Assembly (NCBI GenBank): GCA_963674595.2 | Contig: CAXXFV010000001.1 | Location: 32,001 to 96,000 of the forward strand | DNA from: a bacterium | GTDB taxonomy: Bacteria > Zhuqueibacterota > Zhuqueibacteria > Residuimicrobiales > Krinioviventaceae | DNA length: 64,000 nucleotides | Direction: 5' to 3' | Shown: positions 1 through 64,000 of the stretch, piece by piece | Layout of the letters: each line of letters begins with the position of its first letter | Position numbering within the stretch: the first letter of the stretch is position 1 | Notes under the pieces: model-generated | Told to the model about the DNA's origin: nothing | The model's database searches: none | The model's input: only the letters and a program-made list of their open reading frames with translations | Program-made: the position numbers and the translations under genes

Positions 1-905
1 TATGTATAAGGCGCATAGGACAATGGAAAATGCCAGGAACCATTATGATTATTTTCTTTTGCTGCAACACAAATTCCTCCATCTCCTAAAAATTGGCCTA
101 TTTGGTTAACCAGCACACCGGCACGGTCGCTATTGATCATCTCGGCGAATAATGGCATAAAACCGGCAATCGTTTTATGATCACTTGATTTTTTATTGAT
201 AAAATCGTTGTCAAAATAAAATTCTTTTTTATCATTCCAGCACATATCGATAAGTTTTTCAATTTGCTGACTTTTTTTAATTAGATTATTATCACCCTGC
301 CCCTCAGCTTCAACCTGCAAATCATAAATTATTAACGCATTGCGATACAACAGGGCATTCAGGTCTACAGGATTAAAATTTTGCGGTTCATTAAAACGAA
401 TCAATTGTGTGTCATTATCTGTGCTTTCGGTCTCTGATTTGGTTTTATCATCTGTATAGTACCTGAATAATCCGGTAGGAGTTGTATGTGGTTTAGCGGT
501 CCAATATTGATATTCTTTTACAACATCCGGCAACATACGTCTCAGCCATTCTTTATCACCTGTAGCTCTATATATATCACGGACCATCCATGGCAGCAAA
601 GGTGGCTGAAAATTTGTTGCAATATTTTTATGGTTTGAGGCCGGAACAAAGTCGAGTTTACGCGCAAGGAATATGAGATTCTCCACATTGTGGCGGGCAT
701 AATCGATCATTTTCATTTTAATTAGACCAATGTTGATAAAAAATGTATCCCAATAATAAAGTGCTTCTCGTATGCCCTTTCCCGGAACAACGTAGGGATA
801 GGGTAGAGCCAATAATTCCGGAGTTTCTGTCTTGGTTTCACGTATAAATTCATCTTTAATACGTTTTTGAATTTCTGGAATTAATGAATGAAAATTTAGG
901 GACAT
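1..905 (-). CDS. Alpha,alpha-trehalase (GH37)-like protein, 3'-truncated by the window edge; not in the ORF track
   Basis: Manual translation from ATG at 905 (GAGAGG RBS upstream) gives MSLNFHSLIP...LLALPYPYVVPGKGIREALYYWDTFFINIGL, matching the trehalase motif LPxPYVVPGGRFxExYYWDSY. The frame runs off the left edge. Confidence 0.8.
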   Translation of the reverse strand, partial: MSLNFHSLIPEIQKRIKDEFIRETKTETPELLALPYPYVVPGKGIREALYYWDTFFINIGLIKMKMIDYARHNVENLIFLARKLDFVPASNHKNIATNFQPPLLPWMVRDIYRATGDKEWLRRMLPDVVKEYQYWTAKPHTTPTGLFRYYTDDKTKSETESTDNDTQLIRFNEPQNFNPVDLNALLYRNALIIYDLQVEAEGQGDNNLIKKSQQIEKLIDMCWNDKKEFYFDNDFINKKSSDHKTIAGFMPLFAEMINSDRAGVLVNQIGQFLGDGGICVAAKENNHNGSWHFPLSYAPYT

Positions 906-1111
906 TTTAAAACCTCTCATTTAATGTTTGAGTTATATTAATATAAAATGTGTGTAAAGTTTGTTTAATAAAGAAAAGATGAAGAATTTTAAGGGGATTT
1001 TTGAAATAACAGTGTAATTATGTGGATTTGTTTGTTTGAATTTTGAATGTATGAAATTCGTAGAAATATGCGTGTGTAAAGGATTCATGCCGGTTTAATT
1101 AATTCCTGATA

Positions 1112-1954
1112 TCAGTTTAATATTTTTTTAATAAAAGGGCGGATAAAAAATACTTTCAAGCTCGTTGTTAAATACTTAAAATAGTGAAGCTTTTTAAGGG
1201 CATAGGTGTAACTGTTAATATAAGTTGGAATGTCACTAAGAGATTTTGGTTTTATTTCCAAAGTCAGGTAGCCTGCAAAGTCAGTAGATTTGATCGTATC
1301 AAAAATTTCTTCAACAGGCAGCACACCTCCATTGGCAAAAGGAAGGTGAACATCATCATCTTCAAGGCAGTCTGACATGTGCACGCAGCCTATTTCATCT
1401 TTAAATTGATGGAACATGGCAACCGGATCGTTTCCTGTTACAAAATAATGGGGACCGTCAAAACACATTCCGGCAAGTTGATTGCCGAGTTTTTCTTTAA
1501 CATAGAGATATTGAGAGTAAAATTGTTGCGGTGGTGTGCCATCCGGAATGTTTTCCAGATAGACGGGCATGTTTAATTTTTTTAAATTTTCTACAAGAAA
1601 ATCTATGGATGTTTCCATGGGTTGTTTGGCTTCTTGCGGTTCCGGCGGATGTGAAATAACATGTTGAATGTTCAGGGCATCTTTATAGGTATTCAAATTA
1701 TTAACAAGCTTGTTAATTTCATCCTGTTTTTCTAAACAGGATAGATCATAACCGTTGTCGTGTATTAACGGCAGATGAAAGGCGGTTTTTATGCCATTAA
1801 TTTTACTTATCACCTGATCTGTTTCATTAAACACACTTGTTGTAACTTCTACAAAGTTGATACCGATAATTTTCAATGCACCAATGAGCATGGATGGAGA
1901 AAGACCTTGGTAGCAATCTACGGATACACCTATCAGTGGTTTTTTATGGAGCAT
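1112..1954 (-). CDS. Sugar phosphate isomerase/epimerase (AP endonuclease 2 TIM barrel) family protein
   Basis: Metal-ligand pattern LEN...CFDGPH...VHMSD...DVHLP...LTLEI. Confidence 0.7.
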   Translation of the reverse strand: MLHKKPLIGVSVDCYQGLSPSMLIGALKIIGINFVEVTTSVFNETDQVISKINGIKTAFHLPLIHDNGYDLSCLEKQDEINKLVNNLNTYKDALNIQHVISHPPEPQEAKQPMETSIDFLVENLKKLNMPVYLENIPDGTPPQQFYSQYLYVKEKLGNQLAGMCFDGPHYFVTGNDPVAMFHQFKDEIGCVHMSDCLEDDDVHLPFANGGVLPVEEIFDTIKSTDFAGYLTLEIKPKSLSDIPTYINSYTYALKKLHYFKYLTTSLKVFFIRPFIKKILN

Positions 1955-2016
1955 AGTATTGTTATCTCTTATTATTCTTTAATACATCAACTCATTATTA
2001 CATGAATTTCTTCCCA

Positions 2017-2430
2017 TTAAAATAGTTTAACACAAATTAAATAGACCCAATTAACGGGAATTGCAGAGAGAAGAATAATCTTACGGATTTTTTTCTCTTT
2101 TTGACTGAGTTCAAAATGGATTACCCGATGTGTTAACAAACCACTCACTGTATTCATTCCCCAAGCCAGGAGACCAATATATAAAAAGAAAAAAAGTGGA
2201 TTAGAGTTAAGTGATTGTAAAATATGAAACTGACTTAGATAAATGCCTGCGTGAGTAGCACCGCAGGAAGGGCAGGGTATACCGGTCCATTTTTGAAATA
2301 AGCACACTGGCATATATTCTACAATAAATGGCGATAAATAGGCTAAAATAAGGCCGATTATACCAATAAAAAGATATCCGATGCCAACCTGAAGATCTCG
2401 AATACTTTTTGTTCGAATGCTGATTTTCAC
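2017..2430 (-). CDS. DUF2752 membrane protein
   Basis: CLFQKWTGIPCPSCGATHA...NP motif with flanking hydrophobic helices. Confidence 0.8.
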   Translation of the reverse strand: MKISIRTKSIRDLQVGIGYLFIGIIGLILAYLSPFIVEYMPVCLFQKWTGIPCPSCGATHAGIYLSQFHILQSLNSNPLFFFLYIGLLAWGMNTVSGLLTHRVIHFELSQKEKKIRKIILLSAIPVNWVYLICVKLF

Positions 2431-2581
2431 TATAAGTAACTGAGGTCCATATTATCCTATATTCTTGATCTTTGGCAAAATTACTTTATTACTGTTTGAA
2501 ATGCAAGATTTTTTTTTTCTGTAACCTTGCTCGTGCGTAAACGTCCAAAAAATAAAAAGCCCTGATTTTAAGGAGGATGTC

Positions 2582-3610
2582 ATGAAAAAATTATTTGTTA
2601 CAGTATTTGTTCTTTTATTCAGTGTTATACTGTTTGCCGATGAAAAAACAATGATAAATAAATATGATGATGATCTTGTCTGTGTTGAAAAAAGCGACAA
2701 GGCCTGGCTTGGTGTACAGGTGAGGGACCTGGACCGTGAATATAAAAAGGAGACTGAGACCAAAGCAAATTACGGGGCCGTGATTGATCATATCCTGGAT
2801 GATACTCCCGCAGATGAAGCCGGTCTTAAACCCGGGGACGTTATTGTTAAACTTAATAATGAAAAGATTACAGATTCCAATGATGTTATAGAGGTTATTG
2901 AACAATTAAAACCCGGAGATATGATAGAATGCAGAGTGATAAGGGGCAAAGATTCAATTACCAAAGTTATTAAACTTGCGGCAAGGCCCCGACATAAAAT
3001 TCGTATTTTTAATGATAATATTAAAGATTTTTATTTTGGTACCGGTTTTATGGGTATGAAAGTACAGGAACTGGATGATAATTTGGCATCGTATTTTAAT
3101 GTTTCTGCTGATGCGGGTTTGCTGGTCACACATATTGAACCCGGAGAAGCGGCAGATAAGGCTGGTCTGCATTCCGGTGATATTTTGACAAAAATTAATA
3201 ATAAAAAAATTGAAAATAAGAAAATATTTTCTAAATTGTTAAAAGACCTGAAAAAGGGTGATAGTGTTGATATTGAGTTTATTCGGACGGGTAAACACAT
3301 GAATGCAACAATCACACTGGAGGATGAACCATCGTTTTTATTAAATGATTTTAATTTGGATACGAGTTTTTATCCCCGATGGAGAAATCGTTTTCAGGAA
3401 CGTTTTTTTGATGATATGAAAAGTTACCATAAAAATTATCAAAAATACCGTGATTTTTATGATCAGGAGTTTCGTGAAAAGTTGGATAAAGAAATAGAAA
3501 ACAAACTTTTTCAAAAAGAATTGGATATGGATAAACTGAAAATTGAAATGGAACAATTAAAATCCGATGTTAAAAATTTAAAAGAAAGAATCAAAAAGTA
3601 TGAACAATGA
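2582..3610 (+). CDS. Exported tandem PDZ-domain protein with C-terminal coiled coil
   Basis: AAGGAGG RBS; signal peptide; two PDZ repeats (WLGV..PADEAGLKPGDVI; FMGM..AADKAGLHSGDIL); no protease triad. Confidence 0.8.
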   Translation: MKKLFVTVFVLLFSVILFADEKTMINKYDDDLVCVEKSDKAWLGVQVRDLDREYKKETETKANYGAVIDHILDDTPADEAGLKPGDVIVKLNNEKITDSNDVIEVIEQLKPGDMIECRVIRGKDSITKVIKLAARPRHKIRIFNDNIKDFYFGTGFMGMKVQELDDNLASYFNVSADAGLLVTHIEPGEAADKAGLHSGDILTKINNKKIENKKIFSKLLKDLKKGDSVDIEFIRTGKHMNATITLEDEPSFLLNDFNLDTSFYPRWRNRFQERFFDDMKSYHKNYQKYRDFYDQEFREKLDKEIENKLFQKELDMDKLKIEMEQLKSDVKNLKERIKKYEQ

Positions 3611-4664
3611 AAATGAACGAGTAACCGGTTCCCCTTTACCAAAAGAACAAGTAATCAAAGCAATTGAAAAAAAGAATCCGAAACGAATCCCCATGGTGTT
3701 TGCAAAATGGTGGGGAGAAGGATTGGTGGATCAATATGGCGATGCTCTTGCAGAGTTTGAAAAATACCCAAATGATGTTGAGATGCTGATGATTCGAAAT
3801 CCGGTAGACCCTGAACGTATGTCATTATCCTGGAATTGGAAAACCAGTAAAGCCAGAGATTCTGCCTGTATAATTGATAATTGGGACAAGCTGGATGAAT
3901 TTATTGAAAAGATTCCCCAGCCTGATAATGATGACCAATTCGAAGCGTCTTTGCATATTGCCCAAAAGGCACACGCTGATGGCCGGTACTTGTTATTCGG
4001 CTGGTGGCATCTTTTTTTCGAACAGCCCTGGATGCTGAGGGGGATGGAAAACCTGATGTGTGATTATTATGCCTATCCGGACATGATTCATCGTTTTCAC
4101 CAGGCCATGTGTGATACCTATGAAAAGTATTTATTAAAAGCTGTTGAGATGTTTCAACCGGACGGGTTTTGGACAAGTGATGATCTTGGTCATCAAACCG
4201 GCCCGATGATGAGCCCGGATATTTTTCATGAATTTTTATTTCCCTACTATAATAAAATCGGTACTTTTTTAAAAAAGAACAATATCCATTTTTGGTTACA
4301 TAGTTGTGGTGATAACACTTTATTAATGCCTGATTTAATACATGCCGGTGTTTCTATTTTTCACCCGGTACAAAAGGGCACAATGGATGCTAAAGAAACG
4401 GTTGAAAAATTTGGCGACCAGATAAGCTTTCTTGCCGGATTCGATGTGCAGCACGCGCTTCAGGAACTTGATCCCGATGCCGTGCGTGAAGAAGTGAAAA
4501 GGTTGATCGATCTGTTCGATAAACAGGAAGGCGGAATGTGTATTGCCGCCGGCAACGGTATTGTTGCCGGTACACCCATTGATAACATTCGGGCTTTTTT
4601 GGATGAAGCTTTTAAATACGGTGCAACACATCGAAACCAATTGTCTGCACAAAATCCCGCTTGA
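3600..4664 (+). CDS. Uroporphyrinogen decarboxylase / MtaA-CmuA methyltransferase family protein
   Basis: LRGMENL, SDDLG..GPMMSP, LHSCGD, GFDVQ motifs. Confidence 0.8.
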   Translation: MNNENERVTGSPLPKEQVIKAIEKKNPKRIPMVFAKWWGEGLVDQYGDALAEFEKYPNDVEMLMIRNPVDPERMSLSWNWKTSKARDSACIIDNWDKLDEFIEKIPQPDNDDQFEASLHIAQKAHADGRYLLFGWWHLFFEQPWMLRGMENLMCDYYAYPDMIHRFHQAMCDTYEKYLLKAVEMFQPDGFWTSDDLGHQTGPMMSPDIFHEFLFPYYNKIGTFLKKNNIHFWLHSCGDNTLLMPDLIHAGVSIFHPVQKGTMDAKETVEKFGDQISFLAGFDVQHALQELDPDAVREEVKRLIDLFDKQEGGMCIAAGNGIVAGTPIDNIRAFLDEAFKYGATHRNQLSAQNPA

Positions 4665-4689
4665 CTTTTGGCAAAAATTTTTGTACTTT
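4661..4689 (+). promoter_or_regulatory. Sigma70-type promoter of the Met leader / homocysteine operon
   Basis: TTGACT (4661-4666), 17-bp spacer, TACTTT (4684-4689), about 30 nt before the leader ATG. Confidence 0.6.
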
Positions 4690-4720
4690 TTCAAAAATTT
4701 AACAAACAAAAAGAATTAAT

Positions 4721-4807
4721 ATGGTATACTTGCATAAAAAATATATGTATATGATGATGTTTTATTTTATGAGAAAAAGCGGGCTTGCCGCAGGTTTACC
4801 TGATTAA
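4721..4807 (+). CDS. Met-rich attenuator leader peptide MVYLHKKYMYMMMFYFMRKSGLAAGLPD (28 aa)
   Basis: Read directly: 6 ATG codons, including ATG TAT ATG ATG ATG; TAA at 4805-4807, about 25 nt before an intrinsic terminator; precedes Met-pathway genes. Confidence 0.8.
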   Translation: MVYLHKKYMYMMMFYFMRKSGLAAGLPD

Positions 4808-4839
4808 TCAATATACATAAAAGGAACTTGCAAAGGCCC
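4744..4839 (+). promoter_or_regulatory. Attenuator protector and antiterminator helices
   Basis: Protector: TATGTATAT 4744-4752 pairs with ATATACATA 4811-4819. Antiterminator: GGGCTT 4781-4786 with AGGCCC 4834-4839, and GCAGGTT 4790-4796 with AACTTGC 4825-4831. Confidence 0.75.
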
Positions 4840-4866
4840 ATAGAAAAATCTGTGGGCTTTTTTTTT
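4832..4866 (+). terminator. Intrinsic terminator of the Met attenuator
   Basis: AAAGGCCCATAGA-AAAA-TCTGTGGGC followed by T9. Confidence 0.85.
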
Positions 4867-4869
4867 ATT

Positions 4870-5604
4870 ATGTCTAAAAGATGGACACGACATTCGGTTG
4901 AAATTAAGGAATCCATTTTAACTGTTTTATGCCATAAACAATATTTTAAGATAGTACTTGATGCTGTTGAATTTAGCCGTAATGTTTTAGAGAATTATAT
5001 TAAGGCCCATTCAGAATTTGCTCGTTCTTTTGAGCCGGTTTTTTGTAACGATAATGATCCGGAAATAATAAAAAATATGTGCCGGGCTGCACAACACGCC
5101 GGTGTGGGTCCTATGGCTTCTGTTGCCGGTGCGGTCGCAAAAACTGTTTTGGATTTTTTACTTGAAGCAGGCGCGGATGAAGCTGTTGTTGATAACGGCG
5201 GAGACATTGTCCTCAAAGTAAACGAACCTGTTAAAATTGGTGTTTTTGCAGGAAAGTCCGGATTGAATAATCTGGCATTTGTTATTCCGCCAGGCGATAA
5301 TAGTTTGGCTTTATGCACATCATCCGGCACTGTCGGGCATTCTTTTAGTTACGGCAAAGCGGATGCGGCTATAGTCTTTTCAAACGATGCTTTTGTGGCT
5401 GATGCTTCGGCAACAGCGTTGGGAAACAGAATAAAAAGTATCGACGATCTGGAACGTTCGTTTGAAATATTTGAAAATAAAGATGATATTAATGGTGCAA
5501 TTGCGATTTTAGGTGATCAGATTGCATTATGGGGTGATTTACCCGAAATAATAAAAGCAAATGTTGATACGGAATTGATAACAAAAGGAAGAATATATGC
5601 GTAA
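4870..5604 (+). CDS. UPF0280/COG2122 ApbE-like protein (MA1715 family, sulfide assimilation)
   Basis: GVGPMASVAGAVA, VDNGGDI, CTSSGTVGHSFSYGKADA, ADASATALGN motifs. ATG 4870 is preferred over TTG 4828, which lies inside the attenuator. Confidence 0.85.
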   Translation: MSKRWTRHSVEIKESILTVLCHKQYFKIVLDAVEFSRNVLENYIKAHSEFARSFEPVFCNDNDPEIIKNMCRAAQHAGVGPMASVAGAVAKTVLDFLLEAGADEAVVDNGGDIVLKVNEPVKIGVFAGKSGLNNLAFVIPPGDNSLALCTSSGTVGHSFSYGKADAAIVFSNDAFVADASATALGNRIKSIDDLERSFEIFENKDDINGAIAILGDQIALWGDLPEIIKANVDTELITKGRIYA

Positions 5605-6655
5605 AATTAGATGTGCTGTTTTAGGAGCAACCGGCGTTGTCGGACAGCATTTTTTAAAATTATTGGTTGATCATCCATATTTTGAACTTGTGGCAATTTG
5701 CGCCAGTGATGCCCGTGCAGGACAAAAACTACATACAGCACGGGAACATGTTCCGGGCGGTTTGCCGAAATCTTTTTCACACCTGGAATTTGATCCGATT
5801 GATGTGGCAATATTAAAAAATAAAAAAGTTGACATTGTTTTTTCTGCATTACCGGCAGATGTTGCACAAACGATTGAAAAAGAAGCTGCAAAAAACGGTA
5901 TTAACGTTTTTTCAAATGCAAGCGCTTATCGTATGGACAGTCAGGTGCCTATTCTTATCCCGGAAGTTAACCATGAACATATCGATTTGATTAAAGCACA
6001 GAAGAAAGAAACTCCCGGATTTATTATAACCAATGCCAACTGTACAACAACGGGCCTGGCCATGGCCCTGGCGCCGATTCAACCATTGGGTATTAAAAAG
6101 CTGATTATGGCAAGTTACCAGGCCATTTCCGGTGCCGGTTACCCGGGTTTGCCGACTATGGATATATTAACAAATGTTATTCCTTACATCGGCGGTGAGG
6201 AACCCAAAGTTTTAGCAGAATGTGCAAAAATCTTTGGAAAATGTGATTCGGATGTTATTAAAGACGCTGATTGGGAAATTCATGCCCATTGTGTTCGGGT
6301 GCAAACCATTGTCGGACATTTGATTTCCGTTCATCTTGAACTGGAAAAAGAAGTAAAATATGAAGAGGTATTAAACCTTATAAAATCATACAAAGCCCCT
6401 GAAAAGGTAGCCGGGCTTCCAACGGCGCCGGTTGAACCTGTTCTTTATACAGATGTTCCAACACGTCCGCAGCCAATGCTGGATGTTAATGCCGGAGATC
6501 CGCAACGGGCAGCAGGTATGGCCGTAACAATCGGGCGGCTTGAGGTAAAAGGAAATATAGTACGATTTTTAACCTTGTCAAATAATCTGGTTCGCGGAGC
6601 AGCAGGTGGTTCCATTCTAAATGCTGAATTGGCTTATCAGGAAAAATTAATTTGA
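5597..6655 (+). CDS. asd: Aspartate-semialdehyde dehydrogenase (archaeal-type branch)
   Basis: VLGATGVVGQ, SNASAYRM, IPEVN, catalytic NANCTT, QAISGAG, NLVRGAAG. Confidence 0.95.
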   Translation: MRKIRCAVLGATGVVGQHFLKLLVDHPYFELVAICASDARAGQKLHTAREHVPGGLPKSFSHLEFDPIDVAILKNKKVDIVFSALPADVAQTIEKEAAKNGINVFSNASAYRMDSQVPILIPEVNHEHIDLIKAQKKETPGFIITNANCTTTGLAMALAPIQPLGIKKLIMASYQAISGAGYPGLPTMDILTNVIPYIGGEEPKVLAECAKIFGKCDSDVIKDADWEIHAHCVRVQTIVGHLISVHLELEKEVKYEEVLNLIKSYKAPEKVAGLPTAPVEPVLYTDVPTRPQPMLDVNAGDPQRAAGMAVTIGRLEVKGNIVRFLTLSNNLVRGAAGGSILNAELAYQEKLI

Positions 6656-6688
6656 TGATACGGGTTCTGAAAGAGGATTGACCATACC

Positions 6689-7837
6689 ATGGCAAAAACA
6701 TTTGAAGAGATAAACGAAAAAATTAAAAAGCGGAAAGCTGTGGTTTTAACGGCTGAAGAAATGACCTCACTTGTTTCGGAAAAAGGTGCGGCCAAAGCAG
6801 CAGATCAGGTTGATGTGGTAACAACCGGGACCTTTGGCCCCATGTGTTCTTCGGGTGTTTTTATAAATTTTGGGCATAGTAATCCTCGTATTCGGGCCAC
6901 AAAAGTCTGGCTGAATGGTGTTGAAGCCTATAGCGGCATTGCTGCTGTTGATTGTTATTTGGGCGCCACACAGCTTCAGGATGACGAGTTTCAAAATATG
7001 GAGCAGAAAACCGGATTTTATGGCGGCGCTCATGTTATTCATGAACTGCTTTCCGGCAACAAGGTTCAGCTTGTTGCCACCAGTCCGGGTACGGATTGTT
7101 ATCCTAATAAAAAGGTCGTTAAGGATATTAATTTAGAACAGTGCCCTGATGCGATTTTGGTGAACATGAGAAACTCTTACCAAAATTATAATGTTGCAGT
7201 TAATTTTTCTAAAAAGAAAATATACACCTATATGGGGGTATTAAAACCGGAACTGGGCAATGCCACCTATTGCAGTGCCGGACAAATGAGTCCGTTATTA
7301 AATGATCCAAGGTTCCTTACAATCGGTATCGGCACCAGAATATTTCTCGGCGGCGGCATCGGTTACATTATCGGACCGGGGACCCAGCATAGACCATCGG
7401 TTCAGGCTGCTGAACTTGGATTCCCTGTGCATTCAGGAGGAACGCTTGCAGTTTCCGGAAATTTAAAACAGATGCAGGCAAAGTGGATCCGGGCCGCAAA
7501 TTTTCCCGGTTATGGTGTCAGTATGCGTGTTGGCGTTGGTGTTCCGATCCCTATTTTAAATGAAGAAATGGCCGGCTTTACGGCCGTTGGTGATGACAAG
7601 CTTGTTGCACCGGTTGTTGATTATGCGAATGACTATCCTGTTGGTTCGACCCGCATTCTTGATAAAGTCTCTTATGCGCAACTTAAAACAGGATTTATTG
7701 ATATTGATGGAAAAAAAATTCCGACCAGTCCGCTTTCATCTTATAAAAAGGCGATTGAAATCGCCTCCGAATTGAAAACGTGGATACAAAAGGGTGAGTT
7801 TTTGCTTTCAAAACCTTCGGAAACTTTACCTCAATAA
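6689..7837 (+). CDS. L-aspartate semialdehyde sulfurtransferase / homocysteine biosynthesis protein (DUF39/COG1900, MA1821/MJ0100 family), without CBS domains
   Basis: KTFEEINEKI..AVVLTAEEM, VDVVTTGTFGPMCSSG, YGGAHVI, GQMSPLLNDP..TIGIGTRIFLGG motifs. Confidence 0.9.
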   Translation: MAKTFEEINEKIKKRKAVVLTAEEMTSLVSEKGAAKAADQVDVVTTGTFGPMCSSGVFINFGHSNPRIRATKVWLNGVEAYSGIAAVDCYLGATQLQDDEFQNMEQKTGFYGGAHVIHELLSGNKVQLVATSPGTDCYPNKKVVKDINLEQCPDAILVNMRNSYQNYNVAVNFSKKKIYTYMGVLKPELGNATYCSAGQMSPLLNDPRFLTIGIGTRIFLGGGIGYIIGPGTQHRPSVQAAELGFPVHSGGTLAVSGNLKQMQAKWIRAANFPGYGVSMRVGVGVPIPILNEEMAGFTAVGDDKLVAPVVDYANDYPVGSTRILDKVSYAQLKTGFIDIDGKKIPTSPLSSYKKAIEIASELKTWIQKGEFLLSKPSETLPQ

Positions 7838-7953
7838 AAAAACATTTTATTATTTGTAGGAATTTATTACCTTACACATTGTGTTTAAACGTTAATTAAT
7901 TATATATTATGTTTGATTCGTACATAAAAATAAATCACTAATAAGGAGGATTA

Positions 7954-9198
7954 ATGGCAGACATTTCCTTGCCAGTTATTATTCATGGTGTAACCGGACG
8001 TATGGGCCAGATAGCCCTGCGGGCTTTGCAGACAATTGCAAAAGACAAAATGGCAACCGTGAATGGTGACAATATCGTACCCCTACCAATCGGCGTAAGC
8101 CGTAACCTTGATAAAGTAAAACAGATTGCAGATGAAAAAGGTTTACAATACTATTTTGATAATATTGCCGATGCTTATGCTTTTGCAAAAGAAAAAAACT
8201 CTGCACACCAGGTCTACCATTGTACCATTTCAACAGGTATCCGTCGGAAAGTAATGTTAGAGACATTACCCCTTTTGGATCCAAAAACAACAACAGTTTA
8301 TATGGAAAAACCCTTGGCCTCGAATTATGATGACGGTTTTGCCATTGTTGATGCGCTTGAAAAAGGTAAATTTATGCACGGTGTTGTTCATCACATGCTG
8401 GCAACACCCGGATTGACCAAAGCCATGGAATTGATGCCTAAAATCAAACCTTTAACGGCACAAATGGCTTTCGGTTATGAAGTTGGTTCCGGTTTGAGCG
8501 GTAATAAAGATTTTTCCGGTCAGCGTCCTGATTTTAACTGGCTTTTGGAAGAAGCCGGTGGTGGAATTATTTTGGACATGTGTCATGAAGGTTATTTGTC
8601 CAAAGCGCTATTTGGTGATACGGAAGAGCTTAGCGCTGTAGCTCGTCTGGTTGTTCCGCAAAGATTAAGCACAGATGGAAAAACCGTAATTGACTGTGAT
8701 GTTGAAGATTTTGCCGCTTTACGCAGACAACACACAAATGGTGTTGTTAATACATCCATTTGGTCCTGGTACCGACGTGTTAACTCTGAATTCGGTCCGC
8801 TGGAAATTACAGTAGACGGAGAAAACGGAAGTATGGTTTTTGGACTTTATGGTCTGAAAGTACAGTGGAAAGAAACCGCCCCTGCAAACCGCTGGGAGAA
8901 ATCAGTTTCCGGCGAAAAAACAGAATGGCGTGACTATTGGGAATATTACGATCTTCCCTATAAAGATCCCTTTGCAATCGAATTAGCAGATTATTTACAA
9001 TGTGCTATGAAAGGCGAAAAATATCCCAAAGATGCTATCCAGGCTTTACATGTTTTGAGCGAAGTTGAATCATTTTATGAAAGCGCTGCTCAGGATGGTA
9101 AATCCGTTTCCCGTAAAGATGTTCGTTATTATCCGGTTCCAAATCCTGAAGGTTGGACCCCTGAACGATTGCAAAATAATTTGAAAATTGTAAAATAA
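7954..9198 (+). CDS. Gfo/Idh/MocA family oxidoreductase
   Basis: GVTGRMG Rossmann motif, EKP motif, GGGIILDMCH. Confidence 0.85.
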   Translation: MADISLPVIIHGVTGRMGQIALRALQTIAKDKMATVNGDNIVPLPIGVSRNLDKVKQIADEKGLQYYFDNIADAYAFAKEKNSAHQVYHCTISTGIRRKVMLETLPLLDPKTTTVYMEKPLASNYDDGFAIVDALEKGKFMHGVVHHMLATPGLTKAMELMPKIKPLTAQMAFGYEVGSGLSGNKDFSGQRPDFNWLLEEAGGGIILDMCHEGYLSKALFGDTEELSAVARLVVPQRLSTDGKTVIDCDVEDFAALRRQHTNGVVNTSIWSWYRRVNSEFGPLEITVDGENGSMVFGLYGLKVQWKETAPANRWEKSVSGEKTEWRDYWEYYDLPYKDPFAIELADYLQCAMKGEKYPKDAIQALHVLSEVESFYESAAQDGKSVSRKDVRYYPVPNPEGWTPERLQNNLKIVK

Positions 9199-10409
9199 TG
9201 ACATTAAAAAAATTACCTGTTTTTAAAGGTGAAAAAATATCTATTACAGATGTTTATGACAGACAATGTAATAAAGAAATTTTGGCAACTACGGCCCTTT
9301 ACGGGCCGTGGACGCCAAACGGGGAATTCGACTGGCCAAGCTATACCAATCTTGTTGAAAATGTCCTTCAAAATAGCAGTATTCCGGCTACGAATGTAGA
9401 TACAACCTGGGCGATTTATAATGACTGGGAATTAACAAAAGAATTGATATGGCATACCGCGCAAGTTGCTTCAGAGAATGCACATTATATTTCTATGGAA
9501 AGACCGCTTGTGGTTGCCGGACTGAACACCAATTCCTATAACCTTTCTGTTGATGAAATTGCACCGACATTGCGAAAACAAATGCAGGAAATTTATAAAG
9601 GCCTGAAAGAAAGGTTTATTATTCCCCGGATTCGTTTTATACCGGTTCCCGATAAACGACTTTATGATGCTCCTTCGGATGTGAAATATAAAGTCTACCA
9701 GGAAATTGGCAAGGTCGTTGAAGAGTTTACGGATTATGGATTTGTATTTTTTGAGCTTGATATCGGAATTCCCGGATTTGGCTCCAACTTTACGCCCTTG
9801 GAAATTGAAAATATATTGACAAAAACACCGCAAATTCAGGAGTATAAAAGCGCCCTTATCAGCCGTAAATCATCTTTTCAATGTCAGTATGATTATTGTG
9901 ATGATATGATTCGGCTGGCTATCGTAGAAAGAGTTGCACCTGAACGTGTGCAGTTTTCTACGGGTAACGACTGGTTTATAGCCCTGGCAAGATACGGAAA
10001 AAATCTGAAAAAACATGGTTATTTACTTGGCGCCTCTCAAATGAGTCCCATGCTGTTCAAACTATGGCGGGATTTTGTATCGGAAGGTAAACCCTGTGCT
10101 TTGGCATTGGAACAGGACCTTCAGGCGGTTGCCAAAGACTTTTGGACACCCGGAAACGTGGGTATTTACAGACACTATATGGGGATTTTTCTGGCAATGA
10201 CGGGATTGATAAAACATCCCTTACCTCACCCAAAATGTGACAGCCGGTATATCGTTCAGCCGGATGACTATTTTCTCCCTCTCAAACATGCGTTGCGTTT
10301 AGGACTTGTTGATAAACACGATGCCGTCAGCATTGTGAAAAATATCATTCCAGGCTATGATTCCTGGAGTGATGAAAAAATCCGCAACCGAATTCAATAT
10401 ATGAGTTAA
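9198..10409 (+). CDS. Divergent DHDPS-like (class I aldolase / DUF993-like) TIM-barrel protein
   Basis: 1-nt overlap with the upstream gene; PATNVDT, YKSA (candidate Schiff-base Lys) and STGND resemble the DHDPS-like/DUF993 pattern. Confidence 0.5.
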   Translation: MTLKKLPVFKGEKISITDVYDRQCNKEILATTALYGPWTPNGEFDWPSYTNLVENVLQNSSIPATNVDTTWAIYNDWELTKELIWHTAQVASENAHYISMERPLVVAGLNTNSYNLSVDEIAPTLRKQMQEIYKGLKERFIIPRIRFIPVPDKRLYDAPSDVKYKVYQEIGKVVEEFTDYGFVFFELDIGIPGFGSNFTPLEIENILTKTPQIQEYKSALISRKSSFQCQYDYCDDMIRLAIVERVAPERVQFSTGNDWFIALARYGKNLKKHGYLLGASQMSPMLFKLWRDFVSEGKPCALALEQDLQAVAKDFWTPGNVGIYRHYMGIFLAMTGLIKHPLPHPKCDSRYIVQPDDYFLPLKHALRLGLVDKHDAVSIVKNIIPGYDSWSDEKIRNRIQYMS

Positions 10410-10488
10410 ATGAGAAAAGGGGGCCCTGGAATTATATCTTGTTCACTGTTGTTATACTTGTAATTTAATATTAAGTGGAGAAGATATC

Positions 10489-11004
10489 ATGCAGGAAAGA
10501 AAAAATATTGTAACAATTAAAAATAAACCCGTTACACTGTTAGGCCCGGAAATTAAAGTTAGCAGCAAGGCCCCGGAGTTTACGGTTATTGATAACAATC
10601 TTGATGAGTTTCATTCGTCAATTTTGCATGGAAAAATTCGGGTTTATAATGTTGTCCATTCACTGGAAACGTCTGTATGTGACTTGCAGACAAAAAACTT
10701 TAATCAACACGCATCCGATTTTGGTGACCGTGTTGAGGTGTTGACGTTAAGTGTGGACCTGCCGTTTACTCAGGCCCGGTGGTGCGGGAATGCCGGAATA
10801 GATCGCGTTAAGGTTTTATCCGATCATAAAGACCTTTCCTTTGGACTGGCGTATGGAGTTGTTATTAAGGAATTGCGTCTGTTGGCCCGTGCTGTTTTTG
10901 TGGTTGATGAGAATGATACCGTCCGATATGTTGAATACGTCCCTGAACTGAGCACGCATCCCAACTATGATAAAGTGCTTGAAACAATAGGTCAGTTAAT
11001 TTAG
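10489..11004 (+). CDS. tpx: Thiol peroxidase (atypical 2-Cys peroxiredoxin)
   Basis: SLETSVCDLQT, SVDLPFTQARWC, LLARAVFVVD. Confidence 0.92.
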   Translation: MQERKNIVTIKNKPVTLLGPEIKVSSKAPEFTVIDNNLDEFHSSILHGKIRVYNVVHSLETSVCDLQTKNFNQHASDFGDRVEVLTLSVDLPFTQARWCGNAGIDRVKVLSDHKDLSFGLAYGVVIKELRLLARAVFVVDENDTVRYVEYVPELSTHPNYDKVLETIGQLI

Positions 11005-11030
11005 GTTTTTAACATCAAGAAAGCGGACCT

Positions 11031-11318
11031 GTGACGCGGCTTGAAAAAGATGAAAAAGTACTGAGAAAATTTGTTACTGTTTATTGTAAACACGAACATA
11101 AACAAAACCAACTATGTGCCGAATGTCAGGATATTTTAGATTATTCGTTGGGTCGTTTACAAAAATGTCCCTATGACCCCAAGCCCATGTGCAAAAAATG
11201 TCCGGTCCATTGTTATAAACCTTTTTACCGGCAAAGAATAAAACAGATCATGAAAAAAGCCGGCATCCTGATGATTTTAAGGGGCCGGCTTGATTATGTT
11301 TATCACTATTTTTTCTAA
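11031..11318 (+). CDS. Nitrous oxide-stimulated promoter (YgbA) family protein
   Basis: YC..H...LCxEC...RLQKCP..KPMCKKCPVHCY...RIKQIM. Confidence 0.85.
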   Translation: MTRLEKDEKVLRKFVTVYCKHEHKQNQLCAECQDILDYSLGRLQKCPYDPKPMCKKCPVHCYKPFYRQRIKQIMKKAGILMILRGRLDYVYHYFF

Positions 11319-11319
11319 A

Positions 11320-11835
11320 TTACATATCGTCTTCCTGGTCGTCTGTTTCATCAAAATCGCCCAAAATATCCGGCTCTTCAAAATCTTCCGATTCGTCAGG
11401 TTCATCTTCCTGTGCTGCCTTGAGTGTTTCATAAGGTTCTACAATCATTTGAATATCTATATTAAAAAAGTCGAAAATTTCTGATAATAATTTTCCGCCT
11501 TTTTCATTCGGTATTTTGGTGACCAGGTTCATAGAAGCATATTCGGCCCTGACAACTTCTGCATCCTCACCTTTACCTATTTTTATCTTTTTTTGTTTTA
11601 CATTGAACGGCTTGATTGTTACGGCAGGAAGAATATACTCTTCGCCGGTATGGTTATCAAGAAATGATACTTTGGTCAGGCCTCTTACCATATTGTTAAA
11701 AAGCTCGCCGACCTGGATGCTGTTGTCAAGTTCCGCCTCTACCTGTAGAACAAGCTGTCTCACGATTTCGTCATTTTCACCTTTATCGTCGGCAGGCCAG
11801 AATTTTTTAATAATAGACTTTTCAAAATTAAGCAT
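11320..11835 (-). CDS. Hypothetical protein with strongly acidic C-terminal tail
   Basis: Open frame; AGGAG RBS before ATG 11835; tail EDEPDESEDFEEPDILGDFDETDDQEDDM. Confidence 0.65.
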   Translation of the reverse strand: MLNFEKSIIKKFWPADDKGENDEIVRQLVLQVEAELDNSIQVGELFNNMVRGLTKVSFLDNHTGEEYILPAVTIKPFNVKQKKIKIGKGEDAEVVRAEYASMNLVTKIPNEKGGKLLSEIFDFFNIDIQMIVEPYETLKAAQEDEPDESEDFEEPDILGDFDETDDQEDDM

Positions 11836-12049
11836 GTATTGACTCCTCTTTATATACACGCATTCACATTAATTAAAACATAGTTGACGAACATACAAAA
11901 TAATTTTCTGTAACGCAAGAGTATAATGTTGAGACATCCCAACTTGACCGTCCAAAATAAAACTTGACACTGGAAAGATAAATTGTTATTATAGTAGGTA
12001 ATTATGCAAGTCTCGTTGCAGGAAAATATGTTCAATGGAGGAGTACAAT

Positions 12050-12628
12050 ATGCTGGTCCGCGTTGAAGTAGAACGTGTGACTCTTGATACCAAGACCAGT
12101 CGTTTTGTTGTTATATTAAAGGATGGGAAAAAAAACAGGTGGCTTCCAATTGTTGTAGGATCTACAGAGGCGCAGGCAATTGCCCTGCAGTTGGAAAATA
12201 TCTCACCGCCACGTCCATTAACACATGATTTAATTCGAAATCTACTGGATACAATAAATGTTCAAGTTTCACGGATAGTTGTCAGTGATCTGCGTGATAA
12301 CACATATTTCGCATTAATTAGTCTTCAGGCAAATAGCGATATTAAAGATGTTGATGCCAGACCGAGTGATGCAATTGCTTTGGCATTACGAATGAAGTCT
12401 CCAATATTTGTTGAAGAAGATGTGATGAAAAAAGCAGCCATTACAGATTCAGAAGCAGATATTGTTACGGATGATGAAGAATTTGAATTGTCTCCCGGTG
12501 ACCAACTGGAGCAATTAAACGTCGATCTGCGTAACGCGGTGCAGGATGAACGATACGAAGACGCCGCCATGATTCGTGATGAGATAAAAAAGATTAAAGA
12601 CGAATTGCGTGAAAAAAAGGGTGAGTAA
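12050..12628 (+). CDS. Bifunctional nuclease (DUF151) with C-terminal UvrB/C motif
   Basis: LPIVVG..EAQAI, PRPLTHDL, DARPSDAIALA, ERYEDAAMIRD; GGAGG RBS before ATG 12050. Confidence 0.9.
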   Translation: MLVRVEVERVTLDTKTSRFVVILKDGKKNRWLPIVVGSTEAQAIALQLENISPPRPLTHDLIRNLLDTINVQVSRIVVSDLRDNTYFALISLQANSDIKDVDARPSDAIALALRMKSPIFVEEDVMKKAAITDSEADIVTDDEEFELSPGDQLEQLNVDLRNAVQDERYEDAAMIRDEIKKIKDELREKKGE

Positions 12629-12649
12629 TCATCTTTAATATTATATTTT

Positions 12650-12675
12650 AGCCTCTTTTAAGGGGCTTTTTTTTT
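12650..12675 (+). terminator. Intrinsic terminator
   Basis: AGCCTCT-TTTA-AGGGGCT followed by a T run. Confidence 0.7.
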
Positions 12676-12732
12676 CTTACCTCAATCATACCCTGTTAAT
12701 AGCTCAGAAAATAGACTTGGAAAGGACGACTA

Positions 12733-13974
12733 TTGCAAGGAAAACGCTGGCCATGGTTATATATACCATCATTATATTTTGCTGAGGGATTGCCTTATAT
12801 CCTGATAAATGCCGTATCCGTTATTATGTTCAAAAAAATGAATGTGTCTAACACGGTTATCGGCCTTACCGGTTTTTTATATCTACCCTGGGTTATTAAA
12901 ATGTTTTGGGGACCGGTTGTTGACACTGTTTCAACCAAACGGCAATGGATTCTGTCCACACAAATATTAATGGCTGTTTGTTTTTTACTTGTAGCAGCAG
13001 GAGTACAGGTAAGCGGATTTTTGTCCATCAGCCTTGTGCTGTTTTTTATCACCGCTTTTTTAAGCGCCACCCATGATATTGCGATTGACGGTTATTACAT
13101 GCTGGCTTTGGATGAAAAAAAGCAGGCTTTTTATGTGGGTATCAGGTCTACATTTTACAGAATTGCTATTATTTTTGCAACAGGCGCTTTGGTTGTTATT
13201 GCCGGAACCATTGAAAAATCCACCGGTAATATTGCGTTCAGTTGGTCTGTTGTTTTTATGATTTCCGGCGGTATCTTTTTTCTGTTATATTTTTTCCACC
13301 GGTTTTATCTGCCGCATCCGGTTGATAACGTTGTGTCTGAGGGTTCGCGATTCGGTGATATGAAACAGGTTTTTAAAACCTATTTTCAGCAAAAAAATAT
13401 TATTCTTATTGTTCTTTTTGTTTTATTTTACCGGCTTGGTGAGGCTATTCTCGGCAAAATGACAGCGCCGTTTCTGCTTGATGGTGTAGAAAAAGGTGGT
13501 CTTGGTCTGGAGACAACGACTGTCGGTTATTTATATGGAACAGTCGGTATGCTCAGCCTTGTTGCCGGTGGTATTGTCGGCGGCTGGCTGATTTCTAAAT
13601 TCGGTTTAAAAAAATGTATCTGGCCGATGGCCCTTGCTTTAAAGGCGCCGGACCTGGTTTATGTTTATATGTCTACGGTACACCCGTCCATTGAAATTAT
13701 TTATCCGTTAGTGGCTGTTGAACAATTTGGCTATGGTATCGGTTTTACGGCCTTTATGGTTTTTCTTATGTATCTTACACAGGAAAAATACAAAACATCG
13801 CATTTTGCTATTTCAACCGGCATTATGGCCTTGGGAATGATGATTCCGGGAATGATAAGCGGCTATTTGCAGACCCTTCTCGGATATACAAACTTTTTTA
13901 TTATGGTCGTGTTTTTAACGCTGCCCGGATTAATTGTGTTGTTTTTTCTGCCGATTCCTGAAGAATCTAAATAA
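12733..13974 (+). CDS. ampG: AmpG-family muropeptide MFS permease
   Basis: LYFAEGLP, PWVIKMFWGPVVD, SATHDIAIDGYY; many TM helices; adjacent to namZ. Confidence 0.8.
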   Translation: MQGKRWPWLYIPSLYFAEGLPYILINAVSVIMFKKMNVSNTVIGLTGFLYLPWVIKMFWGPVVDTVSTKRQWILSTQILMAVCFLLVAAGVQVSGFLSISLVLFFITAFLSATHDIAIDGYYMLALDEKKQAFYVGIRSTFYRIAIIFATGALVVIAGTIEKSTGNIAFSWSVVFMISGGIFFLLYFFHRFYLPHPVDNVVSEGSRFGDMKQVFKTYFQQKNIILIVLFVLFYRLGEAILGKMTAPFLLDGVEKGGLGLETTTVGYLYGTVGMLSLVAGGIVGGWLISKFGLKKCIWPMALALKAPDLVYVYMSTVHPSIEIIYPLVAVEQFGYGIGFTAFMVFLMYLTQEKYKTSHFAISTGIMALGMMIPGMISGYLQTLLGYTNFFIMVVFLTLPGLIVLFFLPIPEESK

Positions 13975-14042
13975 TGTTTATTTACTGGTTTGTTACATGG
14001 CTATAAATTAAATTTTCTGCTTTTTAGAAACAGAGCGTTAGA

Positions 14043-15275
14043 ATGAGAAAAATTTTATTTTCTTTATGCATTATTTCAAGTTTTTTTTCTCAATCCTGTG
14101 CTGAGATTAAACAGGAAAAAATCGTTGTTAAACCCGGCATTGATGTTCTGATTGATGAACACATGGACTTGGTGAAAAATCAAAAAATCGGGTTGATTAC
14201 CAATCAGACAGGGGTAACTGCCTCCCTCAAATCTACAATCGATGTTTTATCAGAACAAAAAGACCTGAAACTGTTGGCTCTTTTTTCACCGGAACACGGT
14301 TTATACGGAGCAACCGAAGCCGGCCAATATGTGCCGCACGGATGTGATGAAAATTCCGGGATTCCCATTTACAGCTTGTATGGAAAAACACGTAAACCGA
14401 CACCGGACATGTTGAAAAATCTGGATGTTCTGGTGTTTGATATTCAGGACATTGGCTCGCGGGCTTATACCTACATTTACACCATGGCCTTGGCCATGCA
14501 AGCCGCGCAGGAAAACAGTATCAAATTTATCGTGCTGGATCGACCGAATCCGCTTGGCGGAACGTTGGTGGAAGGCCCGGTTTTGGATGAAAAATTCAGT
14601 TCTTTTATCGGCATGTATCCGATACCTTATATCTATGGAATGACCATCGGTGAACTGGCTTTATTTTTTAACAGTGAATTTGATATCAATGCCGACCTGA
14701 CGGTTGTGCCATTGTCCGGCTGGAAGCGCCGGATGAATTATATGGATACCGGACTACAGTGGGTGCCCACTTCTCCGCATGTGCCGGACAGCCAGACGCC
14801 CTTTTATATCGCCGCAACTGGGTGCATTGGGGAACTGGGTACGGTTAATGAAGGTGTTGGTTATACCATGCCTTTCCGGCTCATCGGCAAACCGGAGTTT
14901 AATGCTGACACTTTTGCTGAGAAAATGAACGCACTTGATCTTTCGGGTGTTTGTTTTCGGCCCACGTTTTATAAACCTTATTATGGGAAATTTACAGGCA
15001 AGATTGTTAAAGGTGTGCAAATTCATATTACCGATTTTAACACTTTTAAACCTATGCAGACACAAATCTTTTTGTTAAAGACGATTATATCGGAAAATTT
15101 ACAGGAATCGATTTTTAGTACGGAACGAATTGATATGTTTGATAAAGCCATGGGGACAGATAAAATCCGGCTGGGTCTTGAAAAAGACGTTCCTGTAGAT
15201 AGTTTGTATCAAATACTTGATAAGGGGATGGATGAGTTTCTGAAAAAACGGGTAAAATATTTACAATATGATTAA
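14043..15275 (+). CDS. namZ: Exo-beta-N-acetylmuramidase NamZ (DUF1343), exported, probable lipoprotein
   Basis: GLITNQTG, LFSPEHG, FDIQDIGSRAYTY, LDRPNPLGG, WVPTSPH. Confidence 0.88.
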   Translation: MRKILFSLCIISSFFSQSCAEIKQEKIVVKPGIDVLIDEHMDLVKNQKIGLITNQTGVTASLKSTIDVLSEQKDLKLLALFSPEHGLYGATEAGQYVPHGCDENSGIPIYSLYGKTRKPTPDMLKNLDVLVFDIQDIGSRAYTYIYTMALAMQAAQENSIKFIVLDRPNPLGGTLVEGPVLDEKFSSFIGMYPIPYIYGMTIGELALFFNSEFDINADLTVVPLSGWKRRMNYMDTGLQWVPTSPHVPDSQTPFYIAATGCIGELGTVNEGVGYTMPFRLIGKPEFNADTFAEKMNALDLSGVCFRPTFYKPYYGKFTGKIVKGVQIHITDFNTFKPMQTQIFLLKTIISENLQESIFSTERIDMFDKAMGTDKIRLGLEKDVPVDSLYQILDKGMDEFLKKRVKYLQYD

Positions 15276-15279
15276 AAAA

Positions 15280-16515
15280 TTATGACACATCAATGGGAAT
15301 GTTGAGTGCCAATTTTTTTGCTTTTTCTTCATAACTCGTTACACCGTTTCCGTTATTTTCTTTGCTTGAAAAATTTTGAGAAACATTGTTTTCCGGCTGC
15401 TTTTTACTCCAATTAAATGGAGACCATTTGTTTCGTTGGGCAAAGCTTTGTATCTTTGGCTTTGCAGCTATTTCATCTGCCTCCGGTTGTGTTAAAATAA
15501 AAGGTCTGGCTTGTTTAACGGTTTTTCTAAAATTTTTGTTATAATCAATAAAGCCCAAAAATTTAGTTTCCACCATTAATAAATTGGAAATTTTTTCCTG
15601 AAAATATTTGGCTTCTTTTGGTTCCGCTGAATCAAGCACCATATTCATAATCAGATTAGGTCTGAATTTTTGGACAACGCCTTTAAAAATGGTACCTGCT
15701 CTTGGGTCATGCCGGTCAACCCTTACCAGTATTTGCTTCATGGGTTGTTCATATTTACGCCAATCCCAGTTTTCAAATTCTTCCAGTTGCGACAAGGCAT
15801 ATTCACTAAAAGCCAGAGACTTTTTTAATTTTCGTAGTAACGCACTGCGAATAAAATGAAAAGCGTCCATAAATGATGTGGCTTCCGGCAGCGTTACGAT
15901 AATGCCGTCATCACAGGCAAGAAAAATATCAACAGTTCCGTATGATACACCCGGACTCTGATCGATAAGCACATAATCACAGGGGAGTTCGCGTAGTTGG
16001 CGGATAAATTTTAATCTTTTAAAAAATTTGGGGTTTGATGATTCCAAACTGCCGACCTGTCCGCAAATCATTTTTATGTTTTTATGGTTTGTGTCAACCA
16101 ATAGCTGTGAAAGATCGACGTGACTATTTTGAAAATAGGCGTTTAATGTTACCGGGGGACGTGAAATGCCCATCCATTCATGCAAATCCGGACCGCCAAA
16201 ATCCGCATCAACGATAATAACCTTGTGGTTTATATTTGCCAGCTCAATAGCCAGGGAAGCCGTCAGGGCGGTTTTTCCGACACCGCCTTTACCACTGGCA
16301 ATGGCAATAATTTTTCCAGCTTTATTTACATAACGATGAGATGAAATTAGTTTGTTAAACACTTGATTTTTTTCTAGTTTTTCCCATGTATTGGATTGAT
16401 AATCCCAAAACAAATCTTCTGCTGATATCAATCCATTACGTACGAATCGGCAGAATTCAGCCCTTTTTAACGGACCAAATTGCTGTTTTGATGTACGAAT
16501 GTATATGGCATTCAT
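15280..16515 (-). CDS. MinD/FlhG-like P-loop ATPase with N-terminal GYF_2 (DUF4339)-like domain
   Basis: GGAGG RBS before ATG 16515; N-terminal QQFGP..GLIS..DLFW...W; deviant Walker A SGKGGVGKT; VDADFG; IDQSPG. Confidence 0.8.
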   Translation of the reverse strand: MNAIYIRTSKQQFGPLKRAEFCRFVRNGLISAEDLFWDYQSNTWEKLEKNQVFNKLISSHRYVNKAGKIIAIASGKGGVGKTALTASLAIELANINHKVIIVDADFGGPDLHEWMGISRPPVTLNAYFQNSHVDLSQLLVDTNHKNIKMICGQVGSLESSNPKFFKRLKFIRQLRELPCDYVLIDQSPGVSYGTVDIFLACDDGIIVTLPEATSFMDAFHFIRSALLRKLKKSLAFSEYALSQLEEFENWDWRKYEQPMKQILVRVDRHDPRAGTIFKGVVQKFRPNLIMNMVLDSAEPKEAKYFQEKISNLLMVETKFLGFIDYNKNFRKTVKQARPFILTQPEADEIAAKPKIQSFAQRNKWSPFNWSKKQPENNVSQNFSSKENNGNGVTSYEEKAKKLALNIPIDVS

Positions 16516-16855
16516 GCCTTTTCCTCCAACCCAAAAGAATGTAACAGCGTGAGATAAATGTTTGTGCGATATCAGATGTTTTATTCTACTATTAATATAC
16601 AATTATCGTTCCAAAATTCAATGAAATTTTTTATTTTATTGTATTTATATGATAAATGTTTTTTAAAGATATTTTTTACAATTAGTTAGGTTTAATAAGA
16701 TTTTACGTAATTAAAATCAAAAAAATTAAAAGAGTGGCTTTAAGTGGTCATTTTGTACGAAAATCGTGACATTTTAGCCAGTTTACGGTGCATGTTTTAA
16801 ACTTTACTATTTACTATAATAATTTTTTTTACTATCATTATGACAAATGCACTGA

Positions 16856-17506
16856 ATGGAAAAATTTTTATATAAAGGAGGTATTTTGTCTTCGTTAAAA
16901 GAAATTTTTAATCCTCTATCCGGCGAACGTTTAAAAGAATGGTTTGCTGATTTAACAACCTTGTGGCATAATGCGGCACCGATTGAGCCCGAAGACCATT
17001 ATTCCCCTAAAGGCATGACCCAATGGATTCATTATAATAATTTTTTATTATGGCACCTGGAGGATGAAGCGCGCTGTAAAACGGCAAAGGACGAAGTCAT
17101 TGCAAAATGTAAACGTGCAATTGACAAGCATAATCAGTTGCGGAATGACGCTATAGAACATGTTGATATCTGGCTGGAAAATGCTTTGAGTTCTGCCGGA
17201 ATAACAGCACCGCCTGAAGTCGAAATTAATTCTGAAACGCCCGGAGCCATAATTGATCGTTTATCGATTATCTGCTTAAAGATTTTTCACATGTCTGAAG
17301 AAGCCGAACGAGACGACGCGGAAAAGGAACATAGAAAAAATGCAGAGCAACGCCTGGCTGTTTTAAGTGAACAACGGGATATTCTTGCCGCTTCGTTGGA
17401 TAAACTGCTTTTGGACCTTAGAATGGTTAAAAAACGCCACAAAATTTACAGACAATATAAAATGTATAATGATCCGAAATATAATCCTGTTTTATATAAA
17501 AAATAA
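16856..17506 (+). CDS. DUF4254 domain protein (start may be TTG 16886)
   Basis: LWHLEDEAR, KRAIDKHNQLRND, NSETPGAIIDRLSI, YRQYKMYNDP. Confidence 0.85.
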   Translation: MEKFLYKGGILSSLKEIFNPLSGERLKEWFADLTTLWHNAAPIEPEDHYSPKGMTQWIHYNNFLLWHLEDEARCKTAKDEVIAKCKRAIDKHNQLRNDAIEHVDIWLENALSSAGITAPPEVEINSETPGAIIDRLSIICLKIFHMSEEAERDDAEKEHRKNAEQRLAVLSEQRDILAASLDKLLLDLRMVKKRHKIYRQYKMYNDPKYNPVLYKK

Positions 17507-17515
17507 GGACTTTTT

Positions 17516-18790
17516 GTGAAAATAAAGCTTGCGTACGGCAAAAAGGGCCTTTTAGCCGACATCCCTGATCATAATATTGTTAAAACTTTTCGAATGAAAG
17601 ACGAAAAGGTTTTGATAGACCCCTATATAGAATTTACCAAAAGTCTGTTACAACCCATCGGAATCGGCAAAAACCTGTTTGATATGGCACGAAGCTGCAA
17701 GTCAGCCTGTATTTTAGTGTGTGATATAACACGTCCTGTCCCTAACAAGCTTTTATTACCCCCACTTTTAAAAACGTTACATGCAGCCGGTCTAAGTCAT
17801 GACGATATTCTGTTGTTAATTGCCACAGGGACCCATCGTTCAAACACAGGTAAAGAACTTGAGGAACTTGTAGGCGCTCAAATAGCCAAAGAATATCATA
17901 TTGAAAATCATGATATAAAAAATAAAGAGGCTCATGCTTTAATCGGAGAAACAGCCTCGGGAATACCGATATGGCTGGATAAACGATTTTTAAATGCTGA
18001 AATGAAAATAGCCACTGGTTTTATAGAGCCGCACATGTTTGCCGGTTATTCAGGTGGAAGAAAGCTTGTTGTTCCCGGTATTGCCGGACTGGAAACACTA
18101 AAATACATGCATGGACCTCACATTTTATCACAACCTGGGTCCCGTGAAGGAAACCTGGTTGATAACCCGTTTCATAATGAAGCGACCGAAATGGCTAAAA
18201 TTGCCGGATTAGACTTTATTATAAACGTATCATTGAATGAAAAAAATGAGATAACCGGTATATTTTCAGGCGAACCGCAACAGGCTTTTCTACAGGGTAC
18301 GGACTTTGTTGCGAATAAAGTCAAAAGTCCTGTTTCGGAAAAGGTTGATGTTGTTGTCACAACAGGTGGAGGTTACCCGCTTGATACTACCTGGTACCAA
18401 ACGATAAAGGGTCTGTCATCCGTCCAATCCATTGTAAAAGACGGGGGTACCATTATTATTGCCTCTGAATGCAGTGAGGGGTTTGGCGGCAGTGATTTTG
18501 ATCAGCTTTTATTAAATAATCCGGACCTTGACAGTTTTATGGAAAAAATCCAAAAGGACGATTTTTTTGTTACCGATCAATGGCAATACCAAAAATTTAT
18601 TAATGTTGCCAAAAAAGTTAAAATTGTTCTTGTCTCTGAAAAATTATGGCAAATTCAACCGGAAATTCCCCATGTTACCCGGGCCGAATCTGTTGAAACC
18701 GCTATCAACAATGAATTAAAAATCAGGGGAGCCTCGCTCAAAATTGCCGTTATTCCAAAAGGACCCTATATTCTACCGGTTTTGGAATAA
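17516..18790 (+). CDS. larA: Nickel-pincer-dependent lactate racemase LarA family protein
   Basis: DITRPVP, ATGTHR, EPHMFAGYSGGRK, GGYPLD..YQTIKG. Confidence 0.85.
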   Translation: MKIKLAYGKKGLLADIPDHNIVKTFRMKDEKVLIDPYIEFTKSLLQPIGIGKNLFDMARSCKSACILVCDITRPVPNKLLLPPLLKTLHAAGLSHDDILLLIATGTHRSNTGKELEELVGAQIAKEYHIENHDIKNKEAHALIGETASGIPIWLDKRFLNAEMKIATGFIEPHMFAGYSGGRKLVVPGIAGLETLKYMHGPHILSQPGSREGNLVDNPFHNEATEMAKIAGLDFIINVSLNEKNEITGIFSGEPQQAFLQGTDFVANKVKSPVSEKVDVVVTTGGGYPLDTTWYQTIKGLSSVQSIVKDGGTIIIASECSEGFGGSDFDQLLLNNPDLDSFMEKIQKDDFFVTDQWQYQKFINVAKKVKIVLVSEKLWQIQPEIPHVTRAESVETAINNELKIRGASLKIAVIPKGPYILPVLE

Positions 18791-19030
18791 TTTAGTGTAA
18801 ATTTTTTCAATTTTAGGGGAACAATTTTAAAAGTTATGCGTTTTACAGTTATGATCGAAAAAATGTCGTTAATGCAAAATTCGTTTTAATGAATTTTTTC
18901 TATATATAACTTGATAATTACGTTAAATTTCGTTACATTAGTCACTGTAAACTTTTCATATAAATTTTTATATAAATCTATTGACTTGCTATGTGCAATT
19001 ACGATGTGAGAGACCAGGAGGTATGATATT

Positions 19031-19552
19031 ATGTTTAAACTTCAATCAATCGACTCTGTCGATGCTTTAAAAATTTCCATCCAATGTGAAAAGGACATGA
19101 AAACCTACTATGAAAAAATCTCATCTTTGATAAAAGACGAAGATGCCCTCACAATTTTTAAAGGATTGGCTGAGAAAGAAGAGAAACATCGAAAAAAACT
19201 CATTAAAACCTATAGCCAAGTTAGCGGTAAAAAAATTCTGTATCTTAATTTAGGTAAAAAGCATAAATTGAACTCGCTGGAAAAGTGCGGATCTGATCCG
19301 AACCATTCAGTTCGAATTGCAAAGAAAAATGAAGAAGAATTAAAATCATTTTACATTACAATTTCTCGTCGTTTAATTGAGCCTGAATTGAGACAACTTT
19401 TTAGAGAAATGGCTTATGAACGCGGTCAACATTACGCTCTTTTAGAAGCCTCTTTTGTTGAACCATTAGCTCTTGATCAAGAGCCTGTTACAGAAAACGA
19501 AAATATTATGAATGAAGTGACTGCTCATTCTGAAGCAATAAAGGCATGGTAA
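19031..19552 (+). CDS. Ferritin-like (rubrerythrin-domain) protein
   Basis: Two helical repeats: E..YY...LAEKEEKH and E..FY...MAYERGQH; AGGAGG RBS. Confidence 0.7.
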   Translation: MFKLQSIDSVDALKISIQCEKDMKTYYEKISSLIKDEDALTIFKGLAEKEEKHRKKLIKTYSQVSGKKILYLNLGKKHKLNSLEKCGSDPNHSVRIAKKNEEELKSFYITISRRLIEPELRQLFREMAYERGQHYALLEASFVEPLALDQEPVTENENIMNEVTAHSEAIKAW

Positions 19553-19572
19553 ACAAATTCATAAATTTTTTT

Positions 19573-19610
19573 AAAAAAAAGCCTGCAACTTTCTAGTTGC
19601 AGGCTTTTTT
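19573..19610 (+). terminator. Intrinsic terminator (possibly bidirectional)
   Basis: A8-GCCTGCAACT-TTCT-AGTTGCAGGC-T6; perfect 10-bp stem. Confidence 0.9.
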
Positions 19611-19714
19611 AATATAAGCTTGTCTCAAATTGAGATGTTGATTTTAATAAAAGAATCTTGTACTTTTTAAAATAGAAAAATTGACTGATAAATTATACTA
19701 AAGGTAATAGTGAT

Positions 19715-20926
19715 ATGAAGCCTATATACATGGACCATCATGCAACAACGCCTCTGGATCCCGAGGTCCTCGAAGCAATGATGCCATATTTTACGGAACA
19801 TTTTGGAAATCCTTCCAGTAATACACATATTTATGGTCATGAAGCACGAAATGCTGTTGAAGCTGCCCGTAAACAAATAGCTGATTTAATTGGGGCTGCC
19901 GGACCGGATGAAATTATTTTTACAAGTGGGGCCACAGAAGCTGATAATCTTGCTTTAAAGGGATTGGCCTTTCGAAACAATAACAACAAGGGCCATATTA
20001 TTACCATTGCTACGGAGCACAAGGCCATTCTGGATACGGTTAAAAAACTCAAACAGCAGGGAATTGAAACGAGTTTTATTAAACTGGATGAGTATGGATT
20101 AATTGATATGGAGGATTTGAAAAATCAAATTCGACCTGAAACCATATTAATATCTGTTCAGGCTGCAAACAGCGAAATAGGGACCATCCAACCCATTCGT
20201 GAAATCGGTGAAATTGCCCGAAAAAATAATATTCCTTTTCATTCCGATGCTGTGCAGGCTATCGGGAAATTTGATGTCAATGTTCAACGAGACAAAATTG
20301 ACATGTTGTCAATATCTGCTCATAAAATGTATGGCCCTAAAGGTATCGGCGCATTGTATGTTAAAAAGGGTATTCGACTAAGTGCGTTAATAGACGGCGG
20401 CGGTCATGAACGTGGAATGCGGTCCGGTACGTTAAACGTTCCGGCTATTGTTGGCTTTGGCAAAGCCTGTGAGATTGCAAAACGTGATCTTGCAGCCGAA
20501 TCTAAAAGACTGTTGGAACTCCGAAATTATTTGTCTTCTCAAATCCAGGAACGAATTGACTATGTCAAGTTGAACGGTCATCCGGAAAAACGCCTTGTAA
20601 ATAATTTAAATTTCAGTTTTGCATTTGTGGAAGGCGAATCACTTATTCTTTCATGCAGAGACGTTGCACTTTCATCCGGCTCTGCCTGTACGTCAACGGC
20701 TTTACAGTCTTCCTATGTATTAAAAGCTATTGGTCTGCAGGATTCCCTGGCTCATTGTTCCATTCGTTTTGGTTTGGGCAAATCCAACACAAAAGAGCAA
20801 GTTGACATACTTTTAGACCTTTTGGAAAAAAATGTAAAAAGACTTCGAGAAATGTCGCCTTTGTATGATATGGCTAAAGAAGGGATTGATATAGACAAGG
20901 TGAATTGGGCGCCCCATTCTCATTAA
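19715..20926 (+). CDS. iscS: Cysteine desulfurase IscS
   Basis: YMDHHATTP, SAHKMYGPKG, SSGSACTS, RLREMSPLY. Confidence 0.95.
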   Translation: MKPIYMDHHATTPLDPEVLEAMMPYFTEHFGNPSSNTHIYGHEARNAVEAARKQIADLIGAAGPDEIIFTSGATEADNLALKGLAFRNNNNKGHIITIATEHKAILDTVKKLKQQGIETSFIKLDEYGLIDMEDLKNQIRPETILISVQAANSEIGTIQPIREIGEIARKNNIPFHSDAVQAIGKFDVNVQRDKIDMLSISAHKMYGPKGIGALYVKKGIRLSALIDGGGHERGMRSGTLNVPAIVGFGKACEIAKRDLAAESKRLLELRNYLSSQIQERIDYVKLNGHPEKRLVNNLNFSFAFVEGESLILSCRDVALSSGSACTSTALQSSYVLKAIGLQDSLAHCSIRFGLGKSNTKEQVDILLDLLEKNVKRLREMSPLYDMAKEGIDIDKVNWAPHSH

Positions 20927-20955
20927 ATATTAAATTATAAAAGAGAGAGATTTAT

Positions 20956-21342
20956 ATGGATGTTTGGGATGATTATACAGAAAAAGTAATGGAACATTAT
21001 GAAAATCCAAAAAATGTCGGCGTTGTGGAAAATGCCAACGGCGTCGGTGTTGTTGGAAACCCTGCCTGCGGCGATGTTATGAAATTGACCGTAAGAATTG
21101 AAGACGGTGTCATTAAAGACGCCAAGTTTAAAACATTTGGATGCGGTGCCGCTATTGCCACCAGTTCCATGGTTACGGAAATGATTAAAGGTAAAAGTGT
21201 TGCAGAGGCTTTGAGTGTTTCAAACAAATCTGTTGCAGAAGCATTGGGGGGACTACCAAAGGTTAAAATGCATTGTTCTGTCCTTGCGGAAGATGCATTA
21301 AAAGCGGCCATCGATGACTATAACAAAAATCAGAACGAATAA
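20956..21342 (+). CDS. iscU: Fe-S scaffold IscU/NifU-N
   Basis: GNPACGDVM, KTFGCGAAIA, LPKVKMHCSVLA. Confidence 0.95.
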   Translation: MDVWDDYTEKVMEHYENPKNVGVVENANGVGVVGNPACGDVMKLTVRIEDGVIKDAKFKTFGCGAAIATSSMVTEMIKGKSVAEALSVSNKSVAEALGGLPKVKMHCSVLAEDALKAAIDDYNKNQNE

Positions 21343-21367
21343 AAAGATTGCGAGACCTGGAGGCATT

Positions 21368-21574
21368 ATGAGTGAATATAAATTATATAAAGTTTATCAC
21401 CTGAGCGAAAAATCATGCTGGAATTTACGGGTTGCCAAATCCCCGGAAGAAGCGTTGACCCATTGTATCAATCATCCTCACGATAAACGTCCGGATGATG
21501 CGGCTGACAGGAGCTGCCGTGCAGAAGAGGTGAAAATAAACGGTTATACCATCAAAGTAACAAAAGATGAGTAA
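21368..21574 (+). CDS. Small hypothetical protein (68 aa, 3 Cys)
   Basis: GGAGG RBS before ATG 21368; directly follows iscU. Confidence 0.6.
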   Translation: MSEYKLYKVYHLSEKSCWNLRVAKSPEEALTHCINHPHDKRPDDAADRSCRAEEVKINGYTIKVTKDE

Positions 21575-21746
21575 AAAATCCTTCTGACAATGTATATTAA
21601 ATAAAATTCTTAATAATTTTGGAAATAAATGGGTAGATTTTGGGGTTTACAAATTCGAATTATCTGACGATTTTTTGTAATGTTGGATAGTTTGATTTTA
21701 AATGTCCGCTACCCGGATGTGAAATCGAGTTTGACGGAGAGTATTG

Positions 21747-22931
21747 ATGAAACCTTTTTTAGTTAAAGACAATGTTTACTGGATAGGCGCGCTGCACCCG
21801 GATTTAAAGGTTTTTGATATTATTATGGAAACCAAAAACGGAACGACCTATAATAGTTATCTGATTAAAGATGAAAAAATAGCCATTGTTGATACGGTAA
21901 AAGAAAAATTTTCTGAGCAATATATTGAGCATATTAAAAGTTTAATCGATCCTGAAAAAATTGATTATATTATAGTACATCATACCGAACCGGACCATTC
22001 CGGAAGTTTGATTAAATTACTGGAAATTGCACCAAACGCCCAGGTTGTTTGTGCGAACCCTGCTGTGAAATATGTTTTAAGTACAATCAACAGGGACGTG
22101 AATCCCATGGGTGTAAAAAATGGAGATACACTGTCATTAGGTGAAAAAACGCTGACATTTTTATCAACACCTTTTTTGCACTGGCCGGATACGATGATGA
22201 CCTATATTGAAAAAGATAAACTATTATTTTCATGTGATGTTTTTGCTTCCCACTTTTGTGACAGCAAAATGGTGGACAAAGACATTGACAGAGATTTTTG
22301 GCCGGATGTCAAATATTATTTTGAAATGATTATGAGACCGTTCAAAAAGAATATAAGAAATGCTTTGAAAAAGATTGAGCCCCTTGAGGTTGATGCTATT
22401 GCCACGTCTCATGGACCAGTCCTCAAGGCGGATGTTCAAAAATATATTCAGGCTTATTCCGAATGGTCACAGGAGACTGAAAAAAATGATCCGTCACAGG
22501 TCCTTGTGTACTATGCCAGTGCTCACGGAAATACGGCTAAAATGGCGGAAAAAATTGCCGAAGGCGCCCGTTCTCTCGGATGCAAGGTAGACGTTTATGA
22601 TGCTGAAAATTTGAACATTGCCGAACACCTGGATAGTCTGGAAGCGGCAGATGCTGTTTTATTTGGTTCCCCCACGATTAATAATGATGTTGTTAAACCT
22701 GTTTGGGACGTTTTAAACAGCCTTGCGACACTGGATATGAAAGGAAAAATCGGTGCCGCATTCGGTTCAATGGGCTGGAGCGGAGAAGCCGTTAAATTTA
22801 TCGATGAACGATTACAAGCATTAAAGTTTAAAGTTCCTGTAGAAGGAATGAGTGCTGTTTTGGTGCCAAGTGATGACGAACTGAAACAATGTTTTGACTT
22901 TGGTGTTGAAATAGCAAAATCTGTAAATTAG
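21747..22931 (+). CDS. fprA: Flavodiiron protein (FprA / A-type flavoprotein, O2 or NO reductase)
   Basis: GTTYNSYLI, HTEPDHSG, LHWPD, flavodoxin domain SAHGNT and GSMGWSGE. Confidence 0.92.
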   Translation: MKPFLVKDNVYWIGALHPDLKVFDIIMETKNGTTYNSYLIKDEKIAIVDTVKEKFSEQYIEHIKSLIDPEKIDYIIVHHTEPDHSGSLIKLLEIAPNAQVVCANPAVKYVLSTINRDVNPMGVKNGDTLSLGEKTLTFLSTPFLHWPDTMMTYIEKDKLLFSCDVFASHFCDSKMVDKDIDRDFWPDVKYYFEMIMRPFKKNIRNALKKIEPLEVDAIATSHGPVLKADVQKYIQAYSEWSQETEKNDPSQVLVYYASAHGNTAKMAEKIAEGARSLGCKVDVYDAENLNIAEHLDSLEAADAVLFGSPTINNDVVKPVWDVLNSLATLDMKGKIGAAFGSMGWSGEAVKFIDERLQALKFKVPVEGMSAVLVPSDDELKQCFDFGVEIAKSVN

Positions 22932-22955
22932 ATCATAAATATATATGAGGAAAAA

Positions 22956-24353
22956 ATGACTGAAAAATATGATCTTGTTGTTATTGGTTCCGGACCTGGT
23001 GGTTATGTTGCCGCTATACGGGCCGCTCAATTGGGTATGAAAACAGCTATTGTTGAAAAAGCTGAAATTGGCGGTATTTGTTTAAACTGGGGCTGCATTC
23101 CAACCAAGGCTTTATTGCATAGCGCCGGTTTGTATGAGCAAATGAAAAAGTCTAAAAATTTTGGCATCGTTACATCAGATGTTAATGTTGATTTTACCCA
23201 AATGGTTAAAAACAGCCGTAGTGTTGCAAACCGACTTTCCAAAGGTATTGAATTTCTCTTTCGAAAAAATAAAATTGATACAATCGTTGGGACCGGTAAA
23301 ATTTTAGCTAAAAATCAGGTTGAAGTAACGACCCCTGAAAACGAAAAAAAGATTGTTGAGGCAAAAAATATCCTTGTTGCAACAGGCGCCCGGCCAAAAA
23401 CAATTCCCGGATTGGAATATGACGGCAAGCAAATAATAAGCAGCCGCGAAGCAATGTCATTGCCTGAGCAACCCAAGTCCTTGGTGATTATCGGTGCCGG
23501 TGCCATTGGCGTCGAGTTTGCTTATTTTTATGCAACCATTGGTACTAAAGTAACGCTGGTGGAAATGTTGCCGCAGATCCTTCCTGTTGAAGATGCTGAA
23601 GTTGTACAAGTTGTTGTGCGCTCTTTCCGCAAAAACAAAATCGATATGTTGACAAATACCAAAGTAGATAAAATTGTAAAATCCGATCAGGGTGTCACGG
23701 TCCATGTGACTGAAAATGACAAATCTACAGAAATAAAAAGCGATATGGCCCTTGTCGCCATTGGTGTGCAGGGAAATATTGAAGGTTTAAACCTTGAGGG
23801 CATGGGCATTAAAACAGATCGCGGTTTTATTGTTGTTGATAAAAATACTTATAAAACAAATGTTGATAATATTTATGCCATCGGTGACATAATTGGTCCG
23901 CCATGGCTGGCCCACGTTGCTTCGGCAGAAGGTATTGCCGCAGTTGAACAGATGGCCGGTGAAACCCCGACTCCTGTGGATTATGATCATATCCCCGGCT
24001 GTACCTATTGCCAGCCACAGGTTGCCAGTCTGGGTTTAACGGAAGCGCAGGCCAAAGAAAAGGGACATGATATTCTGGTAGGAAATGTTCCGTTTCGTGC
24101 CATTGGAAAATCTTTGGCAATGGGCCACAGCGATGGTTTTGCCAAGTTAATTTTTGATAAAAAATACGGTGAACTGTTGGGCGCTCACATTGTCGGCGCT
24201 GAAGCAACGGAATTACTGGCTGAACTGGGTGTTGCGAAAACGCTGGAAACAACAGCAGATGAACTTATAAACACGATTCACGCGCATCCGACACTTTCTG
24301 AAGTGATTAAAGAGGCTGCCGAGGCGGCATTTGGAAAGGCCATTCATATATAA
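22956..24353 (+). CDS. lpdA: Dihydrolipoyl dehydrogenase (E3)
   Basis: GSGPGGY, GGICLNWGCIPTK, HAHPTLSE. Confidence 0.95.
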   Translation: MTEKYDLVVIGSGPGGYVAAIRAAQLGMKTAIVEKAEIGGICLNWGCIPTKALLHSAGLYEQMKKSKNFGIVTSDVNVDFTQMVKNSRSVANRLSKGIEFLFRKNKIDTIVGTGKILAKNQVEVTTPENEKKIVEAKNILVATGARPKTIPGLEYDGKQIISSREAMSLPEQPKSLVIIGAGAIGVEFAYFYATIGTKVTLVEMLPQILPVEDAEVVQVVVRSFRKNKIDMLTNTKVDKIVKSDQGVTVHVTENDKSTEIKSDMALVAIGVQGNIEGLNLEGMGIKTDRGFIVVDKNTYKTNVDNIYAIGDIIGPPWLAHVASAEGIAAVEQMAGETPTPVDYDHIPGCTYCQPQVASLGLTEAQAKEKGHDILVGNVPFRAIGKSLAMGHSDGFAKLIFDKKYGELLGAHIVGAEATELLAELGVAKTLETTADELINTIHAHPTLSEVIKEAAEAAFGKAIHI

Positions 24354-24376
24354 ATACGAGTCATTGAATTAGTGTC

Positions 24377-26377
24377 ATGAAAAATGACAAAGAAAATCAA
24401 CTGATTGATATTTATCGCACCATGCTCACAAGCAGACGGCTCGATGAAAAGATGCTTGTTTTGCTGCGCCAGGGAAAGAGTTTTTTTCACATTGGTGCGG
24501 CAGGGCATGAAGCCGCACAGGTCGGTGCGGCAATGGCATTCAAGCCTGGATACGATTGGAGTTATCCCTATTATCGTGACCAGGCTTTTGTGTTACAATG
24601 GGGCGTTACGCCTAAAGAAATTTTACTGAATTTTTTAGCAAGGGCCGATGACCCTTCCTCCGGCGGCCGGCAATTGCCGCAACATTACGGACATAAGGAT
24701 TTACGGATTGTCAGTCAGTCCAGTCCCACCGGTACCCAGTATCTTCAGGCTGTTGGCACGGCCATGGGAAGCAAAAAAGACGGAACAGACCAGGTTGTTT
24801 ATGTTTCCTCCGGCGAAGGCGCCACAAGCCAGGGCGATTTTTATGAGGCGATAAACTGGGCCACCCGTGATTTGCTGCCTGTCGTTTTTTTTATTCAGGA
24901 TAATAAATATGCCATATCTGTTCCTAATGACCAGCAAACCGTGGGACGGTCTGTATATGATATGGTCATGGGATATGAGAATCTGCATCGTCACAGCATT
25001 AACGGTCTGGACCCTTTGGAATGTTACGAGGTTACCAAACATTGTGTTGAAAATGCCCGCACCGGAAAAGGCCCCAGCCTTATCGTCGCCCATACCGTTC
25101 GTCTTTTTTCCCATTCATCTTCCGATGACCAGCGAAAATATCGTGATTCACAGGAACTGGACTTTGAAAAAAGTCAGGATCCTATCGAGTCCATGAAGCA
25201 TTTTTTTATCAACGAAAAAATTTTAAAAACAGATGAGCTTGACGAACTGGAAAATGCCGTAAAAAAAGACATCGATACTGCCGCAGAAGAAGCGCTTCAT
25301 TCTCCTTTACCGGACACCAAAACCGTTAAAAGATTTATATTTAGTGAGAGTAATATAGATTATGATGATAAAGTAAAAAGTGTTTCTGAAAAGCCGGTCG
25401 TTATGGTGGATGCCGTCAATCATGCCTTGCGGGAAGAATTGGCGCGTGATGATAACATGCTGATATACGGACAGGATGTTGCCGGTGACAAGGGCGGCGT
25501 TTTTACCGTAACCAAAGGGTTGACAAAGGATTTTGGCATAGAGCGTGTATTTAACGCTCCTCTGGCTGAATCCAGTATTATCGGTACGGCAATTGGCCTG
25601 GCCCTATACGGATATAGACCGGTTGTTGAAATCCAGTTCGGTGATTATATCTGGACGGCCATGATGCAAATTCGAAATGAACTGTCAACCATGCACTGGC
25701 GCTCAAACGGTACCTTTACAGCCCCTGTTACGGTCCGTGTGCCTGTCGGTGGTTATATTCACGGCGGTTTGTGTCACAGTCAGAATATTGAAGGATTTTT
25801 TGCACATATACCCGGACTTGTCATCTGTTATCCTTCCAATGCGGCTGACGCCAAAGGATTGTTAAAAATGGCAATCCGCAGTGATGATCCGGTATTGTTT
25901 CTGGAGCATAAAGGACTCTATCGTCAAAGTCATGCCATGTCGCCGGAACCGGATCAAGACTATACCATTCCGTTCGGCAAAGCCGTTGTTAAAAAACAAG
26001 GCAAGGATGCTACCATAATTACCTATGGTGCGATGGTCCAAAGATCAATTGAAGTCGCTCAAAAAATGAGCAAGCAGGGTATTGATATTGAAGTAATTGA
26101 TTTAAGAACGATTGTTCCTTTGGATATGGATACAATTTTAAAATCTGTAAATAAAACCAGCCGTATTCTTGTTTTACATGAAGACACCTTAACCGGTGGT
26201 TTTGGTGCGGAAATTTCTGCTCGAATTTCAGAGAGTGCATTTGAGTTTTTGGATGCGCCTGTTTTACGTGTTGCCGCCAGTGACACACCGGTTCCCTATA
26301 ACTGGGACCTTGAAGCGGCTGTGTTACCTCAGAATGATGATATTGAACAAGCCGTTCAAAAGCTTGTTACGTTTTAG
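24377..26377 (+). CDS. 2-oxoacid dehydrogenase E1, fused alpha+beta (branched-chain type)
   Basis: TPP motif GEGATSQGDFYEAIN..QDNKYAIS; HSSSDD; beta part GQDV, PLAES, VEIQFGDY, HSQ. Confidence 0.9.
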   Translation: MKNDKENQLIDIYRTMLTSRRLDEKMLVLLRQGKSFFHIGAAGHEAAQVGAAMAFKPGYDWSYPYYRDQAFVLQWGVTPKEILLNFLARADDPSSGGRQLPQHYGHKDLRIVSQSSPTGTQYLQAVGTAMGSKKDGTDQVVYVSSGEGATSQGDFYEAINWATRDLLPVVFFIQDNKYAISVPNDQQTVGRSVYDMVMGYENLHRHSINGLDPLECYEVTKHCVENARTGKGPSLIVAHTVRLFSHSSSDDQRKYRDSQELDFEKSQDPIESMKHFFINEKILKTDELDELENAVKKDIDTAAEEALHSPLPDTKTVKRFIFSESNIDYDDKVKSVSEKPVVMVDAVNHALREELARDDNMLIYGQDVAGDKGGVFTVTKGLTKDFGIERVFNAPLAESSIIGTAIGLALYGYRPVVEIQFGDYIWTAMMQIRNELSTMHWRSNGTFTAPVTVRVPVGGYIHGGLCHSQNIEGFFAHIPGLVICYPSNAADAKGLLKMAIRSDDPVLFLEHKGLYRQSHAMSPEPDQDYTIPFGKAVVKKQGKDATIITYGAMVQRSIEVAQKMSKQGIDIEVIDLRTIVPLDMDTILKSVNKTSRILVLHEDTLTGGFGAEISARISESAFEFLDAPVLRVAASDTPVPYNWDLEAAVLPQNDDIEQAVQKLVTF

Positions 26378-26399
26378 GTTTATTTAAAAGGATAAGTAT

Positions 26400-27377
26400 A
26401 TGCAAACAGATGGTGTAAAGGTTTTGGAAAAAACAAAAATTGATCTTTACAGGCTGGTAAAAAAAACACGGGCCACAGAAGACCAGATTATAAATCTTTA
26501 CCGGCAGGGACATATTGTTGGCGGTGTTTACACCAGCCGGGGCATGGAAGCGACCACTGTCGGCGCTGCATTTGCATTGGAAAAGCAGGACTATTTGTTC
26601 CCCATACATCGCGACCTGGGTGCGCACCTGGCCAAAGGACAGTCTGTGCTGAATATTCTGCTGCAATATCTTGGAAAAGGAAATAACCTGACAAAGGGCA
26701 AGGACAGCGGCATACATGTGAGTGATACGAGTTTGAACATTATCGGGAATGTCAGTCATTTGGGCGCCATGATACCCTTTGCTGTGGGTGCGGCTATGGG
26801 CAAAAATTTGCAGAATGAAAAAGTCGTTTCCATGAATTTTATCGGTGAGGGCGGATCAAATATCGGTGATTTTCATGAAGCCCTTAATTTCGCCGCAGTG
26901 CAAAATATTCCTTTTGTTCTTATTATTGAAAACAATCAATACGCCTATTCAACCCCGACTTCAAAGGAATATAAATGCGAACGTCTGTCCGACCGGGCCA
27001 TTGGTTATGGCATTTCCGGTTATTATATAGACGGTACGGATGCTATGCAGGTTTATTCGGTAACAAAACAAGCCGTGGAAAAGGCCCGTGCCGGTGAAGG
27101 GCCTAGTTTGATAGAGTGTCGCGGCATGCGCATGATGGGTCATTCCGCGCATGACGATGCTTCCTATGTGGATAAAAATTTGATCGAAGAATGGAAAAAA
27201 CGAGATCCGATAAACAGGCTGGAAAGTGAACTGGTAAAGGAAAATATTCTGAGTGAAAAAGATATTCAAATGATATCTCAAGAAATTCAACAGGAAATTG
27301 ATGACGCAACGCAAGAAGCGTTAAAAGGCCCACTGCCCCAGGCAGAATGGGCCGCAGAAGGTGTTTACGCTAATTAA
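26400..27377 (+). CDS. 2-oxoacid dehydrogenase E1 alpha subunit
   Basis: GEGGSNIGDFHEALN..ENNQYAYS; RMMGHSAHDD. Confidence 0.9.
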   Translation: MQTDGVKVLEKTKIDLYRLVKKTRATEDQIINLYRQGHIVGGVYTSRGMEATTVGAAFALEKQDYLFPIHRDLGAHLAKGQSVLNILLQYLGKGNNLTKGKDSGIHVSDTSLNIIGNVSHLGAMIPFAVGAAMGKNLQNEKVVSMNFIGEGGSNIGDFHEALNFAAVQNIPFVLIIENNQYAYSTPTSKEYKCERLSDRAIGYGISGYYIDGTDAMQVYSVTKQAVEKARAGEGPSLIECRGMRMMGHSAHDDASYVDKNLIEEWKKRDPINRLESELVKENILSEKDIQMISQEIQQEIDDATQEALKGPLPQAEWAAEGVYAN

Positions 27378-27394
27378 AGAAAGAACAGATTGTT

Positions 27395-28369
27395 ATGGCT
27401 GAAGTGACATATCTCCAGGCAATTAACGAAGCTCTTTTTGAGGAAATGGACAGGGACCCTCAAGTGATCCTTATCGGTGAAGATGTCGGTCCCTATGGCG
27501 GGGCCTTTAAGGTGACCAAGGGACTTTATGAAAAATTTGGCGATAAACGGGTTATAGACACACCCATCTCCGAATCCGCTATTATTGGTGTGGCCGTTGG
27601 AAATGCCATTACAGGTATGAGGCCTGTTGCTGAAATTCAGTTTGCGGATTTTATAACAAATGCATTTAATCAAATTGTTACCAATGCCGCCACGCTTCAC
27701 TACCGTTATAGTATCCCGGTGCCCATGGTCATTCGAACGCCATCCGGCGGCGGCATACATGGCGGACCGTTTCATTCCAAAAACCCGGAAGCGTGGTTTG
27801 TGCATCAACCCGGACTCAAGGTTGTTGCGCCTGCTTTTCCTTATGATGCAAAAGGATTGTTAAAATCCGCTATCCGGGACAATAATCCGGTTTTATATTT
27901 TGAGCACAAGTTTCTTTACCGCCGGATTAAGCAAGAACTGCCTCAGGAAGACTATACCGTTCCCATTGGTAAAGCCGCCATTGTAAGAGAGGGTTCGGAT
28001 GTCAGTATCATCACCTATGGCTCTATGGTGCATGAGTCTATAAAAGCGGCTGACGAACTTGCAAAAAAGGGAGTGAACCCGGAAATTCTGGACCTGCGCT
28101 CCTTGCAGCCGATGGACCTGGACGCCATATTTAAAACAGTTGCCAAAACCAGTCGTGTGGTCATTGTTCATGAAGACAACCTGACCGGCGGCATCGGAGG
28201 AGAAATCGCAGCCCTTATTGCCGACCAGGGATTTGAAATGCTGGACGCGCCGGTTAAGCGGGTGGCTGCTATTGATACCCCCATGCCCTACAGTCCGGTT
28301 ATGGAAGAATATCACTTACCCAATTCAGCAAAAATTATCAAGGCAGTTGAACAAACTTTGGACTATTGA
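27395..28369 (+). CDS. 2-oxoacid dehydrogenase E1 beta subunit
   Basis: GEDVG.YGGAFKVT, DTPISE, EIQFADF, GPFHS. Confidence 0.92.
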   Translation: MAEVTYLQAINEALFEEMDRDPQVILIGEDVGPYGGAFKVTKGLYEKFGDKRVIDTPISESAIIGVAVGNAITGMRPVAEIQFADFITNAFNQIVTNAATLHYRYSIPVPMVIRTPSGGGIHGGPFHSKNPEAWFVHQPGLKVVAPAFPYDAKGLLKSAIRDNNPVLYFEHKFLYRRIKQELPQEDYTVPIGKAAIVREGSDVSIITYGSMVHESIKAADELAKKGVNPEILDLRSLQPMDLDAIFKTVAKTSRVVIVHEDNLTGGIGGEIAALIADQGFEMLDAPVKRVAAIDTPMPYSPVMEEYHLPNSAKIIKAVEQTLDY

Positions 28370-28617
28370 CAATGATAAAATTTTCCGAAAAGAGTCTGGA
28401 TCGATTTAAAGAAATAACGGCAACATTTCCAACCCGGGAATCTACATTTTTACCTGTTTTACAAATGGCCCGGAATGAGTTTGGGACTGTTAATCAGCAG
28501 GTGGTTTTATATTTGTCTGAATTATACGATCTGCCTGTAGAATATATAAATCAAATGATAGAACAGTATAAAATATTTATAGACCTTGACAAGGAAAGTG
28601 GAAAGGTTGTAAAATGA
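28366..28617 (+). CDS. Small protein resembling the N-terminal helical domain of NuoE/HydC, without the 2Fe-2S domain
   Basis: FPTRESTFLPVLQMARNEFG.V....LYLSELYDLP..I......Y.F resembles NuoE YP..xSAxLPxLxxAQ..G.....; contains no Cys; overlaps both neighbours by 4 nt. Confidence 0.65.
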   Translation: MTMIKFSEKSLDRFKEITATFPTRESTFLPVLQMARNEFGTVNQQVVLYLSELYDLPVEYINQMIEQYKIFIDLDKESGKVVK

Positions 28618-29858
28618 AAATTGATATGGTTATGCCGCAAATGGGGGAGAGCATTGTAGAGGGAACAATCGTTAAATGGCTCAAGGCCCTTGGTGAAACA
28701 GTTGAAAAAGATGAAATTATTCTGGAAATCAGCACGGACAAAGTGGACTCTGAAATTCCGGCCCCGGCTGCCGGTACGCTGGATGAAATACTTGTAAAAG
28801 AAAATGAAACCGTTGCGGTGGGGACTGTTATTGCACGTATATCGACGGAAGCGGAACCTGCTGTAAAAGAAGATAAAGCATTACAGTTGGCTGCAGGCAA
28901 ACCGGATGAACAGCAAAAACCGGGTGATGATTCCACGGAAAACGAACAAAAAACATTTCTGTCGCCTGTTGTCAGGAAAATTGCCCGGGAATATAATTTA
29001 CCGATGGAGCAGGTCAAAACGATTGAAGGAACCGGTGCACAAGGACGGATTACCAAAAATGATATTTTAAACTATGTCAACATTCTTCAGGGACAAAAGA
29101 GTCCGGAACCAGTTGTTGAAGAAAAAGAGGCGCCTGTTGTTCCTACAGAAACCAAAATATCTGGACAGGACGAACGTATTGAGGTCATTCCTATCGATCA
29201 TGTGCGCAAGAAAATAGCGGAACACATGGTGATGAGTAAAAAAATTGCGCCGCATGTTACGTCGGTGGCTGAAGTGGATATGACCCGGATTGTTAATTAC
29301 CGTGAGCAAAGAAAAAGGTTGTTTCAAGAGCAGGAACTTGTTAAATTAACCTATACAGCATTTTTTGTTGAATGTGCTGTAAAAGCATTAAAAGAATATC
29401 CTGTTATGAATAGTTCTTTTGACGGAACAAATATTCTGCAAAAGAAATTTATCAATATTGGTGTAGCCGTTGGATTGGATAAGGGGCTCATTGTTCCGGT
29501 TATAAAAAACGCCGATCAATTAAATCTTGCCGGCATTCAACGTTCTTTAACGGATTTGGCTGACAGAGCACGGGTAAAACAGCTAAAACCCGATGAAGTC
29601 CAGGGAGGTACTTTTTCCATTACCAATATCGGGACCTTTGGTAATATTTTTGGAACACCTATTATTAATCAACCGCAGGTAGCCATTCTTGGTACAGGAG
29701 CCATAAAAAAGCGACCGGTTGTTATAGAAAATGATGCCATTGCTATTCGCTCAATGATGTACCTGAGCCTGACTTATGACCACAGGATTATTGACGGTTT
29801 ATACGCCGGAAAATTTTTACAGCGAATTGTTGAATTATTAGAAAATTATAATAACTAA
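28614..29858 (+). CDS. Dihydrolipoamide acyltransferase (E2), single lipoyl domain
   Basis: STDKVDSE lipoyl-Lys; SPVVRKIA..GTGAQGRITKND; DHRIIDG. Confidence 0.93.
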   Translation: MKIDMVMPQMGESIVEGTIVKWLKALGETVEKDEIILEISTDKVDSEIPAPAAGTLDEILVKENETVAVGTVIARISTEAEPAVKEDKALQLAAGKPDEQQKPGDDSTENEQKTFLSPVVRKIAREYNLPMEQVKTIEGTGAQGRITKNDILNYVNILQGQKSPEPVVEEKEAPVVPTETKISGQDERIEVIPIDHVRKKIAEHMVMSKKIAPHVTSVAEVDMTRIVNYREQRKRLFQEQELVKLTYTAFFVECAVKALKEYPVMNSSFDGTNILQKKFINIGVAVGLDKGLIVPVIKNADQLNLAGIQRSLTDLADRARVKQLKPDEVQGGTFSITNIGTFGNIFGTPIINQPQVAILGTGAIKKRPVVIENDAIAIRSMMYLSLTYDHRIIDGLYAGKFLQRIVELLENYNN

Positions 29859-29880
29859 TTACATTAAAGAAAGAAAAATA

Positions 29881-30567
29881 GTGGACTCTATAGCAGAATT
29901 TAAAGTTTTGGACGCTGGTTTGGTAAGATTAGTTGGTTTTATGGGCGGTGACAATGCCGTTGTTGAGGCGGCACGGGTTTCCTATGGAAAAGGTGTTACA
30001 GAAGCTGAACGGGACAGAAAATTAATTCACTTTCTTTTGGCTAATCGTCATGAAACACCATTTGAGCATAGTGTGTTTAAATTTCATATAAAATGCCCGA
30101 TTTTTGTGGCGCGGCAGTGGTTTCGTCATCGGATGTCAAGCTATAATGAAATTTCCGGTCGTTATACAAAGATGAAAGAAGAGTGCTGTTTGCCGGAAAA
30201 CCTGCGCACTCAAAAAGCAAGAAATTATGTTTATGAGACGGTTGAACCAGAGTTGAATAAAGAACTCAGGGACAAAATCCAGGACCATTATGATAAAACA
30301 TTTGAGCTCTATAACGAGCTATTGGAAAAGGGCGTTGCCAAAGAACATGCACGTATTATCCTTCCGCTTGCGTTGTATACTCAATTCTACTGGACAATTA
30401 ATGCCCGCTCTCTCATGAACTTTTTATCGCTTCGCAGCGATATTCATGCCCAGGGGGAAATCAGGGAATATGCGGATGTTATTGGCCAAATATTTCTAGA
30501 AAATATGCCCTACACGTATGAAGCTTTTTTGCGATATGTTGTTAACGGCGAAAAATGGACTGAATAA
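29881..30567 (+). CDS. thyX: FAD-dependent thymidylate synthase
   Basis: AARVSY, HETPFEH, RQWFRHR..SYNEISGRY, NARSLMNF. Confidence 0.95.
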   Translation: MDSIAEFKVLDAGLVRLVGFMGGDNAVVEAARVSYGKGVTEAERDRKLIHFLLANRHETPFEHSVFKFHIKCPIFVARQWFRHRMSSYNEISGRYTKMKEECCLPENLRTQKARNYVYETVEPELNKELRDKIQDHYDKTFELYNELLEKGVAKEHARIILPLALYTQFYWTINARSLMNFLSLRSDIHAQGEIREYADVIGQIFLENMPYTYEAFLRYVVNGEKWTE

Positions 30568-30588
30568 TATTAAAAAATTTGATAATAA

Positions 30589-31462
30589 ATGAATATAGAA
30601 AAAAAACAGAGGCGTCCACACTGGTTAAAAGTCAAATTGCCGGGTGGAAACGCTTTTACCAAAGTCAAGTCAGTAGTAAATAACGGGGAATTACATACGG
30701 TTTGTCAAAGTGCACGGTGTCCCAATATCGGTGAATGTTGGGGCCGGCAGACAGCGACATTTATGATTATGGGTGATCTTTGCACCCGAAACTGCCGATT
30801 TTGCGCTGTTAACCACGGCAAGCCTGAACCCTTGGATGAAAACGAACCAATTAAAATTGCCCGTGCGGTAAAACATCTGGGCCTTCGTTATGCTGTTATT
30901 ACATCCGTCACCCGAGATGACCTTGACGACGGCGGTGCCCGACATTTTGCCGAAACGATTCGTGCTGTCAAAAAACTACAGCCCGAATGCCGTGTTGAGG
31001 TGCTCATCCCGGATTTGCAGGGGGATAAAAGTGCTTTAAAAAACCGTCCTTGATGCGCAGCCGGATGTGTTGAATCACAATATTGAAACAGTGCCCCGGC
31101 TTTATCCGCAGGCACGTCCGCAGGCAGATTTTAACCGTTCAATTGAACTGTTGAAAAGAAGCGCTGAATTGGGCGCGCGTACAAAAACCGGTATTATGGT
31201 TGGTTTGGGTGAAACAGAAAAAGAAATTTTGGATGTATTTGAAATACTGGTTTCCGTTAACTGTAAAATTTTGACAATCGGACAATATTTGCAGCCCGGA
31301 CCGGAACAATTACCGATTCACGAGTTTATTCATCCCGATCAGTTTGCTATCTTGAAAAACAAAGCCCTGGAGCTTGGATTTGAACATGTAGAATCCGGGC
31401 CGCTGGTTCGCAGTTCCTATCACGCTGATGAACAGGTCAAGGTGCTTGATGGACAAAAGTAA
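30589..31462 (+). pseudogene. lipA: Lipoyl synthase split by a +1 frameshift in an A6 run (31038-31043); possibly a sequencing error
   Basis: [12 protein letters not shown] and CTRNCRFC in ORF 30589-31053; NHNIETV and GPLVRSSY in ORF 31067-31462. Removing one A gives continuous [16 protein letters not shown]. Confidence 0.9.
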
Positions 31463-31928
31463 AACACCGCAGGTATCTTTAACCGAGATTTCAATTATTG
31501 CCACCCCGGCACAGGCCAATACACTTGGTACGGTTTTCGGTGGTAAACTCATGGAATGGATGGATATGGCGGCAGCTATTTGTGCCCGCCGTCATTCAAA
31601 TTTACGTGTAATAACAGCGGCTGTCAATGATATCCGGTTTATAAAACCGATTTATACGGGACAGGTGATTAAGACCGTTGCCCAAATGAACAGGGTTTTT
31701 GGTTCATCGATGGATATTAAAGTTGACGTTTACGGCGAAGACAGCTATGAAAATAAAACCTTCCTGGCGGCAACAGGAATTTTTCTGGTTGTAGGAACGG
31801 ATGAAAACAAACAACCTGTTAATGTGCCGGACCTGGTTGTTCTCACGGATGATGAAAAACATCGTTGGGAAATGGCAGGAAAACGACGGGAGACTTTTCG
31901 CGAAACGGAAAATAATAGAAAGGAATAA
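31449..31928 (+). CDS. Acyl-CoA thioesterase (hotdog, YciA type)
   Basis: ANTLGTVFGGKLMEWMD.AA. Confidence 0.88.
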   Translation: MDKSKTPQVSLTEISIIATPAQANTLGTVFGGKLMEWMDMAAAICARRHSNLRVITAAVNDIRFIKPIYTGQVIKTVAQMNRVFGSSMDIKVDVYGEDSYENKTFLAATGIFLVVGTDENKQPVNVPDLVVLTDDEKHRWEMAGKRRETFRETENNRKE

Positions 31929-31930
31929 AT

Positions 31931-32518
31931 ATGGCAGTGCTTGACGTCATAACTTATGGAGACCCAACGTTACGCAAAATAGCAGAACCCTATCAGAAAG
32001 ATGAAGTAACTGAAGAGTTTATTCAGGACATGCTGGAAACCATGAAAGAAGAAGACGGTGTTGGTTTGGCCGCACCACAGGTCAATGTTTCAAAACGTTT
32101 GATTACACTAACAGATTTTAAGAATGAATACGTGTTGTTTAATCCGGAAATTATTGCTCACAGCGAGCAAAAAAAAACAGATATAGAAGGCTGCCTTAGT
32201 TTGCCGGGACTGCAGGCAATGGTGCCCCGCTATGAAAAAGTGATTGTTCGCGCAATGAATCAGGATTGGGAACCTGTTGAAATAAAAGGAAGCGGTTTAC
32301 TGGCTGTTGTTTTACAACATGAAATTGACCATTTGAACGGTATTTTGTATATTGACAGGGCGGATTTGGACACATTGGTATGGATTGAATATGATGATGA
32401 AGGCGACAAAAGTACCAAAATTAAAACGACCGTAAAGGAGGTCCAGGAGGAATTTGAAGAAATATTCCACCGGGGACAGGATAATATAGTTTTTGCACCG
32501 CAAAATACCATTGTTTAA
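31931..32518 (+). CDS. def: Peptide deformylase
   Basis: GVGLAAPQ, EGCLS, QHEIDHLNG. Confidence 0.95.
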   Translation: MAVLDVITYGDPTLRKIAEPYQKDEVTEEFIQDMLETMKEEDGVGLAAPQVNVSKRLITLTDFKNEYVLFNPEIIAHSEQKKTDIEGCLSLPGLQAMVPRYEKVIVRAMNQDWEPVEIKGSGLLAVVLQHEIDHLNGILYIDRADLDTLVWIEYDDEGDKSTKIKTTVKEVQEEFEEIFHRGQDNIVFAPQNTIV

Positions 32519-32528
32519 GGAGGTAAAT

Positions 32529-32837
32529 ATGGCAGAACGAATCATTAAATATATTCGAAAACTTTCCGGTGATGAGGCAAATCAGCATTATGTCATGATT
32601 TTGGATGAAAGTTTAAAGCTGTTTCCAAATCCCGGCAACAAGTTTAATTTAAAAGTTGGTGACCTGACAAAAGAAGTACAGGTCTCAGCCGTAGACTGCT
32701 GGTGCCGCGGACCAAAAAAACCTCATGTCCATTACCGGATTGACATGAAACCGTTTTTATCTGTTTATCGGCCTCACTTTGGCGCCACTGTAAATATTGA
32801 TAAAACAGGTAGCGATATTTTTGAATTAACATATTAG
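32529..32837 (+). CDS. Hypothetical protein with CxC-x-GPxxPHxH motif
   Basis: AAGGAGG RBS before ATG 32529; DCWCRGPKKPHVHY. Confidence 0.7.
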   Translation: MAERIIKYIRKLSGDEANQHYVMILDESLKLFPNPGNKFNLKVGDLTKEVQVSAVDCWCRGPKKPHVHYRIDMKPFLSVYRPHFGATVNIDKTGSDIFELTY

Positions 32838-32869
32838 AACAGAATGGAAACGATAAAGGATTTGTGATA

Positions 32870-33634
32870 ATGAAAGCGCTTGTTCTGGCTGCCGGTTATG
32901 CGACGCGATTATACCCCCTGACAAAAGATAAACCAAAACCACTGTTAAAAATTGGTGAAAAAACCATTCTCGATTACCTTGTACAGCAATTTGAAGCTGT
33001 TACGGAAATTGACGGGGTTTATATTGTAACCAATGACAAGTTTTATACCCACTTTGTAAAATGGGCAAATCAGGCATCCGGCGCCGGTCTATATAAGAGC
33101 CTTGATATTCATATCGTCAACGACGGAACCACCAGCAATGACAATCGTTTGGGCGCCATTGCTGATATTAATTTTGTCATTGAAAAATTTAACATCAATG
33201 ATGATTTATTCGTTTCTGCCGGGGACAATATTTTTTCCTTTGATTTTCGTAATATGGTGTCGCTTTACAACAAGGTCGGTGGTGATGTTGTTTTGGCACA
33301 CAAGCTGGATGATTTGGAGCGTTTGAAAAAAAGGGGCGTTATCGAGTTTGATGATAACCTGCAAGTTATTGGATTTGAAGAAAAGCCGCCGCAGCCGAAA
33401 TCTCATTATGTTTGTCCGGCTCTTTATATCTTTAAGCGTGAAACGCTTTCTTTGATCCGGGAATATATTAACAATGGGGAAAACAGCGACGCTCCCGGAC
33501 GTTTTGTGCAATGGTTGTTTCCCAAAAAACAGGTTTTCGCATACGTTACAAATGAACCTTCCATTGACATCGGCACACTCGAAACCTATAACAAAGTTTG
33601 TAAAACATTTCACATGCCTGATAATTTATCCTGA
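32870..33634 (+). CDS. Sugar-phosphate nucleotidyltransferase family protein
   Basis: LAAGYATRLYPLT..PKPLL, FEEKP, DIGT. Confidence 0.88.
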   Translation: MKALVLAAGYATRLYPLTKDKPKPLLKIGEKTILDYLVQQFEAVTEIDGVYIVTNDKFYTHFVKWANQASGAGLYKSLDIHIVNDGTTSNDNRLGAIADINFVIEKFNINDDLFVSAGDNIFSFDFRNMVSLYNKVGGDVVLAHKLDDLERLKKRGVIEFDDNLQVIGFEEKPPQPKSHYVCPALYIFKRETLSLIREYINNGENSDAPGRFVQWLFPKKQVFAYVTNEPSIDIGTLETYNKVCKTFHMPDNLS

Positions 33635-33837
33635 CATTAATAATTTCTTTCAAATATAATGATTTTGTTTAAAAAGTACTTTTTTTGATATAAAAAACAT
33701 TATATAATATAATTTTTTCTGAATGAAATTAAACAGGCCCGTTGCTTTTATCTTGATTTTTTGCTGTCAGTTTTTTACTTTAATCGATTATTTTAGATAA
33801 TTGATTAAAATTTTATAATAGAATTTCAGGAGACTAA

Positions 33838-34800
33838 ATGGCAGGATCAGGAGAGTTTGTTGTCGGTTTGGATCTTGGCGGAACATTTTTAAAGTACGCA
33901 TTGGGTACATTAAAAGGTGAAATTTATCATAAAGGTAAAAAACCCAGTAAAGGGGAAGAATCCAAAGAAGCTATTTTCGGTGTTATTTTTGAAGCAATTG
34001 ACGAATGTATTGCAATTGCAAAAGAAAACGGTGGTTCCGTTGTTGCAATGGGACTCGGAAGCCCGGGTGCCGTTCATTTTGACCTTGGTAAATTAATGGG
34101 AAACACCCCGAATCTTCCTGATTGGGGCGATGCTGATGTTAAAGGGACCATTGAACAAAAATATAATATTCCAATCTGGGCAGATAATGATGCCAATGTT
34201 ATGACCCTGGCAGAGAGCCGACAGGGTGCAGCAAAAGGCTGTGAGCAGGTCATTGCCATTACCCTCGGAACCGGTATCGGCGGCGGTATTATGGTTAATA
34301 ATCAAATTTACCGCGGTACAAATTATGCCGGTGCTGAATTGGGCCATGTTTCAATCGACTATAACGGTCGTCCCTGTAATTGCGGCGGCACAGGTTGTGT
34401 TGAGCAATATGCTTCAGCGCCGTCTATGGTCCGTAATTTTGTTGAAAAGCTGACAAAAAATTCCACGCCTGTGCCTGAGAATGTTACCACAAAAACAATC
34501 TTTGAAATGGCAGCAAAAGGTGATAAAGACGCTCTTGATACAATAGACGAAACGTGTGTTACCCTGGGCTCTGCTCTGGCAAGTATTGTTAATATTTTTA
34601 ATCCGCAAATGATTGTTATCGGTGGCGGCGTTGCTGATGCCGGTGAAGAGTTTATGAAACAAATTTTTAATGTGGTTAAAAAACGGGCCATATCCCCAGC
34701 CTTAAAAGGATTAAAACTGGTCAAAGCACAATTGGGTAATGACGCCGGAATGATCGGCGCCATGAGTTTGGCTGCTGAAATGTACGAGATGAAAAAATAA
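33838..34800 (+). CDS. ROK-family sugar kinase (glucokinase)
   Basis: DLGGT, NDAN, GTGIGGG, ELGH, CNCGGTGCVE. Confidence 0.9.
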   Translation: MAGSGEFVVGLDLGGTFLKYALGTLKGEIYHKGKKPSKGEESKEAIFGVIFEAIDECIAIAKENGGSVVAMGLGSPGAVHFDLGKLMGNTPNLPDWGDADVKGTIEQKYNIPIWADNDANVMTLAESRQGAAKGCEQVIAITLGTGIGGGIMVNNQIYRGTNYAGAELGHVSIDYNGRPCNCGGTGCVEQYASAPSMVRNFVEKLTKNSTPVPENVTTKTIFEMAAKGDKDALDTIDETCVTLGSALASIVNIFNPQMIVIGGGVADAGEEFMKQIFNVVKKRAISPALKGLKLVKAQLGNDAGMIGAMSLAAEMYEMKK

Positions 34801-34823
34801 TAATATTCCTGAAAGTGAATACC

Positions 34824-36017
34824 ATGAAAATTTTAATTGCCAATGTTGGAAGCACCTCATTCAAGTTCAAGTTGTTTGATATGCAGGACGAATCTGTTCT
34901 GGCGGATGGAAAGATAGAAAATATCGGCTATGATGAATCCGCATTTCAACTGTCCTCCAAACAAAACCAGCAAAGCGGTGTTGCCAAATTCCCGGAATAT
35001 GCCGACGCGGTTCATCGCACCATTCAGTTTTTAACAGATGCGGAAACCGGTGTTCTCGCTTCTCTGGACGAATTGAATGCCATCGGTTTTAAAACAGTGC
35101 ATGGTAAAGGGATCCGTGAATGCCGTTACTTGGATGAATCTGTGCTCAACGCTATGGAAGAATACACATTTCTGGCGCCGGCACACAATCCACCCTATAT
35201 CAATGCCATCCGAATATTTGCCAAACTTGTTCCGGGCATTCCATTGGTCGGACTTTTTGAACCGGCTTTTCATCGCACCATTCCGGATTATGCTTATACG
35301 TTCGGTATCCCCTATGAGCTGGCGGAAAAGCATTCCATACGTAAATACGGATTTCACGGCGCTTCCCATCGGTTTATTGCTGAAAATGCCCCGGTTTTTG
35401 CGGGAATGGACCCCAAAAATGTTCGCCTTATATCCTGTCATTTAGGCGGCAGTTCCTCGATTTGTGCCGTTAAGAATGGAAAATCAATCGACACCAGTAT
35501 GGCTTTTTCACCGCAAAGTGGATTGCTGAACGCAAAACGCTGCGGCGATCTGGACCCGTTTGTGACGCTGTTTTTGCAAAAAGCTGAGAACATGTCTGTC
35601 GACGAGGTTGCTGATCTGTTAAATACAAAAAGCGGTCTGTTGGGAATTTCCGGTGTGTCCGGCGACATGAAACAAATTATTGATGCGGCAGAGACCGGTA
35701 ATAAACAGGCACAACTCGCTGTTGATACCTTTTGTTATGGAATCCAAAAATATATTGGTTCCTATTTTATTGCTCTGGGCGGACTCGATCTTTTAGTGTT
35801 TACCGGTGGAATTGGCGAACGCGGCACTTTAGTCCGTCAAAAAATCGTGGAAGGGCTGACAGCTTTGGGTGCAGAACTTGATAATAGTAAGAATGAAAAC
35901 GTTAAGGACAGCGCTATCATTTCCACGGCATCCAGCAAAATTACCGTAGCTGTTGTTCCCACAAACGAAGAGAAAATTGTGGCTGTCGAAGTTAAGGAAC
36001 TGCTGGAAAAGAAATAA
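34824..36017 (+). CDS. ackA: Acetate/propionate kinase
   Basis: NVGSTSFK, APAHNP, YGFHGASH, CHLGG, FTGGIGE, PTNEE. Confidence 0.9.
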   Translation: MKILIANVGSTSFKFKLFDMQDESVLADGKIENIGYDESAFQLSSKQNQQSGVAKFPEYADAVHRTIQFLTDAETGVLASLDELNAIGFKTVHGKGIRECRYLDESVLNAMEEYTFLAPAHNPPYINAIRIFAKLVPGIPLVGLFEPAFHRTIPDYAYTFGIPYELAEKHSIRKYGFHGASHRFIAENAPVFAGMDPKNVRLISCHLGGSSSICAVKNGKSIDTSMAFSPQSGLLNAKRCGDLDPFVTLFLQKAENMSVDEVADLLNTKSGLLGISGVSGDMKQIIDAAETGNKQAQLAVDTFCYGIQKYIGSYFIALGGLDLLVFTGGIGERGTLVRQKIVEGLTALGAELDNSKNENVKDSAIISTASSKITVAVVPTNEEKIVAVEVKELLEKK

Positions 36018-36037
36018 GTATGATGTAAAAAAAGGAC

Positions 36038-36066
36038 TTGATTCTTTAGTCTGATTATATTACATT
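36038..36066 (+). promoter_or_regulatory. Sigma70-type promoter of the his operon
   Basis: TTGATT, 17-bp spacer, TACATT. Confidence 0.6.
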
Positions 36067-36092
36067 TCAAATATTTTAATTTTGGAGTAAAA

Positions 36093-36161
36093 GTGAATAA
36101 AGTAATGTTACATCATCATCATCACCACTATCATCATAATACCGCCATGGTAGGTGGGTGA
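36093..36161 (+). CDS. hisL: his operon leader peptide MNKVMLHHHHHHYHHNTAMVGG
   Basis: GGAG RBS, GTG start, 8 His codons (6 consecutive), TGA at 36159, terminator downstream. Confidence 0.92.
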   Translation: MNKVMLHHHHHHYHHNTAMVGG

Positions 36162-36200
36162 GTTGCATTATTTTTTCTAATAAATTTTATAAACTACGCC

Positions 36201-36232
36201 AAGCCTGCCATAAAATATGGCAGGCTTTTTTT
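36201..36232 (+). terminator. his attenuator terminator
   Basis: AAGCCTGCCATA-AAA-TATGGCAGGC followed by T7; its 5' arm CCTGCCAT can alternatively pair with ATGGTAGG (36147-36154). Confidence 0.92.
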
Positions 36233-36251
36233 ATTTTAAAAAGGAGAAATC

Positions 36252-37148
36252 ATGGTAGATTGGAATGGACTCAGTGAAAGTGTATTTAAAATAGGTTTAC
36301 CCAAGGGCAGTTTGGAAGAGCCAACTTTTCGTTTGTTGGCAAAAGCAGGTTTTTATTTTTCCGTCAGCAAAAGATCATTGTTCCCGACAATTGATGACGA
36401 TGAAATTCAGGCTATTCTCATTCGTGCCCAGGAAATTGCAAAATATGTAGAAGAAGGTGTTTTTGATGTCGGTTTGACCGGTAAAGACTGGATCATGGAA
36501 AACCGTGCAGACGTTGTTGAAGTTGGTGAATTGACCTATGCAAAATCGACAAGGCGCCCGGTAAAATGGGTGTTGGCGGTTCCAAATGAATCACCAATTA
36601 AAAGTATCAAGGATTTGCAGGGAAAAAGAATTGCCACGGAAATTGTCAACTTGACAAAAGATTATTTGGCTAAAAATGGTGTTGAGGCCGAGGTAGAGTT
36701 TTCCTGGGGTGCGACAGAAGTGAAAACACCGACACTTGTCGATGCCATTGTTGAAGTCACAGAAACCGGAAATTCTCTTAAAGTCAATAACCTTCGCATT
36801 GTTGAAACGTTGCTGGAATCCAGGACTATGCTCATAGCCAACAAACAAAGCTGGGAAAATCCTGCCAAACGGGAAAAAATTGAAAATTTAAACATGTTGC
36901 TGCAAGGCGCTATTCAGTCTGAGGGTAAAGTCGGGCTCAAGCTGAACGTTCCCAAAGACAAGCTGGAAAACCTGATGAAAACATTGCCGGCTATGAAACG
37001 CCCCACCATCTCATCCTTGTATGGTGACGACTGGGTTGCTGTTGAAATAATTATCGAAGAAAAAATCGTCAGAAATATAATTCCTTCTTTAAAAAGAGCG
37101 GGTGCTCAGGATATCATCGAGTATCCATTAAACAAGGTAATTTATTAG
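36252..37148 (+). CDS. hisG: ATP phosphoribosyltransferase (long form)
   Basis: [33 protein letters not shown]-terminal regulatory domain. Confidence 0.95.
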
Positions 37149-37159
37149 AGGATTGACCT

Positions 37160-38446
37160 TTGAAAATTTATAAAAATACCGGAATTGCCGATTTTTTAGA
37201 TCGTTTTGAATCCAGACGAAATGAGGACGTGCAGGACGTTGAAATCAGTGTCCGGCAAATCCTGCAAAAAGTCAGGCAGGAGGGTGACAAAGCCCTGATA
37301 GAGTATGCAAAAAAGTTTGATAATGTTGATCTGGAAAAGATCGGCATAAAAGTGCCCTGGGAGCAGTTAAAGGCAGCTCACGAAAGTTTGGACAAAGAAC
37401 TGCTGCATGTTTTGCAGCAGTCACGTAAAAACATTGAACGCTTTCATCAAAAAGGACTGCCCCAATCCTGGATTTCCTGGGAAGAAAACGGTGTTGCACT
37501 TGGTCAAAAAGTTTCGCCTCTGGAACGTGTCGGTGTATACGTACCGGGCGGTCGGGCCGCCTATCCGTCTTCTCTGCTTATGGGCGTTGTTCCGGCACAG
37601 GTGGCCGGTGTTGAAGAAATTGTCATCACCACTCCTTCAGATGCTGACGGACATGTAAATTCCACAATTCTTGCCGCTGCTTATGAACTGGGCATAGAAT
37701 CGGTTTTTCGAATTGGCGGCGCTCATGCAATTGCGGCGCTGGCCTATGGAACCAACAGTGTTCCTCAGGTTGATAAAATTGTCGGTCCGGGAAATATTTA
37801 TGTGGCAACCGCCAAAAAAATGCTGTACGGACAGTGCAGCATTGATATGGTTGCCGGACCAAGTGAGGTGCTGATTATTGCGGATAAAACAGCGCACCCG
37901 GCCTATACGGCTGCCGATTTACTGGCACAGGCAGAACATGATCCGTTGGCTTCTTCGATTCTGGTAACGGATTCTCAGGAATTCGCTGAAAAGGTTGAAA
38001 AGCAAGTAATAGCCCAGACAAAATTACTTCCCAGAAAGGAAATCATTGAGCAGTCTTTAAAGGAATATGGCGCCATTATCGTCGCAGAATCTATGACACA
38101 GTGTGTTGAACTTTGCAACCGGTTGGCTCCGGAACACCTTGGTATACACGTTGCCGATCCATGGAATCTGTTGGGCGAAATTAAAAATGCCGGGGCTATT
38201 TTTCTGGGTCCCTATTCTCCGGAAGCGGTCGGTGATTATTGGGCCGGTCCCAATCATGTGCTGCCGACCAATGGTTCGGCACGCTTTTTCTCACCGTTAC
38301 GAACAGAAGATTTTCTCAAAGTCAGCAGCATTATTTCCTATACAAAAGAGGGGATTCAGAAAAACGGTGACAAGATAATGCTTTTTGCAAATAACGAAGG
38401 GCTTCAGGCTCATGCGAATTCGATTAAAGTAAGAAAAGAAAACTAG
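37160..38446 (+). CDS. hisD: Histidinol dehydrogenase
   Basis: GVYVPGG, GPGNIYV, AGPSEV, QAEHD, APEHL, GPNHVLPT. Confidence 0.96.
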   Translation: MKIYKNTGIADFLDRFESRRNEDVQDVEISVRQILQKVRQEGDKALIEYAKKFDNVDLEKIGIKVPWEQLKAAHESLDKELLHVLQQSRKNIERFHQKGLPQSWISWEENGVALGQKVSPLERVGVYVPGGRAAYPSSLLMGVVPAQVAGVEEIVITTPSDADGHVNSTILAAAYELGIESVFRIGGAHAIAALAYGTNSVPQVDKIVGPGNIYVATAKKMLYGQCSIDMVAGPSEVLIIADKTAHPAYTAADLLAQAEHDPLASSILVTDSQEFAEKVEKQVIAQTKLLPRKEIIEQSLKEYGAIIVAESMTQCVELCNRLAPEHLGIHVADPWNLLGEIKNAGAIFLGPYSPEAVGDYWAGPNHVLPTNGSARFFSPLRTEDFLKVSSIISYTKEGIQKNGDKIMLFANNEGLQAHANSIKVRKEN

Positions 38447-39499
38447 ATGGAAAAATATTTTAAAAATCAGGTTACGGCTTTACACGGTTATACCTCACCT
38501 CCACAGACAGGTATGATCGCCAAGTTGAACCAGAATGAAAGCCCTTTTGACGTGCCGGAAACCATTAAAACAGAGCTGCTGCAAAAGATCGGTTCTCTTG
38601 AATGGAATTTATATCCGGTCAATGAATCTCCGCAATTGTGCGAAAAATTGGCGTCCAGGTTTAATGTGGCCGCCAATCAAATATTGCTGGGAAACGGTTC
38701 AAACCAATTATTGCAAACGATTCTAACCGCTGCTTTGGAATCCGGGGATAGAGTTTTATATTGCCCGCCTTCCTTTTCATTGTTTGACCTTTTTCCGGTT
38801 ATTTACGGCGGAACCTTGGTCAAGGAATTCCAGGTTCCGGGCGCAGCTTTTCCTTTGGATGCGGTTTTACAACGGATTGAAGAAGAAAATCCAAAAATTG
38901 TGCTGTTGTGTTCGCCAAACAACCCGACCGGCTCTGTCATTTCATTAGAAGATCTGAAAACAGTTTGTGAAAAATCATCGGGATTGGTGTTTTTTGATGA
39001 AGCCTATGCCGAGTTTCACTCGGAATCGGCTGTCGATTTGGTCCGGGAGTATCCGAACCTGATTATTTCGCGGACCTTTTCCAAGGCCTTTAGTCTGGCC
39101 GGATTACGTTTTGGCTATTTTATTTCAACAGCGTCAAACATTGAACAATTGCGTAAGGTTAATTTACCCTATAATGTGAATTTGATGACAGAGCAGATTG
39201 CATTGCGCTTGCTGGATGAACAAGACCTGATTCAAAAAAATGTGAAATATATTTCCGACGAACGGGACCGTGTGTACAAAGAAATGTCTGGTTTGTCAGG
39301 AATAACGGTCTATCCTTCAGCCGCTAATTTTATTTTGTTTAAAACAAACGATGGTAAAAAAACGTTTCAGCAGCTTAAAGATAAAAAAGTGCTTGTTCGT
39401 GATGTCAGTGGTTATGATTTGTGTGAAAATCATCTGCGGGTTTCCATTGGATTACGGGAGCATAACAATCTGTTTTTAGAAATATTAAAAGTTTTATGA
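38447..39499 (+). CDS. hisC: Histidinol-phosphate aminotransferase
   Basis: KLNQNESP, PNNPTG, DEAY, RTFSKAFSLAGLRFG. Confidence 0.93.
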   Translation: MEKYFKNQVTALHGYTSPPQTGMIAKLNQNESPFDVPETIKTELLQKIGSLEWNLYPVNESPQLCEKLASRFNVAANQILLGNGSNQLLQTILTAALESGDRVLYCPPSFSLFDLFPVIYGGTLVKEFQVPGAAFPLDAVLQRIEEENPKIVLLCSPNNPTGSVISLEDLKTVCEKSSGLVFFDEAYAEFHSESAVDLVREYPNLIISRTFSKAFSLAGLRFGYFISTASNIEQLRKVNLPYNVNLMTEQIALRLLDEQDLIQKNVKYISDERDRVYKEMSGLSGITVYPSAANFILFKTNDGKKTFQQLKDKKVLVRDVSGYDLCENHLRVSIGLREHNNLFLEILKVL

Positions 39500-39506
39500 G
39501 GGAACT

Positions 39507-40097
39507 ATGGAACGAACAGCCAACATAACCCGAAAAACAAAAGAAACGGACATAAAAATTGATCTGAAAATCGACGGTTCGGGGCAAGGAACTATTACTT
39601 CAGGAATCGGTTTTTTTGATCACTTGCTTGATGCATTTTGCAAACATGGCATGTTTGATTTGAATCTGCAAGCAAAAGGTGATCTGCATATTGACGGACA
39701 CCATACGGTTGAAGACTGCGGCATTGTTTTGGGCACGGCCTTAAAACAGGCGCTGGGCGACTGTAAGGGAATCGTTCGTTTTGGTCATGCTTTTTGTCCG
39801 TTGGACGAAGCCTTGTCGCGCGCCGTCGTAGACATCAGCGGTCGTGGGTTTTTTTATTACGAATGTAATATTCCCATGAAAATGGTGGGCGATTTTGACG
39901 GAGAATTATTTGTCGAGTTTTTACGGGCCTTTGCCGTTAATGCCGGGATAACGCTTCACGTTTCCATGTTATACGGTCAAAATTTGCACCACATTTTTGA
40001 GAGTATGATCAAGGCTTTGGCCCGGGCATTGAGGCAGGCTGTTGCAAATGATTTATTAAATAATGATATCCCTTCCACAAAAGGAGTTCTTGTATGA
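39507..40097 (+). CDS. hisB: Imidazoleglycerol-phosphate dehydratase (monofunctional)
   Basis: RKTKETDI, HHTVED, NLHH.FE, PSTKG. Confidence 0.95.
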   Translation: MERTANITRKTKETDIKIDLKIDGSGQGTITSGIGFFDHLLDAFCKHGMFDLNLQAKGDLHIDGHHTVEDCGIVLGTALKQALGDCKGIVRFGHAFCPLDEALSRAVVDISGRGFFYYECNIPMKMVGDFDGELFVEFLRAFAVNAGITLHVSMLYGQNLHHIFESMIKALARALRQAVANDLLNNDIPSTKGVLV

Positions 40098-40693
40098 TAT
40101 ATATTGTGGACTATGACGCCGGAAATTTACGCAGCGTTCAAAAAGCCCTTGAAAAAGTCGGCGGGAATGCCGAGGTAACGGATAATTCTGAGAAAATATT
40201 AAGCGGCGATAAAGTTGTGTTTCCCGGCGTCGGTGCATTTGGAAACGCGGTACAGGCTTTGGAAAAAAGAGGTTTACGAAATACCCTTGTTGAATATATT
40301 AATAGCGGCCGTCCGTTTTTAGGAATTTGTCTTGGAATGCAATTGCTGTTTGAACAAAGTGAAGAAAATCCCGGTGTGCAGGGTTTATCTGTGTTAAAAG
40401 GAACTGTTAAAAGATTTCTCTTTGATATCAAAGTACCACATCTCGGATGGAATGTTTTAAATCAAAAAAAAGAAACGGTTTTGTGGAACAGTATCCCCAA
40501 AGACAGTTATTTTTATTTTGCTCATTCATACTATATTTCTCCTGATGATAAAGATATTGTCATAGGGGAGAGTGATTACAACGGCGCCTATCCTGTTGCC
40601 GTGCAATATAAAAATGTTATGGGATTGCAGTTTCACCCGGAAAAATCTCAAAAAAATGGTTTACAGATTTTACAAAATTTTGTCAATTTATAG
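40094..40693 (+). CDS. hisH: IGP synthase glutaminase subunit
   Basis: PGVGAF, GICLGMQ, QFHPEKS. Confidence 0.95.
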   Translation: MIYIVDYDAGNLRSVQKALEKVGGNAEVTDNSEKILSGDKVVFPGVGAFGNAVQALEKRGLRNTLVEYINSGRPFLGICLGMQLLFEQSEENPGVQGLSVLKGTVKRFLFDIKVPHLGWNVLNQKKETVLWNSIPKDSYFYFAHSYYISPDDKDIVIGESDYNGAYPVAVQYKNVMGLQFHPEKSQKNGLQILQNFVNL

Positions 40694-40702
40694 GAGTGTA
40701 CG

Positions 40703-41431
40703 TTGATTGTTTTACCGGCGATAGATTTATTGGATGGAAAATGTGTACGTTTAAAACAGGGGGCGGAATCAACAGCAAAAATATACAGCGAAAATCCTGC
40801 TCAGATTGCTAAGGAATGGCAGGCCGGTGGGGCCGGTATTATCCATGTTGTCAATTTGGATGGCGCTTTTGGAAGGGCCCAAAAAAACACCCGGGCCATT
40901 GAAGCGATTTTGCAGGCAATAGATATTCCCATTGAGTTGGGCGGTGGTGTCCGCTCTGCTGATGACGCTGAAAAATGGCTTGATCTTGGTGTTTCCCGTG
41001 TTATTTTGGGGACCGTTGCGGTTTCTTCTCCTGATGTTGTGCAAGAGTGTATTAAAAAATTTGGTCCCGCAAAAATCGTTGTTGGTATTGACGCCCGAGG
41101 TGACAATGTTGCCATAGAAGGCTGGGAAAAGCAAACCCAAAAATCTGTTTTCGAACTTGCCAAACAAATGAAGGACATGGGTGTTGAACGTATTATTTAC
41201 ACGGATGTTCAGTGTGACGGTGAACTCGTCGGGCCTAATATTGAAAGAACAGACCGGCTTGCCAAAGAATCCGGTTTACAGGTGATTGCTTCCGGCGGAT
41301 TTTCTGAAATCAAACATTTTGAAGACCTGAAAGCGGTTAATAATGCCAATATCGAAGGCGCCATAGTAGGGACCGCCTTGTACGAACAAAATTTAACGGT
41401 AAATGAACTCGTTCGTTTATTTGAACAATAA
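40703..41431 (+). CDS. hisA: ProFAR isomerase
   Basis: [25 protein letters not shown]. Confidence 0.95.
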
Positions 41432-41442
41432 AGAGAGAGAAT

Positions 41443-42201
41443 ATGCTAGCGAAACGAATTATTCCATGTCTGGATGTTAAAGACGGACGTGTTGTTAAAG
41501 GTGTTAATTTTTTGAATCTTATAGATGCCGGTGACCCGGTTGAACAGGCGAAATTTTATGACGAGCAGGGCGCGGATGAGCTTGTTTATCTGGACATTAC
41601 CGCATCTTCAGATAAGCGTGATATCATGCTGGATGTTGTGCGCCGGACGGCTGAACAGGTGTTTATGCCCCTAACCGTCGGCGGTGGTGTAAGAACGGCC
41701 GCAGATGCTCATATTTTGCTAAAAAACGGCGCCGACAAAGTTACTATGAATACCGCTGCTGTTCTAAATCCGACACTTGTTAAAGAGTGTGCCGAACGTT
41801 TCGGCAGCCAGGCCACTGTGGTTGCTATTGATGCCAAAAAAAATGAAACAGGTCGCTGGAGTGTTTATATTTACGGCGGCCGGGAAAAAACAGAACGCGA
41901 TGCTCTTGAATGGGCCCAATATGTTCAGGAACTCGGTGCCGGTGAAATTCTTTTAACTTCTATGGACCGGGACGGTACTAAAATAGGTTATGCTTTGGAC
42001 CTGACAAAAACAATTTCCAATGCCGTCACCATACCGGTCATCGCATCCGGCGGATGTGGAACGCCCGAACACATTCGTGAAATTTTAGATGAAGGGTGTG
42101 CGGATGCTGCTTTGGCAGCTTCTATCTTTCATTATCGGGAAAATTCAATTCATGAGGTAAAACAATTTTTAAAGGAGAATAATGTTCATGTCCGAAATTG
42201 A
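41443..42201 (+). CDS. hisF: IGP synthase cyclase subunit
   Basis: [32 protein letters not shown]. Confidence 0.96.
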
Positions 42202-42538
42202 AAAACTGGTACAAACCGATTTTATTGAAAAAATTAAATATGATGACAAAGGACTTGTAGCGGCTATTGTTCAGGACGTCAATGATGGTACGGTCCTTAT
42301 GCTGGGTTATATGAATGCCGAAAGTTTAAAAATGACATTGGAAAAACAACTGGTCACCTTTTGGAGCCGTTCCCGACAAAAATTCTGGACAAAGGGTGAA
42401 ACATCCGGAAATTTTCTTAAAGTTGTAGAATTGTATACAGACTGTGATTCGGATGCAATTCTCGTTAAAGCAGAACCGCATGGTCCGACATGTCATACCG
42501 GCAAGCGAACCTGTTTTTCCTGGCTTTTGGAACAATAA
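42188..42538 (+). CDS. hisI: Phosphoribosyl-AMP cyclohydrolase (no fused HisE)
   Basis: [29 protein letters not shown]. Confidence 0.93.
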
Positions 42539-43395
42539 TGCTAAATAAAATGAAACATAAGACAATTTTCAGCACAGTGCTTTTGTTGGTATTGGTAAAC
42601 TCTTGTCTTTATTCACAACGATCTTTGCATAAAACACCGTTTAGAGAATCGACATTTGATGAATTTGCTTATCCGAATGGTATAAGAAATGAAACATTTT
42701 CGACACGTTTGCAAAATGAACTGAGTTTTACTTTTCCAAAGGCAAAAAAAACAACAGCCATCAGCTATATCACTCAGGATTCTCCAAAAGAAGTGGTTAA
42801 TTACTATTCTCAATTAAGCGGACAACGGTTTTTTAAAAATGAAGATCATTTTATTTATATCTTTTCCGAAGTTAATGGTGTGCCTGCCTGTAAAATAGAA
42901 ATTTATCCGATACATTATTCAAAAATTCAAAAGGAAATGTGGCCTACACGAATTGATTTGTGTTTTGTTAGTTATCCTATAACAGTATCATTTCCAAAAG
43001 GTTTAGATCGGAACCGGGATGAACTCAAAAAAAAGGTTGGACGTTTATTTTATGACGGTGAATTAAAAGAAGACGCTGCCATGCTTGAAATGGAAGAACT
43101 GGGTTCACCGGACGCAGAGGTTTATATTGTTTCCACCAAAGATCCTTTTGAACAGGTTTATAGCTTTTTCCGGCGAAGGTACGGCCGTATATATGTTGTA
43201 CCGGCCCGTGATGGTGACGTTTTTGTCCGCGATTTTGAGTTTGATGCCACACATACCATTCATCTTGACCAAAATAAAAAAGAGCTGTACATTCGTGTTG
43301 AAGAAAATCCTCTGGTCACGGACCAAACCGGCAACTCTCAGGTTTATCATGGCTATACATTTATAAAATATATCTTTTGGAAAAATACGGAATAA
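42538..43395 (+). CDS. Hypothetical exported protein with an internal duplication
   Basis: TAATG overlap with hisI; signal peptide; repeated motif TQDSPKEVVNYY / TKDPFEQVYSFF. Confidence 0.7.
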   Translation: MLNKMKHKTIFSTVLLLVLVNSCLYSQRSLHKTPFRESTFDEFAYPNGIRNETFSTRLQNELSFTFPKAKKTTAISYITQDSPKEVVNYYSQLSGQRFFKNEDHFIYIFSEVNGVPACKIEIYPIHYSKIQKEMWPTRIDLCFVSYPITVSFPKGLDRNRDELKKKVGRLFYDGELKEDAAMLEMEELGSPDAEVYIVSTKDPFEQVYSFFRRRYGRIYVVPARDGDVFVRDFEFDATHTIHLDQNKKELYIRVEENPLVTDQTGNSQVYHGYTFIKYIFWKNTE

Positions 43396-43646
43396 TAAAT
43401 TTAAAAAATAAATTAAATGCCTTGCAATTTCAAAGAGATTTAATTAATATTATATCTTATAGAAATATAAATACTTGTTATTCCTGCTCAGGTTTTGTTC
43501 TTTGATGTTAAATGATTTGAAATTATTGAATGTGTTAAAAATCCCTTTTGGAACAGCACTCGGTACCTGGAAAGTTGAGTTACTGGAATTGTTCCATGAG
43601 ATCGATCATAATTAGTCAAGTGTCTGTTCTATAACCCAGGAGATTT

Positions 43647-44531
43647 TTGGTGCAAACATTACTTATTATTAATCCATGTGCGGGGAAGGGAAAAGCCGAA
43701 AAGCAAGCAGATGTAATATGTTCTAAACTCAGTAATGCAAATTATCAATTTGATGTTAAATACAGTGAATATCCGACACATTCTCAACTAATAGCAAGCG
43801 AAGCTGTAAAATCCGGTTATGACAGGGTTGTAGCTGTTGGTGGTGACGGCACGGTTAACGAAGTCTTGAACGGAATTCTTATCGCAGATGGTGATCCTGA
43901 ATTTGCAATTATACCGGCAGGCTCTTGTAACGATTTTATAAAGTCCGCAGATATCCCTGCACAAATCGAAAACGCATGTGATGTTTTGATTTCCGGAAAA
44001 TCAAAACGATTTGATGTTATTCGTGTAGGTGATAGATATTGTTTTAATGCAGCAGGTGTGGGCTTTGACGTAGCCGTAACAAAAAGTATTAAAAGATCCA
44101 GGTACCTGAAAGGATTTGTTTTATATATGGTCTCCGTACTTGGAAATTTATTCCAGTTTACCGGTTTGAATTTAAAACTGGATATTGATGGTGAAAAAAT
44201 TATTCAAAGAGTTCTCATGCTGACTGTCGCCAATGGAACATGTTATGGCGGAGATTTTCGGATCGCTCCTCCGGCAGATGCAACAGATGGTTTTTTAAAT
44301 ACGATTTTAATTAATGACCTGTCACCACTCAAACGTATTTCAGCTTTAGCAAATGTACTAAAAGGCACCCATCTTGATTTGCCTGATGTTAGAATGTATA
44401 TGACTAAAAATTTATATATGCAAGCAGATAATAAATTAACACTTCAACTTGATGGTGAACTTTTGGAATGGGACTCTAACGAAATTCAACTGTCAGTTGA
44501 ACCACAAAGGATTAAAGTTATTGTACCCTGA
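43647..44531 (+). CDS. Diacylglycerol/lipid kinase (YegS/BmrU family)
   Basis: INPCAG, GGDGTVNEV, PAGSCNDF, QLDGE. Confidence 0.9.
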   Translation: MVQTLLIINPCAGKGKAEKQADVICSKLSNANYQFDVKYSEYPTHSQLIASEAVKSGYDRVVAVGGDGTVNEVLNGILIADGDPEFAIIPAGSCNDFIKSADIPAQIENACDVLISGKSKRFDVIRVGDRYCFNAAGVGFDVAVTKSIKRSRYLKGFVLYMVSVLGNLFQFTGLNLKLDIDGEKIIQRVLMLTVANGTCYGGDFRIAPPADATDGFLNTILINDLSPLKRISALANVLKGTHLDLPDVRMYMTKNLYMQADNKLTLQLDGELLEWDSNEIQLSVEPQRIKVIVP

Positions 44532-44558
44532 GTCTTTTAAAAGAATCGATTTTATAAA

Positions 44559-44933
44559 ATGAATCAAATAATAACATCAGACTCACTTCAACATGTTACC
44601 GGCACTCCCCAGGGCATACTGACCTGGTTCCCGGTGTCGGAAACTTTGTCTTTAATTGCTTTAGCGTTGGGATGTGCGCTTATTATCATCGCTTATTTTA
44701 CAGGGGCCCGGGAAAATAAAGCAAAAGTTTTGTTTAGCATTATAAGTTCAATGTTGATTATTATTTTATCCATGCCGTTGTTTTTACGACTGGGAAAGTG
44801 GCTGGGTATTTTAAATTCAACCTGGGGAGCGGTGACTGTTTTGATATTAGCCTTGTTATTTGCTGTTTGTGTTGGTGTACATGCGTATGAGGTTGTTACT
44901 GTATCAGCAAGAGAGGCAAGACCACCTGATTGA
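44559..44933 (+). CDS. Hypothetical membrane protein (about 3 TM helices)
   Basis: Open frame with three hydrophobic segments. Confidence 0.6.
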   Translation: MNQIITSDSLQHVTGTPQGILTWFPVSETLSLIALALGCALIIIAYFTGARENKAKVLFSIISSMLIIILSMPLFLRLGKWLGILNSTWGAVTVLILALLFAVCVGVHAYEVVTVSAREARPPD

Positions 44934-45134
44934 TGCTGCTGTCAGGTTGAAATTTTGAGATGAATGCGATAAATATGCACTTTGGGTTTTATAACAACCA
45001 GATTTAATTATATATTATCTTCTTGATTCTTTGTATTTGTTTTTTTAAACTATATATTGGAATATAATTTAATATCCATTGTAACCAATATCCGCTAAAT
45101 TTTTTGATAATATCAAATTTTATCGGGATTGCCC

Positions 45135-47795
45135 ATGAGTACACGAACAAAAATTGTGTTTATTGCCCTGGGTTTTGCTTTAGCCTTTTGGATTTTTGAT
45201 GCCGCACTGGATGCTTATCTTTTCAATCACTACCGCTTTTTAGATATTTTCATTATAAATGTACCTCTTCATGAAATATATATCCGCTTAATAGTTTTAC
45301 TCCTGTCGATTATTTTTGCTTATATCCTATCCAATCAATTTTTAAAAAGAGATCATACATTAAAACATTTAAAAAATTTAAATTCGATTCTAAGTGCAAT
45401 CAAAAGTGTCAATATTGTTATATCTGAACACAAAGATGACATAGCTTTAGTTGATGAAATATGTAAGGTCCTTTATAGAGAGAGAAAGTACAATAGTGTA
45501 TGGTGTTCTCTTTTTGAAAATGGGCAATTAAGGCATTTAATGACCATAGGTCTGGAAGAAAAAGAACGTGAAAAAGTTGAATCCTGGTTTTATAATAACA
45601 ACAAACCGGATTATATTGATAGCGTTCTGAATGATAGTAAAAGGATCTGTTGCGTCAGTAATGATAAAATTGTTAAAACAAATAATTTGGAAGAGTTTGA
45701 TAAAAATTCAAATTCCATATTAGCAAGAATTGAAACGACAGAAAAAGTATATGGTATTTTGTCTGTGTCACTCAACGCTGCATTTTTATCTGCGGAAAAT
45801 GAAGTTACTTTTTTAAGTGAAGTTGCAGATGGTATTGGAAATACATTAAAAAAAATGGAGCTGAATGATCTACGCAGTCAAACTGAAAAAACGCTGGCAG
45901 AAAACGAAATTAGATTTCGGGAACTCTTTGATAATATGGATAATGGTGTTGCCGTCTATGAAGCAGTAAACGAGGGTCAGGATTTTATTTTTTTGGATTT
46001 TAATAAAAAAGCAGAACAAATTGAAAAAGTTGACAAAAAAAACTTATTAGGGAAGGCTGTTACAGAGGTTTTTCCCGGTGTAAAAGAATTTGGGATTTTT
46101 GACGTTTTTAAAAAAGTATGGCAGACCGGAAATCCGGAATATTTCCCGACTTCTTTTTATAAAGATGACCGAATAGTTGGGTGGCGTGAAAATTATATAT
46201 ATAAACTTCCCTCCGGGGAAATTGTAGCGATTTATAATGATAAAACTGAGCAGAAACGTTTAGAGCAGGACCTTGAATTTAATCAGGAATTGTTGAACGA
46301 AACCGCCAGGATGGCAAAAGTTGGCGGCTGGGAACATGACTTTATAACAAGAAAAGCTATATGGACAAAGGAGCTCTATCATATTATTGGTTTGGAAGAG
46401 GGAACAGAACCCCCTGGTATGGATGAACATTTGAATTATTACCCTCCTGAAGAACGGGAAATTCTTCAACATGCATTTGAAATGTCCATCAAGAATAAAA
46501 AACCCTTTGATTTGGAATTACGGGTAAACACGGCCAAGGGCCAACAAATTTGGGCCCGTGCCATCGGGTATCCGGTTTTTAATAATGAGCAGTGTGTCAA
46601 GTTTAAAGGTACTTTTCAGGACATTACCGACCAAAAAATGGCAGAGTTTGCTTTAATAGAGAGTGAGGCCAAATATCGTCGTTTAACGGAAAATGCCCAG
46701 GATATGATTTACCGAATGTCTTTGGTAACGGGTGAATATGAATATATAAGCCCGGCTTCAACAGAAATGTGTGGTTATACACCTCAGGAGTTTTACCAAT
46801 CTTCGATGTTAATTCAAAAGTTTATTCACCCTGATTGGCGTGATTATTTTAAAAAAGAATGGGAAAAGCTTTTAAGAGGAGAAATATCGCCGATATATGA
46901 ATATCAAATTATTCATAAATCAGGAATGGAAAAATGGTTTTATCAGCGAAATGTTTTGGTACGGGATGAGCAAGGCAAGCCTATTGCCATTGAAGGAATT
47001 GTTACAGATATAACAGAACGAAAAATAGTTGAAAAAAGAATACATGATTTAAATGATGAACTGGAAAAGCGTGTTGAAGAACGAACGGATCAGCTAAAAG
47101 AAGCAAATAAAGAACTCGAAGCTTTTACCTATTCGGTCTCTCATGATCTGCGAGCACCTTTACGTGCAATTGATGGATTTTCCAAAATAATTGAAGAAGA
47201 ATATTCTAAAATTCTCGATTCTGAAGGTAAGCGATTATTTGGAATCATTCGTTCAAATACAAAAAAGATGGACCATCTCATTACAGATCTTTTACACTTG
47301 TCTCGCGTTTCACGCGGTGAATTGACCTTTTCAAATATAGATATGGCCCAAATGGCCGAGAGTATTTTTAAAGAAATATCCTCTGAACAGGTTAAAAATC
47401 AATTTACATTTAATGTTGCATCCCTGCCTGTCATTCAGGCAGATTCACGGCTTGTTAAACAAGTATGGTTAAATCTACTGGACAATGCCATAAAATATAC
47501 CTTACCGGCGCCGGAAAAGGTCATAACTGTTAACGGCTATTGTGATAATGGCATGAATGTTTTTTCCGTTTCAGATACCGGTGTTGGATTTGACGATTTA
47601 TATATTCATAAACTGTTTGGTGTATTTCAACGCTTGCATAAAGAACAGGAATTTCCGGGAACAGGTGTTGGTTTAGCTATTGTACAGAGGATTATTCAAA
47701 GACATAATGGTAAAGTTTGGGCTGAAAGTAAAAAAAATAAAGGTTCAACTTTTTATTTTTCAATTCCTAATATGGAGGAAAACGATGGCGATTGA
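45135..47795 (+). CDS. Membrane-anchored GAF/PAS sensor histidine kinase
   Basis: 2 N-terminal TMs; PAS/PAC repeats (QDITD, TDITER); H-box [10 protein letters not shown]; NLLDNAIKY; GTGVGLAIV. Confidence 0.92.
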
Positions 47796-48225
47796 AAACG
47801 AGATTCAGATCCTTCTGGTTGAGGATAATCCAAATGATGCGGAGCTTACTTTAAGGGCATTAAAAAAAAATAACCTGGCAAATAAAATTATTCATGTAAC
47901 GGATGGAGCCGAGGCCCTTGATTTTGTGTTTTGCAAAGGCATGTTTTCAGACCGGGAAAAGTGTGTTAATCCAAAACTCATTATTCTGGATTTAAAGTTA
48001 CCAAAAGTCGATGGATTAGAAGTACTTAAAATATTAAAACAAAATCCGCAAACAATGTCAATTCCCGTAGTTATATTAACATCATCGAATGAAGAAAGGG
48101 ACTTGATAGAAAGTTACAAACTTGGTGTAAATAGTTATATCGTTAAACCTGTAGAGTTTGATAAATTTGCGGCATCAATAAAAGATCTTGGGTTTTACTG
48201 GTTGATTTTAAATCAACAACCATAG
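47785..48225 (+). CDS. Single-domain response regulator (Rcp1-like)
   Basis: GGAGG RBS; [30 protein letters not shown]. Confidence 0.92.
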
Positions 48226-48245
48226 GTAACTGTTAGAGGGATAGA

Positions 48246-50591
48246 ATGGATCAGGGTAAAAAAATTAATATATTATTTATTGAAGACTTGCCTTCAGATA
48301 CAGAGCTGGCGGTATATCATTTAAAAAAACAGGGTATGCAATTTGATTATTCCCGGGTTGATACGGAACAAGCGTTTTTAGAGGCTCTGGATAAATCATA
48401 TCCCGATATAATTGTTTCAGATTATTTTATGCCGACCTTTAATGGCATGCAGGCTTTAAATATATTGTCTGAAAAGAAAATAGAGATTCCATTTATAATA
48501 TTAACCGGTTCTATAAATGAAAATACGGCTGTGGAATGTATAAAAGCCGGGGCGAATGATTATGTAATTAAAGAGTTTATTGAAAAGTTGCCTTTTTCCA
48601 TTCAGGAAGCTTTGGAACACCGCCAACAAAAAATGGAACGTGAAAAAATAGAAAATGAAAAAAAAGAAAGTCAGCGTCGGTTTTCTACATTGGTAAATAA
48701 TTTAAATGGAATGGTTTATCGTTGTAACAACGACGTTAACTGGACAATGACGTATGTTAGCGAGGGAGGAGAATTATTAACCGGTTATAACCCTAAAGAT
48801 CTGATTAATAATAATAAAGTATCCTATGCTGATCTCATTCATCCTGAAGACAGGGATATGGTGTGGTCTCAAATTCAAATTGCAATTGAAAAAAAAGAGT
48901 TTTTTAAACTTACGTATCGAATTATTGATGCCGATAAAAATCAACGCTGGGTTTATGAGCAGGGCTGTGGTATTTTTTCTAAAAATGGAAAGCTTGAAGC
49001 CGTTGAAGGTTTTATTACGGATATTTCCTCTCTGAAAAAAGCGGAACAAGTGATCATTGAGAGCGAACAAATTTTAAACAAATCCCAGGAAATTGCTCAC
49101 GTAGGTAGCTGGACACTGGAACTGGATGATATGTCGCTGTTTTGGTCTGATGAAACCTACCGAATTTTTGGGTATGATCCGCAGGAATTCTCTCTGAATT
49201 TTAATAATTTTAAAAAATGTGTGCATCCGGATGACCTTGAAATTGTTCTGGAAACCTATACAAGAGCTATTAAGACAAATACACCTTATGATATTATTCA
49301 TCGAATCATTCGGCCGAATGGAGAAGTCCGGTTTATTCATGAAAAGTCTATTGAAATAAAAGATATAAGAGGGGAAACCGTCCGTTCAATTGGCATTGTT
49401 CACGACATTACAGAACAACAAAAAGCAAAAGATCGTATTTCACATCTTAACTCAATTTTACATTCAATTCGAACCATTGACCAACTTGTCGTTAGGGAAA
49501 AAAATAAGGACAATTTTTTAAAAAAAGCAAGTACCACACTCGTTGAAACAAGGGGTTTTCAATATGCCTGGTTTTTCCTTTTTGATGATAGCATGAATTT
49601 TTACAAGGCAATAGGTGCTGATAAAAACGAAAATGCTGAAGAGTTTGAAAAATTTTTTAGTAAAAAACTTTTGCCAAAATGTATAAACAAGCATATTCTT
49701 AAGGAAAAGATTTATCGCCCTGATTCAGGAGTGGAGTGTATTGATTGTGTTCTGAAAAAAAGATATAATATAAAAAATTCACTTGTCATCCTTTTAGAGC
49801 ACGGAGACACTGTGTTTGGCGCACTCATTGTTTCATTATTTCAAAAGATGATCGATGATCCGGAAGAGGTGAATTTGCTTCAGGAACTGGCAAGTGATAT
49901 TGCTTTTGCGTTGTATGATTTTCAGTTGGAAGAAAACAGAAACCAGTTTGAAAACCAGATTAAAAAGAATTTAACCGAAAAAGAAATTCTGCTTAAAGAA
50001 ATTCATCATCGTGTTAAAAATAATTTAAATGTTATTACAAGTCTTTTAAATTTACAGGCAAATCAGGTTAAAAATAAAAAACAGGCAATTGAAGCATTTC
50101 AGGATTGCCGGAACAGGGTTTTTTCTATTGCCCTGGTTCATGAAAAGCTTTACAAGTCTAAAGATTTTGCTCAAATTGCTGTACAATCATATATCGAAAC
50201 GATGACCAACGAACTGATTTATGCGGCTTCGTCAGGACCAAATATTAAAATAGAACTCGATATTGCTCAAGCTTTTCTGGATATCAATAAAGCTATCCCG
50301 TTCGGTCTTATCCTTAATGAACTGGTTACAAATGCTCTTAAACATGCGTTTAATGACCAGGAGAACGGGATTATTGCCATTAAATTTAAAAAAGATGATG
50401 ATGGTTATTTTAAGTTGATTGTAACGGATAATGGATCAGGATTTTCACATGAAATAGATTTAAATTCAACCAATACTCTGGGTTTACAGCTTGTTGATAT
50501 GTTGACCTCACAGCTTGACGGAACATTGGCTTTTCATAATGATGGGGCTACTCAAGTTACTGTCCGTTTTCCAATAAAACAAGATGAATAG
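48246..50591 (+). CDS. Hybrid REC-PAS-PAS-GAF-HisKA_2 histidine kinase
   Basis: N-terminal receiver (IED, SDYFMP); EIHHRVKNNL; NELVTNALKHAF. Confidence 0.9.
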   Translation: MDQGKKINILFIEDLPSDTELAVYHLKKQGMQFDYSRVDTEQAFLEALDKSYPDIIVSDYFMPTFNGMQALNILSEKKIEIPFIILTGSINENTAVECIKAGANDYVIKEFIEKLPFSIQEALEHRQQKMEREKIENEKKESQRRFSTLVNNLNGMVYRCNNDVNWTMTYVSEGGELLTGYNPKDLINNNKVSYADLIHPEDRDMVWSQIQIAIEKKEFFKLTYRIIDADKNQRWVYEQGCGIFSKNGKLEAVEGFITDISSLKKAEQVIIESEQILNKSQEIAHVGSWTLELDDMSLFWSDETYRIFGYDPQEFSLNFNNFKKCVHPDDLEIVLETYTRAIKTNTPYDIIHRIIRPNGEVRFIHEKSIEIKDIRGETVRSIGIVHDITEQQKAKDRISHLNSILHSIRTIDQLVVREKNKDNFLKKASTTLVETRGFQYAWFFLFDDSMNFYKAIGADKNENAEEFEKFFSKKLLPKCINKHILKEKIYRPDSGVECIDCVLKKRYNIKNSLVILLEHGDTVFGALIVSLFQKMIDDPEEVNLLQELASDIAFALYDFQLEENRNQFENQIKKNLTEKEILLKEIHHRVKNNLNVITSLLNLQANQVKNKKQAIEAFQDCRNRVFSIALVHEKLYKSKDFAQIAVQSYIETMTNELIYAASSGPNIKIELDIAQAFLDINKAIPFGLILNELVTNALKHAFNDQENGIIAIKFKKDDDGYFKLIVTDNGSGFSHEIDLNSTNTLGLQLVDMLTSQLDGTLAFHNDGATQVTVRFPIKQDE

Positions 50592-50714
50592 ATTAATTGA
50601 TGTTGCATTCTCAAACTTGATATTTATAATTTAAATCTTTAATATTAGGTCGTGCGATCTGTACTTTTTGGTTATGTATGGATTTAAATTACTTTTAGTT
50701 TGAGGAGGTAAATA

Positions 50715-51857
50715 GTGATTTCGGAGCGGTCTGAAAATATCCCGCCTTTTTTGGTGATGGAAGTCCTGGAAAAGGCCCAGCAGATGGAAAAGAAAGGTAT
50801 CGACATCATTCATTTGGAAATTGGTGAACCTGATTTTGATACCCCGGAAAAAATTAAAATAGCGGCGATAAACGCCATCCATAATGACGCTACACACTAT
50901 ACACACAGTTTGGGAATTTGGGAATTACGAGAAGCTGTTGCTCAATATTATAAATCTCACTATAACGTTGATTTTTCCCCGGAACAGGTTATTGTTACTT
51001 TGGGAACGTCACCGGCATTGTTGCTCACCCTTTGTACATTGCTGAACGCTGGTGATCAGGTCGTTTTATCTGATCCGGGATATGCCTGTTATCCGAATTT
51101 TATACAATACATCGATGCCGTACCGGTTACCGTACCTTTGAATGCAAATAATGGATTTATATTCCAGCCGGATGATATTAAAAACAAACTCTCATCAAAA
51201 ACCAGGGCGGTTTTAATTAATTCACCATCCAATCCGACCGGCACCATTTTACCGCCGGAAATTTTAAGTAAAATTGCCGGCCTGGGACCCTATATCATTT
51301 CCGATGAAATATATCATGGTTTGGTTTATGAAGGAAAGGCCCATTCCATTCTGGAATTTACAGACAAGGCATTTGTTTTAAATGGTTTTTCAAAACTGTT
51401 TGCTATGACTGGTTGGCGTTTGGGTTATATTATTGCTCCCCGGGAATTTGTAAGGCCGATTCAAAAAGCCCAGCAAAATTTTTATATTTGTCCCAATTCC
51501 ATTTCACAATGGGCCGGTGTTTCTGCGTTAACGGAAGACCACCCGGAACTATCCATAATGTTAGAAACCTATAACAAACGCAGAAAAGTAATTGTGGAAG
51601 GGCTTAAAAAGCTCGGGTTCGGGATTTATGTTGAACCGACCGGCGCTTTTTATGTTTTAGCGGATGCCCGATTTCTCAGTCAGGATTCCTATAAACTGGC
51701 ATTTGATATTCTGGAAAAAGCACATGTTGCCGTAACACCCGGTATTGATTTTGGACAATCTTCTGAGGGCTTTTTACGTTTTTCCTATGCAAATTCCGTT
51801 GAAAATATTCAGGAGGGATTAGCGCGTTTGCAAAAATATATTCAAAAGATGCATTGA
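50715..51857 (+). CDS. PLP-dependent aminotransferase class I/II (AspAT-like)
   Basis: GEPDF, NSPSNPTG, SDEIY, FSKLFAMTGWRLG. Confidence 0.92.
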   Translation: MISERSENIPPFLVMEVLEKAQQMEKKGIDIIHLEIGEPDFDTPEKIKIAAINAIHNDATHYTHSLGIWELREAVAQYYKSHYNVDFSPEQVIVTLGTSPALLLTLCTLLNAGDQVVLSDPGYACYPNFIQYIDAVPVTVPLNANNGFIFQPDDIKNKLSSKTRAVLINSPSNPTGTILPPEILSKIAGLGPYIISDEIYHGLVYEGKAHSILEFTDKAFVLNGFSKLFAMTGWRLGYIIAPREFVRPIQKAQQNFYICPNSISQWAGVSALTEDHPELSIMLETYNKRRKVIVEGLKKLGFGIYVEPTGAFYVLADARFLSQDSYKLAFDILEKAHVAVTPGIDFGQSSEGFLRFSYANSVENIQEGLARLQKYIQKMH

Positions 51858-51859
51858 TA

Positions 51860-52765
51860 TTATTTTTTCAAATAAACCTGGGCGCGGGTTATCAGCAATC
51901 CCCCGACAACGAGGATAGCGCCAGCCGTCCATTGGATCAGGGTCAGTTTTTCCTGGAAAATGAAACGGGATATAATGGCTGTGATAAATGCGGAAGAAAG
52001 GTTCACGCTGGATGCGATGGCAACGCCGATCCTTTTAATCGCAACATAAAATAAAACATGGGCGGCGGCAATACCAATCAAGCCGGAAATGATGACAAGC
52101 ACTGTTACCAGTGACGGCATTTCCATTGCTTTGGCCGGCTCGCCAAAAGTAAACATGAAAACGATCATCCCGGCGGCTGTAATTTGAGAAATCATTCCAA
52201 AAGCGATGCGGGAATCAATATTTTGCATGGTATGACGGACCGAAAGCTGGTAGCCGGCCCAGAAAATACTGGTAAATAAAACCATTATAATACCGATTGT
52301 TGTTCCCCTGCCAAGTTGCGTATTGCCTCCTACCGTCATGGCAATGAAACCGAATATTGCCAGGGCCAAACCCAGCCAAAACTCTTTGGAATGACCGATT
52401 GCCCGTTCATCCTTGAAAAATATAAAAGAGCCTGCAACCGTTAAAACGGTTGAGAGCCGAACAAGAAACGCAATCAGTCCGGGATCGATAAAGTAGGGTG
52501 TCCAGGCCCAAAAAACCTGACCGATAATATTAATCGATGCCGGAAGCAAAGCCAGCTTCCACATTTTTTTTGTTAACCGGCCGCCTTTTATCCAAAACAG
52601 CAGCATAGGCAGGTAAACAAGGGCCGCCATTGGATAGCGGATTCCATTGGCCGTCCAACTGTCTATATAATGTGTAAAATATTTTAAAAACAAAGGGACC
52701 GTAGCCCAGCAGATAACAGAACCAATTAGAGCGAGCGTTGCCGTAAGATCAATCTTTTTATTCAT
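51860..52765 (-). CDS. DMT/EamA family transporter
   Basis: About 10 TM helices in two EamA-like repeats; start taken at MNKKID. Confidence 0.85.
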   Translation of the reverse strand: MNKKIDLTATLALIGSVICWATVPLFLKYFTHYIDSWTANGIRYPMAALVYLPMLLFWIKGGRLTKKMWKLALLPASINIIGQVFWAWTPYFIDPGLIAFLVRLSTVLTVAGSFIFFKDERAIGHSKEFWLGLALAIFGFIAMTVGGNTQLGRGTTIGIIMVLFTSIFWAGYQLSVRHTMQNIDSRIAFGMISQITAAGMIVFMFTFGEPAKAMEMPSLVTVLVIISGLIGIAAAHVLFYVAIKRIGVAIASSVNLSSAFITAIISRFIFQEKLTLIQWTAGAILVVGGLLITRAQVYLKK

Positions 52766-53003
52766 AAGCTTGTTGTAATTATAAGTTGTAGTAATAGAAT
52801 TAAGAAGGAGCAAAGTACGCATTTGTTTTACAAAATGCAATGTTGTGGATGGACGAATTATTTTTATTTAACCCATATTTACGGAAAATTGTTTAGAATA
52901 ACGTTGGAATTCTGCAAGAAAATTTGTTAATTTAGCAAATTTGCAATTTTTAATTAAAGTTAAAATATTACCGGAATGAATATATATCAAGCAGGAGTTT
53001 TTA

Positions 53004-53807
53004 ATGTCCAGAGAAAATGACAGGTCATTACGATTTTATCACGAGGTCCTCGGGTTAAAGCACTTACATTATGGTTTATGGGATTTGGATGACCCACTTT
53101 CCTACGATAATTTAAAAAGAGCTCAACAGCGGTATGAAGATTTTTTAATAGAAAATTTGCCAAAAGAAGCAAACAGTGTTTTGGACGTCGGCTGCGGAAC
53201 TTCCAGTCTCAGTATGCGAATGCACGGTTTGGGTTTGGATGTTGAGGGACTTTCTCCGGATATAAATCAAAAGCAAATATTTACTGAAAACCTGAATGTA
53301 CCTTTTCATCATACTACTTTTGAAAAGTTTGGACCCCAAAAAAAATATGACTGTTTGATCATGTCGGAATCAGCCCAATACATTCCATATACGGAACTGT
53401 TTAAAAAAGCTATTGAATGTTTAAAACAGGACGGTCATTTGCTGGTTTGCGACTATTTTGTTAAAGACAATGCCCAGGGGCTTTTATCAAAAAGCGGTCA
53501 CCGGCTGACGTTGTTTCTTGAAGAAGCAAAAAAGAACAATTTTATGATTGCGAAACACAAAGACCTGACGGATAATGTTGTTAAAACACTGGAACTGGCA
53601 AAGCTTATCGCAGACAGGGGCCTTTTGGCGGCCGATATTGCTTCTGAAAAATTTCGAACAAAGCATCCTGTATGGACAAAGTTGGTGCTGTGGACGTTCC
53701 GTAAAAAAATTGCCCATGCAAAAGAACAAATGGTTTTAATCGATTCCGGGCAGTTTAAGGAAAATAAACGATATAATTTTTATCTGTTTCAGTATGTGGG
53801 AAAGTAA
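53004..53807 (+). CDS. Class I SAM-dependent methyltransferase
   Basis: HLHYGLW, VLDVGCGT, MSESAQY. Confidence 0.85.
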   Translation: MSRENDRSLRFYHEVLGLKHLHYGLWDLDDPLSYDNLKRAQQRYEDFLIENLPKEANSVLDVGCGTSSLSMRMHGLGLDVEGLSPDINQKQIFTENLNVPFHHTTFEKFGPQKKYDCLIMSESAQYIPYTELFKKAIECLKQDGHLLVCDYFVKDNAQGLLSKSGHRLTLFLEEAKKNNFMIAKHKDLTDNVVKTLELAKLIADRGLLAADIASEKFRTKHPVWTKLVLWTFRKKIAHAKEQMVLIDSGQFKENKRYNFYLFQYVGK

Positions 53808-53950
53808 AATATTTATTTGATAGAATTTTCAAACACATACCTATAAATCCTGTCTAGCTGTATATAGAATGGGTTATGATTATGTCAGGTAAAATAGTTC
53901 CGTTGCCTGCTATATTGAAAATAATGTGATTCTCCTTTCTGATTTATATG

Positions 53951-56731
53951 TTAATAAATGGCAACAACAGATACAGTTCCATTCAATCCTTTCAGTTCGA
54001 TGATCTCTTTTTGATTATTAAAATCCGGCCACTTTTTCCCATTTACCATCACACTCTTGATCGGTGATGCCTGGGGGTGTCTGAATCTCAGGAAAATTTG
54101 TTCCGGCAATTTACGATCAGGCATTTCAATTGTTGCGGTAATTTTATTATTATCCAGGTCTGATATAATTTCATAGGACAATGTCCCGAAATAAGTCGGT
54201 GCATTTTTTACGATGATCTTTTTGCCATCTTGCAGCCATACACGCGGGGTAGCCCTTGCCACCCAAAGAGACTGACCCTCTTCCATTACCAGCATGTTAC
54301 GGAAATTTTCCAGGAACCATCCTGCGGTGCCGTTGTCGGAACTGCTATTGAACGCATAATTGCCCAACTGTCCCCATTCCCATAATTTACCGTCGCTTCC
54401 CACCATGGCCGTGTAACTGTTCATCCAGAACCGTAAAAAATTCGGTACATCATCCTGAAGCAGATAGATGTTGGCATTGTGCGAGGCCTTTGGGAAACTT
54501 CCTCCATAGCAATTCCAAAACCAGTCATCGTCCAGTTCGCCAACGGGACGGATAGGGATTCCTATCTCATGCTGTACGTTGACGGTCAGTACGTGCGTTG
54601 TGACCTGGGGCACCATACCACTCTCTTCAATGATATTTAATGTATTGATCATGCGGCTGTCATTGGGGTCCAGTGCTGCAAATGGTTCGGCCAACGGAAG
54701 TGATCCGGTAATAATATCGGTCTGCGGACGCTGGGGAGCGCCAAACTCCAGATTACACATGGTGCCCCGGGTGTACGCCGATGCCGGGATAAAGCTGTAA
54801 TACATGCCGTCACGCTCCGGTTTTACGGGCGACAGTATCGTTTCCTTGTCTACCACCCGGCAAATGTCGTTGCGAAACGCATCCGCCTCGTTACTATATT
54901 TTCGGCCTGCTTCCGGATCGATCTCCATTAAAGCGTCGGCAAATCGCTGGAGTCCCTGCAGGGCAAAAGCATTGTCGGCATAATACCAATGCCAGTCACT
55001 GCTGGGTATGGCATAATCACCCAGCATACACGGCGGCATAAGGCCGGCCACCAAAAGATCATCCCTATTGGGAACGTCTTTTATATAGAGTTTGCGCTGA
55101 CGAATCATCCAGTCCGCCGCTGCCTGCATGCGATCACGGTGCTGAAGGAACCACTCCTTATCGCCGGTCAGGAAATAGCGCTCGGCCATGGCAAACAAGA
55201 GTCTGCCTGTTGAGGCATGTGTGCCGTCATGACTGTATCCCATGTCGTGCCGCATGGTTGTTGCCAATTCCAGGGCACCGTTTCCATCTGTAAAATCACC
55301 ATCCGATTTTGCACCCGGCGCCTCTAAAAAATGCTGATAAATTTTATCTGCTTCATCGTTCAAACCCACCAAATTCATTTCATGAGCAACCCGGCTTACC
55401 TCATAGGCAAGTCCTCCCCACATGTGTTTCCCTTTCATCTGAAAAGAGGCCGCACGCCAGGCATTTGTCCAGCCGGAATCCGGAACCTGTACCTCCACAA
55501 CAGGGTCTTCAACCTTGGGAAAGGGCGCCAGGACTGTTCCCTCAGGGAGTGTCGATAGTCTAACCTCTTTCATTACCTCATACCAGGATGCTGCCTCGGG
55601 ATGTTCCCGGACCAATTGGCGAATACTTTTCAGGTTTTTCGCTGCCAATTCCTCTGTAAACTTTCGGGCCGTTATGTTACTGCCGGCCTTTGTTATGAAA
55701 ACACCGTGTTCCGGAACCATAATAGGCCCGTTCTCAAGGTCACTAACCAGAAACGTAAATCCGGATGTATCGGTCCAGACGGTAATCCTGCTATCCAGCG
55801 CAACCCGGCCGCCGGATGCATATAATATCGGCACGACAATGCCTCGTCTTGTTTTACCTGCGGCCCGTGATTGCCAGCTATGTTCATCGCTCACCGTCGT
55901 TCCCTTGTCACCTGCCAGTGGTGAAACAGGACCGGTTACCGCAACATAGGAATCCACCCGCCCGTTAAAATCGTTTTTTTCTGTTCCTTTTTGAAAACCC
56001 CATTCTATTTCCACATCCATTTGTTCCCATGTTCCCATAATCGGACTCGTTACATGGATGGCCGGTACTAAAGTTTTATTGCCGGTTTGTGTTTTTCCCT
56101 CTTTGCAAAAGACCGCAACCATTTCCGTTGCCGCGTCAACCCGGGCGCTAAAGGCCCAATCCATTTTTGCACCCGGCTCGATTTTGTACGTCCACCTATG
56201 CCCATCTGCCGATATCTTTGGATTGCTCAGAATTTTGTCCACTGTCCAACCAAACCAGCCAAACGATGTGGGATAAACCCGGACCTCTACATTTTCCTGC
56301 AAAGGAACCTTCCGGACATCTGTCGGCCAATTTAGCTCTATTTCATACTCTGACAACCTTCCCGTCCAAAGCAGTCCCGCCAGTAACGTTCCTTCCGGTT
56401 TAGGGAGTAACGGTTTTAGCAAGTCCGGCATATCATAATAGATACTTTTTAACTCTTTTTCCGGCATTTCATAAAAAGCCGTTCGGTAAACCTTATCAAT
56501 CCGGTCCAGCCGCCGGGGAATGAAACAGGCTTCCGGTTTCTCCTGCACTGCCAGATCGGCACGCCATTCATACGCCCATGGTGCAATGTCCACCGGTTGA
56601 CCAACCAGCTTGTAAAATTCTGTTTGATTTATGGTTGCAGGAGGGAGGTTTAACGCTTCTGCTGCAAACATGATCTTGCCCGTTAGGGCTAAAATAATCA
56701 CTGTTCCCATTAGTATAATTTGTTTTTTCAT
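53951..56731 (-). CDS. Large exported protein with probable (alpha/alpha)6 glycoside hydrolase-like C-terminal half
   Basis: Signal peptide; ERYFLTGDKEW, ADNAFALQGL and RNMLVME...ARATPRVWL...APTYFG patterns of six-hairpin glycosidases; family not assignable by eye. Confidence 0.6.
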   Translation of the reverse strand: MKKQIILMGTVIILALTGKIMFAAEALNLPPATINQTEFYKLVGQPVDIAPWAYEWRADLAVQEKPEACFIPRRLDRIDKVYRTAFYEMPEKELKSIYYDMPDLLKPLLPKPEGTLLAGLLWTGRLSEYEIELNWPTDVRKVPLQENVEVRVYPTSFGWFGWTVDKILSNPKISADGHRWTYKIEPGAKMDWAFSARVDAATEMVAVFCKEGKTQTGNKTLVPAIHVTSPIMGTWEQMDVEIEWGFQKGTEKNDFNGRVDSYVAVTGPVSPLAGDKGTTVSDEHSWQSRAAGKTRRGIVVPILYASGGRVALDSRITVWTDTSGFTFLVSDLENGPIMVPEHGVFITKAGSNITARKFTEELAAKNLKSIRQLVREHPEAASWYEVMKEVRLSTLPEGTVLAPFPKVEDPVVEVQVPDSGWTNAWRAASFQMKGKHMWGGLAYEVSRVAHEMNLVGLNDEADKIYQHFLEAPGAKSDGDFTDGNGALELATTMRHDMGYSHDGTHASTGRLLFAMAERYFLTGDKEWFLQHRDRMQAAADWMIRQRKLYIKDVPNRDDLLVAGLMPPCMLGDYAIPSSDWHWYYADNAFALQGLQRFADALMEIDPEAGRKYSNEADAFRNDICRVVDKETILSPVKPERDGMYYSFIPASAYTRGTMCNLEFGAPQRPQTDIITGSLPLAEPFAALDPNDSRMINTLNIIEESGMVPQVTTHVLTVNVQHEIGIPIRPVGELDDDWFWNCYGGSFPKASHNANIYLLQDDVPNFLRFWMNSYTAMVGSDGKLWEWGQLGNYAFNSSSDNGTAGWFLENFRNMLVMEEGQSLWVARATPRVWLQDGKKIIVKNAPTYFGTLSYEIISDLDNNKITATIEMPDRKLPEQIFLRFRHPQASPIKSVMVNGKKWPDFNNQKEIIELKGLNGTVSVVAIY

Positions 56732-56978
56732 TATTACACCTTATCTGTTCCATTTTTATTTACAGCCATTAAATTAAAACAATTAGAATTTATACAGCAT
56801 ATTATATAAGAACAAGTTGGGGAGTATATTAAGAAAAAAATAATTTTACCAACTGCTGTTCCAGCTAGCGCAGATTGAATAAGGGGTAGGTCAGGTTATG
56901 GTTTGGGTTAATTCCAAATTCATGCTGATGCGACGTTTTGTCACGATCAACATGAATTTTTGAATTTTTTGGGAAACT

Positions 56979-59084
56979 TTAACTGATTTTTACATTAAAA
57001 CGATAACGCATATCATTATCAAACCACATAACAAAATTGGTTCCCCAAACATTATTATAAAGATTAAAATGCATTCCATTTTCTGTTTTGGGCTGATTGT
57101 TGTTAAAATCCAATAATGATCTTTCACCCGGCGCTACCAACGGGCAATCCAATGTTTCTATATAAAAATTGCCATTGTTATCCTTGTAAGAGACACCCTT
57201 GATAACACCGTGCAGTTTTCGATTTCCATTTTTTATAACATTAAGCGGATTAACCTGGACCCCCATTTTGTCTAATAACCAGTTTTCCGGATTTTCAATT
57301 TTAGGAATAAAGGAAAACCATAATGCCTCCGGCAGGCGATTTGCCTGTTTGTTAAACCATTGAAAATCGATATGAATCGTTGGTGCATCATCAGGGAAAA
57401 AGAGTTTTGTTACCAGTAATTGAGGACATCCGCCCGGTGTTTCACCATTTTTATCCAGTACCTCAGATTTTATTAACAGGCAGAGCCCCTGTTCATCTTT
57501 TTTTATCCATGTTTCTTTCATCACAGGAAGCCATAATTTACTCGGCGGATTGATATTTTCAATTCCCGGTTTGCCAAAATCCTTAATCGACCAATCGGGT
57601 TTTTGGGTTAAATATTGGTCCTGGAAGCGGTCATAATCAGCTTTTGAAAAAGTTTGATAGGTAAAAAGTGCCAACGGATTGTTTGGACCGGCCCAATTAC
57701 GCTTTGTTTTCTTTGCAATTAATTGATTAATCGCCCCGGTATGTGGATCCAGGGAAATTGTGAAATTTGCAGTTTCGATATTGTTTGTAATATCTTCCGG
57801 ATTTAGCTTTTGAAAACCATCCGTTTGAGGTAATTGAGGCTCTAATTTTGCAAAGGCTTTATCGACCTGTTGTTTACATTCTTCCGGCAAATTATTTATG
57901 GCATTGTCCAGATAAGACCTCTTTTCCTGCCACGATTCTTCCATCTGTTTAAAATTCGGCTTTGACCTTGCTTTTGCCAAATCATCAACATTGTATATGT
58001 CCCAATCTTTTAAATGAGATTTAACGTCCAGTCCCCACGTATGTTCTGCAACCATCATTAAAGGTATTCCGAATTTCAAATCAATGGAATCACCAAATTG
58101 AAATTTTCCGCTTTTAATCCAGTCCCTGCGTAACCGGCATAATTCCCGAAAACGGGCAATTTTCCACGGATCACTGGCCGCGCCATGTATCCATGTATCG
58201 CCCAGTTCCTGGGTAATAACAGGCAGGTTATTTCGGATTTCGTTTACTTCCTTTGCTACGTCGTTCAGGGTGGATGCTTTTATCAATGCATTCGGGAACT
58301 TTAGCTGCAAATCACTAAAAATTTGTTTTATCGCATCCAGGGTTTGCGGGCCGTTATTATCGCCGGTAAAACTGATGGATACGGCTGTTTTTGTTCCCGG
58401 TAAAACCATAACACTGCCATAGTCCATTTGATACATCATGACGACCTCTGAGCCGTCCGGTGCACGCCAGACAAACAGCGGCGGAACATCCGGAGGAGTG
58501 GAAGCCGGATTTATACCGATATGCAGAAAAGAAATCCCTGCTTTTTGCAGCGGCGGAACGATACCGATAGAATGACCGGGTACATCCGTCATTTTCGCGG
58601 CAATTGTTTTTTTCCCAAATCTTTTATCCAACTCAGCCGATACTCCGGGAGCAAGAGAAAACAGGGAATTATCCATTAGCTCTGAATGGGTGGTAAAGGG
58701 TAAAGCATGCCAGGAAATATCACCGGCAACAATCGCTTCTTCCATCCTTGTTCTGTTTTTAGCTGATGCCCTGTTCAGGTATTCATAAATCAGCCATGAA
58801 CCGGTGGTCCAAATAAATCTTTCCGGGTGGTTGTTTTTTCGGAGTTCTTCAGCCAGGGAAAGAGACGTCGGGATAAAATGTTCAAAATATCTGTTTATTA
58901 CATTTTCAGCCAAATCCGTAAACCCAACGTCCAGATGGGTTTTAAATATAACATGGACTTTATCAATCTCTGCCGGATTTATTTCACTGGTTTCATGGCC
59001 GGTTTTGCACAGGATGTTAACAGGTTTGACTAAAATACCACCGATAAATGATAATAACGAAGCTAAATATTTTCGACGTTCCAT
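56979..59084 (-). CDS. DUF5054 / GH38-N-like glycoside hydrolase with Tat-like signal
   Basis: MERRKYL twin-arginine-like leader; FKTHLDVGFTD, MTDVPGH, AEHTWG, NNVWGTNF. Confidence 0.75.
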   Translation of the reverse strand: MERRKYLASLLSFIGGILVKPVNILCKTGHETSEINPAEIDKVHVIFKTHLDVGFTDLAENVINRYFEHFIPTSLSLAEELRKNNHPERFIWTTGSWLIYEYLNRASAKNRTRMEEAIVAGDISWHALPFTTHSELMDNSLFSLAPGVSAELDKRFGKKTIAAKMTDVPGHSIGIVPPLQKAGISFLHIGINPASTPPDVPPLFVWRAPDGSEVVMMYQMDYGSVMVLPGTKTAVSISFTGDNNGPQTLDAIKQIFSDLQLKFPNALIKASTLNDVAKEVNEIRNNLPVITQELGDTWIHGAASDPWKIARFRELCRLRRDWIKSGKFQFGDSIDLKFGIPLMMVAEHTWGLDVKSHLKDWDIYNVDDLAKARSKPNFKQMEESWQEKRSYLDNAINNLPEECKQQVDKAFAKLEPQLPQTDGFQKLNPEDITNNIETANFTISLDPHTGAINQLIAKKTKRNWAGPNNPLALFTYQTFSKADYDRFQDQYLTQKPDWSIKDFGKPGIENINPPSKLWLPVMKETWIKKDEQGLCLLIKSEVLDKNGETPGGCPQLLVTKLFFPDDAPTIHIDFQWFNKQANRLPEALWFSFIPKIENPENWLLDKMGVQVNPLNVIKNGNRKLHGVIKGVSYKDNNGNFYIETLDCPLVAPGERSLLDFNNNQPKTENGMHFNLYNNVWGTNFVMWFDNDMRYRFNVKIS

Positions 59085-59120
59085 GTTTTTCTTTCACTAG
59101 GATTTTAAAGAAAGTAATAC

Positions 59121-59447
59121 TTAATTATCTCCCCAAAGCTTGACAATTTTTTTTATCACGTTTTTTGTTTCAGGATTTAATGATTTATAAAATTCTGCAA
59201 ATTCGTTCATCAATATCTGGTCTTCAACTGAAGGACTATTATTTATTTTTAACAATTGGAACAGGGGCAAATTTAAGGCTTTGGCTATTTTATCAAGACT
59301 GGTAATAGTGGGATTTCTTTCGCCTCTTTCGATGCCGCTAATATATGTCGGATGTAATGTGGCCCTGTCTGCAAGTTCGTCCTGAGAAAAGTTTAATTTT
59401 TTCCGTTCTTCCCTGATTTTCGCCCCGATGTCTTTCAAGTTATTCAT
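59121..59447 (-). CDS. XRE-family HTH transcriptional regulator (controller-protein-like)
   Basis: SQDELADRATLHPTYISGIERGERNPT..L.KIAKAL. Confidence 0.9.
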   Translation of the reverse strand: MNNLKDIGAKIREERKKLNFSQDELADRATLHPTYISGIERGERNPTITSLDKIAKALNLPLFQLLKINNSPSVEDQILMNEFAEFYKSLNPETKNVIKKIVKLWGDN

Positions 59448-59477
59448 TTACAGTTTTTTTTCAATCAAAAGTAAGGA

Positions 59478-59508
59478 ACTTATAAAGTCAGAATTACAAA
59501 TAATTCTG
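59478..59508. promoter_or_regulatory. Two adjacent palindromes upstream of the XRE gene (candidate operators)
   Basis: ACTT-ATA-AAGT (59478-59488) and CAGAATTA-CAAA-TAATTCTG (59489-59508). Confidence 0.45.
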
Positions 59509-59634
59509 TTAACAAAATTTATAATTTTAAAATAATATCAATGCTGCTGAACATGATGATATGAATTATGTTCATTTAAGGCAAGTAAAAATTTAACTTA
59601 ATTCCTGATGTTTTTTTAATTTTATAAAAACCAC

Positions 59635-59663
59635 TTGCACTAGTTTTTAATATTTTGTACTAT
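59635..59663 (+). promoter_or_regulatory. Candidate sigma70 promoter of the metacaspase gene
   Basis: TTGCAC, 17-bp spacer, TACTAT. Confidence 0.45.
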
Positions 59664-59928
59664 TTTATAATCAGTTAAAGGTTTAATTTAGAACGGTTGG
59701 GAAATTGTGGGTAATCCTGAATAATACCTTTTATTGATTTTTCTTTTGAAAATACGGGAACTAACGGTACACGAGGAAGAGATTGTGTCGGATTCAAAAT
59801 CATATTCCTGCTGTTTCATTAACAAAATTATTGTATGGGTTGACTGTGCCTTGCTGTTGTTTAAGAATACTTTCCCCGGTGTTACTATTCCCAAAATTAA
59901 CAGTTACTCTTAAAAAAAGGAGAGAATC

Positions 59929-60738
59929 ATGTCAGCTAAAAAAGCTCTATCCGTGGGTATTAATCAATACTCAAACCCTGAGGCCAATTTGAGAGGATGT
60001 GTTAATGACTCTATTATGATTCGGGAAATACTGAGAAAGCATTTTGGGTTTAAAAATAGTGATATTACCTTACTTTTGGACCATCAGGCTACGCAAGCTA
60101 ACATCATAAAAGAATTACATAATTTGGTTAAAGATGCGAAAAAGGGAGATATTCTCGTTTTTCATTACTCCGGACATGGTTCAAATATTGTTGATTATGA
60201 CGGTGATGAATTAGACGGATTTGATGAGATTATTTGTCCCTATGATATGGATTGGAGCAATCCGTTATCAGATGATAAAATAAATAAAATCCTCAAGACA
60301 GAAAAAGGCGTCAACCTGACAATGATAATGGATTGTTGTCATTCGGGAACTGTTAATAAAAACTTTTGCGGTCCAGATATGTCATCTCCGGTAAAAGATC
60401 GTTATTTATTTCCGCCGACAGCGTTAATTCCAAACCAAAGAGAAAGAAATGAATTAACCCGAAGAACTTTTCATTCACAAAAGAAAAATTATTCTATCCT
60501 CATATCCGGCTGCGAGGACAACCAAACCTCAGCCGATGCCTGGATTGACGGTGCCTATCATGGAGCTTTTACTTTTTATTTGAATGAAACCCTGCGAAAA
60601 AACAAGTGGAAAATGGAAATGGGTGATTTACATGAACAGGTTATAGAAGCATTGGCTTATCATAACTATACTCAAAGACCTGTTTTGGGAGGCCCAAAGG
60701 GTGTGGAAAAGCAAGAGTTTCTTTCCGTTAAAAAATAG
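59929..60738 (+). CDS. Stand-alone metacaspase (peptidase C14)
   Basis: LRGCVND, catalytic HYSGHGS and DCCHSG, QTSADA, GAFT; AAGGAG RBS. Confidence 0.92.
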   Translation: MSAKKALSVGINQYSNPEANLRGCVNDSIMIREILRKHFGFKNSDITLLLDHQATQANIIKELHNLVKDAKKGDILVFHYSGHGSNIVDYDGDELDGFDEIICPYDMDWSNPLSDDKINKILKTEKGVNLTMIMDCCHSGTVNKNFCGPDMSSPVKDRYLFPPTALIPNQRERNELTRRTFHSQKKNYSILISGCEDNQTSADAWIDGAYHGAFTFYLNETLRKNKWKMEMGDLHEQVIEALAYHNYTQRPVLGGPKGVEKQEFLSVKK

Positions 60739-61312
60739 GTTTGCTTTAACAGAAACAAATAGATGACACACTTGAAAAAAGCATATCCCTGTACGGACAT
60801 GTGAATTGGTTTGTTATAAATTTTGAAACACCATAAAAATAAAAAAATCCATATCGCCGGTTTATCCTGTCTAAATCGATGTGGTCCTTGTGGAACATCG
60901 CAGGTTATAAACCGGCTTTCGGACTTTTAAAATGTTATATTCCCGTTGTTCAGCTAATAAAATTATTGCACCAGGTGAAAAAAAAATATTTCAGATATCT
61001 TGTCTAAAAAGGGGATCGTTCCATATATCCTTATATATAAATTTGATACGGGTAGATATAAATGAAATAATGGGCCGTTAGCCTATTTTGATAAAAGTTG
61101 GAAAATACATGCAAAACTAAGTACCTTGTTAGAAAATCCACGTCGGATAACATTTTAGGTGCAGTATTCGGTATAACACTATTTATTGGGATGCGAGCGG
61201 ATTACTATCCGGCTTTTATAACGTTCCAATGAAGGCGGGACAGTCTTTTTAGTAATAAAAATACCTGCTGTTGAAATAAACAGTTCATTTAAAGAATAAG
61301 GAGAATAAGAAA

Positions 61313-61830
61313 ATGTTTAAACTATCCTGTTGGGTGAGTCTGACTTTGTGCCTTATTCATGGTATTTGCGTCCAAGCCCAAAATTCCGAATGGAATAGCT
61401 TTACGGCAGGGCCGGTAATTTCTCTGGCGGATGAAGAGAATAACATTTGGGTTGGGACTTCAGGAGGGTTTATATAAATTTAACAAATCCTCCAAAGAAT
61501 TGATTTTTTTATAACAGAGCAAATTCTGGTCTATATGGATATTACGTTAGTTCCCTGGCAATAGGCAAAGATGGGGAAATTTGGATTGGCACCTGGAACT
61601 GTGGTCTCACAAAATATGACGGAACAAATTGGACTCGCTATACAACAGTGGATTCTGATTTACCCTCAAATGATGTCAATGCAATAGCAATTGATGACAG
61701 TGGTAATGTATGGATTGGTACAATGCGGGGATTAGCAAAATTTAATGGTAAAGATTGGACAATATATAACGCATCCAACTCTCCCTTGACTAGCAGTAAT
61801 ATACAATGTATTGCCATTGATAAAAGTTGA
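61313..61830 (+). pseudogene. Frameshifted and truncated secreted beta-propeller (two-component regulator propeller repeat) gene
   Basis: AAGGAG RBS, ATG 61313 and signal peptide; repeats NIWVGT, EIWIGT, NVWIGT lie in different frames (shifts at T runs 61469-61471 and 61504-61510); stop after IAIDKS. Confidence 0.75.
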
Positions 61831-61859
61831 AAAAAGAAAATTGATATTTTTATTACAAA
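61830..61859 (+). repeat. 30-bp direct repeat, copy 1
   Basis: AAAAAAGAAAATTGATATTTTTATTACAAA, identical to 63306-63335. Confidence 0.85.
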
Positions 61860-61942
61860 GGAGTTGAAGTCTATATTTAAAAGCAGCCATTTTTTGTTCT
61901 GAAATGAATAAAACACTATATAATGATTGAAGGAGATTATCA

Positions 61943-63228
61943 ATGAGGATTTATTTTCTTTTATTTTTTGTATTCCTTTTTAGCGAAAGGATAAAGGCAC
62001 AGGAAGAAGTATGGACAACTTTTAATAGCTCTAATAGTATTCTTTATGACAGTGTATGGGATACACTTGCAGATAGCAGTGGAAATGTGTGGTTCAATTC
62101 TGCCAAGTTTGATGGGTCCAATAAATATTATTTTAAACTCACAATGTTCGATAATCCAAAATGGATATTATATGATAGCAGTTATGCAAGTTGCAAACGT
62201 ATTCCAATGGCGGTTGATACAAGCGGAGCTGTTTGGTTCGGAGGTTTTAATTGGGTTTCAATTTTGATGGGGCTAATTGGAAATTACTAGATCATACTAA
62301 TAGTGAACTTGTTGAATATCGTGTTAATTATATTACTATTGATAAATATAATCAAAAATGGTTTGGTTACATAGCGAGTAATGTCTATGATAAAGGTGGA
62401 ATATCCGTATTTAATGATACTACCTGGCAACACTATAATCAATATACCAGTGGCTTGAAAGATAATTACGTTAGTTCCATAGTCATTGATAATCTTGATA
62501 ATGTATGGGTCGGATGTAACTATAATTTGTATTTCTTTGATGGAATCGATTGGCAAAAATCCAGTGTGGCCGCAAATCCCGAAATAATTGATAAAGAAAA
62601 TAAAATATGGTTTACAACAGAAAAAGGTGTGAGTGTCTACGACGGACTTGAGTGGATACATTATGATAGCTCCAATAGTATTTTAAATGGAAAATATTAC
62701 ACCGATATTTTAGTTGATCATACAAATAATAAATGGGTGGCAACCCGGAATGGCGTCTATATGTTTGATAATGATACATGGAAACATTATGTCCCGTCAA
62801 ATAGCGGTTTGGTAAACAAAATTGTTTTTTCAATTACTGAAGATAAGGATAACAATCTCTGGTTTGCTACTAACGGCGGAGCTTGCAGACTCAGTTTTAC
62901 AGGAACCGGTGTCAATCAAAACAACAATTCATATTCAATCAAGGGGAAGAATTATATCCTACTGCAAAACTATCCCAATCCATTTAATTCGCAAACGAAA
63001 ATTTCATTCTCTATCAATCAGGGAGGAATTGTAAAATTGACCATTTATAACATAACCGGTCAATTAATCAAACAACTGGTCAACGAACACAAAGTCCCGG
63101 GCGTTTTTAAAACAGTCTGGGACGGAACAGATAATTATGGCCGTACGGTTTCCAGCGGAATCTATTTCTACACACTAACTATTGACGACCGGATTTTAGA
63201 AACGAAAAAGTTGACTTTATTAAAATGA
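61943..63228 (+). pseudogene. Secreted beta-propeller protein with C-terminal FlgD/T9SS-like sorting domain, split by a 1-nt frameshift near 62262-62265
   Basis: Signal peptide; xxWFG...FDGxxW repeats in both ORFs; adding one T gives WVSIFDGANW; C-terminal LLQNYPNPFN...WDGTD..G..VSSGIYFY. Confidence 0.8.
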
Positions 63229-63305
63229 TACAATGTATCGAATGAATTGTCAAAATCTAACTTTTACCAGGATGGCATTCTTACACCATTTTGATAAAAG
63301 ATATA

Positions 63306-63335
63306 AAAAAAGAAAATTGATATTTTTATTACAAA
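63306..63335 (+). repeat. 30-bp direct repeat, copy 2
   Basis: Identical to 61830-61859. Confidence 0.85.
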
Positions 63336-63435
63336 AAGATTTGATGCTTATGCTAATCGTTAGAGTCTTTTTGCTGACAGGTTCTATTATGCTTAACAGT
63401 AGGTATATGTTAAAATTAAGATTGGAGAATTAGTT

Positions 63436-64000
63436 ATGTGTTTAAAAAGTAAGCAATTGTTACTATTGTGTTTAATCTTTTTGGCGATTCATGTTCTTCA
63501 ATTATATGGTCAGGAGAATTGGTTTTGTCAAAATAGCGGTACTACTGAAAACCTGAATGATGTTGTTTTCGCTGATTCGCTAACAGGATGGGCAGTTGGC
63601 AACAATGGTGTGATAGTGGCCACAACAAATGGTGGAGATGACTGGCTATTGCAAGAGAGCGATACACACGCACAATTACAGTCTGTGTGCTTTGTAGATA
63701 AAGATAATGGCTGGATTGCAGGTTATGACGGGACTGTCTTAAAAACTGTAAATGGTGGTAATAGATGGGAAAAAATCAATTTCCCACAAACAGGTCGTTT
63801 ATATTCAAACCATTTTATCAGCCCTGATACCGGCTGGGTATCTGGTGAAAGTGAATACATTTATAAAACGGTCGATGCCGGAGAAAGTTGGCAAAAACAG
63901 GTAAACAGATGCTAACACAGAATATATTTTACGTTTTCATTCGATTTATTTCATTAATTCCAAAATTGGCTGGGCCGCTGGAGGCAACTACTATTATACT
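63436..64000 (+). pseudogene. Secreted YCF48/BNR-repeat protein, frameshifted at 63903-63905 and running off the window
   Basis: GWAVG...TTNGGDDW repeats; after the apparent stop at 63915 another frame continues DANTEYILRFHSIYFINSKIGWAAGG. Confidence 0.75.

What the first reader, a model, noticed from the sequence alone, without database searches (positions are those of the whole stretch)
4661..4872. Methionine-sensing ribosome-dependent transcription attenuator on a homocysteine-synthesis operon
Seen in the sequence: a promoter (TTGACT-17-TACTTT), then an unannotated 28-codon ORF MVYLHKKYMYMMMFYFMRKSGLAAGLPD with 5 internal Met codons clustered at 4745-4771, then three competing helices. (1) Protector: TATGTATAT 4744-4752, lying on the Met codons, pairs perfectly with ATATACATA 4811-4819. 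(2) Antiterminator: GGGCUU/AGGCCC plus GCAGGUU/AACUUGC (4781-4796 with 4825-4839), which sequesters the terminator's 5' arm. (3) Terminator GCCCAUAGA/UCUGUGGGC + U9. Established: this is the trp/his/thr attenuator geometry, and the downstream genes (COG2122, asd, DUF39) make homocysteine, the Met precursor. Met genes are normally controlled by SAM riboswitches, T-boxes or MetJ/MetR/SahR. Inference: stalling at the Met codons breaks the protector and frees the antiterminator (ON), while translation to the stop at 4805 covers 4781-4800 and lets the terminator form (OFF). I know of no characterised dedicated Met-leader attenuator on this pathway, but could not search the literature. It is conceptually unusual because Met limitation also affects initiation. 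The Lys-Lys codons may add Lys sensing at the Asd branch point.
Basis: partly seen in the sequence, partly recalled or inferred. Interest (0 to 1): 0.92.

Follow-up and report, generated by a model that had tools for sequence, protein, structure and literature searches.

The report
Methionine leader-peptide attenuator on homocysteine operon
A short upstream reading frame packed with methionine codons, followed by a transcription stop signal, most likely turns on the cell's homocysteine (methionine-precursor) genes only when methionine for protein synthesis runs short; the design is the classical one, but this methionine version is conserved across a little-studied bacterial phylum and I found no description of it for this pathway.

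Summary
Comparative data support the reading. A Met-codon uORF plus terminator stands before the COG2122 gene in 19 of 27 genomes of the phylum that carry it. Non-homologous Met-Met-Met leaders precede aspartokinase/DUF39 operons in four Thermotogae-class genomes. In 19 leaders the Met codons lie just upstream of the point where an advancing ribosome destroys the antiterminator. The uORF's 3' segment covaries with the terminator arm. No Rfam family matches. SAM-I riboswitches hold the same position before DUF39 in Bacillota-type loci. The 'protector' helix is plausible here but not conserved. This is a classical leader-peptide attenuator with Met specificity. A MetL leader was already predicted in Campylobacter (PMC3847290). 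Nothing was tested experimentally, and no RNA data were found. Verdict: real, a new member of a known kind, moderately interesting.

The parts
4661..4689 (+). Promoter-like pair TTGACT (4661-4666) - 17 nt - TACTTT (4684-4689). The -35 overlaps the last codons of the upstream URO-D/MtaA-like gene, which ends at 4664.
   Evidence: Read. It is not listed by the consensus scan because the -10 matches only 3 of 6. By eye, TTGAC(A/T)-17-TAnnTT stands at the equivalent place in G022, L086, L087 and L088, and in L100, L101 and L106. The transcription start is not known.
4721..4807 (+). Leader ORF of 28 codons plus stop: MVYLHKKYMYMMMFYFMRKSGLAAGLPD.
   Evidence: Equivalent uORFs of 20-33 codons end 23-41 nt before the terminator stem in the homologous leaders. 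There is no Shine-Dalgarno-like sequence before it. Translation was not shown.
4745..4771 (+). Regulatory Met codons: ATG at 4745, 4751, 4754, 4757 and 4769 (M9, M11, M12, M13, M17).
   Evidence: With the A site on M9-M13 the antiterminator state is intact (-19.7 kcal/mol). It falls to -12.0 at M17 and to -2.7 from S20 onwards.
4736..4741 (+). Two Lys codons (K6, K7), upstream of the Met cluster.
   Evidence: G022 has four Lys codons among its Met codons. asd leaders of the same family are Lys/Thr-rich. A role in sensing is inferred only.
4781..4796 (+). Antiterminator 5' strand (GGGCUU ... GCAGGUU), lying in codons 21-26 of the uORF.
   Evidence: It pairs with 4825-4839 in the MFE of the transcript cut before the terminator's 3' arm. 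Duplex energy is -17.2 kcal/mol and pair probability is 0.69. None of 500 shuffles of the uORF 3' segment binds the arm as well.
4825..4839 (+). Antiterminator 3' strand (AACUUGC ... AGGCCC). Positions 4832-4839 are also the base of the terminator's 5' arm.
4744..4752 (+). It pairs with 4811-4819.
   Evidence: Perfect 9-bp complement, -6.4 kcal/mol. Ensemble probability is 0.27 before and 0.46 after the terminator is made. The forced structure lies within 0.6-1.8 kcal/mol of the MFE. The complement is reached in 53 of 2000 shuffles. An analogue is seen in G022 and L099, and none is seen in 16 of 19 leaders.
4811..4819 (+).
4832..4866 (+). Intrinsic terminator: 13-bp stem 4832-4844 / 4849-4861, loop AAAA, U9 at 4858-4866.
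   Evidence: hairpin -17.1 kcal/mol; probability 0.96 in the full-length leader. The homologous terminators show compensatory changes in 6 of 12 pairs.
4870..5604 (+). First structural gene, a UPF0280/COG2122 (ApbE-like) protein of 244 aa. Its start codon lies 3 nt after the U tract.
   Evidence: NCBIfam NF003324, 285 bits. Atlas PF27030. 52% identical to the G022 copy. COG2122 is required for homocysteine formation in Desulfovibrio (PMC5764234, passages).
5597..6655 (+). asd, aspartate-semialdehyde dehydrogenase, 352 aa. It overlaps the COG2122 stop by 8 nt and is the only asd found in the genome.
   Evidence: Pfam. TIGR00978, 403.6 bits. The own-genome search finds one true copy. It is 63-71% identical to the asd of the same family.
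6689..7837 (+). HcyBio/DUF39 sulfur-incorporation enzyme of homocysteine synthesis, 382 aa.
   Evidence: PF01837, E 7.7e-147. The pathway is described in PMC5764234 (passages).

Best explanation
The region is a leader-peptide (ribosome-mediated) transcription attenuator whose regulatory codons are Met codons. It controls the operon COG2122-asd-DUF39, which makes homocysteine from aspartate semialdehyde.

Proposed mechanism:
1. Transcription starts at the promoter-like site near 4661-4689.
2. A ribosome translates the 28-codon leader ORF while RNA polymerase is still on the leader.
3. If charged elongator Met-tRNA is scarce, the ribosome stalls on the AUG cluster (4745-4759). This leaves 4781-4796 free to pair with 4825-4839. 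That pairing holds the base of the terminator's 5' arm, so polymerase reads through (ON).
4. If Met-tRNA is plentiful, the ribosome runs on towards the stop at 4805 and covers or unwinds 4781-4796. The terminator 4832-4861 plus U9 then forms and transcription ends before the first gene (OFF).
5. If the leader is not translated at all, the fold predicts mostly the antiterminator. Failed initiation under Met shortage therefore pushes the same way as stalled elongation.

Shown by computation: the elements themselves, their conservation, the placement of the Met codons, and the complementarity of the helices.
Inferred: translation of the uORF, the coupling to polymerase, and the response to Met.
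For: Anatomy:
- All elements are present at the given coordinates.

Conservation, found through the downstream gene and not through Met codons:
- G022 (same order) has TTGACA-17-TACATT, the uORF MKKYMQNKMMPKRSILRGFAQSVP and a terminator before its COG2122-asd-DUF39.
- 27 of 167 genomes of the phylum carry COG2122. 19 have a Met-codon uORF plus terminator before it, 6 have none, and 2 are cut by contig ends.
- Of 6 metagenome loci with upstream DNA, 4 have the leader and 2 do not.

Placement of the Met codons:
- In 19 distinct leaders I took the largest single-codon loss of antiterminator stability, defined by folding alone. Met fills 32 of 76 residues at the four codons before that step. None of 20000 random placements reaches this.
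- The result holds for assumed ribosome leading edges of 9, 12, 15 and 18 nt.
- The same method puts Lys/Thr, Cys and Met/Cys clusters at the boundary in asd, cysK-like and metY-like leaders of the phylum. These serve as controls.

Antiterminator:
- The duplex between the uORF's 3' segment and the terminator arm beats shuffles (mean z -2.6). 15 of 19 leaders have at most 30 of 500 shuffles as good.
- The partner bases copy the terminator's 3' arm, including an A:U to G:C exchange between lineages.

Independent occurrences:
- Thermotogae-class genomes have non-homologous leaders with MMM or MMAMMM, each with a strong terminator, before aspartokinase-DUF39 or DUF39 (L083, L215, L217, L227). Model R1 does not match L083.

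No known RNA sensor:
- 0 Rfam hits at gathering score in the window and in 18 leader loci.
- Only sub-threshold terminator-type hits on the leader.
- No SAM-I riboswitch in the genome.

The organism uses this mechanism elsewhere:
- A His leader before hisG lies in this window, and a Trp leader lies elsewhere in the genome.

Pathway logic:
- COG2122 and DUF39 make homocysteine from aspartate semialdehyde (PMC5764234, passages).
- In other classes the leader also controls an aspartokinase.
Against: - There is no experimental evidence of any kind. No RNA run holds the region (see Tried and rejected).
- The uORF has no Shine-Dalgarno-like sequence, although 46% of long ORFs in this genome have one.
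- At equilibrium the full-length leader always forms the terminator, wherever the ribosome is placed. The model therefore rests on co-transcriptional order, which I could not simulate.
- In the window three non-Met codons (F14, Y15, F16) separate the main Met cluster from the boundary. Only M17 sits at the boundary.
- Some homologous leaders have only two Met codons (M-G/D-M). In three (L088, L111, L115) the first ATG of the frame is the first of these two, so only one internal Met codon is certain there.
- The leaders are related to each other, so the counts and the permutation test overstate independence.
- The window and L083 were picked through their Met codons.
- 6 of 27 genomes carry the operon without the leader.
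- The only asd of the genome lies under this control. That is awkward for a purely Met-specific switch.
Confidence: 0.78

Rival explanations
1. It is a multivalent aspartate-family attenuator. It senses Lys (and perhaps other amino acids) as well as Met, because it controls the cell's only asd. It is not a dedicated Met switch.
For: - G000 has one asd, and it is inside this operon.
- In 13 of 15 loci of the same family, asd alone is preceded by a uORF plus terminator. In 10 of these the uORF is Lys/Thr-rich, for example MTIDMKKKTMKKTFKKSWAL.
- The window uORF keeps K6, K7 and K19. G022 has four Lys and three Met codons before the boundary.
- Any stall upstream of the boundary keeps the antiterminator.
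- Model R1, built from Met leaders, hits 8 asd leaders over its full length.
Against: - In the window Met codons outnumber Lys codons 5 to 2 before the boundary, and there are no Thr codons.
- In the 14 leaders of other classes the conserved core is M-G/D-M, with no regular Lys cluster.
- AAA is a common codon in AT-rich DNA.
Confidence: 0.15
2. The stall is not a simple hungry-codon pause. It would be a sequence-specific arrest of the nascent peptide or mRNA (core M-G/D-M, AUGG(G/A)CAUGC), perhaps modulated by free Met or SAM, as in arrest peptides.
For: The core is constant at the codon level in 14 leaders: GGC in 9, GGT in 1, GAC in 4. Met-tRNA sensing alone does not require that.
Against: - The window, G022, L086/L101 and the Thermotogae leaders lack this core and share only runs of ATG.
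- The peptides are otherwise not conserved.
- AUGGGC can also be explained by RNA pairing with GCCCAC or by shared ancestry.
Confidence: 0.05
3. It is an undescribed riboswitch or protein-binding leader RNA that controls the terminator directly. On this reading the uORF is incidental.
For: - Met genes are often under SAM riboswitches. SAM-I stands directly before DUF39 in 5 of 13 loci from other phyla.
- The uORF lacks a Shine-Dalgarno sequence.
Against: - No Rfam match.
- Apart from the ATG codons and the mutually complementary segments, the leaders share little sequence.
- The open frame, its length and the distance from stop to terminator (23-41 nt) are kept while the sequence drifts.
- Non-homologous leaders in another phylum again carry ATG runs.
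Confidence: 0.04
4. It is a chance short ORF in front of a constitutive or upstream-gene terminator, with no regulatory role.
For: ATG-rich short frames are common in AT-rich DNA. A scan for four Met codons in close succession (at most one other residue between neighbours) in any open frame, long genes included, gave 52 hits in this genome.
Against: - Only this one has a strong terminator directly before a gene.
- The upstream genes differ between loci, while the leader stays with COG2122.
- A promoter-like site lies between the upstream gene and the uORF.
- The placement statistics argue against chance.
Confidence: 0.02

Closest known systems
Classical leader-peptide attenuators of the trp, his, thr, leu and pheA operons (Enterobacteria; model recalled from textbook knowledge)
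   Same: - Promoter, then a short ORF with a cluster of codons for the end-product amino acid, then mutually exclusive antiterminator and terminator hairpins, then a U tract, then the biosynthetic operon.
- The regulatory codons lie just upstream of the antiterminator's 5' strand.
   Different: - The regulatory codons are AUG.
- There is no sequence homology: Phe_leader scores 20.6 bits against a cut-off of 55, Thr_leader 16.3 against 55, and the trpB motif 28.2 against 59.
- A 1:2 'protector/pause' hairpin is not conserved.
- The naked RNA is predicted to prefer the antiterminator. By recall, untranslated trp leader terminates instead.
MetL, predicted leader peptide before metBA in Campylobacter jejuni (Porcelli et al. 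2013, PMC3847290; Froschauer et al. 2025, PMC11955535; passages read)
   Same: - A short ORF (20 aa) with 3 Met codons on a short RNA before methionine-synthesis genes.
- The authors proposed that it causes termination unless the ribosome stalls.
- A translation-initiation signal was seen at it.
   Different: - Another phylum and another pathway (metBA).
[quoted passage not shown]
- No helices or covariation were analysed in the passages I read.
- Its sequence is in a supplementary figure that I could not open, so homology was not tested.
metL before metNIQ in Streptomyces lividans (PMC8079986, passages read)
   Same: A leader ORF with several Met codons before a methionine-related operon. The authors call it an attenuator.
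   Different: [quoted passage not shown] The present element has a 13-bp terminator.
SAM-I (S-box) riboswitch before DUF39 genes in Bacillota-type loci
   Same: It holds the same position and presumably does the same job on the same pathway gene. SAM-I lies 100-230 nt before DUF39 in L022, L024, L028, L035 and L043.
   Different: It senses SAM through a conserved aptamer. No such aptamer exists in the window, in the 18 leader loci or in the whole genome. The present element would read Met-tRNA charging instead.
Lys/Thr-rich leader peptides before asd in the window's own bacterial family
   Same: - The same layout and a similar terminator (GCCC(A/G)CAG...CTGTGGGC).
- A similar stop-to-terminator spacer.
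- Hit over their full length by the model built from Met leaders.
- The window's asd is the orthologue of those asd genes.
   Different: - Their regulatory codons are Lys and Thr with few Met. The window has five Met, two Lys and no Thr before the boundary.
- Here COG2122 lies between the leader and asd.
Polycysteine uORFs of mycobacteria (bioRxiv 10.1101/834739; only the search listing and the start of the abstract seen)
   Same: A short upstream ORF rich in a sulfur amino acid that attenuates operon expression in response to that amino acid.
   Different: They are leaderless uORFs. I did not read how they act. The present element has an intrinsic terminator and an antiterminator.

Membership tests
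Leader-peptide (ribosome-mediated) transcription attenuator | [quoted passage not shown] | tested here: met
   The uORF is at 4721-4807. An equivalent uORF is present in 19 of 27 genomes with the operon.
Leader-peptide (ribosome-mediated) transcription attenuator | Cluster of codons for the amino acid made by the downstream pathway | tested here: met
   The window has five internal AUG codons. Over 19 uORFs Met makes up 11.8% of residues (54 of 459) and 32 of 76 residues at the four codons before the folding boundary. The downstream genes make the Met precursor.
Leader-peptide (ribosome-mediated) transcription attenuator | Intrinsic terminator before the first structural gene | tested here: met
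   13-bp stem plus U9 at 4832-4866. It is conserved, with compensatory changes in 6 of 12 pairs.
Leader-peptide (ribosome-mediated) transcription attenuator | Antiterminator that shares a strand with the terminator | tested here: met
   4781-4796 pairs with 4825-4839, -17.2 kcal/mol, P 0.69 before the 3' arm exists. The cognate duplexes beat shuffles and covary with the terminator arm.
Leader-peptide (ribosome-mediated) transcription attenuator | A ribosome stalled on the regulatory codons spares the antiterminator. A ribosome further on or at the stop codon destroys it. | tested here: met
   Tested by ribosome-mask folds only: 19 leaders, four leading-edge settings, and three further Thermotogae leaders. 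No kinetic or wet test was done.
Leader-peptide (ribosome-mediated) transcription attenuator | Protector/pause hairpin (segment 1:2) that gives termination when the leader is not translated | tested here: inconclusive
An analogue better than shuffles (at most 3 of 300 as good) is seen in G022 and L099; the window itself is borderline (28 of 300), and the other 16 of 19 leaders are no better than shuffles. Leaders L087 and L088 have a local hairpin after the Met codons with one compensatory change.
Leader-peptide (ribosome-mediated) transcription attenuator | The uORF is translated, and read-through rises when the cognate charged tRNA is scarce | not testable with these tools
   No RNA run holds the region. 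There is no Shine-Dalgarno sequence before the uORF.
SAM riboswitches / T-box leaders (the usual RNA sensors on Met genes) | Conserved aptamer or T-box fold recognised by the Rfam models | tested here: not met
   0 matches at gathering score in the window and in 18 leader loci. No SAM, SAH or T-box family appears even at E up to 10 on 4600-4900. RF00162 is not found in the genome, while the control genomes respond.
Rfam leader families (His_leader, Thr_leader, Trp_leader, Leu_leader, Phe_leader, trpB motif) | Score at or above the family's gathering threshold | tested here: not met
   The best hits are the trpB motif at 28.2 bits against 59, Phe_leader at 20.6 against 55 and Thr_leader at 16.3 against 55. 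The element works like these families but is not a member of them.
Campylobacter MetL leader | Sequence or structural homology to the C. jejuni MetL RNA | not tested
   The MetL sequence is given only in Additional file 12 of PMC3847290.

The most novel reading that the evidence does not exclude
One attenuator scaffold of this phylum may have been re-coded between amino-acid specificities. In the window's bacterial family the scaffold sits before asd and carries Lys/Thr codons. Where the homocysteine genes COG2122 and DUF39 (and in other classes an aspartokinase) joined the operon, the same scaffold carries Met codons. The window would then show an attenuator re-programmed in place around the cell's only asd gene. 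Its design, with the antiterminator as the default fold of the untranslated RNA, makes failed initiation and stalled elongation act in the same direction. That would solve the special problem of sensing the initiator amino acid. Non-homologous Met-Met-Met leaders on the same pathway in Thermotogae would be a convergent second invention.
Probability: 0.35. Interest if true: 0.75.

Novelty: new member of a known kind. Interest (0 to 1): 0.58.

Why it matters
- **A different signal.** Methionine synthesis is the textbook case of control by SAM riboswitches, T-boxes or repressors. Here the same pathway gene that carries a SAM-I riboswitch in Bacillota-type loci is instead preceded by a leader peptide. 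That peptide would read Met-tRNA charging, which is a different signal from SAM.
- **A ready data set.** About 20 related leaders, plus an unrelated set in Thermotogae, give an alignment, covarying helices and exact codon positions for the first mechanistic test of a Met attenuator. Such a test can also ask how a cell senses the amino acid that starts translation as well.
- **A functional marker.** The leader marks the recently discovered COG2122/DUF39 route, together with a dedicated aspartokinase, as a methionine-regulated unit in uncultured phyla.
- **Limits.** The mechanism is the classical one, a MetL leader was already predicted in Campylobacter, and nothing here is experimental.

Tried and rejected
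- **Equilibrium folds.** Folds of the full-length leader with a ribosome mask at every codon always gave the terminator (P 0.82-0.98 in the window). They cannot discriminate, so I replaced them by folds of the transcript cut before the terminator's 3' arm.
- **Search for further examples.**
  - A scan of the whole genome found no second Met-rich uORF plus terminator.
  - A rough scan of the 80 DUF39 loci from other phyla printed 12 candidate rows. Only L004 and L083 lie at the 5' end of the operon with a strong terminator. I did not examine the other 10 rows.
  - Model R1 found nothing convincing in those 80 loci. There were 4 weak hits, the best at 29.9 bits.
- **Origin of the leader.** DNA alignments scored the same range for family asd leaders (21-39) and for COG2122 leaders of other classes (18-52). 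This is not decisive.
- **Thermotogae.** In 17 of 20 upstream stretches the operon runs on upstream. Eleven further stretches still lay inside a longer gene, so it is unknown whether those operons have a leader.
- **Expression.** No RNA holder is listed for the region. Read laying was not run, because contigs cannot show RNA ends.
- **Taxonomy.** I could not name the phylum.
- **Other Met genes.** G000's metY-like gene has no leader and follows a gene whose product looks like an Rrf2-type regulator. That name is recalled from its sequence, not tested.
- **Literature.** Searches for a described Met leader attenuator were. They gave only the Campylobacter and Streptomyces predictions. Subscription-only papers and supplements were not searchable.

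Full report
**Observation**

- TTGACT (4661-4666), a 17-nt spacer, TACTTT (4684-4689).
- An ATG at 4721 that opens MVYLHKKYMYMMMFYFMRKSGLAAGLPD, with the stop at 4805-4807.
- Internal ATG codons at 4745, 4751, 4754, 4757 and 4769.
- A 9-nt perfect complement, 4744-4752 with 4811-4819.
- Two stretches, 4781-4786 and 4790-4796, complementary to 4834-4839 and 4825-4831.
- A 13-bp hairpin at 4832-4861, followed by nine U up to 4866.
- The start codon of the next gene at 4870.

The hairpin is the best terminator-like site between 3500 and 12000. The leader folds better than its shuffles (z -3.35). The -10 hexamer is weak and the consensus scan does not list the promoter. By eye, a TTGAC(A/T)-17-TAnnTT pair stands at the same place in homologous leaders.

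The three downstream genes are a UPF0280/COG2122 protein, asd and HcyBio/DUF39. According to passages of PMC5764234, DUF39 and COG2122, with a NIL/ferredoxin protein, make homocysteine from aspartate semialdehyde without homoserine. I saw no NIL/ferredoxin gene in the operon. The next gene is a GFO/IDH/MocA-type oxidoreductase.

**Is it a known RNA?**

No. Rfam gives no match at gathering score in the 64-kb window or in 18 homologous leader loci (69.7 kb). With permissive settings the leader gives only sub-threshold, terminator-driven hits: trpB motif 28.2 bits against 59, Phe_leader 20.6 against 55, Thr_leader 16.3 against 55. No SAM, SAH or T-box family appears. SAM-I is not found in the genome.

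**Relatives**

- DUF39 occurs in only 2 of 125 genomes of the window's class: G000 and G022.
- G022 has the same operon, COG2122-asd-DUF39. Before it stand TTGACA-17-TACATT, the uORF MKKYMQNKMMPKRSILRGFAQSVP and a terminator with nine U.
- A profile of the two COG2122 proteins finds the gene in 27 of 167 genomes of the phylum. 19 have a uORF with clustered Met codons ending 23-41 nt before a terminator that directly precedes the gene (G165). Six have no such leader: G141, G142 (terminator remnant only), G150, G138, G139 and G140. Two are cut by contig ends.
- Nine metagenome loci added four with the leader and two without. The other three lack usable upstream DNA. Several of the metagenome leaders duplicate genome leaders.
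- In 14 leaders of the other classes the Met codons sit in a nearly invariant core ATGG(G/A)CATGC, which reads M-G/D-M.
- In those classes the gene after COG2122 is DUF39 or an aspartokinase. The regulated unit is therefore the whole route from aspartate to homocysteine.

**Mechanism test by folding**

Equilibrium folds of the complete leader always give the terminator. That is expected for an attenuator and is uninformative.

I therefore folded each transcript up to the terminator loop, so that the 3' arm is not yet made. Everything up to 15 nt past the first base of the A-site codon was kept single-stranded. The ribosome was then moved codon by codon.

In the window:
It is stable (-19.7 kcal/mol) while the A site is on M9 to F16.
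- It weakens at M17 (-12.0) and is gone from S20 to the stop codon (-2.7).

Across 19 distinct leaders:
- The largest single-codon loss of stability falls right after the Met cluster.
- Met fills 32 of 76 positions in the four codons before that step, against 11.2 expected. None of 20000 random placements reaches 32.
- The result holds for leading edges of 9, 12, 15 and 18 nt.

As controls, the same procedure puts the Lys/Thr clusters of asd leaders, the Cys cluster of a cysK-like leader and the Met/Cys cluster of a metY-like leader at the boundary.

Caveats: the leaders are related, so these numbers overstate independence. Two of the 19 (the window and L083) were chosen through their Met codons.

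**Antiterminator covariation**

The uORF segment downstream of the boundary binds its own terminator arm better than shuffles do. Mean z is -2.6. 15 of 19 leaders have at most 30 of 500 shuffles as good. The four exceptions are L100, L104, L106 and L110.

Base by base, the partner in the uORF copies the terminator's 3' arm. GUGGG goes with GCCCAC arms and GCGGG with GCCUGC arms, an A:U to G:C exchange. There are also lineage-specific extensions of up to 15 pairs. The terminators themselves show compensatory changes in 6 of 12 pairs.

**The protector**

- Pair probability is 0.27 before and 0.46 after the terminator is made.
- The forced structure lies within 0.6-1.8 kcal/mol of the optimum.
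- The 9-nt complement is reached in 53 of 2000 shuffles.
- It would also be transcribed before the antiterminator's 3' strand.

G022 and L099 have an analogous pairing. In 16 of 19 leaders the Met-codon stretch pairs with the spacer no better than shuffles do. Some leaders (L087, L088) instead have a local hairpin just after the Met codons, with one compensatory change.

Before the terminator's 3' arm exists, the untranslated window leader prefers the antiterminator (P 0.69). If that holds in the cell, Met shortage would give ON both by blocking initiation and by stalling elongation. Both depend on MetRS (recalled knowledge).

**Independent cases and context**

- *Thermotogae.* A rough scan of 80 DUF39 loci from other phyla turned up one further clear case, a Thermotogae MAG (L083). 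It has a promoter, a Shine-Dalgarno sequence, the uORF MRSLALFLKNSTDMMMRWKAPGSCPPVCRL and a 13-bp terminator before aspartokinase-DUF39-COG2122. DUF39 is present in 64 of 151 genomes of that class. Of 20 further upstream stretches, three carry such leaders: L215 with NSMMMRW, L217 with NSMMMCG and L227 with NMMAMMMW. Their Met runs again lie at the folding boundary. In the other 17 the operon continues upstream beyond what I fetched. These leaders are not matched by the model built from the first family, so they look like a separate invention.
- *Bacillota-type loci.* SAM-I riboswitches stand directly before DUF39 in 5 of 13 loci scanned.
- *Other attenuators in G000.* The genome uses classical attenuators elsewhere. 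A His leader (MLHHHHHHYHHNTAMVGG) stands before hisG in this same window, and a Trp leader lies on another contig.

**asd and the origin of the leader**

- G000 has a single asd, inside this operon. It is 63-71% identical to the asd of its family.
- In that family asd stands alone behind a uORF plus terminator in 13 of 15 loci. In 10 of these the uORF is rich in Lys and Thr.
- The model built from Met leaders hits eight of these asd leaders over its full length, at E between 1e-5 and 3e-3.
- Local alignments of the window leader extend through the spacer as well as the terminator. This is true both for these asd leaders and for COG2122 leaders of another class.

This suggests one scaffold with exchanged regulatory codons, but it does not prove it. 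It also leaves open how aspartate semialdehyde for Lys, Thr and cell wall is secured when Met is plentiful. The two Lys codons in the uORF, basal read-through or a weak internal promoter are all possible.

**Weak points**

- There is no expression or 3'-end data.
- The uORF has no Shine-Dalgarno sequence, in a genome where 46% of long ORFs have one.
- In the window three non-Met codons separate the main Met cluster from the boundary.
- Some relatives have only two Met codons.
- The fold model ignores kinetics.

**Comparison with what is known**

The element works like the trp/his/thr/leu/phe attenuators but is not a member of any Rfam leader family.

I searched the held literature. I found no description of a Met leader on the COG2122/DUF39 pathway and no mechanistic study of any Met attenuator.

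Precedents exist as predictions:
- MetL, 20 aa with 3 Met codons, on a short RNA before metBA in Campylobacter jejuni (PMC3847290, passages). Translation-initiation signal was seen there later, and a second Met-rich sORF stands before a methionine transporter gene (PMC11955535, passages).
- metL before metNIQ in Streptomyces lividans, without a terminator (PMC8079986, passages).

A survey of Actinobacteria found no RNA element on Met operons (PMC1262725, passages). In the passages shown to me, the genome-wide attenuator survey PMC2965389 mentions no Met leader. Supplementary files, which hold the MetL sequence, were closed.

**Verdict**

I put 0.78 on a ribosome-dependent, Met-codon-reading transcription attenuator.

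It is a new member of a known kind:
- A new and well-populated leader family, and a second convergent one.
- Both on a recently discovered pathway, in phyla where such control had not been noted.
- Classical in mechanism.
- Preceded by the Campylobacter MetL prediction.

Noticed in passing
window 36106-36232 (uORF 36106-36162, terminator about 36201-36232), gene 36252-37148: A classical His leader attenuator. The uORF MLHHHHHHYHHNTAMVGG is followed by a terminator and then a HisG gene (PF01634 plus HisG_C). Model R1 also hit this site weakly.
   Followed up: partly
Loci L156-L171 and L176 (asd upstream regions of the window's family): asd is preceded by a uORF plus terminator in 13 of 15 loci. 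In 10 the uORF is Lys/Thr-rich, for example MTIDMKKKTMKKTFKKSWAL and MIKPMLTTTKKTMKTKKNGCGLGIPK. This looks like a multivalent aspartate-family attenuator on asd. I did not search the literature for it.
   Followed up: partly
L143:1501-1626, gene L143:1692-3020: A genome of the same class has a uORF with alternating Met and Cys codons (MKPLNIKSIASLINMCMCMCQCIKMFGRRSG) plus a terminator. It stands before a Cys/Met-metabolism PLP enzyme (PF01053) that looks like O-acetylhomoserine sulfhydrylase. The Met/Cys codons lie at the folding boundary.
   Followed up: partly
L147:192-320, gene L147:354-1316: A Cys-rich uORF (..CAACLCCHMACCICTCC..) plus an intrinsic terminator stands before a PALP-family (cysteine-synthase-like) gene in another genome of the class.
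   Followed up: partly
G000 contig C3, about 363041 (+ strand): A Trp-rich uORF (..NWNLWWGWWR..) plus a terminator stands before a 459-aa gene. Its start looks like tryptophan synthase beta. That name is recalled from the sequence and was not tested.
   Followed up: no
Alignment A2, columns about 31-41 (leaders L087-L119): The core ATGG(G/A)CATGC is nearly invariant at the codon level (GGC 9, GGT 1, GAC 4 of 14 rows). This constancy goes beyond what Met sensing needs and is unexplained.
   Followed up: partly
window 5597-5604: The asd start codon overlaps the end of the COG2122 gene by 8 nt. This asd is the only one found in the 6.6-Mb genome, so the supply of aspartate semialdehyde for Lys, Thr and cell wall lies behind the Met-codon leader.
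   Followed up: partly
L022:4752-4864, L024:259-370, L028:2854-2968, L035:5768-5878, L043:5751-5859: SAM-I riboswitches stand directly upstream of DUF39 genes in Bacillota-type MAGs. The sensor on this pathway has been exchanged between phyla.
   Followed up: partly
L097 (G142), last 90 nt before COG2122: A degenerate terminator (two G-U pairs) remains, but the Met uORF is missing. This looks like a decayed leader.
   Followed up: no
L246 (G000 contig C16, 248742-250016, - strand): The genome also has a metY-like gene (51% identical to the L143 enzyme). It has no leader and lies directly behind a gene whose product looks like an Rrf2-type regulator. That name is recalled and was not tested.
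   Followed up: no
window 19493-19633: Model R1 hit both strands here (35.7 and 30.2 bits). This is probably a bidirectional terminator. I did not look at it.
   Followed up: no
window 3600-4664: The gene upstream of the leader is a URO-D-fold protein with weak, sub-threshold likeness to MtaA/CmuA methyltransferases (54.9 bits against cut-off 244). Its last codons overlap the -35 hexamer.
   Followed up: no
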